A stretch of 64,000 bases of DNA from an uncultured Verrucomicrobiae bacterium (GTDB lineage: Bacteria; Verrucomicrobiota; Verrucomicrobiia; Limisphaerales; Palsa-1400): positions 288,001 to 352,000 of the forward strand of contig CAVPOM010000006.1 of the NCBI GenBank assembly GCA_963707025.1, written 5' to 3'. Each line of letters opens with the position of its first letter. The first letter of the stretch is position 1. Shown piece after piece: positions 1-64,000 of this stretch. Under the pieces are notes generated by a model that was not told the origin of the DNA, did no database searches, and worked only from the letters and a program-made list of their open reading frames with translations. Both the position numbers and the translations under genes were made by a program.

Positions 1-394
1 CGGCTCGCGCGCCTTCATTCCCTCCGAGTCCGCCGGGGAATTGAGCGTGGCCGATTCAGTCAATCATAAATTACTCCGCACCGTCTCCCTCCCCAAGGGC
101 TTCCGGCCCATGTGCGTCAAGGTCGCTCCCGATGGACGCAAGGTTTATGTCAGCACCGGCCGGGCCGGCGCCATCTGCGTCCTGGATGCCGCCACCGCCG
201 CGGTGCTCAGCACCATCCCGGTCGGGGCGCGCCCTTGGGGCATTGCCCTCTCGCCCGACGGCCGCCGCCTCTACTCGGCCAACGGCCCTTCCGACGACGT
301 TTCGGTGGTGGACCTCGTGGCGGAAAAGGAAATGGCCCGCATCAAGTCCCCCGGCAGTCCCTGGGGCGTGGTCATCGTCCCGCCTTCGCGCTGA
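1..394 (+). CDS. YVTN/YncE-type beta-propeller protein, 5'-truncated by window edge
   Basis: Repeated blades 'IPVGARPWGIALSPDGRRLYSANGPSDDVSVVD'; frame open from the window start, stop at 394. Confidence 0.8.
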   Translation, partial: GSRAFIPSESAGELSVADSVNHKLLRTVSLPKGFRPMCVKVAPDGRKVYVSTGRAGAICVLDAATAAVLSTIPVGARPWGIALSPDGRRLYSANGPSDDVSVVDLVAEKEMARIKSPGSPWGVVIVPPSR

Positions 395-431
395 GGGCCG
401 GCCCGGGCGGCCTTGCTATTGGCGCCGCGGC

Positions 432-485
432 ATCCGTCGGATCGGTCGGATCGGTCGGATCGGTCGGATCGGTCGGACCGGTCGG
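432..485. repeat. 9-bp tandem array (ATCGGTCGG)x6 between convergent genes
   Basis: atccgtcgg, 4x atcggtcgg, accggtcgg read directly. Confidence 0.95.
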
Positions 486-486
486 C

Positions 487-1746
487 TTAGGCCGGTTCGC
501 CTGGCAAGCCCAGGCCCCTGACGACCCACTGCCCGTCAATCATGGAAACGGCCACCTCGCCGGCATGGTGGACCAGGGCCGCCGCGCACTCCGCGGCCGG
601 ACCGGTGTAGGCAATGGCCACCAGGTCCGCCCGGCTCCCCGGGGAGAGTTCCCCGGCGCGGCCCTGCCAGCCCAGGGCGCGGGCGCCGTTGCGGGTGGCC
701 ATTTGCACAATGGCCTCCGGCGCCACCGCCGGATGGGCGGCGGCAAACTGGCGCATTTCGGCAAAAAGATTCAACTCCGGCTTCGGCCGCCTGGAAGCCG
801 CCACGCTGGCCAGGCTGTCCGTGCCCAGACAGACATTGACGCCCGCGCCCGCCAGCGCCTCGTAGGCGAAGGGCTGATGTTGAAAGTAGGCGTGGCTGCG
901 CGGACAATGCACCACGCTGGCCCCGCTCCGGGCCAGGGCCTGGATGTCCGGCGCCGCCAGATAATTGGCGTGGATGGCCAGAAAATTTTCGCCCAGCAGC
1001 CCGCAACGCTCCACCTGCGCCAGGGGCGTGCCCAGGCCGCAATCGGACATCTCGCGCTGGTTGCTCAGCCAGTCAAACATGGCTCCGCGCCGGTGGGCGA
1101 ACATTTCAAATTCCTCCGCCGACTCGGCCACATGCATCGTCACCCGCCAGTTTTTCCGGCGGGCCAGCCGGGCCGCCTCCTCCAGCAGCGGCGCGGTGGT
1201 GGAATAGAGCGCGTGGGGCGAAAGTCCGGCCAGGCCGCGCGGCGCTTCCAGGCTGTCAATTTTCGCCGCCGCCTCCCCCAGAATTTCCCCCGGGGCGCGC
1301 CGGCTTTTCACCCCCGTGACTTCCAGAAACGAGGCCACGCGCAAGGGCGTGCCGGACCACACTTCCGGCAGCAACTCCGGCACCGCTTCGATGTCCGCCA
1401 CCGTCGTGCTCCCTGTCCGCGCCAGCATGGCCGCGCCCGCCAGCCAGGCGTGGGCGTAATCGGTGTAACTGGCCTGCGCTTTGAGCGCGAGCAGGGACTT
1501 GATCCAGTCCGGGAATTGCCGCGGCGCCGGCAGGCCGGTCATCCCGGTGTAATCCAAGTGGCAATGGGCGTTGATCAAACCGGGCAGCAAAATGGCCGCG
1601 CCCAGATCCACCGGAGGTTCCGCCGCGTGCGCTTTGATTTCCGGCCACGAACCCACCGCCGCGATCCGTTTGCCGGAAAGCAGCACCGCCCCGTCGGCAA
1701 TGGCCGGGCGGCCCACCGGCCACACGATGCGGGCGCGCAGAATCAC
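487..1746 (-). CDS. Metal-dependent amidohydrolase (aminodeoxyfutalosine/SAH deaminase-like)
   Basis: PGLINAHCHLD, PHALYS, HVAES, HCPRS, LGTDS motifs. Confidence 0.88.
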   Translation of the reverse strand: MILRARIVWPVGRPAIADGAVLLSGKRIAAVGSWPEIKAHAAEPPVDLGAAILLPGLINAHCHLDYTGMTGLPAPRQFPDWIKSLLALKAQASYTDYAHAWLAGAAMLARTGSTTVADIEAVPELLPEVWSGTPLRVASFLEVTGVKSRRAPGEILGEAAAKIDSLEAPRGLAGLSPHALYSTTAPLLEEAARLARRKNWRVTMHVAESAEEFEMFAHRRGAMFDWLSNQREMSDCGLGTPLAQVERCGLLGENFLAIHANYLAAPDIQALARSGASVVHCPRSHAYFQHQPFAYEALAGAGVNVCLGTDSLASVAASRRPKPELNLFAEMRQFAAAHPAVAPEAIVQMATRNGARALGWQGRAGELSPGSRADLVAIAYTGPAAECAAALVHHAGEVAVSMIDGQWVVRGLGLPGEPA

Positions 1747-2103
1747 TCAAGTCGCTTCCGCCGCCTGGCGTCTGGCCTTGCCGCGGGAGCCGAGGGTGTG
1801 TTTGCGGGCTTTATATTTATTATGCCGCTTGCGCAACTGCTGCTCCATTTTCTTGGTCACCAGGTCAATGGCGGTGTAGAGATCGCTCTGGCAATCCTCG
1901 GCAAACAGGTCGGGCCCGGGAACGGAAAGCCGCAGCGAACAGGTAAACCGCCGTTCCGGCACTTTCAGATGGTCATGTTCCACCGAAACCCGGGCGCTGG
2001 TGGCGTAGTGGTCCAGGTGTTCCAGCTTTTCAATTCGGGTCAGGATATGATCTTCAATCGCTTTGGTGAGAGTGACGTTGTGCGTCGAGAGAATGAACTT
2101 CAT
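1747..2103 (-). CDS. hpf: Ribosome hibernation promoting factor / RaiA
   Basis: 'HNVTLTKAIEDHI..KLE', 'DLYTAIDLVTKKMEQQLRK'. Confidence 0.9.
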   Translation of the reverse strand: MKFILSTHNVTLTKAIEDHILTRIEKLEHLDHYATSARVSVEHDHLKVPERRFTCSLRLSVPGPDLFAEDCQSDLYTAIDLVTKKMEQQLRKRHNKYKARKHTLGSRGKARRQAAEAT

Positions 2104-2312
2104 GCCCTTAACTTGCCCCGATTCGCCAAAAAATCCAGCAAAACTGTTTTTTCCCTCTCCACCGTGCCCGGGCCGGAGCGCCTTTTACCACGGCCTGCCG
2201 GGACTCCGTCCAGCGGTGTTGTTTCCAGCGCGCGGGTTTGAAATGTCCGGGCGCAGCGCCCTTCACGGCCGAAGCAGGTGGAGCCAGCGCGGCCGGGATA
2301 AGAATGCCCCCG

Positions 2313-2738
2313 TCAATTGAGTTGGCCGAATTCCGCCAAAGACGACTGCGCCAGGTTCCCCTCCACTGCGTTGAGGAGCTCCTCCAGGAGCACGCGCAGC
2401 GCCGCAAAATCCAGAGGCTTGCGGATGACCGCATCCACCGGATTATCCGGGCTGGCGCTGTGGCCAAAGCCGGTCATCATCAGAATCGGCTGCCGCGGCG
2501 CCATCCGGCGGATGCGGGCGGCCAGTTCATTGCCTTTCAGGAAAGGCATTTCATAATCGGTCATCACCAGGTCAAAGTGCCCCCGCGCAAACAGACCCAG
2601 CGCTTCGGCCCCATTATTGGCCTCCACCACCCGGTAGCCGATCTGCACGAGCAAAAGCCGCACCGTGTCGCGCAAAAAGCCTTCATCATCCACCAGCAAA
2701 ATGCGCTTCACAACTGGCGCGTCTCGTTTTGTATTCAT
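2313..2738 (-). CDS. Single-domain response regulator
   Basis: ILLVDDE, DLVMTDYEMP, MMTG, KP receiver motifs. Confidence 0.9.
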   Translation of the reverse strand: MNTKRDAPVVKRILLVDDEGFLRDTVRLLLVQIGYRVVEANNGAEALGLFARGHFDLVMTDYEMPFLKGNELAARIRRMAPRQPILMMTGFGHSASPDNPVDAVIRKPLDFAALRVLLEELLNAVEGNLAQSSLAEFGQLN

Positions 2739-2754
2739 TTGTCAGCAATGCAAA

Positions 2755-2770
2755 AGCAAAATCCCTGCCA
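2755..2770 (-). promoter_or_regulatory. Putative sigma-54 promoter of the response regulator
   Basis: Minus strand TGGCAGGGATTTTGCT, GG-N10-GC spacing, just upstream of the start at 2738. Confidence 0.6.
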
Positions 2771-2804
2771 TCTCGCTTTTGAGAATCCCACCCCCCTGCG
2801 GCGC

Positions 2805-2889
2805 TTCTTAATCCTGATCGGCATCCTTGATTTTAAGAATGCCGCATGGACCAAGGAGCTTAAGATTACGATTAAGATTAAGATCAGGA
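2805..2889. repeat. Inverted hexamer arrays (TTAATC)n...(GATTAA)n
   Basis: ttcttaatcctgatc then taagattacgattaagattaagatcagga. Confidence 0.75.
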
Positions 2890-2937
2890 GCGGATGCTCA
2901 GAAAGCGGCATGCGCCTCCTTCCTCTCCCCTGCGCAA

Positions 2938-2975
2938 TTCGTCCTTCATAATTGACCCTTCCTGCTTCATACTTC
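2938..2975. repeat. Degenerate heptamer array (TTCnnnn) before parA
   Basis: ttcgtcc ttcataa ttgaccc ttcctgc ttcatac ttc. Confidence 0.55.
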
Positions 2976-2979
2976 TGCC

Positions 2980-3765
2980 GTGCCGACCAAAATCATCTCC
3001 GTGGCCAACCAAAAAGGTGGCGTGGGCAAGACGACCACGACCATCAACCTGGCCGCCTGCCTGGCCGCGGTCGGCCGCCGCGTTCTCCTGGTGGATTTGG
3101 ACCCCCAGGCCAACGCCACCAGCGGCCTCGGCCTGGAAAAACTCGAAGGCGCCAGCGCCTACCGGCCCCTCCTCGGCGAAGGCGCGCTCCTGGAGAAAAT
3201 CAAACCCACCGCCTTCGACCGCCTCAGCGTCGTGCCCAGCGAGGTGGACCTGTGCGGCGCGGAAATTGAAATCGCCCGGGCCGAAAACCATCTCCAGCGC
3301 CTGTCCCTCCTCCTCCAGCCGCTGGCCCGGATGGGCCGCTTTGATTTTATTATGATTGACTGCCCTCCCTCCCTGGGCATCCTCACCCTCAACGCCTTTG
3401 CCGCCTCCGACCATCTCATCGTCCCCCTGCAATGCGAGTACTACGCCCTGGAAGGCATCTCCACCAGCCACCGCGTCCTCAGCCAGGTGCGGGACAACGG
3501 CATCAACCCCCGCCTCAACCTCCTGGGCATCCTCATGACCATGTTCGACAGCCGCACCCGCCTTTCCGCCCAGATCGTCGGCGAGGTCCGCGACCATTTC
3601 GGCCCCACCGTCTTTGACACCGTCATCCCCCGCAGCACCCGGCTGGCCGAGGCCCCCAGCTTCGGCAAACCGATTATTTACTACGATCCCTACAACGCCG
3701 GCGCCGCCGCCTACGAAGTTCTGACCCGGGAGCTCCTCCAGCGCCTCGGCGAAAAAGACCATTGA
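2980..3765 (+). CDS. parA: ParA/Soj family ATPase
   Basis: NQKGGVGKTTT, DLDPQAN, IDCPPSLG, PLQCEYYALEG, LAEAPSFG. Confidence 0.95.
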   Translation: MPTKIISVANQKGGVGKTTTTINLAACLAAVGRRVLLVDLDPQANATSGLGLEKLEGASAYRPLLGEGALLEKIKPTAFDRLSVVPSEVDLCGAEIEIARAENHLQRLSLLLQPLARMGRFDFIMIDCPPSLGILTLNAFAASDHLIVPLQCEYYALEGISTSHRVLSQVRDNGINPRLNLLGILMTMFDSRTRLSAQIVGEVRDHFGPTVFDTVIPRSTRLAEAPSFGKPIIYYDPYNAGAAAYEVLTRELLQRLGEKDH

Positions 3766-3844
3766 AAACAATTCCGTATTCGGTCCTCCCCGGCGAAAAG
3801 AATTGTCTTTGGCAGAGGCCGCCGGTGGGTTAGTATAAATCAAG

Positions 3845-4063
3845 ATGAAAACGGTCGAAGCGATCATTGAACCGGACGGCGAGGTGCGGCTGGTTGAGCC
3901 GGTGCGAGTGTCCTCACCACGACGCGCCCTGGTGACGATCCTTGATGAAGCGCCGATCATCCATGAGGCTGCGCTGTTGAGCGAGGCCGCGCTGGCCGAG
4001 GATTGGAATCGCGCAGAGGAGGATGCAGCATGGGCGCATTTGCAGCCGGGCAAGTCGTCATAG
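3845..4063 (+). CDS. Putative antitoxin upstream of MazF
   Basis: Small acidic ORF ending 'SEAALAEDWNRAEEDAAW', overlapping the toxin start. Confidence 0.7.
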   Translation: MKTVEAIIEPDGEVRLVEPVRVSSPRRALVTILDEAPIIHEAALLSEAALAEDWNRAEEDAAWAHLQPGKSS

Positions 4064-4365
4064 TCCGCTTCCCTTTTTCGGATCTCAGCGACTCGAAACT
4101 GCGCCCGGCAGTGGTGCTGGCTGACGCCGGGCGGGGTGATTGGATTCTGTGCCAGATCACGAGCAAACCTTACGGCGATTCCCGCGCCGTTGCGTTGAGT
4201 GACGCTGACTTCGCAAGCGGCGCGCTTCACCTTGCGAGTCATGCCCGCCCCGGCAAACTTTTCACCGCCCACGCCAGCCTTGTTGCCAGCCAAGCCGGCG
4301 CGTTGCGAACAGAAAAATATCTCGCCATTCGGGATGCAGTCGTGCGGATGATTCAAAAAAGTTGA
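4030..4365 (+). CDS. mazF: PemK/MazF family toxin
   Basis: 'GQVVIVRFPFSDLSDSKLRPAVVL...ILCQITS'. Confidence 0.88.
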   Translation: MGAFAAGQVVIVRFPFSDLSDSKLRPAVVLADAGRGDWILCQITSKPYGDSRAVALSDADFASGALHLASHARPGKLFTAHASLVASQAGALRTEKYLAIRDAVVRMIQKS

Positions 4366-4383
4366 CCAACCAGGCGTCCCCGT

Positions 4384-4432
4384 CTGCGAAGTCCTGACCC
4401 GCGAACTCCTCCACCGCCTCGGCGAAAAATAG
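4384..4432 (+). repeat. Second copy of the parA 3' end (direct repeat of 3711-3756)
   Basis: 41/46 nt identical by manual alignment; reads CEVLTRELLHRLGEK then TAG. Confidence 0.9.
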
Positions 4433-4444
4433 AATTCAACTTCC

Positions 4445-4469
4445 TGTAGCGGCGGTCTATGACCGTCGC
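4445..4469 (+). repeat. REP-like palindrome family A (TGTAGCGGCGGTCTnnGACCGnCGC)
   Basis: GTAG tetranucleotide plus hairpin; further copies at 13899, 24608, 24674, 60396/60441. Confidence 0.85.
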
Positions 4470-4549
4470 AAATTGCAGATGCCCTGCCATACGGGTGGCA
4501 CGGGCGACCCGCCCGTACCGCCGGGCCACTGGCCCGGCGGAAGCCTCAG

Positions 4550-5008
4550 TCAATCAGAGGTCCAATTGCCGATGGTATTAGTGCCGCCTTGTCCGTCTTT
4601 TCCCTTGGAGTAGAGATCGTAACTGGCCGGGTTGTGTTTGCCCGGAATTTCATAAACATAAGCCTGTCCCCAGGGGTCGAGTGGAACTCTGTCCTTTTGC
4701 AAATAGGGGCCTTTCCAAGTGCCCTGCACATCGCGCGGCTTTATTATTAATGCCTGCAAACCGTCGCCGCCGCTGGGGAGATGCCCGCTGTCCACTTCAA
4801 ACATGGAGAGCGCGGTCACGAGATGGGAAATCTCCACTTTGGCCGCGGTTCTGTCAGCATCACCGCGACGCCCGATGAGACTTGGAAGCACGATGCCGGC
4901 CAGAATCGCCAGAATGGTCAAGACCAGCAACAGTTCCACCAGGGTGAAGCCGGGCCGGAGCCATGAGTTCATCCGGCCTGTTTTTGATTTGATGTTTTTC
5001 ACGTTCAT
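4550..5008 (-). CDS. gspG: Type II secretion major pseudopilin GspG
   Basis: GFTLVELL N-methylation motif; WKGPYL, DPWGQAYVY, DLYSKGKDG. Confidence 0.9.
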   Translation of the reverse strand: MNVKNIKSKTGRMNSWLRPGFTLVELLLVLTILAILAGIVLPSLIGRRGDADRTAAKVEISHLVTALSMFEVDSGHLPSGGDGLQALIIKPRDVQGTWKGPYLQKDRVPLDPWGQAYVYEIPGKHNPASYDLYSKGKDGQGGTNTIGNWTSD

Positions 5009-5072
5009 AAAATCAACATTCGGTTGTTTATTTGACCGCTTTTTACCACAGGCTAATACTGGATGCCGTTAC

Positions 5073-5088
5073 CGCATTTAGCATGCCA
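5073..5088 (-). promoter_or_regulatory. Putative sigma-54 promoter of gspG
   Basis: Minus strand TGGCATGCTAAATGCG, GG-N10-GC. Confidence 0.55.
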
Positions 5089-5410
5089 ACCGGGCAAAAG
5101 GCCATTTTGCCGGCAAACACCGTGCTCTTGACTGAACGCATCAACCTAAAAGCGCAAAGCTTGCGCAAGGTTGCGCAAAGAATGCGCGCCGGTTCCCGCG
5201 CCCCAGCCGTTGCTCAATCCAGTGCGCCTGGGCCAATCTGTTGTCAGCGGGCCAAGACGCCTGTTTCTTTAACACCCGGCCACCGAGTCACCGCCGGCAG
5301 CCTTGGGCGGCGGCGGAGGCCGGCCAGCCGGGGTCCACAGGCCGGGATTGGGGGTTGAACTTGCGGATTGTAATGAGGCGGCCCCGGACACTATTTTACC
5401 GGGATTCTTT

Positions 5411-6127
5411 ATGGCCAAACAAGTTGCCGAAATGCCGGTGGAAAAAGCCACCATGGAATTGCCGGACACCAAAACCCTCCGCCTGCAATGGCCCCAGGGC
5501 TACGACCCGGAGTTCAAGACCGGCCAGTTCATCACCCTGTTCTTCGCCGACAGCCCCGCCTACAAACGCGCCTACTCCCTTTCCTCCTGCGCCCTGGACC
5601 GCGGCTTCTACGAAGTCACCATTAAGCGCGACGGCAAAATGGGCACCCGCATCGTGGACTGGGTCCAGCCCGGCGACAAACTGTGGGTCATCCCTCCGAC
5701 GGGCCGCTTCCTCCCCGTGCTGGAGCCGGACAAACACCTCATCTGCATCGCCGGCGGCTCCGGCGTGACCCCCTTTCGCGGCTTTGTGCGCGAGGCCACC
5801 CGCCGCGGCCTGGCCACCCGAATTACCATCCTTTACAGCGTCCGGACGCCCAACGACATCATCTTCCACCAAGAATTCCGCCAACTCGAACAAGACAACC
5901 CCCATTTCAAATTCCTGGTCACCTGCACCCGTCTTGCGGCGGAGGATCCCTGGCCGGGCCGCCGGGGCCGCATCGAAGCCGCCTGGGTGCGCCAGCACAT
6001 CGGCGAACTGCACCACACCGTCTTTTACGCCTGCGGCCCCAACGCCCTGGTGGACGCCACCGAGCACCTGGTGACCGGGGATCTGAACGTCCCCAAAGAG
6101 CAGATGAAAGTCGAAAAGTGGGGGTGA
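5411..6127 (+). CDS. FAD/NAD(P)-binding oxidoreductase (ferredoxin reductase-like)
   Basis: FKTGQF, RAYSLSS, IAGGSGVTPF, YACGP motifs. Confidence 0.9.
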   Translation: MAKQVAEMPVEKATMELPDTKTLRLQWPQGYDPEFKTGQFITLFFADSPAYKRAYSLSSCALDRGFYEVTIKRDGKMGTRIVDWVQPGDKLWVIPPTGRFLPVLEPDKHLICIAGGSGVTPFRGFVREATRRGLATRITILYSVRTPNDIIFHQEFRQLEQDNPHFKFLVTCTRLAAEDPWPGRRGRIEAAWVRQHIGELHHTVFYACGPNALVDATEHLVTGDLNVPKEQMKVEKWG

Positions 6128-6237
6128 GGCGGGAAGGCGGATTTCATCCTCCATTTTTCTTCAGCCGCCGCGCGGATTTTTATGGCGGCCCGGAGGCCAA
6201 ACCATATATAGTCGCACCACGACGACATTGGGAACTT

Positions 6238-7365
6238 ATGCTTAAGCGAACGCCACTCTTCGCCGCCCACCAAAAACTGGGCGCCCGCCTGATTGATTTC
6301 GGCGGCTGGGAAATGCCCCTGCACTACTCCGGCATCCTCGATGAACACCAGGCCGTGCGCACCGCCGCCGGACTGTTCGATATTTCCCACATGGGCCAAA
6401 TCGTCGTGCGCGGCAGCGCCGCCCCGGAATTCCTCAACGGCGTCCTGACCAACGACATCCGCAAACTGCAAAACCGCCAGGGCCAATACACCCTGATGTG
6501 CAATGAGCGCGGCGGCGCGATTGACGACCTTTACGTCTATCAGGTCGAGGCCGAAGAATTCCTCCTCATCGTCAACGCCTCCCGCATCAGCGCCGACGCC
6601 GCCTGGCTCAACCAGCAACTGAGCGCCTTTCCCCGGCGCGCCGCCGTGGATTTGAAGAATCTCTCCGCCGACTTCGGCGCGCTCGCCCTGCAAGGCCCCA
6701 AAGCGGCCCAATTCATTGACGCTTGCTTTGCCTCGCCCTCCCACCCGAGCCTGGCGGCCACGCTGCGCAAAAATGACATCGCCCGCCGCGAGTTTCTCGG
6801 CCGGTCCATCTTCATTTCCCGCACCGGCTACACCGGGGAGGACGGTTTTGAAATGGTCGCGCCCGCCGAAATCGCTGACGCCCTTTGGAACAAAGTCCTG
6901 GAAGCGGGCGCCCCGTTCGGTTTGAAACCCGCCGGACTGGGCGCGCGCGACACCTTGCGCACCGAAGTCTGTTACCCGCTCTACGGCCATGAACTGGACG
7001 AAAACACCACTCCTCTGGAGGCCGGTTTGGGCGTATTTGTCGCGCTGGGCAAAGGCGAGTTTACGGGCCGGTCAGTCCTGGCCGGGCAAAAGGCCCGCGG
7101 CACCACTAAAAAACTGGTCGCCTTCAAATCCGCCGAAAAATCCGCCCCGCCCCGCCCCCATTATCCCATCTGGAGCGCGGGCCCGGACCGGCGGCCCATC
7201 GGCCACGTCACCAGCGGCACCCAAAGCCCTTCGCTGGGGATTGGCATTGGCATGGGCTATGTTCCGCCGGAAATGGCCGCCGCCAACAGCCCCATTGCCA
7301 TTGAAATCCGGGGCAAACACGCTCCGGCCACCATCGTGCCCAAGCCCCTTTACCGCAAAGGCTGA
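6238..7365 (+). CDS. gcvT: Glycine cleavage system aminomethyltransferase T
   Basis: LKRTPL, FGGWEMPLHY, FDISHMG, RTGYTGEDGFE, GLGARDTLR. Confidence 0.95.
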   Translation: MLKRTPLFAAHQKLGARLIDFGGWEMPLHYSGILDEHQAVRTAAGLFDISHMGQIVVRGSAAPEFLNGVLTNDIRKLQNRQGQYTLMCNERGGAIDDLYVYQVEAEEFLLIVNASRISADAAWLNQQLSAFPRRAAVDLKNLSADFGALALQGPKAAQFIDACFASPSHPSLAATLRKNDIARREFLGRSIFISRTGYTGEDGFEMVAPAEIADALWNKVLEAGAPFGLKPAGLGARDTLRTEVCYPLYGHELDENTTPLEAGLGVFVALGKGEFTGRSVLAGQKARGTTKKLVAFKSAEKSAPPRPHYPIWSAGPDRRPIGHVTSGTQSPSLGIGIGMGYVPPEMAAANSPIAIEIRGKHAPATIVPKPLYRKG

Positions 7366-7416
7366 AAAACCCCCTGGCCCGGCCCGCCCCCTTCCCCCAA
7401 CTGTCAACACTAATTT

Positions 7417-7803
7417 ATGAGCTCCCCAATTCCCCCCGGCGTCCTCCACGCCAAAACTCACGAATGGGTCCGCCTCCGCGACGGCGTGGCCACCATCGGC
7501 ATTAGCGACCATGCCCAGCACGAACTGACCAACGTGGTCTTTGTGGAATTGCCCGAGGTGGGCCGTTCCCTCCAGGCCGGCGCGGCCTGCGCCGTGGTCG
7601 AATCGGTCAAAACCGCCAGCGACATTTATTCCCCCGTCAGCGGAGAAGTCACCGCCGTCAACCAGCAGCTCGTCCAGCATCCCGAACTGGTCAACACCGA
7701 TCCCTACGGGGCCGGCTGGTTTTTCCAGGTCAAACTCTCCCGGCCCGCCGAACTGGAGGCCCTGCTCGCCCCCGCCGATTATGGCCGGGAAATCGGGGCC
7801 TGA
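7417..7803 (+). CDS. gcvH: Glycine cleavage system H protein
   Basis: HEWVR, VESVKTASDIYSP lipoyl motif, NTDPYGAGW. Confidence 0.95.
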   Translation: MSSPIPPGVLHAKTHEWVRLRDGVATIGISDHAQHELTNVVFVELPEVGRSLQAGAACAVVESVKTASDIYSPVSGEVTAVNQQLVQHPELVNTDPYGAGWFFQVKLSRPAELEALLAPADYGREIGA

Positions 7804-7808
7804 GGTTT

Positions 7809-9425
7809 CTACGGCACCACCGCCTGGAAAAAACTCGTGTCCCCCGGCGCCGGCACGGTGATGGCGCGAACGGGAACGGTGTCATAATTGGTGGCGATGG
7901 GTGTCCAGTTGACCAGGTCTGGGGAAGACTCAATGACGTAGGTCACGTTGCCCTGGCCCTGCAAAGTGAACCCGAATTGGCTGGCGGGCGCGACGGGGGC
8001 GGCGGGCGCGCTCAACCAAGGGGGGGTCAAGCTGTCATAAACCTGGATGATGGCCACGGCGGTGGTGGTCGCCTGATTGGCCCCCGGCGGCGAATAAGCG
8101 CGCCAGACCGAGGCGTTCAAATCTGTCGCATATAAATTTCCCGCCCGGTCCCAGGCCACATCCAGGAAGGCGTCATTGGTCAAGGCGTCGTTGGTGCCCG
8201 CTCGCAGCCGGGTCACCAGCGCGCCATGCGCCGCCTCATAAATGTTGACCGCGCCGTTTTGCAGGTCGAGCACGTTCTGGCTGCCGTAGCCCTCCACCGC
8301 CACTGCCACCCAGCGGCCCGTCGGATCCACCGCGACGCCGGCGGCGTTTTCCAGCGAGTAATCTGGCGAACCAACGCTCCAATTGGTGGTCAGGTCCGGC
8401 TGGCCGCAGTAGGGCGGGAAACAAAAAAGGCGCGGCATCTGGTAAAAATCCCCGGGATCCCTGAATCCATCCAGGCATTGAATGGCATAGATCGTGCCGC
8501 TGGCGTCCACCGACACACCGTAGGCGCAGAGGTTCAAGCCGGTGTTGCTGATGCCCACCACCACCGTGCCAGTATCGCTTGCCGCCACCGCGCCGTCGGC
8601 GGTCACATCCCACCGCACCACCCCCGCGCTCGGACCGTTGGTGTTGGCGTCCGCCATCCAAATCTGCGTCTTGGCGCCGCCACCGGTGACACAGGGGCCG
8701 CTCAACAGCGCGCTCGAATTCGGGTAATTGCCGGAATTCAGAGCGGTCAGGTAATTGGTCGAGAGGACTTCATCAAAAGCCAGGACGCGCCCGCCGGCGC
8801 TCCAGTCATTGATATAAACGGTGTCATCCTGCGCAATGGCAATCTTCCACGGACTGAAAAGGTTGCCAGCCCAAGGATAACTCTGGCTGAATCCTCCCTC
8901 GTCGCCGGGACTGCCATCGGCGTTGAATTTACAAATGCCGGCGCCGGACGGCGGGGCATTGCCCACGAAGACCCGGCCGTAATATGGGCTGTTGGTGTTC
9001 TGGTTGACCGCGATGCCGGTCGGATCGAGCACAAAAAAATTCGCGCTGTCATCGGTGATGTTGGTCCAGGCCGCGTGGCCCGCCGCCGCCGCCGTGATGC
9101 TGATTTGATAAATTCCCGCGGCGACGTTTTGGCCCGCCTGGTTGGTGCCGCCCCAGACCAGGCCATTGCTCCCGGCGTTGGTGCCCGGCAGGCTGTTGGT
9201 CCAGACGACGGTGGCGCCGCAATAAATCTGCGCCAACACGTTGCTGGCCGGTTCGTTGAGGATGTAACTGATCTGCACCGCGCCGGCCGGGAGCATCGCG
9301 ACATTGTTGGTGGAACCGTTGAGTTTGATGTCGGTGGCATACACATTGGCCCACCCGGAAAGCCCCCCGCAAAGCAGCAGCAGCGCCACCCCCAATTGGC
9401 ACCAGTTGCGGCGGTCAGTTTTCAT
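7809..9425 (-). CDS. Secreted protein: FlgD-like N-terminal Ig domain, NHL/beta-propeller, conserved C-terminal beta domain
   Basis: Signal-peptide-like start; 'LVWGGTNQAGQNVAAGIY'; PTGIAV/AGVAVD blades; C-terminal 'YVIESSPDLVNW'. Confidence 0.75.
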   Translation of the reverse strand: MKTDRRNWCQLGVALLLLCGGLSGWANVYATDIKLNGSTNNVAMLPAGAVQISYILNEPASNVLAQIYCGATVVWTNSLPGTNAGSNGLVWGGTNQAGQNVAAGIYQISITAAAAGHAAWTNITDDSANFFVLDPTGIAVNQNTNSPYYGRVFVGNAPPSGAGICKFNADGSPGDEGGFSQSYPWAGNLFSPWKIAIAQDDTVYINDWSAGGRVLAFDEVLSTNYLTALNSGNYPNSSALLSGPCVTGGGAKTQIWMADANTNGPSAGVVRWDVTADGAVAASDTGTVVVGISNTGLNLCAYGVSVDASGTIYAIQCLDGFRDPGDFYQMPRLFCFPPYCGQPDLTTNWSVGSPDYSLENAAGVAVDPTGRWVAVAVEGYGSQNVLDLQNGAVNIYEAAHGALVTRLRAGTNDALTNDAFLDVAWDRAGNLYATDLNASVWRAYSPPGANQATTTAVAIIQVYDSLTPPWLSAPAAPVAPASQFGFTLQGQGNVTYVIESSPDLVNWTPIATNYDTVPVRAITVPAPGDTSFFQAVVP

Positions 9426-9564
9426 CTGGCAATAATGCATTTCCCAACCACTCCATTTTAAAGATTTGGGCCCGCGCCTTCAAGCGCCACCCCCTCCTTA
9501 CCCTTCTGTTATCATATCATATCCTAAAAACAAGTCCTTGACAGTTTAAAAATCATATATCAAT

Positions 9565-9584
9565 ATATCCGCATTCGTTGATAT
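9565..9584. promoter_or_regulatory. Candidate SahR/SamR-like operator downstream of a TTGACA at 9538
   Basis: ATATCCG-N6-TTGATAT, 20-bp imperfect palindrome just before the riboswitch. Confidence 0.4.
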
Positions 9585-9591
9585 AGCGATA

Positions 9592-9726
9592 CTCATATCG
9601 AGTGGTGGAGGGACTGGCCCGATGAAACCACGGCAACCGGCGGCAGATGCGTTTTGCCGCGCCAGGTGCCAATTCCAGCCCGCGCGCAGCCGGCGGTTCT
9701 TGCCGGTGTGGCCGGGAAAAGATGAG
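9592..9726 (+). ncRNA. SAM-I (S-box) riboswitch
   Basis: ATC-GAG-tggtGGAGGGACTGGCCCGATGAAACCacGGCAAC...GGTGCCAATTCC...AAAGATGAG; an alternative hairpin TGAGAAGAG/CTCTTCTCA (9723-9748) overlaps P1. Confidence 0.93.
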
Positions 9727-9849
9727 AAGAGCGCGCTCCCTCTTCTCACGCCGGGCCGGGGCCTGTTTGCCCCGGCCCGCGCCGCCCATCTCCCGATGGA
9801 CCGAGCCAGCCGGCGGCGGGTTGCAGCCCGCCGGCGCAGAGCAGGATTT

Positions 9850-11115
9850 ATGGAAAAACATGAGAAAAACAGCGGTTTCATGAAGGCGCTCAAATGCCGG
9901 GAATGCGCCCGCGAATACCCATTGGCCGCCACCCACGTCTGCGAGTACGACTTCGGCCCGCTGGAGGTCGCCTACGACTACGACCGCATCAAACAATCCA
10001 TGACCCGCGCCGCCATCCAGTCGCGCCCCATGACCATGTGGCGGTTCCGCGAACTGTTGCCGGTGGCCGGCGACCCAACCGTCGGGCTGGAGGTGGGCGG
10101 CACCCCGCTCATCAAGGCCGACCGGCTCGCCAAACGCCTTGGCATCAGGGAATTGTGGATCAAAAACGACACCGTCAATTATCCCACCCTGTCCTTCAAG
10201 GACCGCGTAGTCAGCGTGGCCTTGAGCCGGGCGCGCGAACTCGGTTTCACCACCGTCGCCTGCGCCTCGACCGGCAATCTGGCCAACTCCGTCGCCGCCA
10301 ACGCCGCCGCCGCCGGCCTCAAAGCCTACGTCTTTATCCCCTCCGATCTCGAGCACAGCAAAGTGGTCAATTCCTGGATCTACGGCGCCGAGGTCATTGG
10401 CATCAAAGGACATTATGACGAAGTCAACCGCCTGTGCGCCGAGATTGCCGGCAAATATCCCTGGGCCTTCGTCAACGTCAACATGCGCCCCTATTACGCC
10501 GAAGGCTCCAAAAGCCTGGGCCTGGAAATCGTGGAACAATCCGGCTGGCGCGTCCCGCCCCACACCGTCGTCCCGATGGCCTCCGGCTCCTTGCTCACCA
10601 AAGTCCATAAGAGCTACGGCGAAGCCATCAAACTGGGACTCGCGCCCGAAACCGGATACAAGATCCATGGCGCCCAGGCCACCGGCTGTTCCCCCATCTC
10701 CACCGCCCAAAAGGCCGGCCTGGATTTCTTCAAACCCGTCAAACCCAACACCATCGCCAAATCCCTGGCCATCGGCACCCCGGCGGACGGCTTTTACGCC
10801 CTCAGAGTCATGAAAGACACGGGCGGCTGCGCCGAAGACGTCAGCGACGATCAGATTCGCGAGGGCATCAAGCTCCTGGCCGAGTGCGAAGGCATTTTTG
10901 CCGAAACCGCCGGCGGCGTGACCGTGGGCGTGGCCAAGAAACTCATTGCCAGCGGCGCCATTCCGGCTGAGGACAGCGCCGTGCTCTGCGTCACCGGCCA
11001 CGGGCTGAAGACCATAGAGGCCGTGGCCGGCCACGCCAGCTTCACCCGCGAGATCAAGCCCAGCCTGCGCGAATTTGAAGCCCTGCTGGCGCAGGGGGAA
11101 AAGGTCGGTGCGTGA
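9850..11115 (+). CDS. thrC: Threonine synthase-like PLP enzyme with N-terminal Cys (Zn-ribbon) motif
   Basis: GGTPL, PTLSFKDR, CASTGNLA, AEGSK, AETAGG; AGGA RBS before ATG 9850. Confidence 0.9.
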   Translation: MEKHEKNSGFMKALKCRECAREYPLAATHVCEYDFGPLEVAYDYDRIKQSMTRAAIQSRPMTMWRFRELLPVAGDPTVGLEVGGTPLIKADRLAKRLGIRELWIKNDTVNYPTLSFKDRVVSVALSRARELGFTTVACASTGNLANSVAANAAAAGLKAYVFIPSDLEHSKVVNSWIYGAEVIGIKGHYDEVNRLCAEIAGKYPWAFVNVNMRPYYAEGSKSLGLEIVEQSGWRVPPHTVVPMASGSLLTKVHKSYGEAIKLGLAPETGYKIHGAQATGCSPISTAQKAGLDFFKPVKPNTIAKSLAIGTPADGFYALRVMKDTGGCAEDVSDDQIREGIKLLAECEGIFAETAGGVTVGVAKKLIASGAIPAEDSAVLCVTGHGLKTIEAVAGHASFTREIKPSLREFEALLAQGEKVGA

Positions 11116-11138
11116 ACTCCAGCGCCAACTGAAGCATT

Positions 11139-11396
11139 GTGGCAAACCATCGCTATCGCATCCGATACGCGGCATCCGCGCTGGACGATTTGCGTTCGCT
11201 CCCAAAACGGGAGGCGGATCAAATCCTCCGCAAAATTTTGCGGCTTGAACACGGCTTGCAGGGCAACATCAAGCGCCTGCAAAACGCCGACTTTGGTTTT
11301 CGGTTGCGAATGGGTGATTATCGGGTTTTATTTGATGTGATGGGCGATACAATCATGGTTCAAAAAATTGGCAACCGGAAAGATGTTTATGATTAG
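11139..11396 (+). CDS. RelE/ParE family toxin
   Basis: 'ALDDLRSL', 'IKRLQ', 'RLRMGDYRVLF', 'IGNRKDVY'. Confidence 0.88.
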   Translation: MANHRYRIRYAASALDDLRSLPKREADQILRKILRLEHGLQGNIKRLQNADFGFRLRMGDYRVLFDVMGDTIMVQKIGNRKDVYD

Positions 11397-11580
11397 CAGC
11401 ACTGCGGAAAAACCGACCGCGAAAAGACAACGGAAGAATGTCATTGCCCAAATTTCCTCGTTGCGCGAGCAGGTGGCAGATTTGAACGATTACCTCGACC
11501 TGTTGGAAGCCCGCGCCCGCAACAAAGGCAAACGCACGTTCACGACGGAGGAGGTCCGCAAACAGCTTGGCCTCGCCTGA
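11389..11580 (+). CDS. Putative antitoxin downstream of RelE
   Basis: Overlaps the toxin stop; 'DLNDYLDLLEARA...TTEEVRKQLGL'. Confidence 0.7.
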   Translation: MISSTAEKPTAKRQRKNVIAQISSLREQVADLNDYLDLLEARARNKGKRTFTTEEVRKQLGLA

Positions 11581-11589
11581 AGGACAAGA

Positions 11590-12054
11590 ATGATGTTTTC
11601 GTTCGGCCAATCAGAGGAGGAGCGCATTGAGGTGGATGTGCTTCGCTATGAACGTGCGCTGACCGGCGAGTATTGGGATGACAACTGGCTGACGGTGGAG
11701 ATCCGTGTTCGCGCAGGTGGCTTTCGAGGCAAGGCCGCAGCCACGATCCTCACGAGCGAGCTGGAGAAATTTTTGTCGGAGCTCCGACCGCTTTGTGAGA
11801 AGTTAACCGGTCAGGCAAAGTATGAGACGATGGAAGGACAGTTGAACTTGCTTTTAGCTGGCGACGGAAAAGGACACATTGATCTTTGCGGCGAAGTCGC
11901 TGACCAAGCCGGAATTGGCAATCGTCTTCACTTTACTTTGCAATTTGACCAGTCACAGTTGGGGATGTCTATTCGTGAACTTGAAAGAGTTGTGTCACAG
12001 TTTCCAGTGCGCAGTTCCAATACGCCGACAAAATCTGCTGCAGCAAAAAATTGA
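11590..12054 (+). CDS. WapI-like immunity protein
   Basis: 'YWDDNWL', 'GFRG', 'DGKGHI', 'FDQSQL' pattern. Confidence 0.65.
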   Translation: MMFSFGQSEEERIEVDVLRYERALTGEYWDDNWLTVEIRVRAGGFRGKAAATILTSELEKFLSELRPLCEKLTGQAKYETMEGQLNLLLAGDGKGHIDLCGEVADQAGIGNRLHFTLQFDQSQLGMSIRELERVVSQFPVRSSNTPTKSAAAKN

Positions 12055-12064
12055 AATCAAATTT

Positions 12065-12340
12065 ATGCCAAAAAAAGTCCGAATTCCAACCCCGCTCCGC
12101 AAGTTGACCAACAACGAGGAGCTCATCGAGGTCCACGCCGCCACCATCGGCGGGGCCATTGCCGAATTGCAGACCCGCTTCCCCGGCATCAAGGAACGTC
12201 TGGTGGACGAGGCCGGCGGCATCCGCCGCTTCGTCAACGTCTATGTCAACGAGGAAGACATTCGCTTCCTGCAAAACCAGGAAACCGCCCTCAAAGAGGG
12301 CGATGAAGTGAGCATCATTCCCGCCATCGCGGGAGGGTGA
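12065..12340 (+). CDS. MoaD/ThiS ubiquitin-like sulfur carrier
   Basis: VRIPTPLR, FVNVYVNEEDIR, C-terminal PAIAGG. Confidence 0.93.
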   Translation: MPKKVRIPTPLRKLTNNEELIEVHAATIGGAIAELQTRFPGIKERLVDEAGGIRRFVNVYVNEEDIRFLQNQETALKEGDEVSIIPAIAGG

Positions 12341-12368
12341 ACCATTCAACCAGGCAAGGAAGCCGCCT

Positions 12369-12662
12369 ATGCCAGCCAAAAAATCCAAAGCCCAGCCCAG
12401 AACCGGAGCCGCCACCCCGCCGGCGCAATTCCGCCTCTGGCTCATGTACCCGCCCCGATTAATCACCACGCCGGTGATCTGGGAGTTGGCCCGCAAATTC
12501 CCCGTCGTCACCAACGTCCGCCAGGCCAGTGTCACCGATGAGATCGGCATCGTCTGCCTGGAATTGAGCGGCCCGCGCCCGGAAGTCAAAGCCGCCATTA
12601 AATGGCTCGAAGGACTGGGCATCAAAGTGGAACCGGTCGAAATTGGGGTGATCGAGAGCTAA
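12369..12662 (+). CDS. NIL domain protein
   Basis: 'PVIWELARKFPVVTNVRQASV...GIVCLELSG...AIKWLEGLGIKVEP'. Confidence 0.85.
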   Translation: MPAKKSKAQPRTGAATPPAQFRLWLMYPPRLITTPVIWELARKFPVVTNVRQASVTDEIGIVCLELSGPRPEVKAAIKWLEGLGIKVEPVEIGVIES

Positions 12663-12768
12663 GGGTTTCCACTACAAGAAAATACAGATATTCGCGTTCC
12701 CCGCTTGACCAAAGGCCACACCCACCTTTATATAGCCTATTGCTGCGGCGCACAGTCAGTGAAATGCT

Positions 12769-13065
12769 ATGACAAAGCGTGATCTCGTAATCCAAATCAG
12801 CGAAGAAACCGGCCAGGTCCAGCAAAAAGTCCTGGTGGTGGTGCAGCGGACTCTGGACCTCATTTCCGCCGCCCTCGCGGCCCGAAAAACCGTCGAGTTG
12901 CGCAACTTTGGGGTCTTTGAAGTCAAGGTTCGCAAAGCGCGCATCGGCCGCAATCCCAACCGCCCGGAAAAGGACGTGCCGATTCCCCAGCGCGCCGTCG
13001 TCAAGTTTAAGCCCGGCAAGGAAATGCGGGAAGCTGTTTTGCGGGCGCCGCCTCCGCAGGCCTAA
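12769..13065 (+). CDS. HU/IHF family DNA-binding protein
   Basis: MTKRDLV, VELRNFGVFEV, GRNP, VKFKPGK. Confidence 0.93.
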   Translation: MTKRDLVIQISEETGQVQQKVLVVVQRTLDLISAALAARKTVELRNFGVFEVKVRKARIGRNPNRPEKDVPIPQRAVVKFKPGKEMREAVLRAPPPQA

Positions 13066-13235
13066 GCGCCAACCGTCCGCCCCGTTTTTTCGCCCGGCGA
13101 ACCTCCGGTTTCGCTGCCGCCACCCGCCGCTCCGTGAGGCAAGAATGTGTCAAGAATTTACCAACTTCACCATTCACCCGTTCCGCCAGGCCAGCCAAAG
13201 GCCGCGCCCATGACCCGCCGCCAATGAATTGTTCT

Positions 13236-13715
13236 TTACGCGACGCGCAACTCGGCCGCCGCCGGGATGGCGCTCTCGCGGCCAGGATAATCGGCTGCGG
13301 CCGCGCGCATTTTATTGGCCTGGTTATAGGCTTCCATCTCTAAATCCGTCTGGCGGATCAAGCGCGATAACACGGCCTCAGCCAACTCGTCCGGCGTAAA
13401 AGGCTTTTGCAGATAATCGTCGGCCCCGCTCGTCATGCCGCGGCGGAAATCATTATGGCTCCCGCAACCGGTCATCAGAATAAAAGGAATCGTCGCGGTG
13501 AATGGCAACTCGCGAATGGCGCTTAACAAGTGAAGCCCATCCATCCCCGGCATGCGCACGTCGCTGATGATCAGGTCCGGCTTCTCGGCCAGGACCATTT
13601 GAATGGCCGACTCCCCGCTGGTGGCCTCGCGCACCGCAAATCCAAAATTGCCCAACACGGTCTTGACGATGGTTCTCACCTCTTGGTTGTCATCAATCAC
13701 AAGTATGCTTTTCAT
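13236..13715 (-). CDS. Response regulator receiver protein
   Basis: ILVIDD, DLIISDVRMPGMDG, GADDYLQKPF. Confidence 0.9.
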   Translation of the reverse strand: MKSILVIDDNQEVRTIVKTVLGNFGFAVREATSGESAIQMVLAEKPDLIISDVRMPGMDGLHLLSAIRELPFTATIPFILMTGCGSHNDFRRGMTSGADDYLQKPFTPDELAEAVLSRLIRQTDLEMEAYNQANKMRAAAADYPGRESAIPAAAELRVA

Positions 13716-13898
13716 AGCAGGTCTTCATATCAGAATCCGTGCCAACCGCTCTCAACGGAACAAAAGCCGGGAAACTGTCACTTTTTAAGGCGTAAATGGC
13801 CGTTTATGGCTTGCCTTGAAGCAGCCTTTCGCCTGCCTGCCCTGCCACTGGGTAAAATTTGCCCCCCGGCTCATACCGTTTCTAGTTTGCTTTTCCAC

Positions 13899-13923
13899 TG
13901 TAGCGGCGGTCTGCGACCGCCGC
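13899..13923 (+). repeat. REP-like palindrome family A
   Basis: tgtagcggcggtctgcgaccgccgc. Confidence 0.85.
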
Positions 13924-14135
13924 CAATCGCCTTGGCAAAAGTGCAGTTACGAACTGGAAACGGTATTAGTTGGCACACAGCACCTCTTGCGCCGCTTGGA
14001 ATCTGTGGCGGACAAGCCCATGGTGGAATGGCGGTGGAGCTGGGGAGAAGCCTGGGGATGGAAAAGCTTTACTTCTGTTCGGAGCGCGGTTATCCATTTC
14101 GTTGGCCTCAATGAGCGGGTTGGCCGGTTTGTTTT

Positions 14136-14594
14136 ATGAAGAAGGTGGTGAAATGGATTTTGGCCGGCGGTTTGGTGACCGCAGTGGTCTTGCAGTTCTT
14201 TAATCCGGCGCTGACCAATCCGCCCGTCGCGCCAGGAAAAGATGTGATGGCCAGCAACGCGCCGCCGGCCGGGATCGCGGCGCTGCTGCACCAGGCCTGT
14301 TATGATTGTCATTCTTGCGCAACGAAATGGCCCTGGTACAGCCATGTGGCGCCCCTTTCCTGGTTTGTCACCAGCCACGTCAACGAAGGCCGCGAGGCCA
14401 TGAATTTCTCGGAGTGGCCGCATGATGACGCCTATAAGGCCGCCAAGCGATGGACCAAGATCAGCCGCCGGGTGGACGACGGCTCGATGCCGCTGACCAG
14501 TTATACCTGGATTCATCCGCCTGCCCGCCTGACGGCGGAGCAGAGAAAGCAATTGAGCGATTGGTCCGCGAAAATGGCGGATAAGCTCAAATAA
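14136..14594 (+). CDS. Heme-binding (cytochrome c-type) domain protein
   Basis: ACYDCHS CxxCH, WPWYSHVAP, MNFSEW, MPLTSY. Confidence 0.9.
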   Translation: MKKVVKWILAGGLVTAVVLQFFNPALTNPPVAPGKDVMASNAPPAGIAALLHQACYDCHSCATKWPWYSHVAPLSWFVTSHVNEGREAMNFSEWPHDDAYKAAKRWTKISRRVDDGSMPLTSYTWIHPPARLTAEQRKQLSDWSAKMADKLK

Positions 14595-14801
14595 TGGCGG
14601 CTTTCCGCCTTGCCCAACCCGGATTTTTCCCGCCGCATGGGCCGCGCCGGCACCCCCAGGCGTTGGGCCAGACCCAGGTTAGGCAATCTGATGGTGTGGA
14701 GACACAACGCTAATACTCCGGGCCCGCGCCACAAATGATTTGAAAAGGGAACCGGTTTGGTTACCATCCCCGCCTGATTTTTGGTTGTCCAGGATTGACA
14801 G

Positions 14802-15914
14802 ATGCGATTTGCTGTTTTTGACGAAACGAAGGATGGCGAAACCCGGGTCGCGCTGGTTCCCGATGCGGTCAAAATGTTGCTCAAAAAGCAGCATGCCGTC
14901 TCGGTGCAATGCGGCGCGGGACGGGCCGCGTCCATCCCCGATGCGCAGTTTGCCGCCGCCGGGGCGCAAATGGCGGCCGACCCCGCCGGGCTGGCGCGCG
15001 CCGCGGACTGCCTGTTGCGGGTGCGGGCGGTGACGGAGGAGGAGGCGGCGGGGTTTCCCGAAGGCAAGGGGCTGATCGGTTTTTTGGCGCCGTTGCGCAA
15101 TGCCGAACTGGTCAAGGTGCTGGCGCGGCGGCGGATCACCAGCTTCAGCCTGGATGCCATTCCGCGCATCTCGCGGGCGCAAAGCATGGACACCCTTTCC
15201 AGCATGGCGACCATCGCCGGTTACAAGGCGGTGCTGCTGGCGGCGGACGCGCTCCCCAAGTTTTTGCCCATGCTGACGACGGCGGCGGGGACGATTCGTC
15301 CGTCGCAGGGGTTGATTTTGGGGGCGGGGGTGGCGGGCCTGCAAGCCATTGCCACGGCGCGGCGCATGGGGGCGGTGGTGGAGGCCTTTGACGTGCGGGC
15401 GGCGGTGAAGGAGCAGATCAAGAGCCTGGGGGCGGCCTTTGTGGAAATTCCCAACCCGGAAAATCTGGAAGACAAGGGCGGGTACGCCAGGGAGGTTTCG
15501 GCGGAAACGCTGGCCAAACAGCGGCAATTGCTGCATGAGCGGGCCAAGCTGGCCGATTTCATCATCAGCACCGCCCAGGTGCCGGGCAAACCCGCCCCGC
15601 GCCTCATCACCAAGGAAATGGTGGCGGACATGAAACCGGGTTCGGTCATCGTGGATCTGGCGGCGGAGAGCGGCGGCAATTGCGAGCTGACCCAGGCGGG
15701 GCAAACCATTTGCGCCCACGGCGTGACCATTATCGGCCCCATCAACCTGGCCGCCCGCATGCCCCTGGATGCCAGCCGCATGTTCGCGCGCAACCTGGCC
15801 AATTTTATTTTGGAAATCACCATCGAACAAGGATTTACCATGGACTGGAAGAATGAAATCTTCGCCGGGACCTGCGTTACGCATGGCGGCGAACCAACCC
15901 GCAAGGCCCCATGA
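14802..15914 (+). CDS. pntAA: NAD(P) transhydrogenase alpha subunit part 1
   Basis: ETRVALVP, PRISRAQSMD, GAGVAGLQA, VDLAAESGGNCE. Confidence 0.95.
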   Translation: MRFAVFDETKDGETRVALVPDAVKMLLKKQHAVSVQCGAGRAASIPDAQFAAAGAQMAADPAGLARAADCLLRVRAVTEEEAAGFPEGKGLIGFLAPLRNAELVKVLARRRITSFSLDAIPRISRAQSMDTLSSMATIAGYKAVLLAADALPKFLPMLTTAAGTIRPSQGLILGAGVAGLQAIATARRMGAVVEAFDVRAAVKEQIKSLGAAFVEIPNPENLEDKGGYAREVSAETLAKQRQLLHERAKLADFIISTAQVPGKPAPRLITKEMVADMKPGSVIVDLAAESGGNCELTQAGQTICAHGVTIIGPINLAARMPLDASRMFARNLANFILEITIEQGFTMDWKNEIFAGTCVTHGGEPTRKAP

Positions 15915-16216
15915 GCGCGCTGGCCATGATTTATATTTTCATCCTCGCCATCTTCACGGGCGTGGAAGTGATCTCGCGGGTGCCGACCGTGCTGCATACG
16001 CCGCTGATGTCCGGGGCCAACGCGATTCACGGGATTGTGCTGATTGGAGGCGTGATTGTTTTGGGCAATGCGGGGGACGACAAGGTGTTGTTCACGCTTG
16101 GTTTCATCGCCGTGGTTTTTGGGACGCTCAACGTGGTGGGCGGGTTTGTGGTGACCGACCGGATGCTGGAGATGTTCAAAGCCAAGGCCCCGGCCAAAGA
16201 CAAAGACGCCAAATGA
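15911..16216 (+). CDS. pntAB: NAD(P) transhydrogenase alpha subunit part 2
   Basis: LHTPLMSGANAIHG, NVVGGFVVTDRMLEMF. Confidence 0.95.
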   Translation: MSALAMIYIFILAIFTGVEVISRVPTVLHTPLMSGANAIHGIVLIGGVIVLGNAGDDKVLFTLGFIAVVFGTLNVVGGFVVTDRMLEMFKAKAPAKDKDAK

Positions 16217-17619
16217 CCAGCGCCCACATCTCCGAAGCCGCCTATCTCCTCGCTTCGCTGCTCTTCATTTTTGGATTGAAGCGGCTCAGTTCGCCGCGCA
16301 CGGCCCGCTCCGGCAACCTGGTGGCGGCGATGGGCATGGCGCTGGCGCTGGGCGGGACTTTCATTCGGCCGGGCATGGGCCATTTCGGCTGGATTATTTT
16401 GGCCATTGCCATTGGCACCGTGCCGGGCTGGCTGCTGGCCAAGCGTGTCAAGATGACGGCGATGCCGCAAATGGTTTCGCTGTTCAACGGGATGGGCGGG
16501 GCGTGCGCCATGTTTATTTCGCTCGGCGAGGAAATAAAGTGGGAGGGCGCTCCCGCGGGCAAGGCTTCGGCGTTCGCGGTTCTGGCCTATTCGTTTCCAA
16601 TGTTGCTGGGGATGACTTTGGGAGCGATCAGTTTCACCGGCAGCCTGATTGCCTTTGGAAAATTGCAGGGATTGGTCACCGAAAAACCGGTGCGCTGGCC
16701 GGCGCAGAAATTGATCAATGTGGTGTTGGTCGCGAGCATTCTGCTGGCGGCGTTCGCGTCCTGGTCCCCTGAAAACAGAACGGTTTCGATAATCATATTG
16801 GCGGTGTTGGCGTTGTCGCTGGGAGTCTTGCAGGTGTTGCCCATCGGCGGGGCGGACATGCCCGTGGTCATTTCTGTCTTGAATTCCTGCACCGGCTTGG
16901 CGGCGGCGGTGACCGGGTTTGCCATGCACAACATGTCCATGATCATCGCCGGCACGCTGGTCGGGGCGGCGGGATCGCTCCTGACGGTCTTGATGTGCAA
17001 GGCGATGAATCGCTCCCTGGCCAAAGTCATCTTCGGCTCCTTCGGCGGGGCGGCCCAGGGCCAGGCGGCGGCGGGATCATCGGACAAAACCCTGCGCGAA
17101 ATCGCCGCGGCCGAATGCGCCATCATGATGGGCTACGCGCGCAAGGTGATCATCATTCCCGGTTACGGGCTGGCGGTGGCCCAGGCCCAGCACCTGGTGC
17201 ATGAACTGGATGATTTGCTGGAAAAGCGCGGGGTGGAAGTCAAATACGCCATTCATCCGGTGGCGGGCCGCATGCCGGGCCACATGAACGTGCTCCTGGC
17301 CGAGGCGGACGTGCCTTATCCGAAGTTGCTGGACATGGAGGAAATCAACCCGGAATTCGACCAGGCCGACGTGGCGCTGATCATCGGGGCCAACGACGTG
17401 GTCAACCCGGCGGCGCGGACCGACGCGGCCAGCCCGATTTACGGCATGCCCATACTGAACGCGGACAAGGCGAAAAATATAATTGTCATCAAGCGCGGAC
17501 GGGGGACGGGCTTCGCGGGGATTGAGAACGATTTGTTTTACAACCCGAAGACCAGGATGCTGTTTGGAGACGCGAAGAAGGCGCTGCAGGAGCTGACCAC
17601 CGAAATCAAGGCGCTGTGA
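16213..17619 (+). CDS. pntB: NAD(P) transhydrogenase beta subunit
   Basis: MTAMPQMV, IGGADMPVVIS, HPVAGRMPGHMNVLLAEA, GANDVVNP. Confidence 0.95.
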   Translation: MTSAHISEAAYLLASLLFIFGLKRLSSPRTARSGNLVAAMGMALALGGTFIRPGMGHFGWIILAIAIGTVPGWLLAKRVKMTAMPQMVSLFNGMGGACAMFISLGEEIKWEGAPAGKASAFAVLAYSFPMLLGMTLGAISFTGSLIAFGKLQGLVTEKPVRWPAQKLINVVLVASILLAAFASWSPENRTVSIIILAVLALSLGVLQVLPIGGADMPVVISVLNSCTGLAAAVTGFAMHNMSMIIAGTLVGAAGSLLTVLMCKAMNRSLAKVIFGSFGGAAQGQAAAGSSDKTLREIAAAECAIMMGYARKVIIIPGYGLAVAQAQHLVHELDDLLEKRGVEVKYAIHPVAGRMPGHMNVLLAEADVPYPKLLDMEEINPEFDQADVALIIGANDVVNPAARTDAASPIYGMPILNADKAKNIIVIKRGRGTGFAGIENDLFYNPKTRMLFGDAKKALQELTTEIKAL

Positions 17620-17638
17620 CGCGCGGCACGCAAAGCAA

Positions 17639-17719
17639 TGGACTTGGTGGACGGGGTGAACGGAGTGGACGAGTTGGACGAGTTGGACGAAGCGGACTGA
17701 GCGGACTTGGTGGACGGGA
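17639..17719 (+). repeat. 9-bp array (YGGACnnnn)x9 upstream of the four-helix-bundle gene
   Basis: tggacttgg tggacgggg tgaacggag tggacgagt tggacgagt tggacgaag cggactgag cggacttgg tggacggga. Confidence 0.93.
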
Positions 17720-17739
17720 TGCAGCGCGGAGAATAAAAT

Positions 17740-18483
17740 ATGCCTGAGCCGGAGAAATTAATCCCTGTGCATGGGGGCTATCGGCGCTTGAAGAGCTTTC
17801 AGGTGGCGCAACTGGTCTATGATGTGACGGCGCGTTTCTGCGACCGCTATATCGAAAAACGCAGCCGCACGCACGATCAGATGGTCCAGGCCGCGCGGTC
17901 GGGCGTGCAAAATATCGCGGAGGGGAGCCAGGCGTCCGGCACGTCGAAGAAGACTGAACTCAAGTTGACTAACGTGGCGCGGGCCAGCCTGGAGGAGCTT
18001 CGGCTGGATTATGAGGATTTTTTGCGGCAAAGGAAGTTGACCCAGTGGGGGCGCAATGATCCACGAAGGGAGGAACTTATCGCGCGGCGGCCCGCGACCG
18101 CGGACGATGTGGCCCGGTGGGCGCGGGATGTGCGCGGGTGGGGCTGGGGTGGACAGAGTGGACAAAGTGGACAGACTGGACAGAAGAAAGGCGCGCCGGA
18201 GTCCACAAAGTCCACACAGTCCACGCAGTCCACACAATCCACAAAGTCCACAAAGTCCACACAGTCCACGCAGTCCGGGTTGTCCACACAGTCCACCTTG
18301 TCCACGCAGTCCACTTACGCCGAGATTGCGGCCAACGGGGCGCTGACGCTCATCGCCGTGGCGTGCGCCTTGCTGGACCGGCAGCTCAGCAGTTTGGGCA
18401 AAGCGTTTGTGGCTGAGGGCGGTTTCACCGAGCGCCTCTACCGGGTGCGCAGCGGGCGGAGGGTCTTCAAGCCCCAAAGTTAG
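17740..18483 (+). CDS. Four-helix-bundle protein with suffix domain (23S rRNA IVS protein/Avd-like fold), containing translated nonamer arrays
   Basis: HGGYRRLKSFQ, RTHDQMVQAARSGVQNIAEGS, ARASLEELRLDYEDFL, EGGFTERLYRVR. Confidence 0.9.
   Translation: MPEPEKLIPVHGGYRRLKSFQVAQLVYDVTARFCDRYIEKRSRTHDQMVQAARSGVQNIAEGSQASGTSKKTELKLTNVARASLEELRLDYEDFLRQRKLTQWGRNDPRREELIARRPATADDVARWARDVRGWGWGGQSGQSGQTGQKKGAPESTKSTQSTQSTQSTKSTKSTQSTQSGLSTQSTLSTQSTYAEIAANGALTLIAVACALLDRQLSSLGKAFVAEGGFTERLYRVRSGRRVFKPQS
18150..18317. repeat. Intragenic inverted 9-bp arrays: (TGGACAnnn)x4 at 18150-18185 and (GTCCACnnn)x13 at 18201-18317
   Basis: Read directly; translated as GQS/GQT and STK/STQ tripeptides. Confidence 0.95.
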
Positions 18484-19894
18484 CGGCGCGCGGGTCGGTG
18501 GCGGAGATGATGACGCTGACCGATTTCTGGTTGAAGCCCTTGAAACCGCCGCGGCGCTGCAAATTCTCCAGGTGGCTCCCCAACGCGCCTTCCTTGACAA
18601 ACTTTTCGCGCTGTTCCCTGGTGATCCAGCCGGCTTGCACAAGTTTTTCGGCGCGCTCCGGTCGGACCGGCCAGCGTTCGCCTTCGGTGAAAGCCTGCCG
18701 CAGGAATGGGAAATCGGAAAACGGCTTCATCGTGGCCACGCCCTCGGCCCGCAGTTGCTCGCGCAACAAATCGAAATCAAACCGGGCTTCCAGATGGTGC
18801 AGGCCGGCTTGCAGAAAACTTTCCCCGTGCAAGGCGGTCCATAATCCGACGGTGCCCAGGCACGGGGCCGGCGAGAGCCTGGACGTGGAAAAATCAATCT
18901 GCCTTTCGCCGGGCATCAAATCCACGTCGGCGAAAACGACGATGCCCGCGACGGGGTGTTCGCTGATTTGCGCGCCCCAGCCCGCCTCGGCCCCGGCGTA
19001 AAAGCGTTCTCTTTTCACAAAACCGAGGCGGAGGAGAAACCGGATCACGTCCACAAAGCATGGGCGCGAACAACGAAAGGTGTGATGGTCATGGTTGCCC
19101 CAGCCCAGGCCAAGGCGGTCCTGGCGGCGTTTTTGTATTTGCGCGGCGCGGTTGCGCTGCTCCCAGTAGCGGCGTTCCTCCGCAAAAAAAAGCTGGCAGG
19201 CCAATTCCGGCCCGACGGAGCCGAGGATTTCATCCAGCGCGGCGTTGGCGGCGGCGAAGCCCGCGCGATTGCTGGCGGCCTGACGCGGGCGGGTCCGCCA
19301 AAGATCCTGGGCGCGCAGGATCTTCTTCAACCGGGCGGCTGGCAGGGGTGCCGGCACAAATCCGGCGTAGCCGTTGCGCTCCACCGCCTCCAGCCGGGTG
19401 CCCTGCTGCTCGCTCACCACCACGCGGCGCAACCGCCCGAAGGGGTCGCCCTCGACCGGGCCGGCCAGGGAGAGGGCCGCCGCGAAATCGGCCACCGCTT
19501 CCGCCCGCAAGGCGATGACCGCAGGATGGCGCCCCGCCGCCTTTGCCACCCGCACCCGCGGCAGGAGGGCTTGGGGATGTTTGAGCACCATTTCGCCCCG
19601 GGGCGCTTCCACCCTGTCGGAGACAAATCCCAAATCGCGCAACGGCTTTTCGTCCTCCGGCCCGAGCGCCAGATGGTCCATCCAATCGAAGAACTCGGTG
19701 CCCGTTTCATCCTGCATTCGCCGGGCCAGCAGGCGGGCGGCCCGGTTGCGCTGGAGAAAGGACTCCAGGCGCTGGCGCAGCAGCGTTTCGGCAGCGAACG
19801 CCAGCGGCCAATCGTATGGAGCGGGCCGGGCGTTGGCGGCGCTGGCCGTCGCCGCCGGTGCGGATTCTATGTCCGCATTTGCAATGGTTGGCAT
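18467..19894 (-). CDS. Conserved hypothetical protein, possibly VOC/glyoxalase-like fold
   Basis: 475-aa ORF; His motifs WMDHL, GWGNHDHHTFR, GLHHLEARF. Confidence 0.7.
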   Translation of the reverse strand: MPTIANADIESAPAATASAANARPAPYDWPLAFAAETLLRQRLESFLQRNRAARLLARRMQDETGTEFFDWMDHLALGPEDEKPLRDLGFVSDRVEAPRGEMVLKHPQALLPRVRVAKAAGRHPAVIALRAEAVADFAAALSLAGPVEGDPFGRLRRVVVSEQQGTRLEAVERNGYAGFVPAPLPAARLKKILRAQDLWRTRPRQAASNRAGFAAANAALDEILGSVGPELACQLFFAEERRYWEQRNRAAQIQKRRQDRLGLGWGNHDHHTFRCSRPCFVDVIRFLLRLGFVKRERFYAGAEAGWGAQISEHPVAGIVVFADVDLMPGERQIDFSTSRLSPAPCLGTVGLWTALHGESFLQAGLHHLEARFDFDLLREQLRAEGVATMKPFSDFPFLRQAFTEGERWPVRPERAEKLVQAGWITREQREKFVKEGALGSHLENLQRRGGFKGFNQKSVSVIISATDPRAANFGA

Positions 19895-19920
19895 GGGGAA
19901 AGTTTAGGAACAGGGAGGCA

Positions 19921-19957
19921 TTGAGATTAAGATCAGGATTAGGATTTAGATTAAGAA
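19921..19957. repeat. Hexamer array (GATTAA-like), single arm
   Basis: ttgagattaagatcaggattaggatttagattaaga. Confidence 0.8.
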
Positions 19958-19999
19958 GAGGACGGAGAGGGCGGTGATCAGGCGCATGCGGATGCCAAA

Positions 20000-21049
20000 C
20001 TAGACGGCCGGGTGCGGCTCCGCCCGGGGAATTTCCTCTTCAACGCCCATGAAATGCAGGCCCAATTGCACGACCAGCCACTGGCTGAAAGCGCGCGCTT
20101 TCACTTCGCTCCAGCCGCAGGGGGACAGCGCCTCGCGCCGGAGCGCCGCCCCGGGCTGGCGCCGGTCCAGGGCGGGCAGATAACTGTAGAAAGCGCCGCT
20201 GGAGAGCCGGCTGACCCGGCGTTGCAGGCAGACGCCGGCAATTTCCCCGCGTGGAAAGGTAATGGACTGCTTGCGCCCGCCGGTCTGCGGCAGGGTGAGG
20301 GCTTGGGATTTCTCGTCAATGAACAAGTCGTATTTGCCGGAAGCATTGCGCCAGGCCGTCCAACAGAAGGCGGCCGCCGCCACCGTCAGCACCGCCGCCC
20401 AGGTGTTTTCCATCGCCTTGAGGCCCGGGGCCAGGCCATTCATGGCCAGGACCGGGAAGGTGGCGGCAAAGGCCGCGCCACCCAAGGCATAAAAGCCCGC
20501 GGCCGGCGCCGACAGCCAAGCCAGCCGGACGCGAATCCGGCCGCCTTGCCGCCAAATAGGCACTCCGCCCGCCTCCGGCACGCGCCACAGTTCGCGCAGG
20601 CGCGCCCCGATCCAGAGCCAGAGCATGATCAAGGCGACGTTGACCGGGATGGAAAACAAAATCACCATCAGATCAACTCCCTCCACTCCCGTCGCCAGGA
20701 CGGAGTTGGCCGGGTTGTTGGGATCGTAAAAGACGGTGTGCTCCGACCACTTTGGAAATTTCCGCACGATGTCCCTTCCGGTGCTGCTGGAGTAATTGTC
20801 GTCATACCGGTAGCGGGTGCCGCGGTACTCCTTCCCGTTGACGTTGTAAGCATACTCGACGGTGACGCCGGAGTGGAAGCTGCTGTGCGGGCTGACCTCG
20901 CTCAACACTATTTGGCCGCGGGTGGTCGCGAAGTTTTTGGCCAGGTATTGCCGCAGCGTCGTGCCAAAGACAAAGTAATCAGCCCCGGCCACCATCGCCG
21001 TCCAACATATCAGCGTCACCAGGACGATATACACCGTGGACTTGGACAT
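20000..21049 (-). CDS. DUF3592-like membrane protein
   Basis: TM-'TTRGQIVLSEV...VEYAYNVNGKEY...VFYDPNNPANSVL'-TM. Confidence 0.75.
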   Translation of the reverse strand: MSKSTVYIVLVTLICWTAMVAGADYFVFGTTLRQYLAKNFATTRGQIVLSEVSPHSSFHSGVTVEYAYNVNGKEYRGTRYRYDDNYSSSTGRDIVRKFPKWSEHTVFYDPNNPANSVLATGVEGVDLMVILFSIPVNVALIMLWLWIGARLRELWRVPEAGGVPIWRQGGRIRVRLAWLSAPAAGFYALGGAAFAATFPVLAMNGLAPGLKAMENTWAAVLTVAAAAFCWTAWRNASGKYDLFIDEKSQALTLPQTGGRKQSITFPRGEIAGVCLQRRVSRLSSGAFYSYLPALDRRQPGAALRREALSPCGWSEVKARAFSQWLVVQLGLHFMGVEEEIPRAEPHPAV

Positions 21050-21094
21050 GCCCGGTAATATGCACCAGCATGGCCCGGTGACAACCCCCAAAAT

Positions 21095-21529
21095 TCAGCG
21101 GCTTGGCCCGGGCCGCTCCGGGTGGAATTTGCCGCCGTCACCCGGTTGATAAAGGCGCAGGCCCAGCACGCCGCGCATGAGTTCAAAATGGGGGTCGGCG
21201 GCATAAACCCGGCAACCCCACTGCAAGGACAGGCTGGCGATCAAAATGTCACTCCACGGAACGGCGTGCCCCTGGTCGCGCAAGCGCCAGGCACAGTGCA
21301 GCGCAAAATCCCACGCCCCGTCATCAATGACCTTGTGGGGGATGGATTCAAAACCAGCCGACAGGCGCGGCCGATCCTGCCGGCGCGCGCCCGCCAGCAC
21401 TTCCAGTTTGATCGGCCCGCAAATGACGGCCTCGGCCGCCTCGATCAGCCCTAGCAACCCGCTTTTGCACGCCCGGCAGCCGTCGCGCCGGGCGCACTCG
21501 ATCCAGACCGATGAATCCACCAGCACCAT
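21095..21529 (-). CDS. vapC: VapC PIN-domain toxin
   Basis: MVLVDSSVWI, EVLAG, DILIAS, DPHF. Confidence 0.88.
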   Translation of the reverse strand: MVLVDSSVWIECARRDGCRACKSGLLGLIEAAEAVICGPIKLEVLAGARRQDRPRLSAGFESIPHKVIDDGAWDFALHCAWRLRDQGHAVPWSDILIASLSLQWGCRVYAADPHFELMRGVLGLRLYQPGDGGKFHPERPGPSR

Positions 21530-21534
21530 AGGCG

Positions 21535-21738
21535 TCAACCCTGGAGTTTTTCCACCTCGTCGTTGGTGGCCGGATAGTCCAATTCCCCCTTGCCCAACAA
21601 GAGGGCGAAGTCCCTGGCCTTCCCGCACCGCACAATCTCGGCGACGGCGGCGGCCACCGCCGAACTTTGGTCTTTGACCTGCAATATCCGGCAGGCATCC
21701 GCCAACAGATCATCCGCGATTTCGACGGTCAGTCTCAT
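21535..21738 (-). CDS. vapB: VapB-type antitoxin
   Basis: 'MRLTVEIADDLL...SSAVAAAV', ribbon-helix-helix-like, directly upstream of vapC. Confidence 0.8.
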   Translation of the reverse strand: MRLTVEIADDLLADACRILQVKDQSSAVAAAVAEIVRCGKARDFALLLGKGELDYPATNDEVEKLQG

Positions 21739-21832
21739 ACCAATTGATATATCCGACCGGGCCGCCTTTTTCAAGCGTGGCATGGACGGGGGCAGCCGTG
21801 ATGGCGGATCTTCCTTCTTGGGCAACGGGCAA

Positions 21833-21925
21833 TTCTTAATCTTAATCTTAATCTTAATCTTAATCTCCTCCGGGCCAAAAGTCCTCAAAATGGGATTAAG
21901 AGTAAGATTAAGATTAAGAGCAGGA
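21833..21925. repeat. Inverted hexamer arrays (CTTAAT)x5...(GATTAA)n
   Basis: ttcttaatcttaatcttaatcttaatcttaatctc and gattaagagtaagattaagattaagagcagga. Confidence 0.92.
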
Positions 21926-22027
21926 GGCAGAAGCCGTTCCGCCCGAAAACGAGCTGCCCGCGCCGCGCCGCGCTGCGGCCAGTTTCCATTGGACATGGCG
22001 CGGGCGCGGTATTTCAATGGGCCGGCT

Positions 22028-22687
22028 ATGGCGCGCGAAAGTTTCTCCGTTCAATCCAAACGCGCCCTGGAGATCATCGGCCGGCTCAAAACGGCCTATC
22101 CCGGGGCGCACTGCGAACTGGATTACTCCAACCCGATCCAGTTGCTCGTCGCCACCATCCTCTCCGCCCAATGCACGGACAAACGGGTGAACCTGGTGAC
22201 GCAAACGCTCTTCCAAAAATACCGGACGCCGCGGGAGTTTGCCCAAGCGCCGCCGGGCGTGCTGGAAGCCGACATTAAAAGCACCGGGTTCTTCCGCAAC
22301 AAAGCCAAAAGCATCCGGGGGGCCTGCCGCGCCCTGCTGGAAAAGCACGGCGGCCAGGTTCCGCGCGACATGGCGTCACTGGTGCAACTGGACGGGGTGG
22401 GGCGCAAAACCGCCAACGTGGTCCTGGGCAACGCCTTCGGCCTGGCCGAGGGCATTGTGGTGGACACCCATGTGGCGCGGCTGGCCAGGCGGCTGCGGCT
22501 GAGCCGGAACACCACGCCGGAAAAAATTGAATCTGATTTGCAAAAGCTCGTTCCGCGGGCGGATTGGACGCTGGTCAGTCATTTGCTCATCTGGCACGGA
22601 CGCCGGCGTTGCGGCGCGCGCCAGCCGGATTGCGCGGGGTGCGAAATCAGGAGCCTTTGTCCGACGGGGCGCGCGGCTTTAGGTTGA
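22028..22687 (+). CDS. nth: Endonuclease III
   Basis: LLVATILSAQCTD, GVGRKTANVV, VDTHV, C-terminal 4-Cys Fe-S motif. Confidence 0.95.
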   Translation: MARESFSVQSKRALEIIGRLKTAYPGAHCELDYSNPIQLLVATILSAQCTDKRVNLVTQTLFQKYRTPREFAQAPPGVLEADIKSTGFFRNKAKSIRGACRALLEKHGGQVPRDMASLVQLDGVGRKTANVVLGNAFGLAEGIVVDTHVARLARRLRLSRNTTPEKIESDLQKLVPRADWTLVSHLLIWHGRRRCGARQPDCAGCEIRSLCPTGRAALG

Positions 22688-22689
22688 CG

Positions 22690-23363
22690 ATGGAAACCTG
22701 GTATTTGCTGGAGTCTGGAGCGGGACCGCCCGCTTACAACATGGCGCTGGACGAGGCCTTGCTGGAATCGGCCCCGCAACGGGCGCGGCCCGTCCTGCGC
22801 TTCTACAGTTGGACGGAGCCGGCGGCCACCTTTGGCTACGCGCAAAAATACCGCCAGGCCGCCGCCCTCACCCGCCTGCGTCCCCTGGTGCGGCGCACGA
22901 CCGGCGGCGGGGTGGTGCCGCACGACGCGGACTGGACTTACAGCCTGATTTTTCCGCCGCAACACCCTTGGCATCGCCTCAGGGCGGCGGAAAGTTACCG
23001 GCGCCTGCACGAATGGATTCGCGCCGCCTTCGCGCGGCTCAACGTGCCGGCGGCCCTGGCCGCTTCCAGTCAAAAAGAAATTCCAGGACACTGTTTTGCC
23101 GGCCCGGAGACGTCCGATCTGCTCTGGGGCGGACGCAAGATCGCGGGCGCGGCGCAGCGGCGGGCGCGGACGGGCTTGCTCATCCAGGGATCGGTGCAGC
23201 CGCCGCCCGGCCTGGCCCGGTCGGACTGGCAATCAGCCCTCTGCCGGGAGATGGAGAGGGAAGTGGCGTGGCAGCCGTTCCGGCCGGCCTGCTGCCCGCG
23301 GAACTGGCCCTGCGCCTGCAAGAGGAGAAGTACGCCCAAGCCAGTTTCAACCAGAAACGGTGA
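22690..23363 (+). CDS. Lipoate-protein ligase family protein, apparent frameshift near 23280-23290
   Basis: NMALDEALL, LRFYSW, RRTTGGG, KIAGAAQRR; plausible C-terminus 'LQEEKYAQASFNQKR' lies in another frame. Confidence 0.8.
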
Positions 23364-23400
23364 GCCGCCCTGATGCGTCAGTCATGGGTGGGCCGGAAAA

Positions 23401-23662
23401 GGTAGGGCGGGCAGTCCTCTGCCCGCCGCGCGACGGTAATGCGACGATGCTGCCTCTGCCAAAGCGACGGCGCGCAGGCGCCTGGACCTCCTTGCCAAAA
23501 AAGATTTGAGACGCTCGCGCCCCGCTCCTGAGCGGCTTGCTTGGGAGCGCGCGCATCGCGTTGTGTAGGTCGCATTGCGCCTGTGGCGCAAGTCCCGCTT
23601 CTTCCCGCTTCCGGGGAGCGCACGCGCCCTCGCGTGCTGCGGGCCGCGCCTCGCGGCCCGCA
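23401..23662. repeat. Mosaic cluster of several REP-like palindromes
   Basis: ggtagggcgggcagtcctctgcccgcc; tgtaggtcgcattgcgcctgtggcgcaa; gggagcgcacgcgccctcgcgtgc; tgcgggccgcg-cct-cgcggcccgca. Confidence 0.7.
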
Positions 23663-23791
23663 GTACCCCCCTCGTCAATGAAAGGGGTCCTCCTCATCCA
23701 ACCAAATGCTGTATTCCGTCACTTACCATAATCCATCCCCAAAAGCAACGAAAAATGACCGTTAAAAAATCGCTTTGGTTGAACAAATCCA

Positions 23792-23819
23792 TTGACACTA
23801 TGCTCATTTAGTCTATTCT
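23792..23819 (+). promoter_or_regulatory. Sigma-70-type promoter for the downstream ORF
   Basis: TTGACA-N16-TATTCT; AAGGAGG RBS before ATG 23889. Confidence 0.55.
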
Positions 23820-23888
23820 GTGGACGGGCAGGCGATCCACTCGTCCGGCGGAAAACAACACGACAGGTTATGGTTTAAGGAGGATGAT

Positions 23889-24860
23889 ATGAGGAATGGC
23901 AAAATTGCAAAACTGCTCTCCACCGTCCGGGATGAGCTCAATGTGCGCATGGACAACGGCGAAAACGGCGGAAAACTTCTGCGCTGGCTCAACGGACTTC
24001 CTGAAGTCAAGGCGACGCTCCAGGCCAGCTTTGGCGGCCAGCCCGTCAGCAAGCAAAATCTCTGCGAATGGCGCCAGGGCGGCTTCCGCGAATGGCAGCT
24101 TCATTACCAATGGATTCATCAGGCTTATGAACTCAACCGGCTCACCACCGACATGGAGCAAGTGCTGGATGCGCCCATGCTGGCCGGCGACATGGCCAAA
24201 CTGCTGGCTGTCCGCTACGCCGCCCTCCTCAACACCTGGGATGGCGAGGCGGACCCGAAATTCGAGCGCGGCCTCCGCCTGCTGCGCGGCCTGGGCCAGG
24301 ACATCGCCTTGCTGCAAAGGACCTTGCATCGCTCCAGCCTCCAGGAAATTGCCTCCGACCAGCATTTTGAGGACGACTGCAACAAGAGAAGGGAGAAAAT
24401 AAGGGGGATGGCCATGGCCCCCATTTTGGCCAGGATGGAACAGAACAACCTGGAAAGGCTGTTTGGCAACTATGTGGACGAAGCGGCGGCCAGACGGCTC
24501 GCCGAATTTGTCACCGCCATCAAATTTAACCTGCCGCTGCCCAAAACGCCCCGACCGGAGCCGCCCGGTCAAACCTCCCGGTCAAACCCAAAGGCCCCGG
24601 CCGCCACTGTAGCCGCGGTCTGCGACCGTCGCACTCGTCGAACCTCCCGGTCAACGCCGGCGCCCGCGCCGGTTGTAGCGGCGGTCTGTGACCGTCGCAC
24701 TCCTCAAACCTCCCGGTCAAACCCGGTGTCATCGGCCCAGCCACTCAAACCCTCTCAGCCTCCGCCAACGCCGCCCGGTCAAACTGCTTTGCCCCCGGCT
24801 GTCCGGTCTGCTATGCCCGGCCAGGCCGCCGAAGAGCCGCCCGGTCAAACCGGGTCAAAC
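23889..24860 (+). CDS. Hypothetical protein (DUF3486/Mu gp27-like N-terminus) with repeat-derived tail; 5' exon of the intron host gene (3' exon 26820-26837)
   Basis: 'GKIAKL..VRDELN..MDNGE...WLNGLPEV...SKQNLCEWRQGGF'; spliced end would read GSN-HNCEA-stop. Confidence 0.7.
24564..24860 (+). repeat. Seven (C)CCGGTCAAAC-like motifs plus a 66-bp-spaced duplication carrying REP family A, all in frame
   Basis: Motif at 24564, 24577, 24646, 24712, 24774, 24840, 24851; REPs at 24608 and 24674. Confidence 0.88.
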
Positions 24861-26819
24861 GTTGCGCCAGTGAAGTTGGTTGGAACGCGGGTGAAAGTCC
24901 CGTCCGTCGAATTAGGCTGTTCACGACGGAACACGACCTCAACAGCGCCGCCGCGAGGCGGGGTTGGAAGCTGAGGGAGATGAACAGACGGGCCGTAATG
25001 AAAATGAACCACATCCAATGAGCCTCGATAAGTTTAGAACCGGAGACAAGCCGAGCCGCTGTTTGACCGGCGAAGGCCGCAGGGAGGAGGCAGGGCAACA
25101 GTCAGAGCCTTCTCAACGCTCCGGCGGGGTCGGCGTGGACGGCACGTCTGGAAGTTCAACCAAGGTAAGCTGGGAGAACTCCGGCGGCGGGCGGCCAGCC
25201 CAACCGCCCGCGCAAGCTGGCAAGACCAGTCAGGCGAGCGGCCCTGCCGGAGAAGTCGGAGTTCCTCATAGTAGCGTGGACTTGTTTGCGCTCCAGGCGG
25301 ATTTCCGCCGGGAGTTGCGCGAGCGAACGCAAAGGGGGAACACTTGCTCAATGCGTGGAGGCGAAGCGAAGGATGCGGGGATGGCCGGGGCGACCCGGAT
25401 AGCAACCCCGGAGAAAGTTCGGCAGCTTCAAATCGCGCTCTATCGGAAAGCCAAAGCAGAGCCGAAGTATCGGTTCTGGAGCCTGTATGGGGAATTGCTG
25501 CGCAAGGACGTGCTCGAAACCGCCTTGGCAGCGCAACAGCGCAACGGCGGGGCCGCGGGAGTGGACGGACAGAGTATGGAGTCCATCACCGCCGACCCGG
25601 CCCTGCGCCAGCAATGGCTCGACCGCCTGCAAGCAGAACTCAAAGCCAAGACGTATCGGGCCAGCCCGGTGCGGCGGGTGATGATTCCCAAGAGCAGCGG
25701 AGGGGAACGGCCGTTGGGCATCCCGACGGTCAAGGACCGGGTGGTGCAAACGGCGGTGTATCTGGTGCTGATGCCGATCTTGGAGGCGGACTTTCATCCG
25801 CGCTCCTACGGCTTTCGGCCCAAACGCCGGGCACACCAAGCCATTGCGGAAATCCAACAAGCAGTGCAGCAAGGCTACGTGGAAATCATCAACGCGGACC
25901 TGACGAAATATTTCGACACGATTCCGCACCGGGAACTGATGAAGGCCGTGGCCCGGCGGGTCAGCGACGGCAGCGTGCTGCGGCTCCTCAAGAGCTGGCT
26001 GCGCGCCCCGGTCGCGGAGGAAGACCAGGACGGCACCAAGCGAGTGATCCCCAACCGGCGCGGCACGCCGCAAGGCGGGGTCATCTCGCCGCTGCTGGCC
26101 AACCTCTACCTCAACCCGCTGGATCACGGGGTGAACGAGAAAACCTCCGGCCAAGCCCGCATGGTGCGCTACGCCGATGACTTTGTCATCGCGTGCGCGG
26201 CGGGGTGCGGCGGAGGGCTGATAGCGCGGCTCAAGAAATGGCTTCGAGCCAAAGGGCTGACCCTCAACGAAGTCAAAACCCGAATTGTGAACATTCGCAA
26301 GGAAGGGATCAACTTCCTGGGCTTCAACCTGACCTGGCGCAAGTCCTTTGGAGGGCGCGGCTACCTGCACGTTCAACCCAGCCAGAAAAGCCGGGGGGCC
26401 CTGCGCGAGAAACTGGGCGGCATCCTCAACCACTGGACGCAGGGGCGTCCGATACAGGAGGTGGTCAAAGAGGTCAACCAAGTCTTGCGCGGATGGGCGG
26501 GCTACTTCCACTACGGCAACAGCGTCTCGGTGATGAACCGGATGAAACACTACAGCCAAAACCGCTTTCGGCGCTGGCTGTGGCGCAAACACGGTTGCCG
26601 CCGCAGCCTGTGGGAACACTACGTTCCCGAGCAGTTGCACCAGCGTTATGGACTCTATGAACTGCCGACCACGGCGAAGTGGAAGGCGGCCCGATGAATG
26701 AGTTCGGAGAGCCGAATATGGGAAATCCGTCCGTTCGGTTCGATGAGGGGCGAAGTGGCAGCGCGAGACTGACAACTGCGGTCAGTTCAATCCGCCTCCT
26801 TCCACTTCGCCTACTCTAC
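24861..26819 (+). mobile_element. Group II intron, complete
   Basis: 5' GTTGCG; EBS1 loop GTTTGA at 25061 complementary to exon end TCAAAC; domain V GAGCCG..GAAA..CGGTTC near 26709-26741; domain VI GGCGAAGTGG...CCACTTCGCC ending TACTCTAC. Confidence 0.92.
25381..26697 (+). CDS. ltrA: Group II intron reverse transcriptase/maturase without endonuclease domain
   Basis: GAAGVDG, RPLGIPTVKDR, SYGFRP, GTPQGGVISPLLANLYL, RYADD, FLGF, GWAGYF. Confidence 0.95.
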   Translation: MAGATRIATPEKVRQLQIALYRKAKAEPKYRFWSLYGELLRKDVLETALAAQQRNGGAAGVDGQSMESITADPALRQQWLDRLQAELKAKTYRASPVRRVMIPKSSGGERPLGIPTVKDRVVQTAVYLVLMPILEADFHPRSYGFRPKRRAHQAIAEIQQAVQQGYVEIINADLTKYFDTIPHRELMKAVARRVSDGSVLRLLKSWLRAPVAEEDQDGTKRVIPNRRGTPQGGVISPLLANLYLNPLDHGVNEKTSGQARMVRYADDFVIACAAGCGGGLIARLKKWLRAKGLTLNEVKTRIVNIRKEGINFLGFNLTWRKSFGGRGYLHVQPSQKSRGALREKLGGILNHWTQGRPIQEVVKEVNQVLRGWAGYFHYGNSVSVMNRMKHYSQNRFRRWLWRKHGCRRSLWEHYVPEQLHQRYGLYELPTTAKWKAAR

Positions 26820-26853
26820 CATAATTGTGAAGCTTGACCACCTTGACCATGAG

Positions 26854-26882
26854 CATCCACTCCACCACTCCACCACTCCATT
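26854..26882. repeat. 8-bp array (CCACTCCA)x3
   Basis: catccactccaccactccaccactccatt; reverse-complement type at 45879-45910. Confidence 0.7.
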
Positions 26883-26955
26883 CGGCCTCCGCATTGCGCC
26901 TGCGTCCCGCTTGCTTTATCCGCGGACTCAATTATTCTGCAAGACCTGATTTGAT

Positions 26956-28104
26956 ATGCAATTGGACAATGACGAAATCCGGCGCTACTCGCGCCACTTG
27001 ATTCTGCCGGAGGTCGGGCTGGCCGGGCAGAAGAAGATTTGCTCGACCAGCGTGCTGTGCATCGGCGCGGGGGGGCTGGGTTCGCCCATCGCCATGTACC
27101 TGGCGGCGGCGGGCATCGGCAAGCTGGGCCTGGTGGATTTTGACACGGTGGATTTTTCCAATCTCCAGCGCCAGATCATCCACGGCACCGCCGACGTGGG
27201 CCGGCCCAAAATCCAATCGGCCCGCGACACCATCCACCGCATCAACCCCAACGTCGAAGTGGCGCTGCACAATGCCCGCCTGACCAGCGAAAACGCGCTG
27301 GAGATTCTCGCCCCGTACGACATCGTGGTGGACGGGACGGACAACTTTCCCACGCGCTACCTGACCAACGACGCGTGCGTGCTGCTGAAAAAGCCCAACA
27401 TCTACGGTTCGATTTTTCGATTTGAAGGGCAGGCCAGTGTGTTCGCGCCGCATTTGCACGGCCCGTGTTACCGCTGTTTGTATCCCGAACCGCCGCCGCC
27501 CGGCATGGTGCCCAGTTGCGCGGAAGGCGGCGTGCTGGGCGTGCTGCCCGGCATCATCGGCTGCATCCAGGCCACCGAGATTTTGAAATTGGCCCTGGGC
27601 AAGGGCAGTTCCCTCCTGGGCCGGCTGCTCCTGCTCGACGCCCTGGAAATGAAGTTCCGCGAACTCCGGCTCCGCCCCGATCCCCAATGCCCATTGTGCG
27701 GCGAAAATCCCACGATCACGCAGTTGATGGATTACCAGGTGTTCTGCGGCATCCCCGACGCCCCGGCCCAGCCGGCCTCCAACCCGGACGAAGTGACCGT
27801 GCAGCAGATGAAACAGGCCCTGGACGACCCCAAGCTGGGGATCCAGGTCATTGATGTGCGCGAGCCGGATGAACATCAAATCGCCCACGTCCAGGGGGTG
27901 CCGCTCATCCCCTTGAGTGTGTTGCCGCAACGCTTCACCGAGCTGGATCCCAACCAGCACATTTACATCCATTGCAAAAGCGGCGCGCGCTCCCTCAAGG
28001 CGCTGCAATTCCTGCGCGAACAAGGCTACAAGTACTTGAAGAGTGTCCGGGGCGGCATCAACGCCTGGGCGGACGAAGTGGACCACAATGTTCCGAAGTA
28101 TTGA
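26956..28104 (+). CDS. moeB: MoeB/MoeZ E1-like adenylyltransferase with C-terminal rhodanese
   Basis: RYSRHLIL, GAGGLGSP, SNLQRQ, DGTDNF, CYRC, CPLC, HCKSGARS. Confidence 0.95.
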   Translation: MQLDNDEIRRYSRHLILPEVGLAGQKKICSTSVLCIGAGGLGSPIAMYLAAAGIGKLGLVDFDTVDFSNLQRQIIHGTADVGRPKIQSARDTIHRINPNVEVALHNARLTSENALEILAPYDIVVDGTDNFPTRYLTNDACVLLKKPNIYGSIFRFEGQASVFAPHLHGPCYRCLYPEPPPPGMVPSCAEGGVLGVLPGIIGCIQATEILKLALGKGSSLLGRLLLLDALEMKFRELRLRPDPQCPLCGENPTITQLMDYQVFCGIPDAPAQPASNPDEVTVQQMKQALDDPKLGIQVIDVREPDEHQIAHVQGVPLIPLSVLPQRFTELDPNQHIYIHCKSGARSLKALQFLREQGYKYLKSVRGGINAWADEVDHNVPKY

Positions 28105-28252
28105 GAAAATCCGCCCCTCTGCGCCTTCCTTTTCAAATTCCAACACGCTCTGGCTGCGGCCCTGGAAAGATTTATGGGGAAATTGTTTGCTGATTTGCGC
28201 GGGCATGATAAGATAAGGTGCTATAATTACATATTTTAATAAACCGTAGCTT

Positions 28253-31200
28253 ATGAAAACTGACTTGAAGAGATTCTCCCTGGGGTTGTGTGTCCTGGCG
28301 GCCTGGGCCGGCTTTAACCGCGTCTGCTCCGCACAGGTCGCCGTGACCATCACCCCCAATGCGGTCAGCAACACCTACCCCGGGAAGATCACGCTGCAAG
28401 TGACCGGATTGAACCCGGGGGAAAGCGTGCTGGTGCAGAAGTATTTGGACGCCAACACCAATGGCATCGTGGATGCCGGGGATTTTGTGGTGCAACAGTA
28501 CAGCTTGACGGACGGGCAGGCGGCGGTTTTCAGCGGGGTGACCAATTCGGGCGTTCCCGGCGACACGGACACGAACGCGGGCCAGATCACCGCGATATTG
28601 TATTTTCAAAATGGCGACTTCGGGCAAACTATTGTCGGGCAATATCTGTATGTGGTTTACAGCGCGACCGGCCGGTTCGCGCCCATCACCAACCAGTTCA
28701 CCGTCACCAACGCAGCCTATGCCCAGTCATTCAGCGGCAGCGTGGTCAACAGCGGCACCAATATGCCCAATGCCGTCATTTTGGTGCTGGCCGCCACAGG
28801 CAAGGGGGGTCCGGTGGCCGAGGCGGTGGCCGGCAATTCGGGCAATTATGCGGTGGCGGTGCCGCCCGGAACCTACTCGCTGGTTGCTGTCAAAAGCAAT
28901 TTTGTCGCGGATGCCACGCTCGCGGGCAACCTGGTTTTGGGCAGCGGGGCGAACATCAACACCAATTTGAGTCTCTTCGGCGCCACCCAAACCATTTCCG
29001 GCAGAATTGTGGACGCGAATAATTCCAGCATCGGATTGCCGGCAATTACCATGCCCATGCAAACGCCGGGGGGCCTGCTGGCCATTGCCTTCACGGACAC
29101 CAACGGCAATTTCAACGCGGGGGTCAATCCCGGCCACTGGAAGGTGGAAGGCGACCCCGGCGGGTTGGTCATCCACGGTTATCTTTCCTTGCAAAATAAA
29201 TTGCAGGTGGACACCACGGCCGGCAGCGTCTCCGGCGTTTCCATCGCCCTGCCCAAAGGGACGGCCATGTTTTATGGCACCGTCCAGGACAATCTCAGTA
29301 ATCCCCTGGAAGGTGTTTCTCTCTTTTCGCAAGACAACACCAATCAATACGAAGCGGATGTCGTCACCACGGACAGTGGAAAATACTGGGCGGTGGCGCT
29401 GGGCGGCACCAGCGGCGACTCCTGGAACGTGGAAATTAGCAGCGACAGCAACACCGGCTTCAGCAATTATCTCTTTACCTTCCCCATGCTGGGTGAAAAC
29501 GGCGGGACCAACATCGGCGTGGGGCAGGCGGTGGAGGTGGATTTCACGGCGGTCCTCGCCACCAATCAAATCTACGGCTTCCTCCACGACAGCGGCGGCA
29601 ATCCCATCCCCAACGTCCAGGTCAGCGCCTCGGCCACCATCAGCGGCCAGAATTTCCAGCCGCAGGCCATTACCGATGGCAGCGGCTATTATTCGTTGAA
29701 CGTGGCCAACGGCAATTGGAGCGTCACCGTCTTTTGCGGGAGCGGCGACAACAGCCTGGACAACGCGCTGGGCGCGGGCAATTATCAATGCCCGGAACCC
29801 CAAAACACCAATATTGTCAATACTAATGCCGTGATTAACATCACGGTCCTTCCGCCTTACACCGGCCCCTATCAAATCAGCGGCGTCGTCACCGATCGTG
29901 GCGGCACTCCGGTGGTGGGGGTGCAGGTTTATGCCAGTGATGGCGTGGGCGACAACCTCACCACCATGACCGACGGCGGCGGGCACTACTCCTTCAACGT
30001 GGGCAACGGGAGCTGGAACCTGGACCTGGACTGCAGCGGCTTGAACTCGCAGGGCTATGGCTGTGCCAGCGGCCTGCAGACCAATGTTTCGGGGGCCAGT
30101 GTGGTGGTCAATTTCACGGTCGTTCCCACCTACTCCGGAGGCCCCTATCAAATCAGCGGGGTCGTCACCAATAATGGCGGCACTCCGGTGGTCGGGGTGC
30201 ATGTCTATGCCAGTGATGGCGTGGGCGACAACCTCAGCACCGCGACCGACACCGGCGGGCACTACTCCTTCAGCGTCGGCAACGCGAACTGGAATGTGAA
30301 CGTGGATTGCAGCGACTTGAACTCGCAGGGCTATGCCTGTCCCGGCGGGCAGCAGACGAATGTGTCGGGAGCCAGTGTGGTGGTGAATTTCACGGTTCGT
30401 CCCACCTACTCGGGAGGCCCCTATCAAATCAGCGGGGTCGTCACCAATAATGGCGGCAGTCCGGTGACGGCGGTGCATGTTTATGCCAGTGATGGCGTGG
30501 GGGACAACCTCAACACCACGACCGACAGCGGCGGGCACTACTCCTTCAGCGTCGGCAACGCGAACTGGAATGTGAACGTGGATTGCAGCGACTTGAACTC
30601 GCAGGGCTATGCCTGTCCCGGCGGGCAGCCGGCGAATGTGTCGGGGGCCAGTGTCGTTGTGAATTTTAGCGTGCAGCCGTGCGGTTCGCTGACCATCCAG
30701 ACGACGAGCCTGCCCGACACGATCGTAGGCGCCAGTTATAACGCCCAACTCAATAATTCCGGCTGTGACGCGCCTTTCACCTGGTCGCTGACGCTGGGTT
30801 CCCTGGCTTTGCCGCCAGGCTTCAGCCTTTCCTCCAATGGCGTTATTTCCGGAATGGTCACCAGCGCGGACATCGGGACAAATTATTTCTCCGTGCATGT
30901 GACGGACGGCCTGGCAAACGCGGCGGACCAATTATTGTCGCTGACGGTCTATCCGCCCCTGCAAATTTCCTACAACGGTTCGAGCAATGGGACGGTGGGA
31001 GTGTTTTACAGCGGGCAACTCCTGGTGTCGGGAGGCGACCCGTTCACGACGGGCTTCCCTTACAACGCCACCCTGGTCAGCGGTTCCTATCCGCCGGGCT
31101 TGAACCCTTCCTTTGGAACGATCACCACTTCCAACGCGGCTTTTGTCCTTTCCGGCACGCCCACGCTGAGCGGCACCTTCCCGTTTGTCGGGGTGGTGAG

Positions 31201-31738
31201 CGACGCCGAGGGCCATCAAGTGACCAACATTTATTCGATCACGATTGCCTCCGGGGCCGCGTTGCAGATCACGACCACCACGCTGAGCAATGCGCAGGCC
31301 GGGCTTTTTTATACCAACCAGCTTCAAGCCAGCGGCGGCACCCCGCCTTACACCTGGACGGTGGCGCTGGGTTCCCAGCCGGTGCCCACCGGTTTGAGCC
31401 TGGCGCCCAGCGGCGCGCTCTCGGGGGTGCCGTCCAACGGCGGCACGGGCAATTTCATCGTGCGCGTGACCGATCACGTTTCGGGCACGCTGACCCGTGG
31501 CTTGCAACTCATCATCAATCCCAAACCCTCTCTGGCCTCCCCATTCTGGCAGGCCAGCCAATTTCAAATGCGGCTGAGCGGGGCGGCCGGGCAGAATTAC
31601 ACCGTGCAAATGTCCACCAATTTGAGCAACTGGACTTCGTTGTTCGTCACCAACAACGGGCTGACTAATTCCTTTCTCGTGACCGACCCCAACGCGACCA
31701 ACAAACAACGCTCCTACCGTGTTTTAGTCGGGCCATGA
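28253..31738 (+). CDS. Large secreted protein: carboxypeptidase-regulatory-like repeats, putative Ig domains, conserved C-terminal beta domain
   Basis: Signal peptide; 'ISGVVT..GTPV.GV.VYA...TD.GGHYSF' repeats; 'ITTTTL...ASGGTPPYTW'. Confidence 0.85.
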   Translation: MKTDLKRFSLGLCVLAAWAGFNRVCSAQVAVTITPNAVSNTYPGKITLQVTGLNPGESVLVQKYLDANTNGIVDAGDFVVQQYSLTDGQAAVFSGVTNSGVPGDTDTNAGQITAILYFQNGDFGQTIVGQYLYVVYSATGRFAPITNQFTVTNAAYAQSFSGSVVNSGTNMPNAVILVLAATGKGGPVAEAVAGNSGNYAVAVPPGTYSLVAVKSNFVADATLAGNLVLGSGANINTNLSLFGATQTISGRIVDANNSSIGLPAITMPMQTPGGLLAIAFTDTNGNFNAGVNPGHWKVEGDPGGLVIHGYLSLQNKLQVDTTAGSVSGVSIALPKGTAMFYGTVQDNLSNPLEGVSLFSQDNTNQYEADVVTTDSGKYWAVALGGTSGDSWNVEISSDSNTGFSNYLFTFPMLGENGGTNIGVGQAVEVDFTAVLATNQIYGFLHDSGGNPIPNVQVSASATISGQNFQPQAITDGSGYYSLNVANGNWSVTVFCGSGDNSLDNALGAGNYQCPEPQNTNIVNTNAVINITVLPPYTGPYQISGVVTDRGGTPVVGVQVYASDGVGDNLTTMTDGGGHYSFNVGNGSWNLDLDCSGLNSQGYGCASGLQTNVSGASVVVNFTVVPTYSGGPYQISGVVTNNGGTPVVGVHVYASDGVGDNLSTATDTGGHYSFSVGNANWNVNVDCSDLNSQGYACPGGQQTNVSGASVVVNFTVRPTYSGGPYQISGVVTNNGGSPVTAVHVYASDGVGDNLNTTTDSGGHYSFSVGNANWNVNVDCSDLNSQGYACPGGQPANVSGASVVVNFSVQPCGSLTIQTTSLPDTIVGASYNAQLNNSGCDAPFTWSLTLGSLALPPGFSLSSNGVISGMVTSADIGTNYFSVHVTDGLANAADQLLSLTVYPPLQISYNGSSNGTVGVFYSGQLLVSGGDPFTTGFPYNATLVSGSYPPGLNPSFGTITTSNAAFVLSGTPTLSGTFPFVGVVSDAEGHQVTNIYSITIASGAALQITTTTLSNAQAGLFYTNQLQASGGTPPYTWTVALGSQPVPTGLSLAPSGALSGVPSNGGTGNFIVRVTDHVSGTLTRGLQLIINPKPSLASPFWQASQFQMRLSGAAGQNYTVQMSTNLSNWTSLFVTNNGLTNSFLVTDPNATNKQRSYRVLVGP
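29864..30672 (+). repeat. Three intragenic tandem repeats, 276-bp period
   Basis: Units start ggcccctatcaaatcagcgg at 29864, 30140, 30416. Confidence 0.95.
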
Positions 31739-31852
31739 CGGCCGGGCCATGGGCGCGGGGTCCGGCCAGCGGGTCGGCATCGGCGCGCCGCACCGGCACT
31801 GCCGCCCCATCGTTGCGGCTGGCGCCGGCGCCTCAGCCGGAAAGATGCAATT

Positions 31853-32011
31853 GAACCACGGATGAACACAGATAATCACGGATAAGGCAAGGCGATGACG
31901 GGCTTTTTCCTGGGGCTGGACAGAGCTGCCAAATCGTGAGCGAAAGGAGCACGGAGAAATCTCCTTTTCTGCGCCGTAGGATCCGTGTCCATCCGTGTTC
32001 ATCAGCGGTTC
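31853..32011. repeat. Inverted 31-bp arms built from 10-bp units (CACGGATnnn), of the type seen around GxxExxY genes
   Basis: gaaccacggatgaacacagataatcacggat versus atccgtgtccatccgtgttcatcagcggttc; 25/31 complementary. Confidence 0.85.
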
Positions 32012-32030
32012 TCCTCTGCATGGATGCGCC

Positions 32031-32498
32031 TCAGGGCTTGCCCGCGCCTGGCGCCAGGGCCTTGAGCTTGGGGTCCAGGGCCAGGGCGGCCTGGAATTCC
32101 TTCAGGGCCTGGTCGGGGCGGGAGAGCAGCAGAAGGGCATTGGCCAGATTATAGTGCGCCTCGCCGGTGTTTTGCAGGAGGACGGCGCTTTGAAAATTGG
32201 AAACGGCCAGAGGGAAGTTCTTTTGTTCCTCCGCCTGGAAGCCGAGTTTGACGTAGCCGAGGTACAAGTTCTTGTTGACGATCTGGCGGTGCAGCTTCTC
32301 GCTGCTGGCGCGGGTGGCCAGTTGCTCGGCGGCGAAATCGGACCGCTGGCCGACGACGTAGGCCGCCACCGTGATGAGAAAGGCGCAGAACAGAAAGATC
32401 TCCAACGGCAGGCTGGGAGGCGGGTCGTAGTCCGAGCTGTCCGCCGGAGCGGATGGGCCGGAAGGAACTCCCCCGGGATGGTTGATCGCGTCGGCCAT
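32031..32498 (-). CDS. Membrane-anchored TPR protein
   Basis: One TM segment; 'EAHYNLANALL...ALKEFQAALALDP'. Confidence 0.8.
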   Translation of the reverse strand: MADAINHPGGVPSGPSAPADSSDYDPPPSLPLEIFLFCAFLITVAAYVVGQRSDFAAEQLATRASSEKLHRQIVNKNLYLGYVKLGFQAEEQKNFPLAVSNFQSAVLLQNTGEAHYNLANALLLLSRPDQALKEFQAALALDPKLKALAPGAGKP

Positions 32499-32556
32499 AA
32501 TCTTGTTCGCCTGTCAATCTAACGCGCGGTCAGGGAAAAGGAAAGGGAATTGGGCT

Positions 32557-33030
32557 TCATTTTTTGGCCGCGCCCGTGTGCTTGAGGGCGTGGAAATTCC
32601 CCTCTTCGCAACTGCGCACAAACTCCTCCGTGACCGACTTCAATTCCTCCCAGCGCGCCCGGATGGATTTGGCTTCCCCGGGGGTGACCTGGTTGTCGTG
32701 CGCCGAGTCGGCCATGACGCCGAGCAAATCGGCAAAGTCCTGCACCACGTTGTTCATGGAGGGCACCAGGAAGGCCGGATGCGGCCTGCCCGTTTTTGGG
32801 TTCTTGATGAAAAAACCGCCCGCCTGCTGGCACAGCCATTGCACGATCCGCTCATCCCCGCTGCACCGCACCAGCTTGGCCACCCGGTCCAACGGATTGA
32901 CCGCCCCGCTTTTTTGCGCGGGCGGCTCGGCCCATTTATAGACCATGGACAGGGAAAGGCCCAACTCACCGGCCGCATGCTTGGGACTGGTCTTTTGAAA
33001 GACCTCGCGCAGAATTTCATGGGATTCCAT
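32557..33030 (-). CDS. Phage regulatory CII-like HTH protein
   Basis: 'KHAAGELGLSLSMVYKWAE..NPLDRV..IVQWLCQQAGGFF..DNQVTPGEA'. Confidence 0.7.
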   Translation of the reverse strand: MESHEILREVFQKTSPKHAAGELGLSLSMVYKWAEPPAQKSGAVNPLDRVAKLVRCSGDERIVQWLCQQAGGFFIKNPKTGRPHPAFLVPSMNNVVQDFADLLGVMADSAHDNQVTPGEAKSIRARWEELKSVTEEFVRSCEEGNFHALKHTGAAKK

Positions 33031-33146
33031 GAGGGGAAGACTGCCGCAAGCCAGGGCGGTTGGCAAGCCAACTTTGCGGCCCGGCCCGTCAACTTTTCCA
33101 AATTCCGGCGTGACATTGGCCTTGGGCCGTGGCAAATCAAGCGCCT

Positions 33147-33794
33147 ATGAAAAATTTGAAAAGCGCGTTTAGCTTCCTCATCGGGCTGGCCCTGGCAGGT
33201 CTGAGCGGTCCATTGGCCTCGCCGTCCGCCGCCCAAACGAACCCGCCCCCGCCTGCCGCCAAAGCAGTTGCCGGCGAAAAGGCAGTGGCGGTGATTAAAA
33301 CCTCTGAAGGCGACATGGTCATCGAGTTTTGGGATGATGCCGCCCCCGCTACCATTTTGAATTTTAAAACCCTGGCGAACGACAAGTTTTACGACGGCAC
33401 CGCCTTCCACCGCATCATGAAAGGGTTCATGGTGCAGGGCGGTGATCCGAAGACCAAAGATCCAAACAATAAAGAGGCCTACGGAACGGGCGGCCCGGGC
33501 TACACCATCAAAGACGAAAAGAATGGCCACAAACATGAAAGAGGTGTCATTGCCATGGGCAACACCGGCGCTCCCAACTCAGCAGGCTGTCAGTTCTACA
33601 TCTGCCTCGCGCCCCAACCCGGGCTGGATCGGATGAACTACACGACCTTCGGCCATTTGATCAAAGGGGACGATGTTCTGGAAAAGATTGGGAATACCCC
33701 CGTCGGACCGGACCGCCGTGGCGAAATGAGTTCTCCGACCAAACGCGTCGAAGTCATCAGCATCAAAATCGTCCCCGCCAGTTCGGTCAAATAA
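33147..33794 (+). CDS. Cyclophilin-type PPIase with signal peptide
   Basis: FYDGTAFHRI..FMVQGGDP, GPGY, QFYI, YTTFG. Confidence 0.92.
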   Translation: MKNLKSAFSFLIGLALAGLSGPLASPSAAQTNPPPPAAKAVAGEKAVAVIKTSEGDMVIEFWDDAAPATILNFKTLANDKFYDGTAFHRIMKGFMVQGGDPKTKDPNNKEAYGTGGPGYTIKDEKNGHKHERGVIAMGNTGAPNSAGCQFYICLAPQPGLDRMNYTTFGHLIKGDDVLEKIGNTPVGPDRRGEMSSPTKRVEVISIKIVPASSVK

Positions 33795-33804
33795 ATCAAT
33801 CCTT

Positions 33805-34317
33805 ATGGAAAACAACGAAGTCGCGGTCATCCAAACCTCCCAAGGCGAGATCACGCTGGCCTTTTGGCCGGAGGTCGCCCCCAAAACGGTGGAGAATTTC
33901 AAAACCCTGGCCAAAAAAGGGTTCTATGACGGCACCGCCTTCCATCGCATCGTCAAGGGTTTCATGGTGCAGGGCGGCGATCCTTTGACCAAGGACCCCA
34001 AGCAGGAAAGCCGCTGGGGCACGGGCGATCCCGGCTACAAGATCAAGGCGGAATTCAGCGACAAACCGCATGTTCGCGGCGTCATCTCCATGGCCCGCTC
34101 CTCCGACCCCCATTCCGCCGGCTCGCAGTTCTTCATCTGCCTGGCCGACGCCCGTTTTCTGGACAAGCAGTACACCGCCTTTGGCCAGGTGATCAAAGGC
34201 GACGACGTCCTGGGCAAGCTGGGCGACACCCCCACCACCCGCGGCGGCGGCGGCGAGAACAGCCGGCCCGTCGCGCGCGTCGGCGTCCAGAGCATCAAAA
34301 TCGTTCCCGCCGCCTGA
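33805..34317 (+). CDS. Cyclophilin-type PPIase, cytoplasmic
   Basis: FYDGTAFHRI, SMARSSDPHSAGSQFFI, YTAFGQV. Confidence 0.93.
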   Translation: MENNEVAVIQTSQGEITLAFWPEVAPKTVENFKTLAKKGFYDGTAFHRIVKGFMVQGGDPLTKDPKQESRWGTGDPGYKIKAEFSDKPHVRGVISMARSSDPHSAGSQFFICLADARFLDKQYTAFGQVIKGDDVLGKLGDTPTTRGGGGENSRPVARVGVQSIKIVPAA

Positions 34318-34329
34318 GGAACCGGGCTT

Positions 34330-34524
34330 GTGACTGTCCCTGAGCTTGCCGCATTGCTGGTGGCGCTGGGTTGTCCGGCGGAAAAATCGGCTGAGATGGC
34401 CGCCCAACTGGACAAGCGCGCCCGCCAACTGGCGGAGCAGAAGCAGAAAACCTACGACCAATCCCTGACCCATCTGCTCAACCTGATGAAGCAAGGCTGG
34501 GCCGCAAAAGGAATTAAGAATTAA
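34330..34524 (+). CDS. Small hypothetical protein
   Basis: 64-aa ORF co-oriented in operon context. Confidence 0.65.
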   Translation: MTVPELAALLVALGCPAEKSAEMAAQLDKRARQLAEQKQKTYDQSLTHLLNLMKQGWAAKGIKN

Positions 34525-34582
34525 GAATGTAGAATTAAGAATTCAGAGATTTCACTATTCACCATTCAATATTCAAAATTCC
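34512..34582. repeat. Inverted heptamer arrays (GAATTAA)x5...(ATTCAnn)x5
   Basis: gaattaa gaattaa gaatgta gaattaa gaattca then tttcact attcacc attcaat attcaaa attcc. Confidence 0.85.
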
Positions 34583-35125
34583 ATGATTCAGCCGTGGCGC
34601 AAAATCTCATCCCGGTCGCTGGGCGATTTCCGCATTTTCACCCTGCGGGCCGATCTGAAAATATCACCGCGCACGGGCCGGGAACATGAATTCTTTGTCA
34701 TGGATTCGGTCAACTGGGTCAACGTGGTGGCGGTGACGCCCGATCAACAGATCGTGCTGGTGGAGCAATATCGCCACGGCACCGACACGGTGGAATTGGA
34801 AATACCCGGCGGCGTGATGGACGCTCGGGACTCCTCGCCGGAGGCGACGGGCTGCCGTGAATTGCGCGAAGAAACCGGCTACGCAGGCGAACGGGCCCGG
34901 GTCATCGGCCGGGTTTTTTCCAACCCGGCCATCATGAGCAACACCTGCTTCACCATCCTGGTGGAGAACTGCCGTCTGGCCGGCCCGGTCCAATTCGACA
35001 GCGGCGAAGATTTGATCACGCGCCTCGTGCCGGTGGCGGAAGTGGCCGGTTTGGTGGCGTCGGGAAAAATCCGCCATTCCCTGGTGGTGGCGGCGCTTTA
35101 TTACTTCAACCTGGTCAGTCGTTGA
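34583..35125 (+). CDS. NUDIX hydrolase (ADP-ribose pyrophosphatase-like)
   Basis: EQYRH, ELEIPGG, RELREETGY Nudix box. Confidence 0.92.
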   Translation: MIQPWRKISSRSLGDFRIFTLRADLKISPRTGREHEFFVMDSVNWVNVVAVTPDQQIVLVEQYRHGTDTVELEIPGGVMDARDSSPEATGCRELREETGYAGERARVIGRVFSNPAIMSNTCFTILVENCRLAGPVQFDSGEDLITRLVPVAEVAGLVASGKIRHSLVVAALYYFNLVSR

Positions 35126-35127
35126 AA

Positions 35128-35406
35128 CTAAGTTTGCTTTCTAACTTTTTCCTTCTTTTCTTCCAATTCGGCCTGGAAGGTTTTGCGCGCGCTGACCAGT
35201 TGTTTCTCAATCTGCTCATAGGCTTCGGCATCGCCTTTGCCGGCGGCGGCGCGCAGTTCGCCTTTGAGAAAGATTTCGCGCTCGGCGATTTTGGCGGCGT
35301 ATTTGGAATCCAGTTCGGCCAACTGCTTTTTTTGTTCGTCGGTCAATTTGGTGGCGGGGGCGCTTTTGCCCAGGCGTTCCATGGCCAGTTCGTAGGAGGA
35401 TTTCAT
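35128..35406 (-). CDS. Hypothetical coiled-coil protein
   Basis: MKSSYELAMERL start, charged helical sequence. Confidence 0.8.
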   Translation of the reverse strand: MKSSYELAMERLGKSAPATKLTDEQKKQLAELDSKYAAKIAEREIFLKGELRAAAGKGDAEAYEQIEKQLVSARKTFQAELEEKKEKVRKQT

Positions 35407-35428
35407 GGGTGGGACCGGTGGTGATGTT

Positions 35429-35857
35429 TTATTTTTTCTTCCAAGGCATGTCGGGAAATTTTGCCGGGATGGGCGGCGGCGGCTTGGGCCGGGCGGCGGG
35501 CAAAGTGGATTCGGCCGCCTGCCGCGCGGCGGGAGCGGCCATGTCGCCGCGCCAGGAGGCGATGCGCGCCTGCAAAGCGTGGTGTTCGGCGGTCTTTTTG
35601 TCGCCGGCCTTCATGTAGGCGCGGGACAGATTGGTGTGGACCATCTGGTCGTTGGGCCGCATTTTTTCCGCCTTGTGCCCCTCGGCGATGGCGGCGGGAT
35701 AATCGCCCTGGGCAAAATAAGCGCCGCCCAGGGCCAGTTGGGCGTCAAAAAAATCCGGGTCTTCCGCCAAGATGGCCTTCAACCGTTGGATGGTGGCATC
35801 GCCATGTCCGGTGCTGAACTCGAACATGGCGTCATCAAATTGCTCCTGCAAGGTCAT
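35429..35857 (-). CDS. TPR protein
   Basis: 'DPDFFDAQLALGGAYFAQGDYPAAI...PNDQMVHTNLSRAY'. Confidence 0.85.
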   Translation of the reverse strand: MTLQEQFDDAMFEFSTGHGDATIQRLKAILAEDPDFFDAQLALGGAYFAQGDYPAAIAEGHKAEKMRPNDQMVHTNLSRAYMKAGDKKTAEHHALQARIASWRGDMAAPAARQAAESTLPAARPKPPPPIPAKFPDMPWKKK

Positions 35858-36027
35858 CGGCTGGGAAGATACTCCCGCCGGCACGGGATTGGCGAGCCTG
35901 ACTTGATGGGAGGCATGGGACGAACAGGCGGAGCGATTTGAGGCATTTTGTCTTGCGGCCAGGGATGGACCATTGACTGTTTTGTCCTTGCCTTCGCCTC
36001 GGCGGTCAAATCTGCTTGAGGCCGTTT

Positions 36028-37545
36028 ATGCGCCAGCTTTTCCGCCGCAAGTCACTTGACCGCCTGGTGGGCGAGACCCTCGAGCCGCAGCATCAGCTCA
36101 AGCGGGCGCTTGGCCCCGTGCATTTGACGTTATTTGGCGTGGGTGCGATTGTCGGCGCGGGGATTTTCTCAGCGGTTGGCACGGCGGCGGCGGGCGGGGC
36201 GGACCACATCGGGGCCGGACCCGCCATCGTGGTTTCCTTTTTGATCATGGCGCCCATCTGCGCGCTGGCGGGATTGTGCTACGCCGAATTCGCGTCCATG
36301 GCGCCGGTGTCCGGTTCGGCTTACACCTATGCTTACGCGTCGCTGGGGGAGTTGATGGCATGGATCATCGGCTGGGACCTGATTTTGGAATACGCCGTGG
36401 GCAACGTGGCGGTGGCCATTTCGTGGTCGGGTTATTTTCAAGCCTTGCTGCATTATCATTGGCCGGGCTGGCTGGGGGTGGACTTTCGGTCGGCCTTTCA
36501 GGCGGCCGGAGCGTTGGCGGACGCCACCGCCAACCACGTTGATCTTGCCAGCTTGGGCGACGACACGATGCGGGCCGCCCTGGCCTGGCAGCAAGCGCCG
36601 CATTTTCTCGGGATGCGGATTATCTTCAACCTGCCCGCTTTCGGCATCGTGATGCTGCTGACCGGGGTGCTGGTCAAAGGCATCAAGGAAAGCGCCCGGT
36701 TCAACTCCGGGATGGTCCTCCTCAAACTGGCCATCCTTTTGTTCTTCCTCATTCTGGGTGCCTTTTACCTAAAGCCGGAAAACTGGAAGCCCTTCGCGCC
36801 TCATGGATGGACCGGCATCAGCAGCGGGGCGGCCGTGATCTTCTTTGCTTACATCGGATTCGACGCGGTATCCACGGCGGCGGAGGAAACGCGCAACCCG
36901 CAACGCGACATGCCCATCGGCATCCTGGGCAGTCTGGGTCTTTGCACGGTCATTTATGTGGCGGTGGCGGTGGTGCTGACCGGGATGCTGCCATCCGGCA
37001 AACTGGATACCGCCGAACCCCTGGCCACCGCCTTCACCGGATTGGGCCTGAACTGGGTGGTGGTGATTATCTCGGTGGGCGCGCTGCTGGCCAATGCTTC
37101 GGTCTTGCTCGTCTTTCAAATGGGCCAGGCGCGCATTTTTTTCAGCATGGCCCGGGATGGATTGCTGCCGCCCTGGGCGGCCGCGGTGCATCCGAAATAC
37201 CGGACCCCGCACATCTCGACCATCCTGACCGGCCTGGTGGTGGCGGCGTTCGCTGGAGTGATGAAAATAGACGAAGTGCTGGACCTGTGCAATATCGGGA
37301 CCGCCTTCGCTTTTGTCTTGGTCTCAGCCGGTGTGATCATTTTGCGCAAGACCGACCCGGATCGCCCGCGCGGTTTCAAAACGCCGTGGGTGCCTTGGGT
37401 GCCATTGGCGGCGGTGATTTCGTGCGGCTGGCTGATGAAGATCCAGCCGCTGGTTACCTGGCGGCGGTTCGTCATCTGGCTGGTGGCGGGGCTGGCCCTC
37501 TATTTCTGCTATGGTTTTTGGCGCAGCAAGCTGCGGAAAAGGTAG
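36028..37545 (+). CDS. APC-family amino acid permease
   Basis: GAIVGAGIF, CYAEFAS, GSAYTY, FFAYIGFD, AEETRNPQRD. Confidence 0.93.
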   Translation: MRQLFRRKSLDRLVGETLEPQHQLKRALGPVHLTLFGVGAIVGAGIFSAVGTAAAGGADHIGAGPAIVVSFLIMAPICALAGLCYAEFASMAPVSGSAYTYAYASLGELMAWIIGWDLILEYAVGNVAVAISWSGYFQALLHYHWPGWLGVDFRSAFQAAGALADATANHVDLASLGDDTMRAALAWQQAPHFLGMRIIFNLPAFGIVMLLTGVLVKGIKESARFNSGMVLLKLAILLFFLILGAFYLKPENWKPFAPHGWTGISSGAAVIFFAYIGFDAVSTAAEETRNPQRDMPIGILGSLGLCTVIYVAVAVVLTGMLPSGKLDTAEPLATAFTGLGLNWVVVIISVGALLANASVLLVFQMGQARIFFSMARDGLLPPWAAAVHPKYRTPHISTILTGLVVAAFAGVMKIDEVLDLCNIGTAFAFVLVSAGVIILRKTDPDRPRGFKTPWVPWVPLAAVISCGWLMKIQPLVTWRRFVIWLVAGLALYFCYGFWRSKLRKR

Positions 37546-37642
37546 GGCGGGCACTCCGCTGCCTGCCGTCGAGCATTGGCGGGGGATCAACGCCGCGCTC
37601 CAGTCGTGCGGCGGGTCCCGATATTTCGGGGCCCGCCTTGCC
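37541..37642. repeat. REP-like family B pair with nested GGGTCCCGATATTTCGGGGCCC palindrome
   Basis: Supplies the permease stop codon (gGTAGggcgggcac); relatives at 23401, 54772-54882, 62558-62620. Confidence 0.75.
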
Positions 37643-37749
37643 CCCATTGCATTTGCCGCGATTTGCCACTTGACGATTTCCGGGGGTTGGTTAATATGTT
37701 GGAGAAGCTTTAAATTGTATTGCTGGATGAGTCCAGCGCGCAAAGTCGG

Positions 37750-37774
37750 AGAGCCAGGATCTACCGGCTTTTTT
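37750..37774 (+). promoter_or_regulatory. Hairpin plus U-tract in the nusA leader (possible attenuator)
   Basis: agagccagg-atcta-ccggct-ttttt. Confidence 0.45.
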
Positions 37775-37803
37775 ATTCCCCGCGTGGGGAATGTGAAGAT
37801 GTT

Positions 37804-39075
37804 ATGAACGCCGATTTTTTGGCAGTGTTAGAGTTCTGGGAACGGGAAAAAGGGATCAGCCGGGATGTGTTGGTCTCCGCCGTGGTGGAGGCCCTGACGG
37901 CCGCCGCCAAAAAAGCGGTTGGCCCGGCCCGCGACCTGCGCTGCGTCATTGACACCAAAAACGGAGACATCAAGGTCTTTGCCAAATTGCTGGTCTCGGA
38001 AAAAGTGACGTCCAAACACGACCAGATTTCGGTCTTCGACGCCCGGCGCCTCAAAGCGGAGGCGCAACTGGGGGAGGAAGTGGAAGTGGAGGTCACGCCG
38101 TCGGGATTCGGACGCATCGCCTCGCAATCGGCCAAGCAGGCCCTCATGCAGCAAATCCGCCGGGCGGAAAAAGAGCTGATCTTCACCGAATTCAAGGACC
38201 GGGTGGGGGACATCATGAGCGGGGTGGTGCGCCGCTTCGAGAGGTCGGATGTGACGATTGACCTGGGCAAGTACGAGGCGCTGCTGCCCAACCGCGAACG
38301 GGTGCCGACGGAAGAATACCAGATTGGCGAGCGCATCCGCTGTTACGTCAAGGCGGTGGAAACCGGCCAGCACGGCCCGGAGATCATCCTCTCGCGGGCC
38401 GACCCGCAATTTGTCATCAAACTGTTCCAGTTGGAAGTTTCCGAAATCAACGACGGCACGATCGAAATCAAGGGCATCGCCCGCGAACCGGGCTTCCGCA
38501 CCAAGCTGGCCGTCCACACCCGCGATCCGAAGGTGGACCCGGTGGGGGCGTGCGTGGGCCTGCGCGGGCAGCGCGTCAAGAATATTGTGCGGGAACTCAA
38601 CAACGAGAAGGTGGACATCATCAAGTGGGACGCGAACGTGAAGACTTACATCGCCAACGCCCTCTCCCCCGCCCAGCTCAAGGCCTTCACCGTGGACGAG
38701 CCGCGCCGCCGGGTGAAGATCATGGTGGCGCAGGACCAGCTTTCCCTGGCCATCGGCAAGCGCGGCCAGAACGCCCGGCTGACCTCCAAGCTGACCGGCT
38801 GGCAAATAGACATCGAGCCGGAGACGGTCGTGACCCTGGGCTTTGAGGAGAAGGTCGCCCAGGCGGTGCAAAATCTGGCGGCCATTCCGGGCCTGACCGC
38901 CGAGCAGGCCAACATTTTGGTGCATGCCGGTTTTTTGACCCTGGACGATTTGTGCCAGGTGGAGGTGGCCGATCTGGAGCAGATCGAGCAACTGAAGGGT
39001 TTTGGGGAGGGGATTGTGGCCGCGGCCAAGGCGGAGGCGGCCCGGCGCAACGGGGGCGATCCGGCGCAGAAATAG
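37804..39075 (+). CDS. nusA: Transcription termination factor NusA
   Basis: FGRIA, AREPGFRTK, DPVGACVG, LSLAIGKRGQNARL. Confidence 0.96.
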   Translation: MNADFLAVLEFWEREKGISRDVLVSAVVEALTAAAKKAVGPARDLRCVIDTKNGDIKVFAKLLVSEKVTSKHDQISVFDARRLKAEAQLGEEVEVEVTPSGFGRIASQSAKQALMQQIRRAEKELIFTEFKDRVGDIMSGVVRRFERSDVTIDLGKYEALLPNRERVPTEEYQIGERIRCYVKAVETGQHGPEIILSRADPQFVIKLFQLEVSEINDGTIEIKGIAREPGFRTKLAVHTRDPKVDPVGACVGLRGQRVKNIVRELNNEKVDIIKWDANVKTYIANALSPAQLKAFTVDEPRRRVKIMVAQDQLSLAIGKRGQNARLTSKLTGWQIDIEPETVVTLGFEEKVAQAVQNLAAIPGLTAEQANILVHAGFLTLDDLCQVEVADLEQIEQLKGFGEGIVAAAKAEAARRNGGDPAQK

Positions 39076-39167
39076 CGTGAAGTGATGAGAATAGAGGCTA
39101 CCATGATTGCATGTTAAAGCCATGAAACCTGTGTGGCCCAATCGGCAGCTTTGGCAAAACCAGAACT

Positions 39168-41711
39168 ATGCCCGTTCGTATTTACGATATAGCAAAGAAA
39201 CTTGGCATCGAAAGCAAGGAGGTCCTTGCCAAGGCCAAGGAATTGGGCATTGCCGCCAGAGTCCCGTCCAGCTCGCTGGATAAAATCACCGGCGAGTTTC
39301 TGGAACTGCAATTGGCCGCGCTCCACCCGCCGCCACCGCCGCCACCACCACCCGTAGTCGCCCCGCCGCCGCCCGTCGTTGAAATCGCGCCCCCGCCGCC
39401 CGTGCCAGGGCCGTCCGCCCCTGTGATGGAGGCGCCCAAACCGGCGGAGCCTTTGCCCGTTTTGGAGCCGCCGGTTGCGCCTCCGCCCGCCCTGCCTGCG
39501 GTGGTGGCGGCGCCGGCGACCCTTGCGCCGCCGGCCATCATGGCCGCCGCGCCGGCGGCTGTTCCCGATCAAGTTCCAGGCGCCGTGGCCGCGGCCATCG
39601 CGGCGGCGCCCGCCCCCAAACCGCCCCCGCCGCCGCCCGTTCCGAAGCTGGGCGAAAAAGTTGGGTTTGTGCAACTGCCCCCCAAGCCCGCCCCGCGGCC
39701 CGCCGCGGAAAGGGCCTCCGCCCGCGCCTCCTTGCAGCCCGCCCGCGCCGATTTTAGAGGGCGCGGCGATATTCGCAGCGTGCGCGGCGGCGGACCCGTT
39801 GCGCCCACGGCGCAGCCTGCCGGCGGTCAACGACCGGCCGGCCAGAGGCTGCCGGGCAAAGCGGGCGCGCCCGCCCCGGCGGCGGCCAAGATGCCGGACA
39901 AGATAGTGGCGCCGGCCACAGGGGAACTCATCACCCTCAAACCGCCCATCATCGTCCGCGACCTGGCCGAACACCTGAAACGCAAGCCGTTCCAGATCAT
40001 TGAAAAGCTGATGGAGCTGGGAGTTTTTGCCAGCGTCAACCAATCGGTGGAGGAGGAGATCGCGCGGCAGGTCTGCGCCAAGTTTGGCTATCGTTTCGAG
40101 GTGGAAAAGCGCGTGCGCGGCGGCGGCACCGTCCACGACATGGACAAGAAAGTGGAACTGGACGTGGAGGACAAAAGCGAGCAGATGCGGACCCGCCCGC
40201 CGGTCGTCACCATCATGGGCCATGTGGACCACGGCAAGACGACTCTGCTGGATGTGATCCGCAAAGCCAATGTCGCCGCCGGGGAGGCGGGAGGGATCAC
40301 CCAGCACATTGGCGCCTACACCATTTCCTTTCCGCATCCCGAACGCAAAGGGGAGATCCAGCAGATTACGTTTCTGGACACCCCGGGCCACGCCGCGTTC
40401 AGCGCCATGCGCGCCCGCGGCGCCAACGTGACCGACATCGTGGTCCTGGTGGTGGCGGCCAACGACGGGGTGATGCCCCAGACCATCGAAGCCTTGAACC
40501 ACGCCCGGGACGCCCATGTTCCCATCATCGTCGCTGTCAATAAATGCGACCATCCCAACGCCGGCCCCATGAAAGTGCGCCAGCAGCTCCAGGACAAAGG
40601 GCTGGTCTCCGATGAGTGGGGCGGGGACACGATTTTCGTGGATGTCTCCGCCCTGACCGGCAAGGGAGTGGATAAATTGCTGGAAATGATACTCCTCCAG
40701 GCCGACCTGCTGGAACTGAAGGCCAACCCGGACCGCAACGCCAAGGGCAACGTCATTGAATCCGGCCTGGAACCGGGCGGCCCGACCGCCACCGTCCTGG
40801 TGCGCAAAGGAACCCTGCGCATTGGCGACGTGGTGGTTTGCGGCGCTTACTGGGGCAAGGTGCGGGCGCTGATCAGCGAGGAAGGCGCGCGCCAGAAGGA
40901 AGCCGGCCCTTCCGTGGCGGTGAAGATCCTCGGCCTCAACGGCGTCCCCGTGGCCGGCCAGGAATTCAGCGTGATCGAGGACGAGAAAATGGCGCGCACC
41001 CTGGCCGAACAGCGGGAAGAGGAACTGCGCAACCTGTCCACCGAGTCCCGCGCCAAAGTGACCCTGGAGAATTTGTTTGCCACCCTGGACGCCACCAAGG
41101 CCAAATCCCTCAAGGTCGTGGTCAAGGCCGACATGCAAGGCTCGGTCGAAGCCATCGTCGAGGCGCTCAAGAAAATTGAGGATGCCAAGGTTTCGCTGGA
41201 GGTCATTCACAGCGCGGTCGGCACCATCACCGAATCGGACGTCTCCCTGGCCTCCGCCGCCTCGGCCATCATTCTCGGTTTCCACACCCGCATTGATGTG
41301 GGGGTGGCCGACCTGGCCAAACGCGAAGGGGTGCAGATCAAACTCTATTCCATCATCTACGAGCTGATTGACGAAGTCAAGGCCTCCATGGCCGGCCTGC
41401 TCGAACCGGCCATTAAAGAAACCGTCATCGGCACCGCCGAGGTGCGCAAGCTCTTTGAATTGTCCAAGGGCGGCCATGTCGCCGGCTGCATGGTGAGCAG
41501 CGGGCGGGTGGTGCGCGGCAAGGCCCGGGTGCTGCGCCGCAAGGGCCTGATTTACGAGGGCGTGGTGCAGAGCCTTCGCCGTTTCCAGGACGAAGTCAAT
41601 GAAGTGCGGGCCGGCATGGAATGCGGCATCCGCATCGAGGGTTTCAACGACATGCAAGTCGGCGACACCATAGACTGCTTCATCACCGAAAAAGTCGCCC
41701 CCAAGGCCTGA
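39168..41711 (+). CDS. infB: Translation initiation factor IF-2 with Pro/Ala-rich linker
   Basis: [35 protein letters not shown]. Confidence 0.97.
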
Positions 41712-41782
41712 CTCTTAATCCTGATCTTAATCTTAATCTCCGTGGGGCCATCACGAAAGAGATTGAGAATTATGATTAAGAC
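41712..41782. repeat. Inverted hexamer arrays directly after the infB stop
   Basis: ctcttaatcctgatcttaatcttaatctc ... gagattgagaattatgattaagac. Confidence 0.85.
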
Positions 41783-41799
41783 GACGAGCAGATAAGAGA

Positions 41800-42108
41800 A
41801 TGGACTATAAAATTATATGCCCGGGTTGCCGAACCAGGCTTTCGCGCTGGCGCTATTTTTCCACGCTGTCCATTTACTACCGCTGCCCGGGCTGTGCCGC
41901 CCGGTTTCGCATGACGGCGAAGGGTTTTGCCATCACCTTCGCCGTGGTGGCTGTCCAGTTTTTCTGGGTCGCGCTTGACCTGCTCCACGTTATTTCATGG
42001 TATGTCGCCATTGATTTTCTCGTCGTGACGGCCGCGCTGGGGCTTTGGCTTCTTCCCTTGTGGACGCCCGTGCAGGCGGAGCGGCCCGCCCAGACGGAGA
42101 GGCCATGA
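41800..42108 (+). CDS. Small membrane protein with two CPGC motifs
   Basis: CPGC-x16-CPGC then two hydrophobic helices. Confidence 0.7.
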   Translation: MDYKIICPGCRTRLSRWRYFSTLSIYYRCPGCAARFRMTAKGFAITFAVVAVQFFWVALDLLHVISWYVAIDFLVVTAALGLWLLPLWTPVQAERPAQTERP

Positions 42109-42193
42109 TTATGTCAAACCTAATTATGCGCGGCGGGGCGGGCCGGGTTTTTCCAGGACCGGTCCATCCGGCGGCGGCGCGCTGAAAAGGCTC

Positions 42194-45100
42194 ATGCCAG
42201 GCTTCCTTTCCAAAGCGCTGATTGGCTGGCGGAGGCTGATGGCGGCATCGGCCCTGGCGGCGGCGCTGGGGGCGGCGGCGGCGACCCCCATCCTGGAAGG
42301 CCAGACCGCGCGTCCCTTGCGCTATCATCCTGAGGGCACGGATTTTGTCATCACCAACGGCGCGGAATTCTTCAACCGCCCCCTCTACGGCCCCAACACC
42401 GCCTTTCGCGTGGATGCGGGCGACCAGCCGGAGTTCGCGCTGTATCTGCCGGGCCGCGGGGGCAACCTCCGCCTCGGCCTGCAGACGCGGCCGGCGCGAA
42501 ATGGCTGTGGGAGGCCGACCGGGTGGTGGCACGCTACCGGCCCGGATGCATGATTTACGAAATTGGCGACGCGCTCCTGGGGGACGGGAAATTGCAATTG
42601 ACAGCGATGGCCCTGGACAAGACGGAAGGGCTGGCGCTGCGCGTGGCATGGGAGGGAGCGGCCGCGGGGGCCGGGCTGGTGTGGGCTTACGGCGGCGTCA
42701 ACGGCCAGCGCGGCGCGCGCGACGGGGACATCGGCACGGAGCGCGTGCCGGTCAGCGAATTCTTCCAATTGCAAGCGGCCTTCTGCCAGGGCAACGAGTT
42801 TGACCTGGAGGGCGATCGGTTCACGCTGCGCAGCCGGCCAGGCCACCATTGCGGGCCTGATGCCGCCCGGCAGCAAATTGGCGCTGGCGGAGGCGACGAA
42901 CTGGGCGTCGTTGAAAGACCTGCTGGCCCCGGCGAGCCGGCCGGTGACACTGCCGGTGGTCATCGGACAAGCCGGGCTGCGCAGCGGTCAACCGCTTTTC
43001 ATAGTGTTGCAGCGGCTGGCGGCGGGCGGGGAAAGCCAGGATGGACCGCGTGCGCCGGCCTACAAAGTGGAGGATTTGCCGAAGATTTTCGCCGCCGCCG
43101 AGGAACACCGCCGCCAATTGGCGGAAAGGATGGTGGTGGATACGCCGGACCCGTTCATCAACGCCGCCGCCGCCGCGCTCGGTGTGGCGGCCGACGGGGT
43201 GTGGGATGAGCGGCAAGGAGCGGTCATGCACGGCGCGGTCGCCTGGCGCGCCAAGTTGTTGGGCTGGCGCGGAGATTACATCAACGATGAACTGGGCTGG
43301 CATGAGCGCGCGCAACGGGATTTCACCTACTGGGCGGGGCGGCAGAACACCGGACCCATTCCCGCCGCCATCCTGCCGGCGGACGCGGCGGCCAATCTGT
43401 CGCGCAACGAGGCGTCTTTGCACAGCAACGGCGACCTGTCCAATTCGCATTACGACATGAACCTGGTTTTTGTGGACGCGCTCTTCCGCCACCTGCTTTG
43501 GACGGGGGACCTGGAGTTCGCGCGGCAAATGTGGCCGGTCATCCAACGGCACCTGGCTTGGGAGCAGCGCCTGTTCCGCCGTCCCTTCGGCCCCGACGGC
43601 CTGCCGCTTTACGAGGCCTACGCCGCCATCTGGGCCAGCGACGACCTGGAATATGAAGGGGGCGGGGCGGCGCACGCCACGGCCTACAACTATTACCACA
43701 ACAAAATGGCGGCGCGCCTGGCCAAACTCTTGGGCGCGGACCCCGCCCCTTACGAGCGCGAGGCGGCATTGATCGCGCGGGCCATGCGGCGCGAGTTGTG
43801 GCTGCCCGACCGCGGCTGGTTCGCCGAATGGAAGGATTATCTGGGCCTGCAAGGCGCGCATCCCGATGCGGCGCTTTGGACGTTTTACCACACGGTGGAC
43901 TCGGAAGCGGCCACCCCGCTGGAGGCGTGGCAGATGACGCGCTTCGTGGACACGCAAATCGCCCATATTCCCATCCGCGGCCCGGGCGTCCCGCCAGGCT
44001 GCTACACGCTGCCCACGACGAGCTGGATGCCCTACACCTGGTCGCTCAACAACGTGGTGATGGCGGAGGCGCAGCACACCGCGCTGGCCTTCTGGCAGGC
44101 CGGGCGGAGCGAGGAGGCCTTCCGCCTGTGCAAGGGCAGTATTCTGGACAGCATGTTCCTGGGCCTGTGCCCCGGCAACGCCGGCATGTGTACCTGGTTC
44201 GACGCCAACCGGCGCGAGTCCCAGCGCGACTTCGCCGACGGCATTGGCATGACGGCGCGCGCGCTGGTGGAGGGATTGTTCGGCGTCAGGCCCGACGCGC
44301 TGGCGGGCGAAGTGCGCATTCGTCCCGGCTTCCCGGCGGACTGGGAGCGGGCCAGTCTGCGCCACCGCGACTTCAACTTTGCCTTCCGGCGCGCGGGGCT
44401 GGCCGAGACTTTCACGCTGCAAACGGCCTTTGCCAAACCGATGGCGCTGCGGCTGCAGGTTGCGGCGTTGCGCGACGGCATCGCCAGCGTGACGGTCAAT
44501 GGCGCGCCGGCGCAATGGCGGGCGTTGGAAGACGCGGTGGGCTGGCCCCGGGTGGAAATTGAGAGCGCGGCGGCGCCGCGGCAGGAAGTGGTTATTGTAT
44601 GGAAAGGGGAAGAACCGGCGCGGGCGGAGGTCCCGGCCATCGCGAGCAAAAACGGAGCCATACGGGCGCAGTTCGGCACGGCCCGCTTGCGCGAAGTGGC
44701 CGACCCACAGGGGGCGCTGGGCCAACTGACGACGGAGACCAACGGGTTCCGCGCCGTGGCGGCCGGAAGGGCGGGCCACCGCACCGCGTTCGCCCAGGTT
44801 CAGCAGGGCGGGATGATCTGGTGGCTGCCGGCGCCGTTCGAGATAAGGCCGGCGTATGAAATTGTTGCGGCGGAGAGGCAGGGGGCCGGCCACCTGCGCT
44901 TTCGCCTGCGCAACAACACCTCGGCCGCGCTGGACGGCGCGGCGGCGGTCCGCGCGGGCGGGCGCGTGGTCAACATCCGGCTGCGCGCGCCCGCCTTTGG
45001 AGAGTCGGAAGAAATCGTCTTGACAGATGAGGGATTGCTGCCCGGCACCAACCCGGTCGGCGTGGACCTTGGCGGCGGGCAAACCGTGGAAGGTGCGGTG

Positions 45101-45865
45101 GTCAACTGGAAGCTGGCGGCCGGTCCGGCGGCGGTCCGGTGGGACCTGGTGGACCTGACGGCGCTGTTTAACGACAATGTCACTCAGATTTTCCGCAACG
45201 ACTACCGGTCGCCCCGTTCGCCGTTTTGCTCGCTGGCGATTCCGCAGCAGGGATTCGGCAGTTGGTGCAGTCCCACGGCCAGTTTCGAGGTGGACGACAG
45301 CGGGCTGCGCGCGGCCTCCGGCAAAGGAGGCGGGCGTTTGTGGACGCCGCCGGGTGTGCCGTTCCAGACCCCGGGTCCGGGCGGGGGCAGGAACATCGCC
45401 TTCACGTCCCGGTGGGACAATTATCCGCATGAAATATCGGCGCCCCTGCATGGCAAGTCGGCGCGGGCCTGGTTTTTGCTGGCGGGATCTTCCAATCCGA
45501 TGCAGAGCCAGTTCGACAACGGCGAAATAGTGGTGGCCTACACGGACGGCTCCAGCGAGCGTCTGGCCCTGCGCAATCCCACCACCTGGTGGCCGATAGA
45601 CCAGGATTATTTCCTGGACGACTTCGCCTTCCGCCGTCCCGACCCGATCCCGCCGCGGGTGGATTTGCGCACCGGCCAGGTGCGGATACTGGAGGCGGCC
45701 AGCTTCAAAGGCCGCGGGGGCAAAGTGCCGGGCGGAGCGGCCACGATGCTCGACCTGCCGCTCAATCCGGCAAAGGAACTGCAGTCCCTGACCGTTCGCA
45801 CCCTGGCCAACGAAGTCGTCATCGGGCTGATGGCGGTGACGTTGGAAAGGCCAAGCGACAAATGA
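42194..45865 (+). CDS. DUF4450-like secreted glycoside hydrolase, two apparent frameshifts (~42487, ~42835)
   Basis: Three consecutive frames join into one protein (FNRPLYG / VARYRPG..GDIGTE / HGAVAWR..YDMNL..IWASD). Confidence 0.75.
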
Positions 45866-45878
45866 TAGAGGCTGAATG

Positions 45879-45910
45879 CGGTGGTGGAGTGATGGAGTGA
45901 TGGAGGATGG
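45879..45910. repeat. 8-bp array (TGGAGTGA-like)
   Basis: cggtggtggagtgatggagtgatggaggatgg. Confidence 0.65.
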
Positions 45911-46283
45911 AAAAGACCGGATGGAAGGCAGGGGAAATGATGGTCCGAGGAATAATCCTGAAACGGCTTTTTCTCATTCCTTTAAGGATCATTCCCCGTC
46001 ATTGCCTTGGGCAAGAAGTTATTCCCGCAAAATGGCGGACGCGCGTTTTGCAGAGGTCTCAGAATGTAAAATAAAGTCGCGTTCAAGACTTGATTTTGGG
46101 GGCTGGCGGCGATATCCTTGCTGGCAAGACCGGTCAGACGCCATTCCGGTTTTTGTCCGCACGCCAATTGAAGTGGAAGCGCTTTAAGGTGGTGGCAACA
46201 TCACCTGCGCCAAGCCCGCGCGCAGCCGGGCCGGGCCGGGCGATGTTTTTTATCGTGACGATTTGAAGATAGTATTGGCCGGT

Positions 46284-47156
<873 letters not shown>

Positions 47157-47180
47157 GGTGCAAAGGGGTTCAGGGCCAAT

Positions 47181-48145
47181 TCAGGGGTCGGGGAGGAGGA
47201 TGATTTTGCCGCGGGCGCCGGGCTGGAGGATTTGCTGGTGGGCGCGCGGGGCCTGGGCCAGCGGGAGTTCGCAGGCAATGACGGGATTAAGGACGCCGTT
47301 TTCAAGGGCGGCGGCCAAGGCGCAATGGATGGCCTGTTTGTCTTTTTCGGAGGCAATGAAGAGCATCATGCCGCGGATTTCGGCGTCGCGCTTCATGGTT
47401 TCGCGGGGGTCAATTTCTATCTTGCCGCGGTTGCCGATGACGATGACGCGGCCATTGGCGGCGAGAATGGAAAGGTCGTTGGCCAGGTTCACGTTGGCCA
47501 GCATTTCGAGAATGATGTCGGGGCCGCGGCCGGCGGTCAGGGCGGTGACTTGCTGGAGGTAATCCGCGGTGTGATGGTCCAGGACGTGATGGGCGCCGAG
47601 CTGGCGGACCAGGCCGGCGCTGGCCGGGTGCCGGCAGTGGCGATGATGTTTAAACCGGCGGCGCGGGCGAGTTGGATGGCGGCGTTGCCAACGCCGCCGC
47701 TGGCGCCGTGGATGAGGACGGTTTCACCGGGAATGGCGCGGGCGCGCTGGAACAAGGCCCGCCAAGCGGTGGCGCTGGGGATATTGACGGCCGCGCCCTG
47801 GGAGAAGGAGATTTTTTCAGGCAAGGGATGGACATCGGAGGGTTGGCAAAGGGTCAGGCCGGCATAAGCGCCGGTGAGCGTGCCGCTGGTATAGACGCGC
47901 GCGCCGGGCGGCCAGCCGCGCACGGAATCGCCGGCGGCCAGGACTTCGCCGGCGGCGTCGGTGCCGGGGGTGTAGGGGAGGGAGAGGGCGGGATTGGAGC
48001 CGGAGCGCAAATAGGTTTCCACGGGATTGACGCCAATGGCGCGGACGCGAATGAGAATCTGGTTGGGGCCGGGTTGCGGGTCGGGCACCTGTTGGAGGGA
48101 CAGGACCTCCGGACCGCCGAATTGGTGAACGCGGATTGCTTTCAT
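47181..48145 (-). CDS. NADPH:quinone reductase (zeta-crystallin-like), apparent frameshift at ~47627
   Basis: FGGPEVL, GVNPVE, HGASGGVG; adding one base restores 'LVRQLGAHHVLDH...DIILEMLANVNL'. Confidence 0.85.
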
Positions 48146-48150
48146 AAAGG

Positions 48151-49567
48151 TTAGTTTTCGCAGCCGCCGCCGAGGACGGCGTAAAGCGTAACCTGGTTGG
48201 CGAGCTTTGCCAAGCGGAGGGAGCCAAGCACCTGCTGCGCGGCGTAGAGGGAACGTTGCGCATCCAGGACACTCAGGTAGCTGTCAATCCCCATGTTGTA
48301 ACGGGAATTGGACAAGCGATAAGTTTCCGCCACGGCCTGCACCAGGGATTGTTGGGCCTGGACCTGCTGGTCCACGGTGCCGCGGACGGCCAGGGCGTCG
48401 GCCACCTCCCGGAAGGCGCTCTGAATCGCCTTCTCGTATTGGGCGACGGCTATTTCCCGTTGCACTTTGACGGCCTTGTTGGCGGACCAGGTGCGGGCAT
48501 CAAATACCGGCAGGACAATCTGGGGCGCATAGCTCCAGGAGCCTGAGCCGGACTTGAAGAGGCCGGAGAGATCGCCGCTGGCGGTGCCAACGGCGGCGGT
48601 CAGGGAAATTTGCGGGAAGAATGCCGCCCGGGCGGCGCCGATGTCGGCATTGGCCGCCTTGAGCAGATCCTCGGCTTGGAGGACATCAGGCCAGGCGCAG
48701 GAGCACCTCCGAAGATAAACCCGCGCTGATTTCCTGGAAAGGAGCAACGCTCTCCAGCGCGGCGGGCAGTAAGTTGCCCGGCACCGGTGAGCCCGCCAGG
48801 AGGTTCAAGGCATTCTCATCCAGCGCGATCAGTTGTTGGTAGCTGGCGATGTCCCTGCGGGCGCCCTCGACTTGCGTTTGAGCGCGCTGCACATCCAAAT
48901 CTGCCGCCAGGCCCAGGTCATGGCGCCGCTGGATCATATTGAAAGTGCCCTGCTGTGCCGCCAGAGTGGTTTGCGCCAGGGCCAGGCTCCACCGATCCGC
49001 CGCCAAGGTCAGCCAGGCGTTGGCCACCGAAGAGACCAGCAGGATTTGGGCGCTGTGGCGGGCCTGTTCTGTGGCCAGGAATTGCTCCAGGGCCTGGTCT
49101 TTGAGGCTGCGGATGCGGCCGAAGAAGTCTATTTCCCAGGAAGCGACGCCGAGATTAACGCTGTCCTGTTCAATGGTTAACGCATTGCCGCTCTGCCCAA
49201 AGAAAGAGGCGGGAATCCGCTGCTTGCTCGCCAGGCCGGTGGCATTGAGGCTGGGCGCCAGTCCTCCCCTTTGAATGCCGTACTGGGCGCGGGCCAGTTC
49301 CACATTCAGAGCGGCCACGCGCAGATCGCGGTTATTGGTCAAGGCCGTAGCGATGACTTGTTGAAGGTTTTCGTCGGTGAAGAACTGCCGCCATCGGAGT
49401 TGCGGCGCCTCTGGCGCATTGGTGGCCGGTGGGATGGGCTGGCCGGCTGTGGCCGTGGGCCAGGCGGCGGGGACCGGCGCGTTGGGCCGCGTGTATTTCG
49501 GAGCCATGGTGCAGCCAGCCGGGAAGAGGGCGATGCCAACGAGTAAAAGAATTGTGATCTGGTTCAT
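48151..49567 (-). CDS. RND efflux outer-membrane lipoprotein (OprM/NodT family), apparent frameshift at ~48693
   Basis: Lipobox PAGC, NNRDLR, WEIDFFG; removing one base restores [17 protein letters not shown]. Confidence 0.88.
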
Positions 49568-49568
49568 T

Positions 49569-52500
49569 TTATGGATGACCGGGTGGAGTCGAGGCCAGGC
49601 CCTGGGCTGCCGGTGGCGGGACTGGTTTGCCCAGGGTCTTCTGGATTAACACATAAAACAGCGGCGCAAAGAGTGTGACCAGGAAGGTCGAGGTGACCAC
49701 CCCGCCCAGCACAGCGGTGCCGATGGCTTTTTGAGCGCCCCCGCCCGCGCCGGCGGCAAAGGCCAGCGGCAGGACCCCGAAACCGAAGGCCAGGGAGGTC
49801 ATGATGATGGGACGCAGCCTCAGTTTGGCCGCTTGCAGAGTCGCCGGGATCAGTCCCATCCCTTCATCCACGCGCGACTTGGCAAACTGGACGATGAGGA
49901 TGGCGTTCTTGGTGGTCAGGCCCAGAGTGGTCAACAGGCCGATCTGAAAGTAGATGTCATTGGGCAATCCCCGCAGCGAGGTGCCGATGACGCCGCCGAT
50001 GACGCCCAGGGGCAGGGCCAGCAGGATGGAAATGGGGATGGGCCAACTCTCGTAGAGGGCGGCCAGGCAGAGGAAGATGACCAGGATGGAAAAGGCGTAA
50101 ATGGGCGCCGTCTGGGCGCCGGCCTGCCGTTCCTGGTAGGAAAGACCGTTCCAGTCAAAGCCGACGCCGTGCGGCAACTTTTTGACGAAGTCTTCCATGG
50201 CTTGCATGGACTCGCCGGAACTCCTCCCTGGCGCGGCCTCGCCCACAATGTTGATGGACGGAAAGCCGTTGAAGCGCTCCAACCGGGGAGAGCCGGCCGT
50301 CCAGTGCCCGGAGGCAAAGGAAGAAAAGGGAACCATCCTGCCCGCGTTGTTGCGCACATAAAGCTGCTCCAGGTCTTTGGGCAACATCCGGTAGGCAGCA
50401 TCGGCCTGGACAAAGACCCGTTTGACGCGGCCGCCTTGGATGAAGTCATTGACATAGGCGCTGCCGAAGGCAGCCGAGATGGTGTTGTGAATATCGCTGA
50501 TCGGCGTCCCCAGGGCGCCGGCCTTCTCCCAATCCACGTCCACCCGATACTCGGGGACATCTTCAAAACCATTGGGGCGAACCTTGGTCAGGACTGGGTC
50601 CTGCGCCGCCAAGCCCAGGAGTTGGTTGCGGGCCGCCAGCAGCCCGGCGTGGCTCAGACCGCCCCGGTCGAGCAACTGGAAGTCAAACCCCTTGGCGAGG
50701 CCCAGTTCGACGACGGCCGGCGGGGCGAAGGCAAAGACCATGGCATTGCGGATTTGGGAAAAATCTGCCATGGCTCTTCCGGCCACGGCGTCCACCTTCA
50801 GCTCCGGACGATTCCGCAGTTTCCAATCCTTCAGATCAACGAAGGCCAGGCCGGCGTTCTGCCCCTGGCCGGAGAGGCTCATGCCGGAGACGGTGAAGCA
50901 GGATTCCACCGAGTTTTTCTCCTGGTTCACAAAGAAGTCATTGACGTGATCCATCACCTGCTGGGTCTGCTCCAGGGTGGAGTTGGCCGGGAGCATGGCT
51001 TGCACTAACAGGACGCCTTGATCTTCGTCCGGGAGATAGGCGGTGGGCATCCGATGAAAGCCGTAGGCCAATGCCCCCACGATGAGCAGGAAAAAGATCA
51101 GGAAGGGGAAGGTTGTGGACAGGGACAGTCCCACCAAGCGGAGATAGCGATCCCTGGCCCGAAAGAAAACGCGGTCAAACCAGCGGAAGAATGGCCGCAG
51201 AAACCAGACCCCCGCCTCCGCCGGTTCATGTCCCTTGGGCACCGGCTTGAGAAAGGAGGCGCACAGCACCGGGGTCAAGACCAGGGCAACCAGCACCGAA
51301 AGGAGCATGGCGGCGCTGATGGTGACGGAAAACTGACGGTAAATGACCCCGGTGGAGCCGCTAAAAAAGGCCATGGGACCGAAGACGGCGGAGAGGACCA
51401 GGCCGATGCCGATCAAGGCGCTGGTGATTTGGTCCATGGACTTGCGCGTGGCCTCCAAGGGGGAGAGACCTTCCTCGCTCATAATCCGCTCCACGTTTTC
51501 CACCACCACGATGGCGTCGTCCACCAGCAGGCCAATGGCCAGCACCATGGCGAACATGGTGAGCATGTTGATGGAGAAGCCGAAAAACCCCAGGACGGCG
51601 AAAGTTCCCAGGAGCACCACGGGGACGGCGATGGTGGGGATCAAGGTGGCCCGCAAGTTGCCCATGAAAAGGTACATCACCAGGAAAACCAGCCCGATGG
51701 CCTCGAAGAGAGTCTTGACCACCTCGCCGATGGCCACCCGGACAAATGGGGTGGTGTCATAGGGATAGACGACCTTCATGCCGGGCGGAAAGAAGTGGCT
51801 CAACTCCTCCATCTTGGCCCGGATGGCATCGGCTGTGCCCAAGGCGTTGGCGCCGGCGGCCTGCCGGATGGCCATGCCGGCCGCGGGCTTGCCGTTGTAA
51901 AAGCCTTCGATATCGTAGGATTCAGTGCCGAGTTCCGTCCGCCCCACATCCTTGATCCGCACCACGGAGCCATCGGGATTGGTGCGGATGGGGATGGCGG
52001 CAAACTCCCCGGGTGTTTTGAGCAGGCTTTGGACAATGATGGAGGCATTGAGGCGCTGGCCTTTCTCCGCCGGCGCTCCGCCGAACTGCCCGGCGGACAC
52101 TTCCACGTTATAGGCCTGGAGCGCCACGATCACATCCTCAATGGTCATGTTATATTCGGTCAGCTTGTCGGGATTGAGCCAGATGCGCATCGCATACTGG
52201 CTGCCGAATTCGTCCACTTCACCGACCCCCGGCACGCGCGAAAGCACCTTTTCCAGGCTGGACTGGGCATAGTCCCGCAAGTCATTGCCATCCATGCTCC
52301 CATCTTCGGAGATGAGGCCAATGACCAACAGGTAGTTGCGAGTGGACTTGCTCACCGTCACGCCCTGGCGCTGCACCACCTCCGGCAGACTCGCCGTGGC
52401 GAGTTGAAGCTTGTTCTGCACCTGGGCCCAGGCCAGGTCCGGATTGGTGCCGGGAGCAAAGGTGAGCTCAACACGGGCATTGCCGGACGAATCGCTGGTG

Positions 52501-52742
52501 GCGGACAAGTAGAGCATGGTGTCGAAGCCGGTCATCTTCTGCTCGATAATCTGGGTCACGCTGTTTTCAACCGTCTCGGCCGAGGCTCCCGGATAAAACG
52601 CGGTGATGGCGATGGAAGGAGGAGCGATGGGAGGGTACTGCGAGATGGGCAGGGTATGGATGGCCAGGCCGCCCGCCACCATCAGGATGATGGCGATGAC
52701 CCAGGCGAAGACCGGACGCTTCAGGAAAAATCTCGATAACAT
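49569..52742 (-). CDS. RND efflux permease (AcrB/MexB family)
   Basis: RPVFAWV, LAIGLLVDDAIVVVEN, KNAILIV, RLRPIIMTS. Confidence 0.96.
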   Translation of the reverse strand: MLSRFFLKRPVFAWVIAIILMVAGGLAIHTLPISQYPPIAPPSIAITAFYPGASAETVENSVTQIIEQKMTGFDTMLYLSATSDSSGNARVELTFAPGTNPDLAWAQVQNKLQLATASLPEVVQRQGVTVSKSTRNYLLVIGLISEDGSMDGNDLRDYAQSSLEKVLSRVPGVGEVDEFGSQYAMRIWLNPDKLTEYNMTIEDVIVALQAYNVEVSAGQFGGAPAEKGQRLNASIIVQSLLKTPGEFAAIPIRTNPDGSVVRIKDVGRTELGTESYDIEGFYNGKPAAGMAIRQAAGANALGTADAIRAKMEELSHFFPPGMKVVYPYDTTPFVRVAIGEVVKTLFEAIGLVFLVMYLFMGNLRATLIPTIAVPVVLLGTFAVLGFFGFSINMLTMFAMVLAIGLLVDDAIVVVENVERIMSEEGLSPLEATRKSMDQITSALIGIGLVLSAVFGPMAFFSGSTGVIYRQFSVTISAAMLLSVLVALVLTPVLCASFLKPVPKGHEPAEAGVWFLRPFFRWFDRVFFRARDRYLRLVGLSLSTTFPFLIFFLLIVGALAYGFHRMPTAYLPDEDQGVLLVQAMLPANSTLEQTQQVMDHVNDFFVNQEKNSVESCFTVSGMSLSGQGQNAGLAFVDLKDWKLRNRPELKVDAVAGRAMADFSQIRNAMVFAFAPPAVVELGLAKGFDFQLLDRGGLSHAGLLAARNQLLGLAAQDPVLTKVRPNGFEDVPEYRVDVDWEKAGALGTPISDIHNTISAAFGSAYVNDFIQGGRVKRVFVQADAAYRMLPKDLEQLYVRNNAGRMVPFSSFASGHWTAGSPRLERFNGFPSINIVGEAAPGRSSGESMQAMEDFVKKLPHGVGFDWNGLSYQERQAGAQTAPIYAFSILVIFLCLAALYESWPIPISILLALPLGVIGGVIGTSLRGLPNDIYFQIGLLTTLGLTTKNAILIVQFAKSRVDEGMGLIPATLQAAKLRLRPIIMTSLAFGFGVLPLAFAAGAGGGAQKAIGTAVLGGVVTSTFLVTLFAPLFYVLIQKTLGKPVPPPAAQGLASTPPGHP

Positions 52743-52752
52743 GGCGGCTCCG

Positions 52753-53947
52753 TCAATTCGAGGCTGGGGCGGGCTGGGCCGCGTTGCCTGGTTTTGCCTC
52801 CGGTGGCGGAGCGTCCTGGAAAGGGACCTCTTTCACCACGACGCCGGGCTGAACTTTTTGCATGCCCTCGGCGATAACCCGGTCGCCGGGCGCCAGGCCT
52901 GAGGAGACAAGCCATTGGCCGCCAACGGCCCGGTCCAGGGTGAGCATCCGTTGCTCCACTTTGCCGGCGGCGTCCACGATCAGGGCGAGGGGATTGCCCT
53001 TTGCATCGCGCGACACGGCCTGCTGGGGAATCAAAATACCCTGCTCATTGACGCCTTCATTGACCACCGCGCGCACGAACATGCCCGGCAGGAGAACCCC
53101 GTGCGGATTAGGGAAAACCATGCGCACGATGACGGAGGCGGTGGTGGGATCAACCGGAGACGTCGCGGAATTGAAGGGTCCCCTGCAAAGGATACTTGGT
53201 GCCGTCTTCGAGGATGAGATCCACCTGGTTGGCGTTCGTCCCATCACGATTGATCCGCTTTTCCTCCAGGCGGCGCTGCCATCGCAGCAGTGCGGTGGTG
53301 GATTGGGGCACGTCCACATAGATGGGGTCCAGTTGCTGAATGGTGGCCAGGGCGGTGGGTTGATAAGCGGTCGCGATGGCGCCATCCGTCACGGAGGATA
53401 TTCCAATCCTTCCGGAGATGGGTGAGACCACCCGGGTGTATCCCAGGTTAATGCGGGCTGTCTCCAACATCGCCTGGTAATAGGCCATGTCAGCGACGGC
53501 CTGTTTGAGGGCGGCCGTGGCATCATCCAGGTCCTGCTGCGCGACCGCTTTGTCGGCCAGGGCTTGCTTGTAGCGATCCGCTTTCAACTGCAGGGCGGGC
53601 AAATTGGCTTCCGCCCGGCCCAGAGCGGCCTGGGCATTGTCGAGCGCCGCCTGGAAGGGCGCGGGATCTATTTGGTAAAGCGTCTGCCCGGCCTGGACAT
53701 CCGAACCTTCGGTAAAGAGGCGTTTCTGGATGAGGCCGTTGACCTGCGGGCGGATCTCGGCAATGCGATAGGGCGAGGTGCGCCCCGGCAACTCGGTGGT
53801 CAGCGCCACCCGTTGCCGGCCCACCGGGACGGTCGCCACTTCCGCCACAGGGGGGGGTGGAGCCTGGACCGGGCGATTGCAGGCAGCGGCCAGCAGGCCG
53901 AGGGCCGCGGCCGGCGCGCCCAGACGAAAACAACTTGCAATTCTCAT
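52753..53947 (-). CDS. RND periplasmic adaptor (AcrA/MexA family), apparent frameshift at ~53156
   Basis: AEIRPQVNG, SPISGRIG; removing one base restores DVSVDPTT; LLPGMFV. Confidence 0.88.
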
Positions 53948-53996
53948 ATTATCCTTACCGGTGAACATTTGCTAACTTAATGGACAGGGCCGCGCC

Positions 53997-54686
53997 TTAC
54001 GATTGAAAAAACAGGGCCAGGGCGCCGGGATTGTAATAAGCGGCCAGGGCCTGGTCCGTCAGCCCCATGCCGCGCAGGACGAACCAGACAGACTGGCCGA
54101 GCAGCTTTTCGCGGGAAACCCGGTAATTGATGGCCGGTCTGGGGGGCAGATGCACCAGGGCCATCCAGGCTCCGACATGATAGGCGAAGCGGGCGCGGTT
54201 ACCCGGGGTGAGCGGGCTATTGACCGCCTCCCCCGCGGCGACGGCGGCCTCCAGGCACGCTTCCATGCGCGCGCAGTAACCATCGAAGCGGCTGCGATAG
54301 ACCAGCCGGGCGAAGGCCCCGTCTTCCAGCAGGCTCCGCAGCATGAGGCGGTGGCGCGTGTCCCAGGCGATCATCCCGACCGGCTGGCCCAGGAGCAGGG
54401 CGCGCATGAAAAAATAGACCAGATAAACGAGGGTGGAGGAGGAGGGTTTGAGGCCGGCCAGTTTTTGCGCGACTGGATCGTTGTCCTGACAACTGAATTT
54501 CAGGATGGCGCGGTAGAGGGCCTGCTTGCCGGGAAAATGTTTATAGAGGAGGGGCTGGGAAACGCCGGCGGCCAGGGCCAGGTCCTTGGTGGTGGTCCGG
54601 GCATAACCCTGGCGGGCGAACAGCGGCAAAGCCGCCGCCACAATCGCCCGCTTCCGGTGCTCCGCCGTCATGCGCCGCCGTTTCAT
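53997..54686 (-). CDS. TetR family regulator
   Basis: 'LFARQGYARTTTKDLALAAGVSQPLLYKHFPGK'. Confidence 0.92.
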   Translation of the reverse strand: MKRRRMTAEHRKRAIVAAALPLFARQGYARTTTKDLALAAGVSQPLLYKHFPGKQALYRAILKFSCQDNDPVAQKLAGLKPSSSTLVYLVYFFMRALLLGQPVGMIAWDTRHRLMLRSLLEDGAFARLVYRSRFDGYCARMEACLEAAVAAGEAVNSPLTPGNRARFAYHVGAWMALVHLPPRPAINYRVSREKLLGQSVWFVLRGMGLTDQALAAYYNPGALALFFQS

Positions 54687-54771
54687 TGGCGGCAAAGTTA
54701 GTGTTCACTAACCAAAAGTCAATGTGTTTCTTCCACCGCTGCCGCCGGCCGGTTTGGCACGGGCCGGGAAA

Positions 54772-54882
54772 GGTAGGGTCCCGGCAGGCCGGGACTGCCC
54801 GCCGTTGGGCTTTGGCAGAGGAATGAATCTCGCCCGACCGTCGTGCGGCGGGTCCCGATAATTCGGGACCCGCCCTGCCACC
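54772..54882. repeat. REP-like family B pair with nested palindrome GCGGGTCCCGA-TAAT-TCGGGACCCGC
   Basis: Read directly; palindrome at 54848-54873. Confidence 0.75.
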
Positions 54883-54911
54883 CAGGACTGACGCATGGCG
54901 CGCCGCGCTCC

Positions 54912-55352
54912 TTATCTGCCCGCCAGATAAGATTGCATCTGGTCAATGGCGGCGCTTTGCGCGGAAATGATCCAGTTCACCATGTCGCCGATGGAAACGA
55001 ACCCAACCATTTTGCCTCCGTCAATGACCGGCAAATGGCGGATGCGTTTTTCCGTCATCAAGCGCATGGCGTCTTCGATGGTGTGTTGGGAAGTGACGGC
55101 GACGACCGCGGTGGAAATGATTTCCCGCACGGCGGTGGCGCGGGAGGATTTGCCTTCCAGGGCGATTTTGCGGGTGTAATCACGCTCGGAAAAAATGCCG
55201 ATGAGCCGGTCGCCCTCCATGACCGGGAGGGCGCCGATGTTTTTTTCCGCCAGGAATTGAATGGCTTCAAAGACGGTGGCACTGGCGGCAATGGTCCAGA
55301 CGGTGGAACCTTTGTGGTGCAGGAGCGTGCCGATCGTGCCGTTGGTTATCAT
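54912..55352 (-). CDS. CBS domain pair protein
   Basis: NIGALPV, GIFSERDY, RIRHLPV, VSIGD. Confidence 0.93.
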   Translation of the reverse strand: MITNGTIGTLLHHKGSTVWTIAASATVFEAIQFLAEKNIGALPVMEGDRLIGIFSERDYTRKIALEGKSSRATAVREIISTAVVAVTSQHTIEDAMRLMTEKRIRHLPVIDGGKMVGFVSIGDMVNWIISAQSAAIDQMQSYLAGR

Positions 55353-55456
55353 GTTGATAAGCAAGTTATGCCATGCCACCTGGCTCATGCCAAGCAGAAA
55401 ATTTGGGGGGCGTGATGCGTCCGTGAAGGAGTGCGCCCGTCCTCGGGGAATGGCGC

Positions 55457-55804
55457 TTAAATAAGACCTAAAACTTTCTTACCCAGCCTCTTACGACGCG
55501 GGGGATGCGGGATGGTTTCAAACAAGACCTGACGGCTCAAGCGTTGCATGGCTTTGATGGTGGCTTGCACCTCCCGCCACTCGGCAATGGCGTCATGGAG
55601 CCACTCATATTGTTCTTTGGAGAGAGCGACACTGACCGTTTTGCCTTTGACCTTGCGGGTCCACTGATAACAAGGGCCGCCTGCTCCGGGGCCGCGGTCT
55701 TGCACGTAGCCCTCGCTGATCCAGCCGGTTCTGGCCAGCCGGTCGCGTAATTGGGCGTATTGGGCCTGCCATTGGGCTGGCCGGGTTGTTTTGTGAGTCG
55801 GCAT
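55457..55804 (-). CDS. DUF6788-like IS passenger protein
   Basis: 'GPCYQWTRKVKGKTVSVALS.EQ...AIAEWR'; stop codon lies inside the left TIR. Confidence 0.8.
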   Translation of the reverse strand: MPTHKTTRPAQWQAQYAQLRDRLARTGWISEGYVQDRGPGAGGPCYQWTRKVKGKTVSVALSKEQYEWLHDAIAEWREVQATIKAMQRLSRQVLFETIPHPPRRKRLGKKVLGLI

Positions 55805-55829
55805 AAAGAAAAGAGTAGCAGACGTGTCA

Positions 55830-55855
55830 ATAAGGCGGTATATATACCGCCTTAT
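55830..55855. promoter_or_regulatory. Perfect 26-bp palindrome between the divergent IS genes
   Basis: ATAAGGCGGTATATATACCGCCTTAT is its own reverse complement and overlaps the transposase ATG. Confidence 0.85.
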
Positions 55856-57342
55856 GCCCGACACCCCCTTCTTCCCGGCCTGGCGGCCCCGTCTGGCGGC
55901 GGCGGGCCGCCGCTGTGCCCACAGCCTGGCGCGCCTCCGTCACGCCACCTTGAGTCAGATCGAGGACCGCCTGGCTCCCGCCTTGCCCACCGACCTCCTG
56001 CGAAAACCGGCCGCCGGCGACTACTCCCGCGAGCAGGTTTACACTCTGGTTCGCACCTGGTGGTGCTGGGTCTGGCCAGTCTTCCAAGCCAACACTTCCT
56101 GCCGCCACGTCGTCCTTCAGGTGCAGGCCCTGCTGGCCTTGGTCCAAGGCCCGGAACCGGAGCCGGACAGCAGCGCCTATTGCCAGGCCCGCGCCAAACT
56201 CCCCCTGGCCTTGCTGGAGCAAGCCTTCGCGGCCAGCGCCGACAGCGCCGAAAAGCGCGCCCCGGCCAGTACGCTGCTACAGGGCCGCCCGTTGAAAGCG
56301 GTCAATGGCAGCGGCACCCACCTGCCCGACACCCCGGCCAATCGGGCGGCCTTTCCCCCCAGCCAAAGCCTGCAGCCCGGCGGCGGCTTTCCCCACCTGC
56401 GCGTGGTGGCTCTGTTCTCCGCCGCCAGCGGCGCCCTTTTGGCCAAAGCCACCGGCAGCCTGCGCTCCTCCGAACTGGCTCTGTTTCTCCACGGCTTGCG
56501 CTCGGCTTTGCACCCCGGCGACATCCTCTTGGGCGACCGCGCCTATGGGGTTTATATTATCGCCGCCGTCCTCCAACTCCTGGGCGTGGATTTGCTCGCG
56601 CGGGTCTCCGTGCGCAACCGCAAGGTGGATTTCCGCCAGGCCCGCCAACGCCTGGGTCACTGGGACGCGCTCTTTACCTGGTCCAAACCCGGCCGGCCTT
56701 CGCCCCTGCTTTCGTTCCTGGAATGGCTCGGACTGCCGCCGCAGATCACGGTGCGGGTGCTGCGCGCGCGCCTGAGCCGGGCCAGGCTTCCGCACCCGCC
56801 ACCTGACCCTGGTCACGACCCTGTTGGATGCGGCGCTTTTTCCAGCGGAGGAACTGGCGGCCGCTTATGCCCGGCGCTGGCGCATGGAACTGTGCCTGGA
56901 CGATCTCAAAACCACCCTGGGCATGCAGAGCCTGCATTGCCTCTGTCCCCGCATGGTGGAGAAAGAACTCCTGCTCTTCCTCACCGCCCATAATTTCCTG
57001 CGCTGGATCATGGCCGAAGCCGCGCAAAGCCAGAACGTGGACTTGGATCGGATCAGTTTCAAAGGCAGCCTGGACGCCTTCCGGCAATGGACGCAGGCAC
57101 TGGCACAACTCGGACACGCCCGGAACAAAGGGGGACGGCGCCGCCAATTATGGCAGCGGCTGCTCCGAAGGCTGGCGACCGATCTGGTGCCCAGGCGTCC
57201 GGGAAGAGCGGAGCCGCGCGCTGTCAAGAAACGATCCAAATACCCCCATTTGAACAAATCGCGGCATCAATACCGCCAGCCCTGGAGCCGCAATAAACGC
57301 CGCCGTCTGGCCCGGGCCAAAAGAAAGGCTTCCCTTATTTAA
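55854..57342 (+). pseudogene. IS4-family DDE transposase with frameshift (~56780) and D-to-N at the first catalytic position
   Basis: SAYCQARAKLP, VNGS (usually VDG), GDRAY, YARRWRMELCLDDLK, RAEPRAVK. Confidence 0.8.
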
Positions 57343-57571
57343 GCGCCATTCCCCGTCCCCGGGCGCAGCATCAGGCACAGCCACGGCGGCTTCGGGATGT
57401 GCCGGGCGCGGCGGAAGTCCAGACGTTGCTGCGCCCGGGGACGGGCGCACTCCGCCGATGTCCCTGCCGTCATTGCCGCATTACGGGGGCGGCAAGTTCT
57501 GGGTTTAAGGGTTGGTTTTTGCGGGAGTTGCGGATACGATGGCGCCTCGGTTGGCCGGCCGCTGGCTGGAA

Positions 57572-57609
57572 GTTGGTGATTTTGAACCTTGAACTTGAAT
57601 TTTGAACTC
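57572..57609. repeat. 6/7-bp array (TTGAAC-like) overlapping the methyltransferase start
   Basis: ttgaacc ttgaac ttgaatt ttgaact. Confidence 0.65.
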
Positions 57610-58810
57610 GCCCCCATTGCCCACTGTGATCGTTCGCCCGGGCGATGCCAACCGCGTCCTGGCCGGACATCCCTGGATTTACGCCGCCTCCATTCTCCGC
57701 CTGACCGCGCCCGCCGCCGATGGCGACTTGGTGCAAATCAAGGATCATCGCCAGCGCTTCCTTGGCGTCGGCTTCTACAATGCCAAATCCAAAATCCAGG
57801 TGCGCGTGCTCGCGCCGGAGCGGGTGGAGGTCAATCGCGACTTTTTTATCGGGCGCATCCGGGCGGCGCTGGCGCTGCGCCAGAAACATCTTCCCCAAGC
57901 CGCCGCCTTTCGCGTGGTCAACGCCGAAAGCGATTTTCTCAGCGGCCTGATTGTGGACAAATACGCCGATGTCCTCGTCGTGCAGATTTCCTCCCTCGGC
58001 ATGGACCGGCGCAAGGGGCTGATCGTGGAAGCCCTGCAAAGCATTTTTTCGCCGCGCGCCATCGTGGAAAAGAGCGAGGCCTCGTTCCGCAAATTTGAGG
58101 GCCTGGCGGAAAGCAACGGCCTTCTGGCCGGGGCGCTCGACGGCCCCGTGGCGGTGGCGGTCAACGGTCTGCAATTCGAGGTGGACATCATGGCCGGCCA
58201 CAAAACCGGCCTCTATTTGGATCAGCAAATGAACTACCGGGTCGTCGCCGCCCTGGCCGGCGGATGTCAAGTGTTGGATTGTTTCAGCTTCGTCGGCGGC
58301 TTTGCCCTGCACTGTGCGCGGGGCGGCGCGGCCCAGGTCCACGGCCTGGATCAAAGCCCGGAGGCGGCCGCCGCCGCCCAGCGCCACGCCCAGCGCAACG
58401 GGCTGGCGGAAAAATGCAGTTTTGAAGCCGCCAACGTCTTCGACTGGCTCAAAGCGCAAACCGCCGTCAGGCCGCACGAAAAAGTCATCCCCAAATTTGA
58501 CCTGATCATTCTGGATCCGCCCAGCTTCACCCGCACCCGCGCCGCCATCCCCGACGCCATGCGCGGCTACAAGGAAATCCATTTGCGCGCCCTGAAATTG
58601 TTGCGGGCGGGGGGTGTGCTGGCGACCTTTTGCTGTTCCCACCATGTGGATGCCGTCATGTTCGAGGCGATTATCATGGAAGCCGCCTATGACGCCCGCC
58701 ACATCCTGCGCCGCATCGCCTCCTGCAGCCAGTCGCCCGACCACCCCATCCTGCCGGCGGTTAAGGAAACCGAATACCTCAAAGGGTTCATTTACGAACT
58801 GGCCCGCTAA
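57602..58810 (+). CDS. Class I SAM-dependent rRNA methyltransferase (RlmI-like)
   Basis: GHPWIY PUA domain, KTGLYLDQ, DLIILDPPSF, DHP..ETEYLK. Confidence 0.9.
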   Translation: MNSPPLPTVIVRPGDANRVLAGHPWIYAASILRLTAPAADGDLVQIKDHRQRFLGVGFYNAKSKIQVRVLAPERVEVNRDFFIGRIRAALALRQKHLPQAAAFRVVNAESDFLSGLIVDKYADVLVVQISSLGMDRRKGLIVEALQSIFSPRAIVEKSEASFRKFEGLAESNGLLAGALDGPVAVAVNGLQFEVDIMAGHKTGLYLDQQMNYRVVAALAGGCQVLDCFSFVGGFALHCARGGAAQVHGLDQSPEAAAAAQRHAQRNGLAEKCSFEAANVFDWLKAQTAVRPHEKVIPKFDLIILDPPSFTRTRAAIPDAMRGYKEIHLRALKLLRAGGVLATFCCSHHVDAVMFEAIIMEAAYDARHILRRIASCSQSPDHPILPAVKETEYLKGFIYELAR

Positions 58811-60258
58811 TCCGGGGCCAGCTTGACCACGGCGGCGGTGGCGGAGGGGACCTGGACTGCGAAGACGCTGTTGGCCCGATCGGCAACGGGGGCGGGCGGC
58901 AGAGGGGTCCAGGAGCAGGGCCAGCTTCCGTCGGCCTGGATGGGCGCGCCGCCCAGCGTCACGCCCGCAGTAGCGGCGATGTCATGGCTGGTGGCAGTCA
59001 AGAAGAGCACCTGGCCGTGGCGGAAGGCTGCTGAATTTTGGGTTATGACCACGGTGGCGCCGCGGGCGGCGGCGCCGTGTTCCTTGTTGATGATGGTGAG
59101 ATAAAGGTTTTTGTCGCCGCCCAACACGGCGCCGGCGCTCAGGTTGAGAGAGTCCGGGTTGGTCAGCGCCGCCGGCAGGAGCCGTCCCTGGCTGCCCAGG
59201 GCGAAGGCCTTGATGGCGTAGCCGAGCGGACGGACCTCGCAGCCGTTGGGCGTGGAAAAAAATGCGGTGTATTTCGACGGCAGCAGTTGGCTGCCGGCGG
59301 CCACGCGGTCGCCGGTGTGAAAATTGAGGCCTGCCAGGCCGCGTTCGGCCCACCACCACATAAAATCCAAACCCCACAAGGCGGAGGCGAAGGTGTTGCT
59401 GACGTTGGTCGCGCCGCCGTTGAAATAATTGTTCACTTCCTCCAGGCGGCAGGGCAGGCCGTTGGAAACGGCCATCGGGACAAAGCCGTCATGGAGTTTT
59501 TGATAAACCTTGACGAAGCCTTCGGCCAGCATCCGGTCCCGCCCCTCTTCCGGGGTCGGGACTTTGCCGCCCGCGCCTCCGGGATAGAGATGTTCGGTGA
59601 TGAGCGCCACCTGGCTGCCGTGCCCGAAGTCGGCCATGAAGCGCCGCGCCCAATCGGCATTATTATGCACGCCCGGGCCGCAAAACTTCGCGCCGGGCGC
59701 GGCGGCGCTGATGGCGGCGGCAAACTTTCCCCAGTCGTCACGATAATTGGCATAGGAATAGCCGTTGCCGTAGGCGCTGGGTTCCTGGCCTATGGAAAAG
59801 CAGTCCAGGAAGGGCGCGTAATGATCCTGGAGGTAGCGCGCCGTTGTGGCGTCCTCCTGCGGATCGCCCTGGTGCAGGCGCAAACAGTAGATCACCTTCA
59901 CCCCAGCCACTTTGGCGAAGGCGAACAGGCTGTCGAGATCGGCCTGGCCGGGCAGTTGTTTGACGTTGCGATCCGAGGTGTTGCCGCCAATGCGCAGGTT
60001 CCGGATGTTGAGGGTGTGGAACAAGTTGACGAGGGCCGGGCGGTCGGGGCGGAAATAACGCCTTCCGTCCGCGCCCGGCAGCAACAGGGAAGCCTCAAAG
60101 CTCAATCCCGAAAAATCCGCCGGGATGGCCGCGCCGGGATTTTTTATGTCCACGGAAATGGTGACCGGCGACTGGGCGTGGAGCAGGGAGTGGAAGAGGA
60201 GAGCGCAGGCCAGCAGGGCGGCGGTCCGGGGTGGCGCGGGCATCGGCAAGGATTTCAT
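58807..60258 (-). CDS. Secreted GH79-like glycoside hydrolase
   Basis: FSGLSFE, LRIGGNTSD, IGQEP, SNTFASALWGLDF. Confidence 0.8.
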   Translation of the reverse strand: MKSLPMPAPPRTAALLACALLFHSLLHAQSPVTISVDIKNPGAAIPADFSGLSFEASLLLPGADGRRYFRPDRPALVNLFHTLNIRNLRIGGNTSDRNVKQLPGQADLDSLFAFAKVAGVKVIYCLRLHQGDPQEDATTARYLQDHYAPFLDCFSIGQEPSAYGNGYSYANYRDDWGKFAAAISAAAPGAKFCGPGVHNNADWARRFMADFGHGSQVALITEHLYPGGAGGKVPTPEEGRDRMLAEGFVKVYQKLHDGFVPMAVSNGLPCRLEEVNNYFNGGATNVSNTFASALWGLDFMWWWAERGLAGLNFHTGDRVAAGSQLLPSKYTAFFSTPNGCEVRPLGYAIKAFALGSQGRLLPAALTNPDSLNLSAGAVLGGDKNLYLTIINKEHGAAARGATVVITQNSAAFRHGQVLFLTATSHDIAATAGVTLGGAPIQADGSWPCSWTPLPPAPVADRANSVFAVQVPSATAAVVKLAPD

Positions 60259-60395
60259 GTTTGGAAGCTTGCCGCAAAATGCCGGCGGGGGCCATCGTAC
60301 AAATGTTCGATAGCCGGAGAGGCAGACTTTGTTTATGGTTTGCGGCAAATCCCGGAGATTGAAGTTGAGGCTTCTGCAAAACTCGATCTGGATTT

Positions 60396-60465
60396 TGCAG
60401 CGGCGGTCTGTCCCCGCCGCATTTCCGGCCGTTTTGGTTTGCGGCGGTCACAGACCGCCGCTGCA
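60396..60465. repeat. Inverted pair of REP-like family A
   Basis: tgcagcggcggtctgtccccgccgc ... gcggcggtcacagaccgccgctgca. Confidence 0.85.
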
Positions 60466-60477
60466 GCAATTGCAAAA

Positions 60478-62361
60478 ATGAATGCCTTGATTGCCCGCAG
60501 GCCGCGGTCGCGGCCATTTCTGGCCGCCGCCTGCTTGCTGGCCAGCGGGCCGGCTGGTTTTTTCAGCGCGGCGCCAGCGCAGACGACGGAGGAGGCGGCG
60601 CCGGCGCCGGAGTTCGCCATGCCGGGCAAGGACAGCCCGGAGTCGGCCTGGTGGCGCGATTCGATGAAGACGCACGACGAGCGGATGGAGTGGTGGCGGG
60701 AGGCGCGCTTCGGCATGTTCATGCACTGGGGCGTTTATTCCAGCCTGGGCAACGAATACAAGGGCCGCAAGGGCGGGACTTACGCCGAACATATCATGCG
60801 GATTTTGAAGATTCCCATCGCGGAATATCGCGCGGAAGTGGCCGGCCATTTCTTTCCCAGCAACTTCGACGCCGACACCTGGGTCAGCCTGGCGAAACAG
60901 GCGGGGATGGGCTACATTGTCATCACCGCCAAGCATCACGACGGTCTGGCCATGTGGCCGACCAAGGTCAACGATTACAACGTGATGGACGCCACCCCGT
61001 GGCATCATGATCCCATGAAGGACTTGAAGGCGGCCTGCCAGAGACAGGGATTGAAGTTCGGCTTCTATTATTCGGCGGCGATGGACTGGGGCAATTCCAA
61101 CGCGCCCGGCAACAACTGGGAGCTGCACAATCCGTCCGCGAACAACTGGTGGGAAACGCAGCCGCAGTTCGAGGCCAGGGCCAGGAAATACGTCGAGGAA
61201 AAGGCCATTCCCCAAGTGCTGGAGCTGATTCGCAATTACGACCCGGATATTCTTTGGTTCGATGTCCCCTCCCATCTGCCGCCGGCGGACAATTACCGCA
61301 TCATGAAAGCCGTGCGCCAGGCCTCTCCGCGCGTGGTCATCAACGGACGGCTGGTGCGCGGCTGGGGCGATTACGATTCGACCACCGACCGCCCGGCGGA
61401 ATTCCCGCCGCACGCGGGCGATTGGGAAGGCATTCCCACGACCGACGAATCCTACGGCTGGAACAAGTTCGACCATTCGCACAAGCCGCCCTCGCACTTC
61501 ATCCAGTTGCTGGCCAAGGCGGCGGCGCGCGGGGGGAATATCCTCATGAATGTCGGGCCGATGGGCGACGGCAATATTGACCCGAAGGATGTGTCCATCC
61601 TCCAGGGCATCGGCGATTGGTGGCAGGTCAACGGGGATTCCATCTGCGGCACAACCCGCACGCCGCTGGCGGTGCAGGCGTGGGGCGAATCCACGCGCAA
61701 AGGCAGCACGCTTTACCTGCACGTTTTCAACTGGCCTGCCAACGGGCAGTTGGTCGTGGGCGGGTTGAAGTCCGGGGTGAGGGACGCCTGGTTGCTCGCG
61801 GACAAAGTGATCCAGAACCCGCCCGCTTCACATCCATTGCGCGCCGCCCGCTTGAACCCCCTGGATGTCGGCCTCACCGTGCCGGCGGAGGCGCCGGACA
61901 AAGTGGATTCGGTGGTGGTGCTGGAATGCGAGGGCGACATTGAGACGGACACCAATCTCTTGCTGCAACCGGCGCTTGCCGTCAATACGCTGCGCACATT
62001 CGATGGCGAACTGCGCGGCCGGGAACTCAAGTTTGGCCCGGGCAAAAAGACCGACGCCTGCGTGGAGAATTGGAAGCAAACCAATGAATTCGTGGCGTGG
62101 CCGGCGCGGCTGGCGGCGCCGGCGAGTTTTAACGTCAGTGTGCTTTACGACGCGCCAGCCGCCTCGGCGGGCGGAACCTTCGCGGTCAACTTCGGCCGGC
62201 AGAGCCTGACGGGGACGGTCCTCGCGGGCACGAATGTGTCTGCGGCGCTCGGTCGTGTCCGGTTGGAAGCGGGCACGTTTGAGATACGATGGCAGCCCGG
62301 AACGATCCAGGGCGGGGAATTGATGCGCCCGCGCAGTTTGGTTTTAACGCCGGCCCATTGA
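60478..62361 (+). CDS. Alpha-L-fucosidase (GH29)
   Basis: WWREARFGMFMHWG, TAKHHDG, ILWFD, GGNILMNVGP. Confidence 0.93.
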   Translation: MNALIARRPRSRPFLAAACLLASGPAGFFSAAPAQTTEEAAPAPEFAMPGKDSPESAWWRDSMKTHDERMEWWREARFGMFMHWGVYSSLGNEYKGRKGGTYAEHIMRILKIPIAEYRAEVAGHFFPSNFDADTWVSLAKQAGMGYIVITAKHHDGLAMWPTKVNDYNVMDATPWHHDPMKDLKAACQRQGLKFGFYYSAAMDWGNSNAPGNNWELHNPSANNWWETQPQFEARARKYVEEKAIPQVLELIRNYDPDILWFDVPSHLPPADNYRIMKAVRQASPRVVINGRLVRGWGDYDSTTDRPAEFPPHAGDWEGIPTTDESYGWNKFDHSHKPPSHFIQLLAKAAARGGNILMNVGPMGDGNIDPKDVSILQGIGDWWQVNGDSICGTTRTPLAVQAWGESTRKGSTLYLHVFNWPANGQLVVGGLKSGVRDAWLLADKVIQNPPASHPLRAARLNPLDVGLTVPAEAPDKVDSVVVLECEGDIETDTNLLLQPALAVNTLRTFDGELRGRELKFGPGKKTDACVENWKQTNEFVAWPARLAAPASFNVSVLYDAPAASAGGTFAVNFGRQSLTGTVLAGTNVSAALGRVRLEAGTFEIRWQPGTIQGGELMRPRSLVLTPAH

Positions 62362-62557
62362 GAGGCGGCGAAAGGTGGCTGGGAAATCCAACGCCGAGCG
62401 GTTGACAACCGGTTGAAGCCGTTTTGGATTCCTTGCCCAATCGAGGCGGAACGGGTCCGGGTGCTGCCGGTCCTAAACGCCGCCCAAATCCGGCCTGGGT
62501 TCAATCCAAAACGCGACGTTAGACCGGTTTAAGAAATGATGCAGCCGAAACGAGGGA

Positions 62558-62620
62558 GGTAGGGCGCGCACTCCGTGCGCGCCGCGGCGGGTCCCGATAA
62601 TTCGGGACCGGGACCCTACC
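62558..62620. repeat. REP-like family B with nested GGTCCCGATAATTCGGGACC
   Basis: ggtagggcgcgcactccgtgcgcgcc ... ccctacc. Confidence 0.8.
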
Positions 62621-62793
62621 GAGTGCTGCGTCTTCAGTTTTCTTGAAAACGCTCTAAACAGGAGCCTGGCCGTGAAATGTTCCGGCCACGGCTGGCTCTT
62701 GCGCAGAAGATTCCGCTGCTTCGGGGGCGGGTTCGCCCAAGGGCAACGCCGCCGGACGCGCCGCAGTTTCCCCTGTTCAAATCCCACTCCGGC

Positions 62794-63147
62794 TTACTTC
62801 TCGCGGATGATCTTCACCCGGAGGGACCCCACGGCCGGCTTTTCCAACCGGGCAAAGGCCGCGTGACTCAAATCCACCACTTTGCCGAATTGCATAAAGG
62901 CCCTGGCCCCGCCGCGGTCCGTCACCTCCACCTGCACGCTTTTGTGTCCGTAAACCACCTCGAGTCTGGTGCCGAGCGGATAATTCCAACTCGCCGCCGT
63001 CAAGGCATCGGGATTAAAAGGATGCCCGTTGGCCATGAGTTTTCCCCGTTCCGAGTCGCCGTACCAGGTGGCGCGGTCGTAACAGCAAGCGTGCCATCCG
63101 CACACCAGCAGAACCGCCGCCAGGAGCAGGGCAAATTTCCGTTTCAC
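62794..63147 (-). CDS. RlpA-like (DPBB) lytic transglycosylase
   Basis: ATWYG, MANG..F...ALTAAS, PLGT, VTDRG, DLSHAAF. Confidence 0.88.
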
Positions 63148-63270
63148 GCCGCCATCCTAAACCGGCAGCGGCGCGGCCGCCAACCATTCCGATCACCGCC
63201 TTTTGCTGTATGCTGTAACAATAATGGCCCGTTGCGCGTCTATGGAACTGCTGATAAAATGATGCAACCG

Positions 63271-63981
63271 ATGAAATGCCGCCCGGTCGAAAAATCGAAG
63301 GCCTTTACGCTCATTGAGCTTCTGGTGGTGATCGCGATTATCGCGATTCTGGCCGGCATGCTGTTGCCGGCGCTGGCCATGGCCAAGGAAACGGCCAAAC
63401 GCATCCGTTGCACGAGCAACCAGCATGAGATCAGCCTGGCCAACATGATGTATGCGGATGAATACTCAGGCGATTATCCGCCCTACACCAGCGTGGAGCG
63501 CTGGACCACCTTCATGGTGGCAGAATACCAAAACCCGGCGGTGCTGCTTTGCCCCAGCGAGCAAGGCCCCGCTCCCGCCACCTACGGCACCGGTTCCCCC
63601 TTTCTCCCGGACAGAGTGCCCCGCAGCTATTTTATCAATGGTTTCAATGACGGCTATCTGGATAAATACGGGCCCAATTGGCAGACCAACGCGTATATAG
63701 ACATGCGGGAGAGCGACATCATTCTGCCGTCGGACACCGTGATATTTGGCGAGAAATTGTACAGCGCGCCCGACTTCTACATGGATTACTTCGACATTGA
63801 CGACGGCCTGAGATTGGATCAGGCCAAACACAGCCGGTGCCTGAGCAACACGAATCTGGGCGGCTCCGTCTATGCCTTTGTGGATGGGAGCACGCGCTTC
63901 CTGAGAGTCAACCAGAGCCTGAGCCCGGTGGTGTTGTGGTGTACCGATCCGTTGTATCGGGCCGGCACAACACCGCCCTGA
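63271..63981 (+). CDS. Prepilin-type N-terminal cleavage/methylation domain protein
   Basis: [26 protein letters not shown]-terminal H...YAFVDG. Confidence 0.9.
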
Positions 63982-64000
63982 GCGGGCCTTTGCCTGGAAT

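Follow-up and report, generated by a model that had tools for sequence, protein, structure and literature searches.

A group II intron of a soil bacterium of the Verrucomicrobiota that appears to read two consecutive units of 10-bp tandem repeats

The window considered here, i.e. the whole stretch of 64,000 nucleotides that was analysed, belongs to the genome of a soil bacterium (6.96 Mb, 18 contigs). On its forward strand, to which all the features described below belong, a gene for a hypothetical protein (5' exon, 23889..24860) is interrupted by a group II intron of 1959 nt (24861-26819), which begins with GTTGCG and ends with CTCTAC and is followed by the 3' exon (26820..26848). The host unit is headed by a sigma-70-type promoter-like site (TTGACA, 16 nt, TATTCT; 23792..23819, 10/12 matches), which likely drives transcription of the intron. 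The 5' exon encodes a conserved N-terminal part of about 225 aa and a low-complexity tail encoded by repeats, and ends with ...GGGTCAAAC at 24860. The host protein gave no match in Pfam, NCBIfam or PHROG; in the Atlas cluster set for this protein, PF11985 was found on 17% of the members, and a relationship to Mu gp27/DUF3486 may be taken as a lead only. The 3' exon starts with a C at +1 and contains, as a sequence-only reading of the window had described, two TTGACC motifs (26834-26848), which are inverted half-motifs of the repeat element. When the exons are joined in silico, five codons follow the junction, and then a stop (26835-26837). Because the homologues of the host family keep the ~225 residues and vary freely in the length of their tails (56/111 of which contain at least two repeat-type motifs), the earlier suggestion that an insertion five codons before the stop is nearly neutral is probably correct.

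The tail of the host ORF contains seven copies of a motif including GGTCAA (at 24567, 24580, 24649, 24715, 24777, 24843 and 24853), namely five exact copies of CCGGTCAAAC, the insertion unit CGGGTCAAAC with one mismatch, and one more degenerate copy. The five earlier GGTCAA(A)C units (24565..24784), spaced by steps of 13, 69, 66 and 62 bases, are unpaired and are not targets. The last two units lie 10 bases apart and form the target doublet (24841..24860), with the IBS2 core AAAC at 24847-24850 and IBS1, GTCAAAC, at 24854-24860. The intron had been described as inserted after the last of seven copies; the seven copies are indeed there, but the choice of the site appears to have a different reason, because this is the only place in the host gene with two units 10 bases apart.

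The intron matches the Rfam families RF02005 (domain I, 24894-25139) and RF00029 (domains V-VI, 26707-26819), and presents the features of the IIB type: a domain V with the AGC triad, a domain VI with a bulged A, an AY end, and covariation of both EBS1-IBS1 and EBS2-IBS2. Domain V (26709..26741) has, in addition to the AGC triad, a 5-nt terminal loop GAAAU and a CC bulge, while domain VI (26745..26819) is predicted to fold with the branch-point A bulged at 26813 and an AC end; the fold of the two domains has a z of -3.95. The structure of domain I rests on Rfam and covariation, as MFE folding of this domain by itself does not reach significance (z -1.12) and gets the EBS1 hairpin wrong. On the basis of sequence and fold, GGCTGTT at 24915..24921 can be assigned as alpha, complementary to alpha' AACAGTC (25097-25103), which the fold places at the tip of a stem-loop; a relative (L001) shows a compensatory change in this pair. 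The intron-encoded RT/maturase (25351..26697, starting at either of two in-frame ATG codons, at 25351 or 25381) has YADD at 26170-26181 and passed TIGR04416. Its only domains are RVT_1 and GIIM, and the lack of an endonuclease domain noticed from the sequence is therefore confirmed.

EBS1 is located in the hairpin GCCG-CTGTTTGAC-CGGC (25055..25071), which had been pointed out before and is present according to sequence, Rfam and covariation. Bases 3-9 of its 9-nt loop (GTTTGAC, 25061-25067) complement GTCAAAC, the last seven bases of the exon, and the U at 25060 would be delta. The pairing with the exon proposed in the sequence-only reading thus exists, but extends over seven bases, neither six nor ten. 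Similarly, the exact 10-mer of the repeat occurs in the window as the five CCGGTCAAAC copies and as the intron's own reverse complement, as had been seen; this 10-base match is, however, partly incidental, considering that its last three bases, CGG, are the stem of EBS1 and that 0/16 insertion sites in the genome end in CCGGTCAAAC. On the 5' side of the EBS1 hairpin, the segment AAGTTTAG (25030-25037) lies between stems, and its GTTT (25032..25035) is the core of EBS2, being complementary to the AAAC at -14..-11 in the previous repeat unit; this register is that of a scan over 66 rows of relatives, presented below. EBS2 possibly extends to AGTTT plus a bulged GA. A candidate EBS3-IBS3 pairing would involve the base at +1, which is C in 16/16 copies and either C or T in close relatives; C is also the consensus of the repeat.

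The genome contains 16 full copies of the intron, which are nearly identical (7 variable columns in 1958) and suggest that the intron is mobile and active. One G is missing from a G run in 9/16 copies, which would be a frameshift if real. Fourteen of the copies are in 10-bp tandem arrays of GGTCAAAC, one is in a sister 10-bp array, and one is at a lone site; GTCAAAC precedes 15/16 copies, the other being in the sister tandem CCAAATCAAG. Two of the 16 break the rule, namely C11 (lone site without IBS2) and C4-333215 (poor match to EBS1). This tabulation of copies and flanks bears out the proposed specialization on dispersed short repeats, with 15/16 copies in 10-bp tandems and 36/51 close relatives likewise. 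On the other hand, the host gene is incidental and not itself the target, as its family holds only 2/16 copies. The GC skew (+-60 kb) is positive at 10 and negative at 6 of the 16 sites, with no clear strand bias in this 18-contig assembly. Neither spliced RNA nor a lariat was seen, nor an allele of this exact locus without the intron, and no joint across the intron was present in four contig sets, although contigs cannot show absence of splicing. A pattern search across 401 genomes of the class matched the source genome alone (1/401), indicating that close members of the lineage are few among the genomes sampled.

The host genes around two of the copies are 99% identical, and flanks are shared within some pairs, which is what would be expected if the copies had arisen by duplication of a repeat element with the intron inside, or were an artefact of assembly. 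This is extremely improbable in our judgement and is largely refuted by the 16 flank pairs: the identity between copies ends at the ends of the intron, the flanks differ, and different units of different arrays have been entered; in addition, a short-read contig links the intron to the 3' flank of another copy.

It should be noted that the usual GUGYG does not directly follow IBS1, and that GTTGCG (24861..24866) is one base longer. Comparison of the sites indicates that the first G is part of the intron, as supposed in the sequence-only reading, and this is supported by the register of the repeats and by junctions. First, in four sites of the source genome and in the relatives L081 and L087 the 10-bp register is restored only when this G is taken out. 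Second, none of the 44 period-10 doublets in the intron-removed genome has G as the next base. Third, head-to-tail junctions in L205 and L275 read AC|GTTGCG. Finally, a contig of a relative from an RNA run departs from the window just before 24861 and continues into a AATCAAGG tandem. Both the G before TTGCG and the C after CTCTAC are invariant in 16/16 copies, and the position of the canonical G1 is a pyrimidine in the clade with extended 5' ends. One might argue that the intron begins at UUGCG and that the G either belongs to the exon, where it would be left unpaired, or is a scar of integration; for a different bacterial intron, PMC7923331 mentions a proposal that the 5' boundary is UUGCG. 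However, an exon base would be hard to reconcile with the doublets (0/44), the constancy of the G in all copies, the head-to-tail junctions and the tandem register, which needs the G removed at the four sites of the source genome and in L081 and L087, and this reading is very improbable. The evidence from empty sites comes from the source genome, and in the group starting with CC or TC the UUGCG-type alternative may hold.

An EBS1-defined splice site located upstream of the usual position of the pentamer is known from C.te.I1 of Clostridium tetani and from fungal mitochondrial rRNA introns, where EBS1 pairing shifts the site. According to PMC4024640 and PMC4424553, EBS2, the branch A and mobility have all been lost from these shifted introns, and it was suggested there that direct adjacency of IBS1 and GUGYG may be a requirement for mobile introns. 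In contrast, the clade described here keeps EBS2, the bulged A and an intact RT, has spread recently, and has a shift of a single base. An extra base together with a retained branch A and with spread therefore bears on the suggestion (PMC4024640) that a spacer before GUGYG is associated with loss of branching and mobility. In practice, boundary predictors based on GUGYG would misplace the introns of this clade.

The rule for the choice of the target could be derived from the intron-removed genome, in which there are 1427 GTCAAAC sites, 535 of them with C at +1. When GTCAAAC|C has another unit 10 bases upstream, 14/41 sites are occupied, compared with 0/23 when the unit is 9 bases upstream (Fisher p 0.001, the sites not being independent). 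Only 1/494 of the GTCAAAC|C sites other than period-10 doublets is occupied, and 0/892 of the GTCAAAC sites with another base at +1. Counted per array, occupancy is 14/32 with the 10-base step and 0/7 without it (p 0.036, arrays within one genome not being independent). The intron appears, then, to read two consecutive repeat units, with EBS1 at -7..-1 and EBS2 at -14..-11. Thus, the sequence-only reading had seen the pairing and the repeat, but neither EBS2 nor the rule of 10-bp spacing, nor the fact that the target elements have promoter-like heads (see below).

For comparison with relatives, a pool of at least 120 metagenome loci and 20 genome loci was assembled, and the 5' end was obtained for 139/140; in 86 loci the EBSs could be parsed and the flank comprised 30 bases or more, and of these 81 were non-redundant and 66 had the longer 5' end. 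Among the matches listed, these 66 rows contain 24 EBS1 loops and 17 EBS2 cores, and form 6.38/7 Watson-Crick pairs for EBS1 (permutation maximum 4.32) and 3.15/4 for EBS2 (permutation maximum 2.14), a test that overstates the difference as the rows are related by descent. For EBS1, pairing was 6.67/7 at the chosen register (the better of two) vs 2.5-3.3 at the neighbouring ones; for EBS2, the scan of the 66 rows peaked at shift 0, with 3.15/4 vs at most 1.67 elsewhere. Relatives whose intron-encoded protein (IEP) is 85% identical alter both EBSs together with their targets: G029, with EBS1 GTGTGAC and EBS2 GTGC, has its copies in GTCGCAC arrays; G007, with EBS1 GTTTGAT and EBS2 GTTT, is found after AAACT..ATCAAAC; and G006, with EBS2 CTTT, after AAAGT, the latter two both in ATCAAAC-type arrays.

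Tandem targets are a property of part of the relatives. Among the matches listed, identity of at least 7/10 at period 10 was found in 36/51 rows with a GT or GC start vs 0.6% for the genome background, that is in 30/45 GTTGCG rows (the other 15/45 being outside period-10 tandems) and 6/6 GCTGCG rows, as opposed to 0/12 CCTGCG, 0/3 TCTGCG and 0/14 GTGCG rows. When all distinct metagenome flanks among the matches listed are considered, without requiring EBSs, the figures are 36/61 for GT and 9/9 for GC. The CC/TC sister group has the 5' extension and the EBS2 register, yet is in period-10 targets in 0/15 rows, which shows that the register did not arise for the repeats. This, and the fact that the same IBS2 register is shared by other relatives outside period-10 tandems (L005, L012, L118), is in line with ordinary sequence-specific homing without any adaptation to repeats, in which the resemblance between EBS1 and EBS2 makes landing in a tandem necessary and the EBSs drift following the last site. 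Hiding in multi-copy DNA is, moreover, a general habit of group II introns (PMC7306698), as exemplified by RmInt2 in the inverted repeats of ISRm17 (PMC4615759). Nevertheless, drift alone should uncouple EBS1 from EBS2, whereas in one clade 36/51 rows keep to 10-bp tandems, although their EBS pairs are many and different and occur at scattered positions in the domain I tree. Also more distant relatives with the canonical GTGCG are found in other dispersed repeats: 15/15 fetched ends of G103 (16 matches) are in ATCCGTG tandems, and 15/15 of G076 (19 matches) in TTCGG heptamer doublets. Homing without adaptation is, in our opinion, unlikely.

A different mode of recognition was also considered. 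Class C introns, which use terminators or attC sites, resemble the present intron in lacking the endonuclease, in their high copy number and in their intergenic multi-copy niche, and the sequence-only reading had drawn this analogy. If recognition were of structure, as in that class, a GGTCAA...TTGACC hairpin would be required and a short EBS1 would merely set the register. In the source genome, an inverted half within 40 bases is indeed present at 14/14 occupied period-10 sites and at 24/30 empty ones. In the relatives, however, it follows the intron in 0/10 cases; the predicted DNA folds are weak and inconsistent, and would place the site in the loop and not downstream of the stem. According to PMC3753933 and PMC4424553, class C introns are without EBS2 and insert downstream of a hairpin. 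They also have a short IBS1, and none of this holds here: EBS1 pairs seven bases, EBS2 covaries, and no consistent hairpin was found upstream of the insertion sites, the inverted half being downstream and missing in 10/10 relatives. Recognition of a hairpin is therefore improbable and the analogy is weak; recognition looks sequence-based, as for RmInt2, which sits in the inverted repeats of ISRm17 (PMC4615759). RmInt1 and RmInt2 (Sinorhizobium meliloti, class D) are similar in being IIB introns without endonuclease that reach many copies via homing into a multi-copy element. They differ in that they home into an IS coding for a transposase, whereas the present intron enters a short tandem motif of elements that are mostly non-coding, has this one motif read twice, by EBS1 and by EBS2, and encodes an IEP that is not of class D.

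The position of the intron among the known classes was evaluated with a quick IQ-TREE analysis of 48 IEPs (8/56 loci without intact ORF were dropped; references from Tables S1 and S2 of PMC3552965; midpoint root, with long reference branches). The IEP falls inside a 21-row Verrucomicrobiota clade (SH-aLRT 100), which groups with Ni.ha.I1 (g3) and B.th.I3 (g2) (SH-aLRT 98), apart from g1 and from one class D reference. This provides the RT phylogeny that had been called for to establish the class, within the limits of a quick tree with no class C reference. As the tree contains no reference of class C, class E, g4 or core F, the intron is a probable member of the broad class F group (g2-g4 + F). 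The class D C-terminal motif LX3AX3PXLF[V/A]HW given in PMC4615759 is not matched, and the class D reference is distant in the tree; the RT5 motif is YADD, not the FADD of the g2 subgroup. Two features described for IIE/IIF introns in PMC3753933, a domain V loop of 5 nt and an alpha' located at a stem-loop tip, are present but do not separate E from F. Similarity to class F sensu lato, as represented in PMC3552965 and PMC3753933 (IIF introns Ge.ur.I1 and Pe.th.I2), extends to an RT-X protein without endonuclease, a size of ~1.96 kb, and the presence of EBS1 and EBS2, in addition to those two structural features. B.th.I3 and the present intron have their Rfam domain I family in common. Compared with Ni.ha.I1 and B.th.I3, however, the present introns form their own clade, are only 45% and 37% identical, respectively, and have a six-letter 5' end and tandem-repeat targets. 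In a domain I tree (62 rows, EBSs removed), all the extended 5' ends are on one long branch (51 rows, node support not given) that excludes the canonical ones, and similar EBS variants turn up repeatedly on distinct branches with weak support. A search of the open-access literature yielded no publication dealing with this lineage, with its 5' end or with its repeats; most subscription papers, Li et al. 2011, Simon et al. 2008 and the supplementary figure of PMC4028801 on class boundaries lie outside that search and could affect how new the 5' end is.

The arrays into which the intron inserts are, among the matches listed, a dispersed modular family, mostly intergenic and non-coding. They begin with a promoter-like head and a variable body, after which come the tandem, a spacer rich in T or A, and TTGACC, often followed by CCATCACT repeats. 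A strict promoter pattern is present within 700 bp upstream of 10/16 copies vs a background of 0.9%, and a relaxed pattern, composed after examples had been seen, marks 35/39 arrays vs 1.5%; a relaxed promoter-like site is within 1200 bp upstream of 15/16 copies. Among the metagenome loci, the strict pattern is found within 450 bases in 4/25 with tandem targets and in 0/29 others. Since the profile of the host family finds only four full-length genes and one weak fragment in the source genome, the ~39 arrays are not in general tails of such genes, and the non-coding elements may be related to the gene unit, whose layout they share. Possibly, the target elements derive by reduction from a cassette not recognised so far, the complete version of which would encode the gp27-like protein.

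Taken together, these data make it likely that this is an active intron of IIB type and of the broad class F, without endonuclease, which uses RNA-DNA pairing to home into a family of multi-copy repeats. In the ribozyme, IBS1 and IBS2 would be held at a fixed distance equal to the 10-bp period, so that near-identical EBS1 and EBS2 can read consecutive units. The intron would be transcribed from the promoter-like head of the element, as introns of this kind carry no promoter (PMC12584367). It would then be spliced as a lariat at the EBS1-defined site, reverse-spliced into another empty array, and copied with a primer from the replication fork as in other introns without endonuclease, for which lariat splicing, reverse splicing and fork priming are described as established in PMC4424553. 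The arrays would provide dozens of mostly non-coding, probably transcribed landing sites. As the IBS1-IBS2 distance is common to the wider clade, period-10 tandems would have been a ready niche once EBS1 and EBS2 had converged, and the lineage may have retuned its EBSs many times among repeat variants. The broader picture is tentative, and we regard it as possible, though short of an even chance: an undescribed Verrucomicrobiota lineage tracking the tandem-repeat families of its hosts as a niche, reading two units at once, retuning both EBSs many times, borrowing the promoters of the elements, and losing neither mobility nor the ability to branch in spite of a 5' end of six letters (GU, GC, CC or UC before UGCG).

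PMC3753933 reports that EBS2 of IIF introns is dispensable for in vitro splicing, and its role in homing was there a guess; in the present intron, in contrast, EBS2 covaries with the DNA target, and the occupancy of 10-bp vs 9-bp doublets is genomic evidence for such a role in homing. The relatives constitute a natural collection in which 24 variants of EBS1 and 17 of EBS2, over 66 rows, are matched to their targets. With this finding, short tandem repeats join the niches known for group II introns of bacteria, and attention is drawn to an unstudied family of promoter-headed repeats.

The promoter-gene-repeat unit that carries the intron, i.e. the gp27-like gene with its promoter-like head and its repeat tail, occurs in two copies that are 99% identical (window 23722-24860 and G000:C4:374438-375641, G000 being the source genome). 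The intron is present in both copies, and their 3' flanks are unlike each other; the 3' flank in the window is similar over 63 bases (94%) to that of the copy on contig C10. The duplicated unit with its differing 3' flanks can be read as module shuffling or as recombination between intron copies. In addition, the host ORF tail contains two GTAG-headed imperfect palindromes (window 24609-24703), which have matches elsewhere in the genome and are presumably REP-like. The window also includes a SAM riboswitch (9590-9728, RF00162) and a gene of the 23S rRNA IVP family (four helix bundle; 17740-18483), inside which lies a tract of 9-bp repeats (STQSTQ).

A run of G residues in the intron (window 26389-26398, intron column 1532) is one G shorter in nine of the 16 genome copies, shifting the frame of the intron-encoded protein near residue 342. 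One short-read contig (run X1) aligns gap-free to the intact form, so the missing G is possibly a long-read homopolymer error. At G000:C15:110667-111614 there is another group II intron ORF, an unrelated one (43% identical).

Among the relatives' loci, L225 has a second intron one repeat unit behind the first, and L205 and L275 contain head-to-tail intron-intron junctions. At L138 and other loci of G103, a more distant relative, another repeated element breaks most intron 5' ends after about 33 bases; several lie at contig ends. The targets of a sister group (L174, L183, L217, L160 and kin) are not period-10 tandems, and its introns appear to start with C or U (CCTGCG, TCTGCG). The L160-type flanks look like small hairpins.

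A further small repeat family of G000, TCAAAGGGGTCAAACCATATATTTGC, with a 9-bp step (e.g. C6+59657, C12-102051 and C16+109381), is without intron insertion in this genome. About 39 arrays across G000 are promoter-headed, modular, mostly non-coding elements that end in 10-bp GGTCAAAC tandems, several of them starting with a GGAG-type palindrome. Their layout is that of the gp27-like gene unit, and the family is undescribed. As a speculation, the 10-bp period of the GGTCAAAC arrays might reflect phased protein-binding sites.
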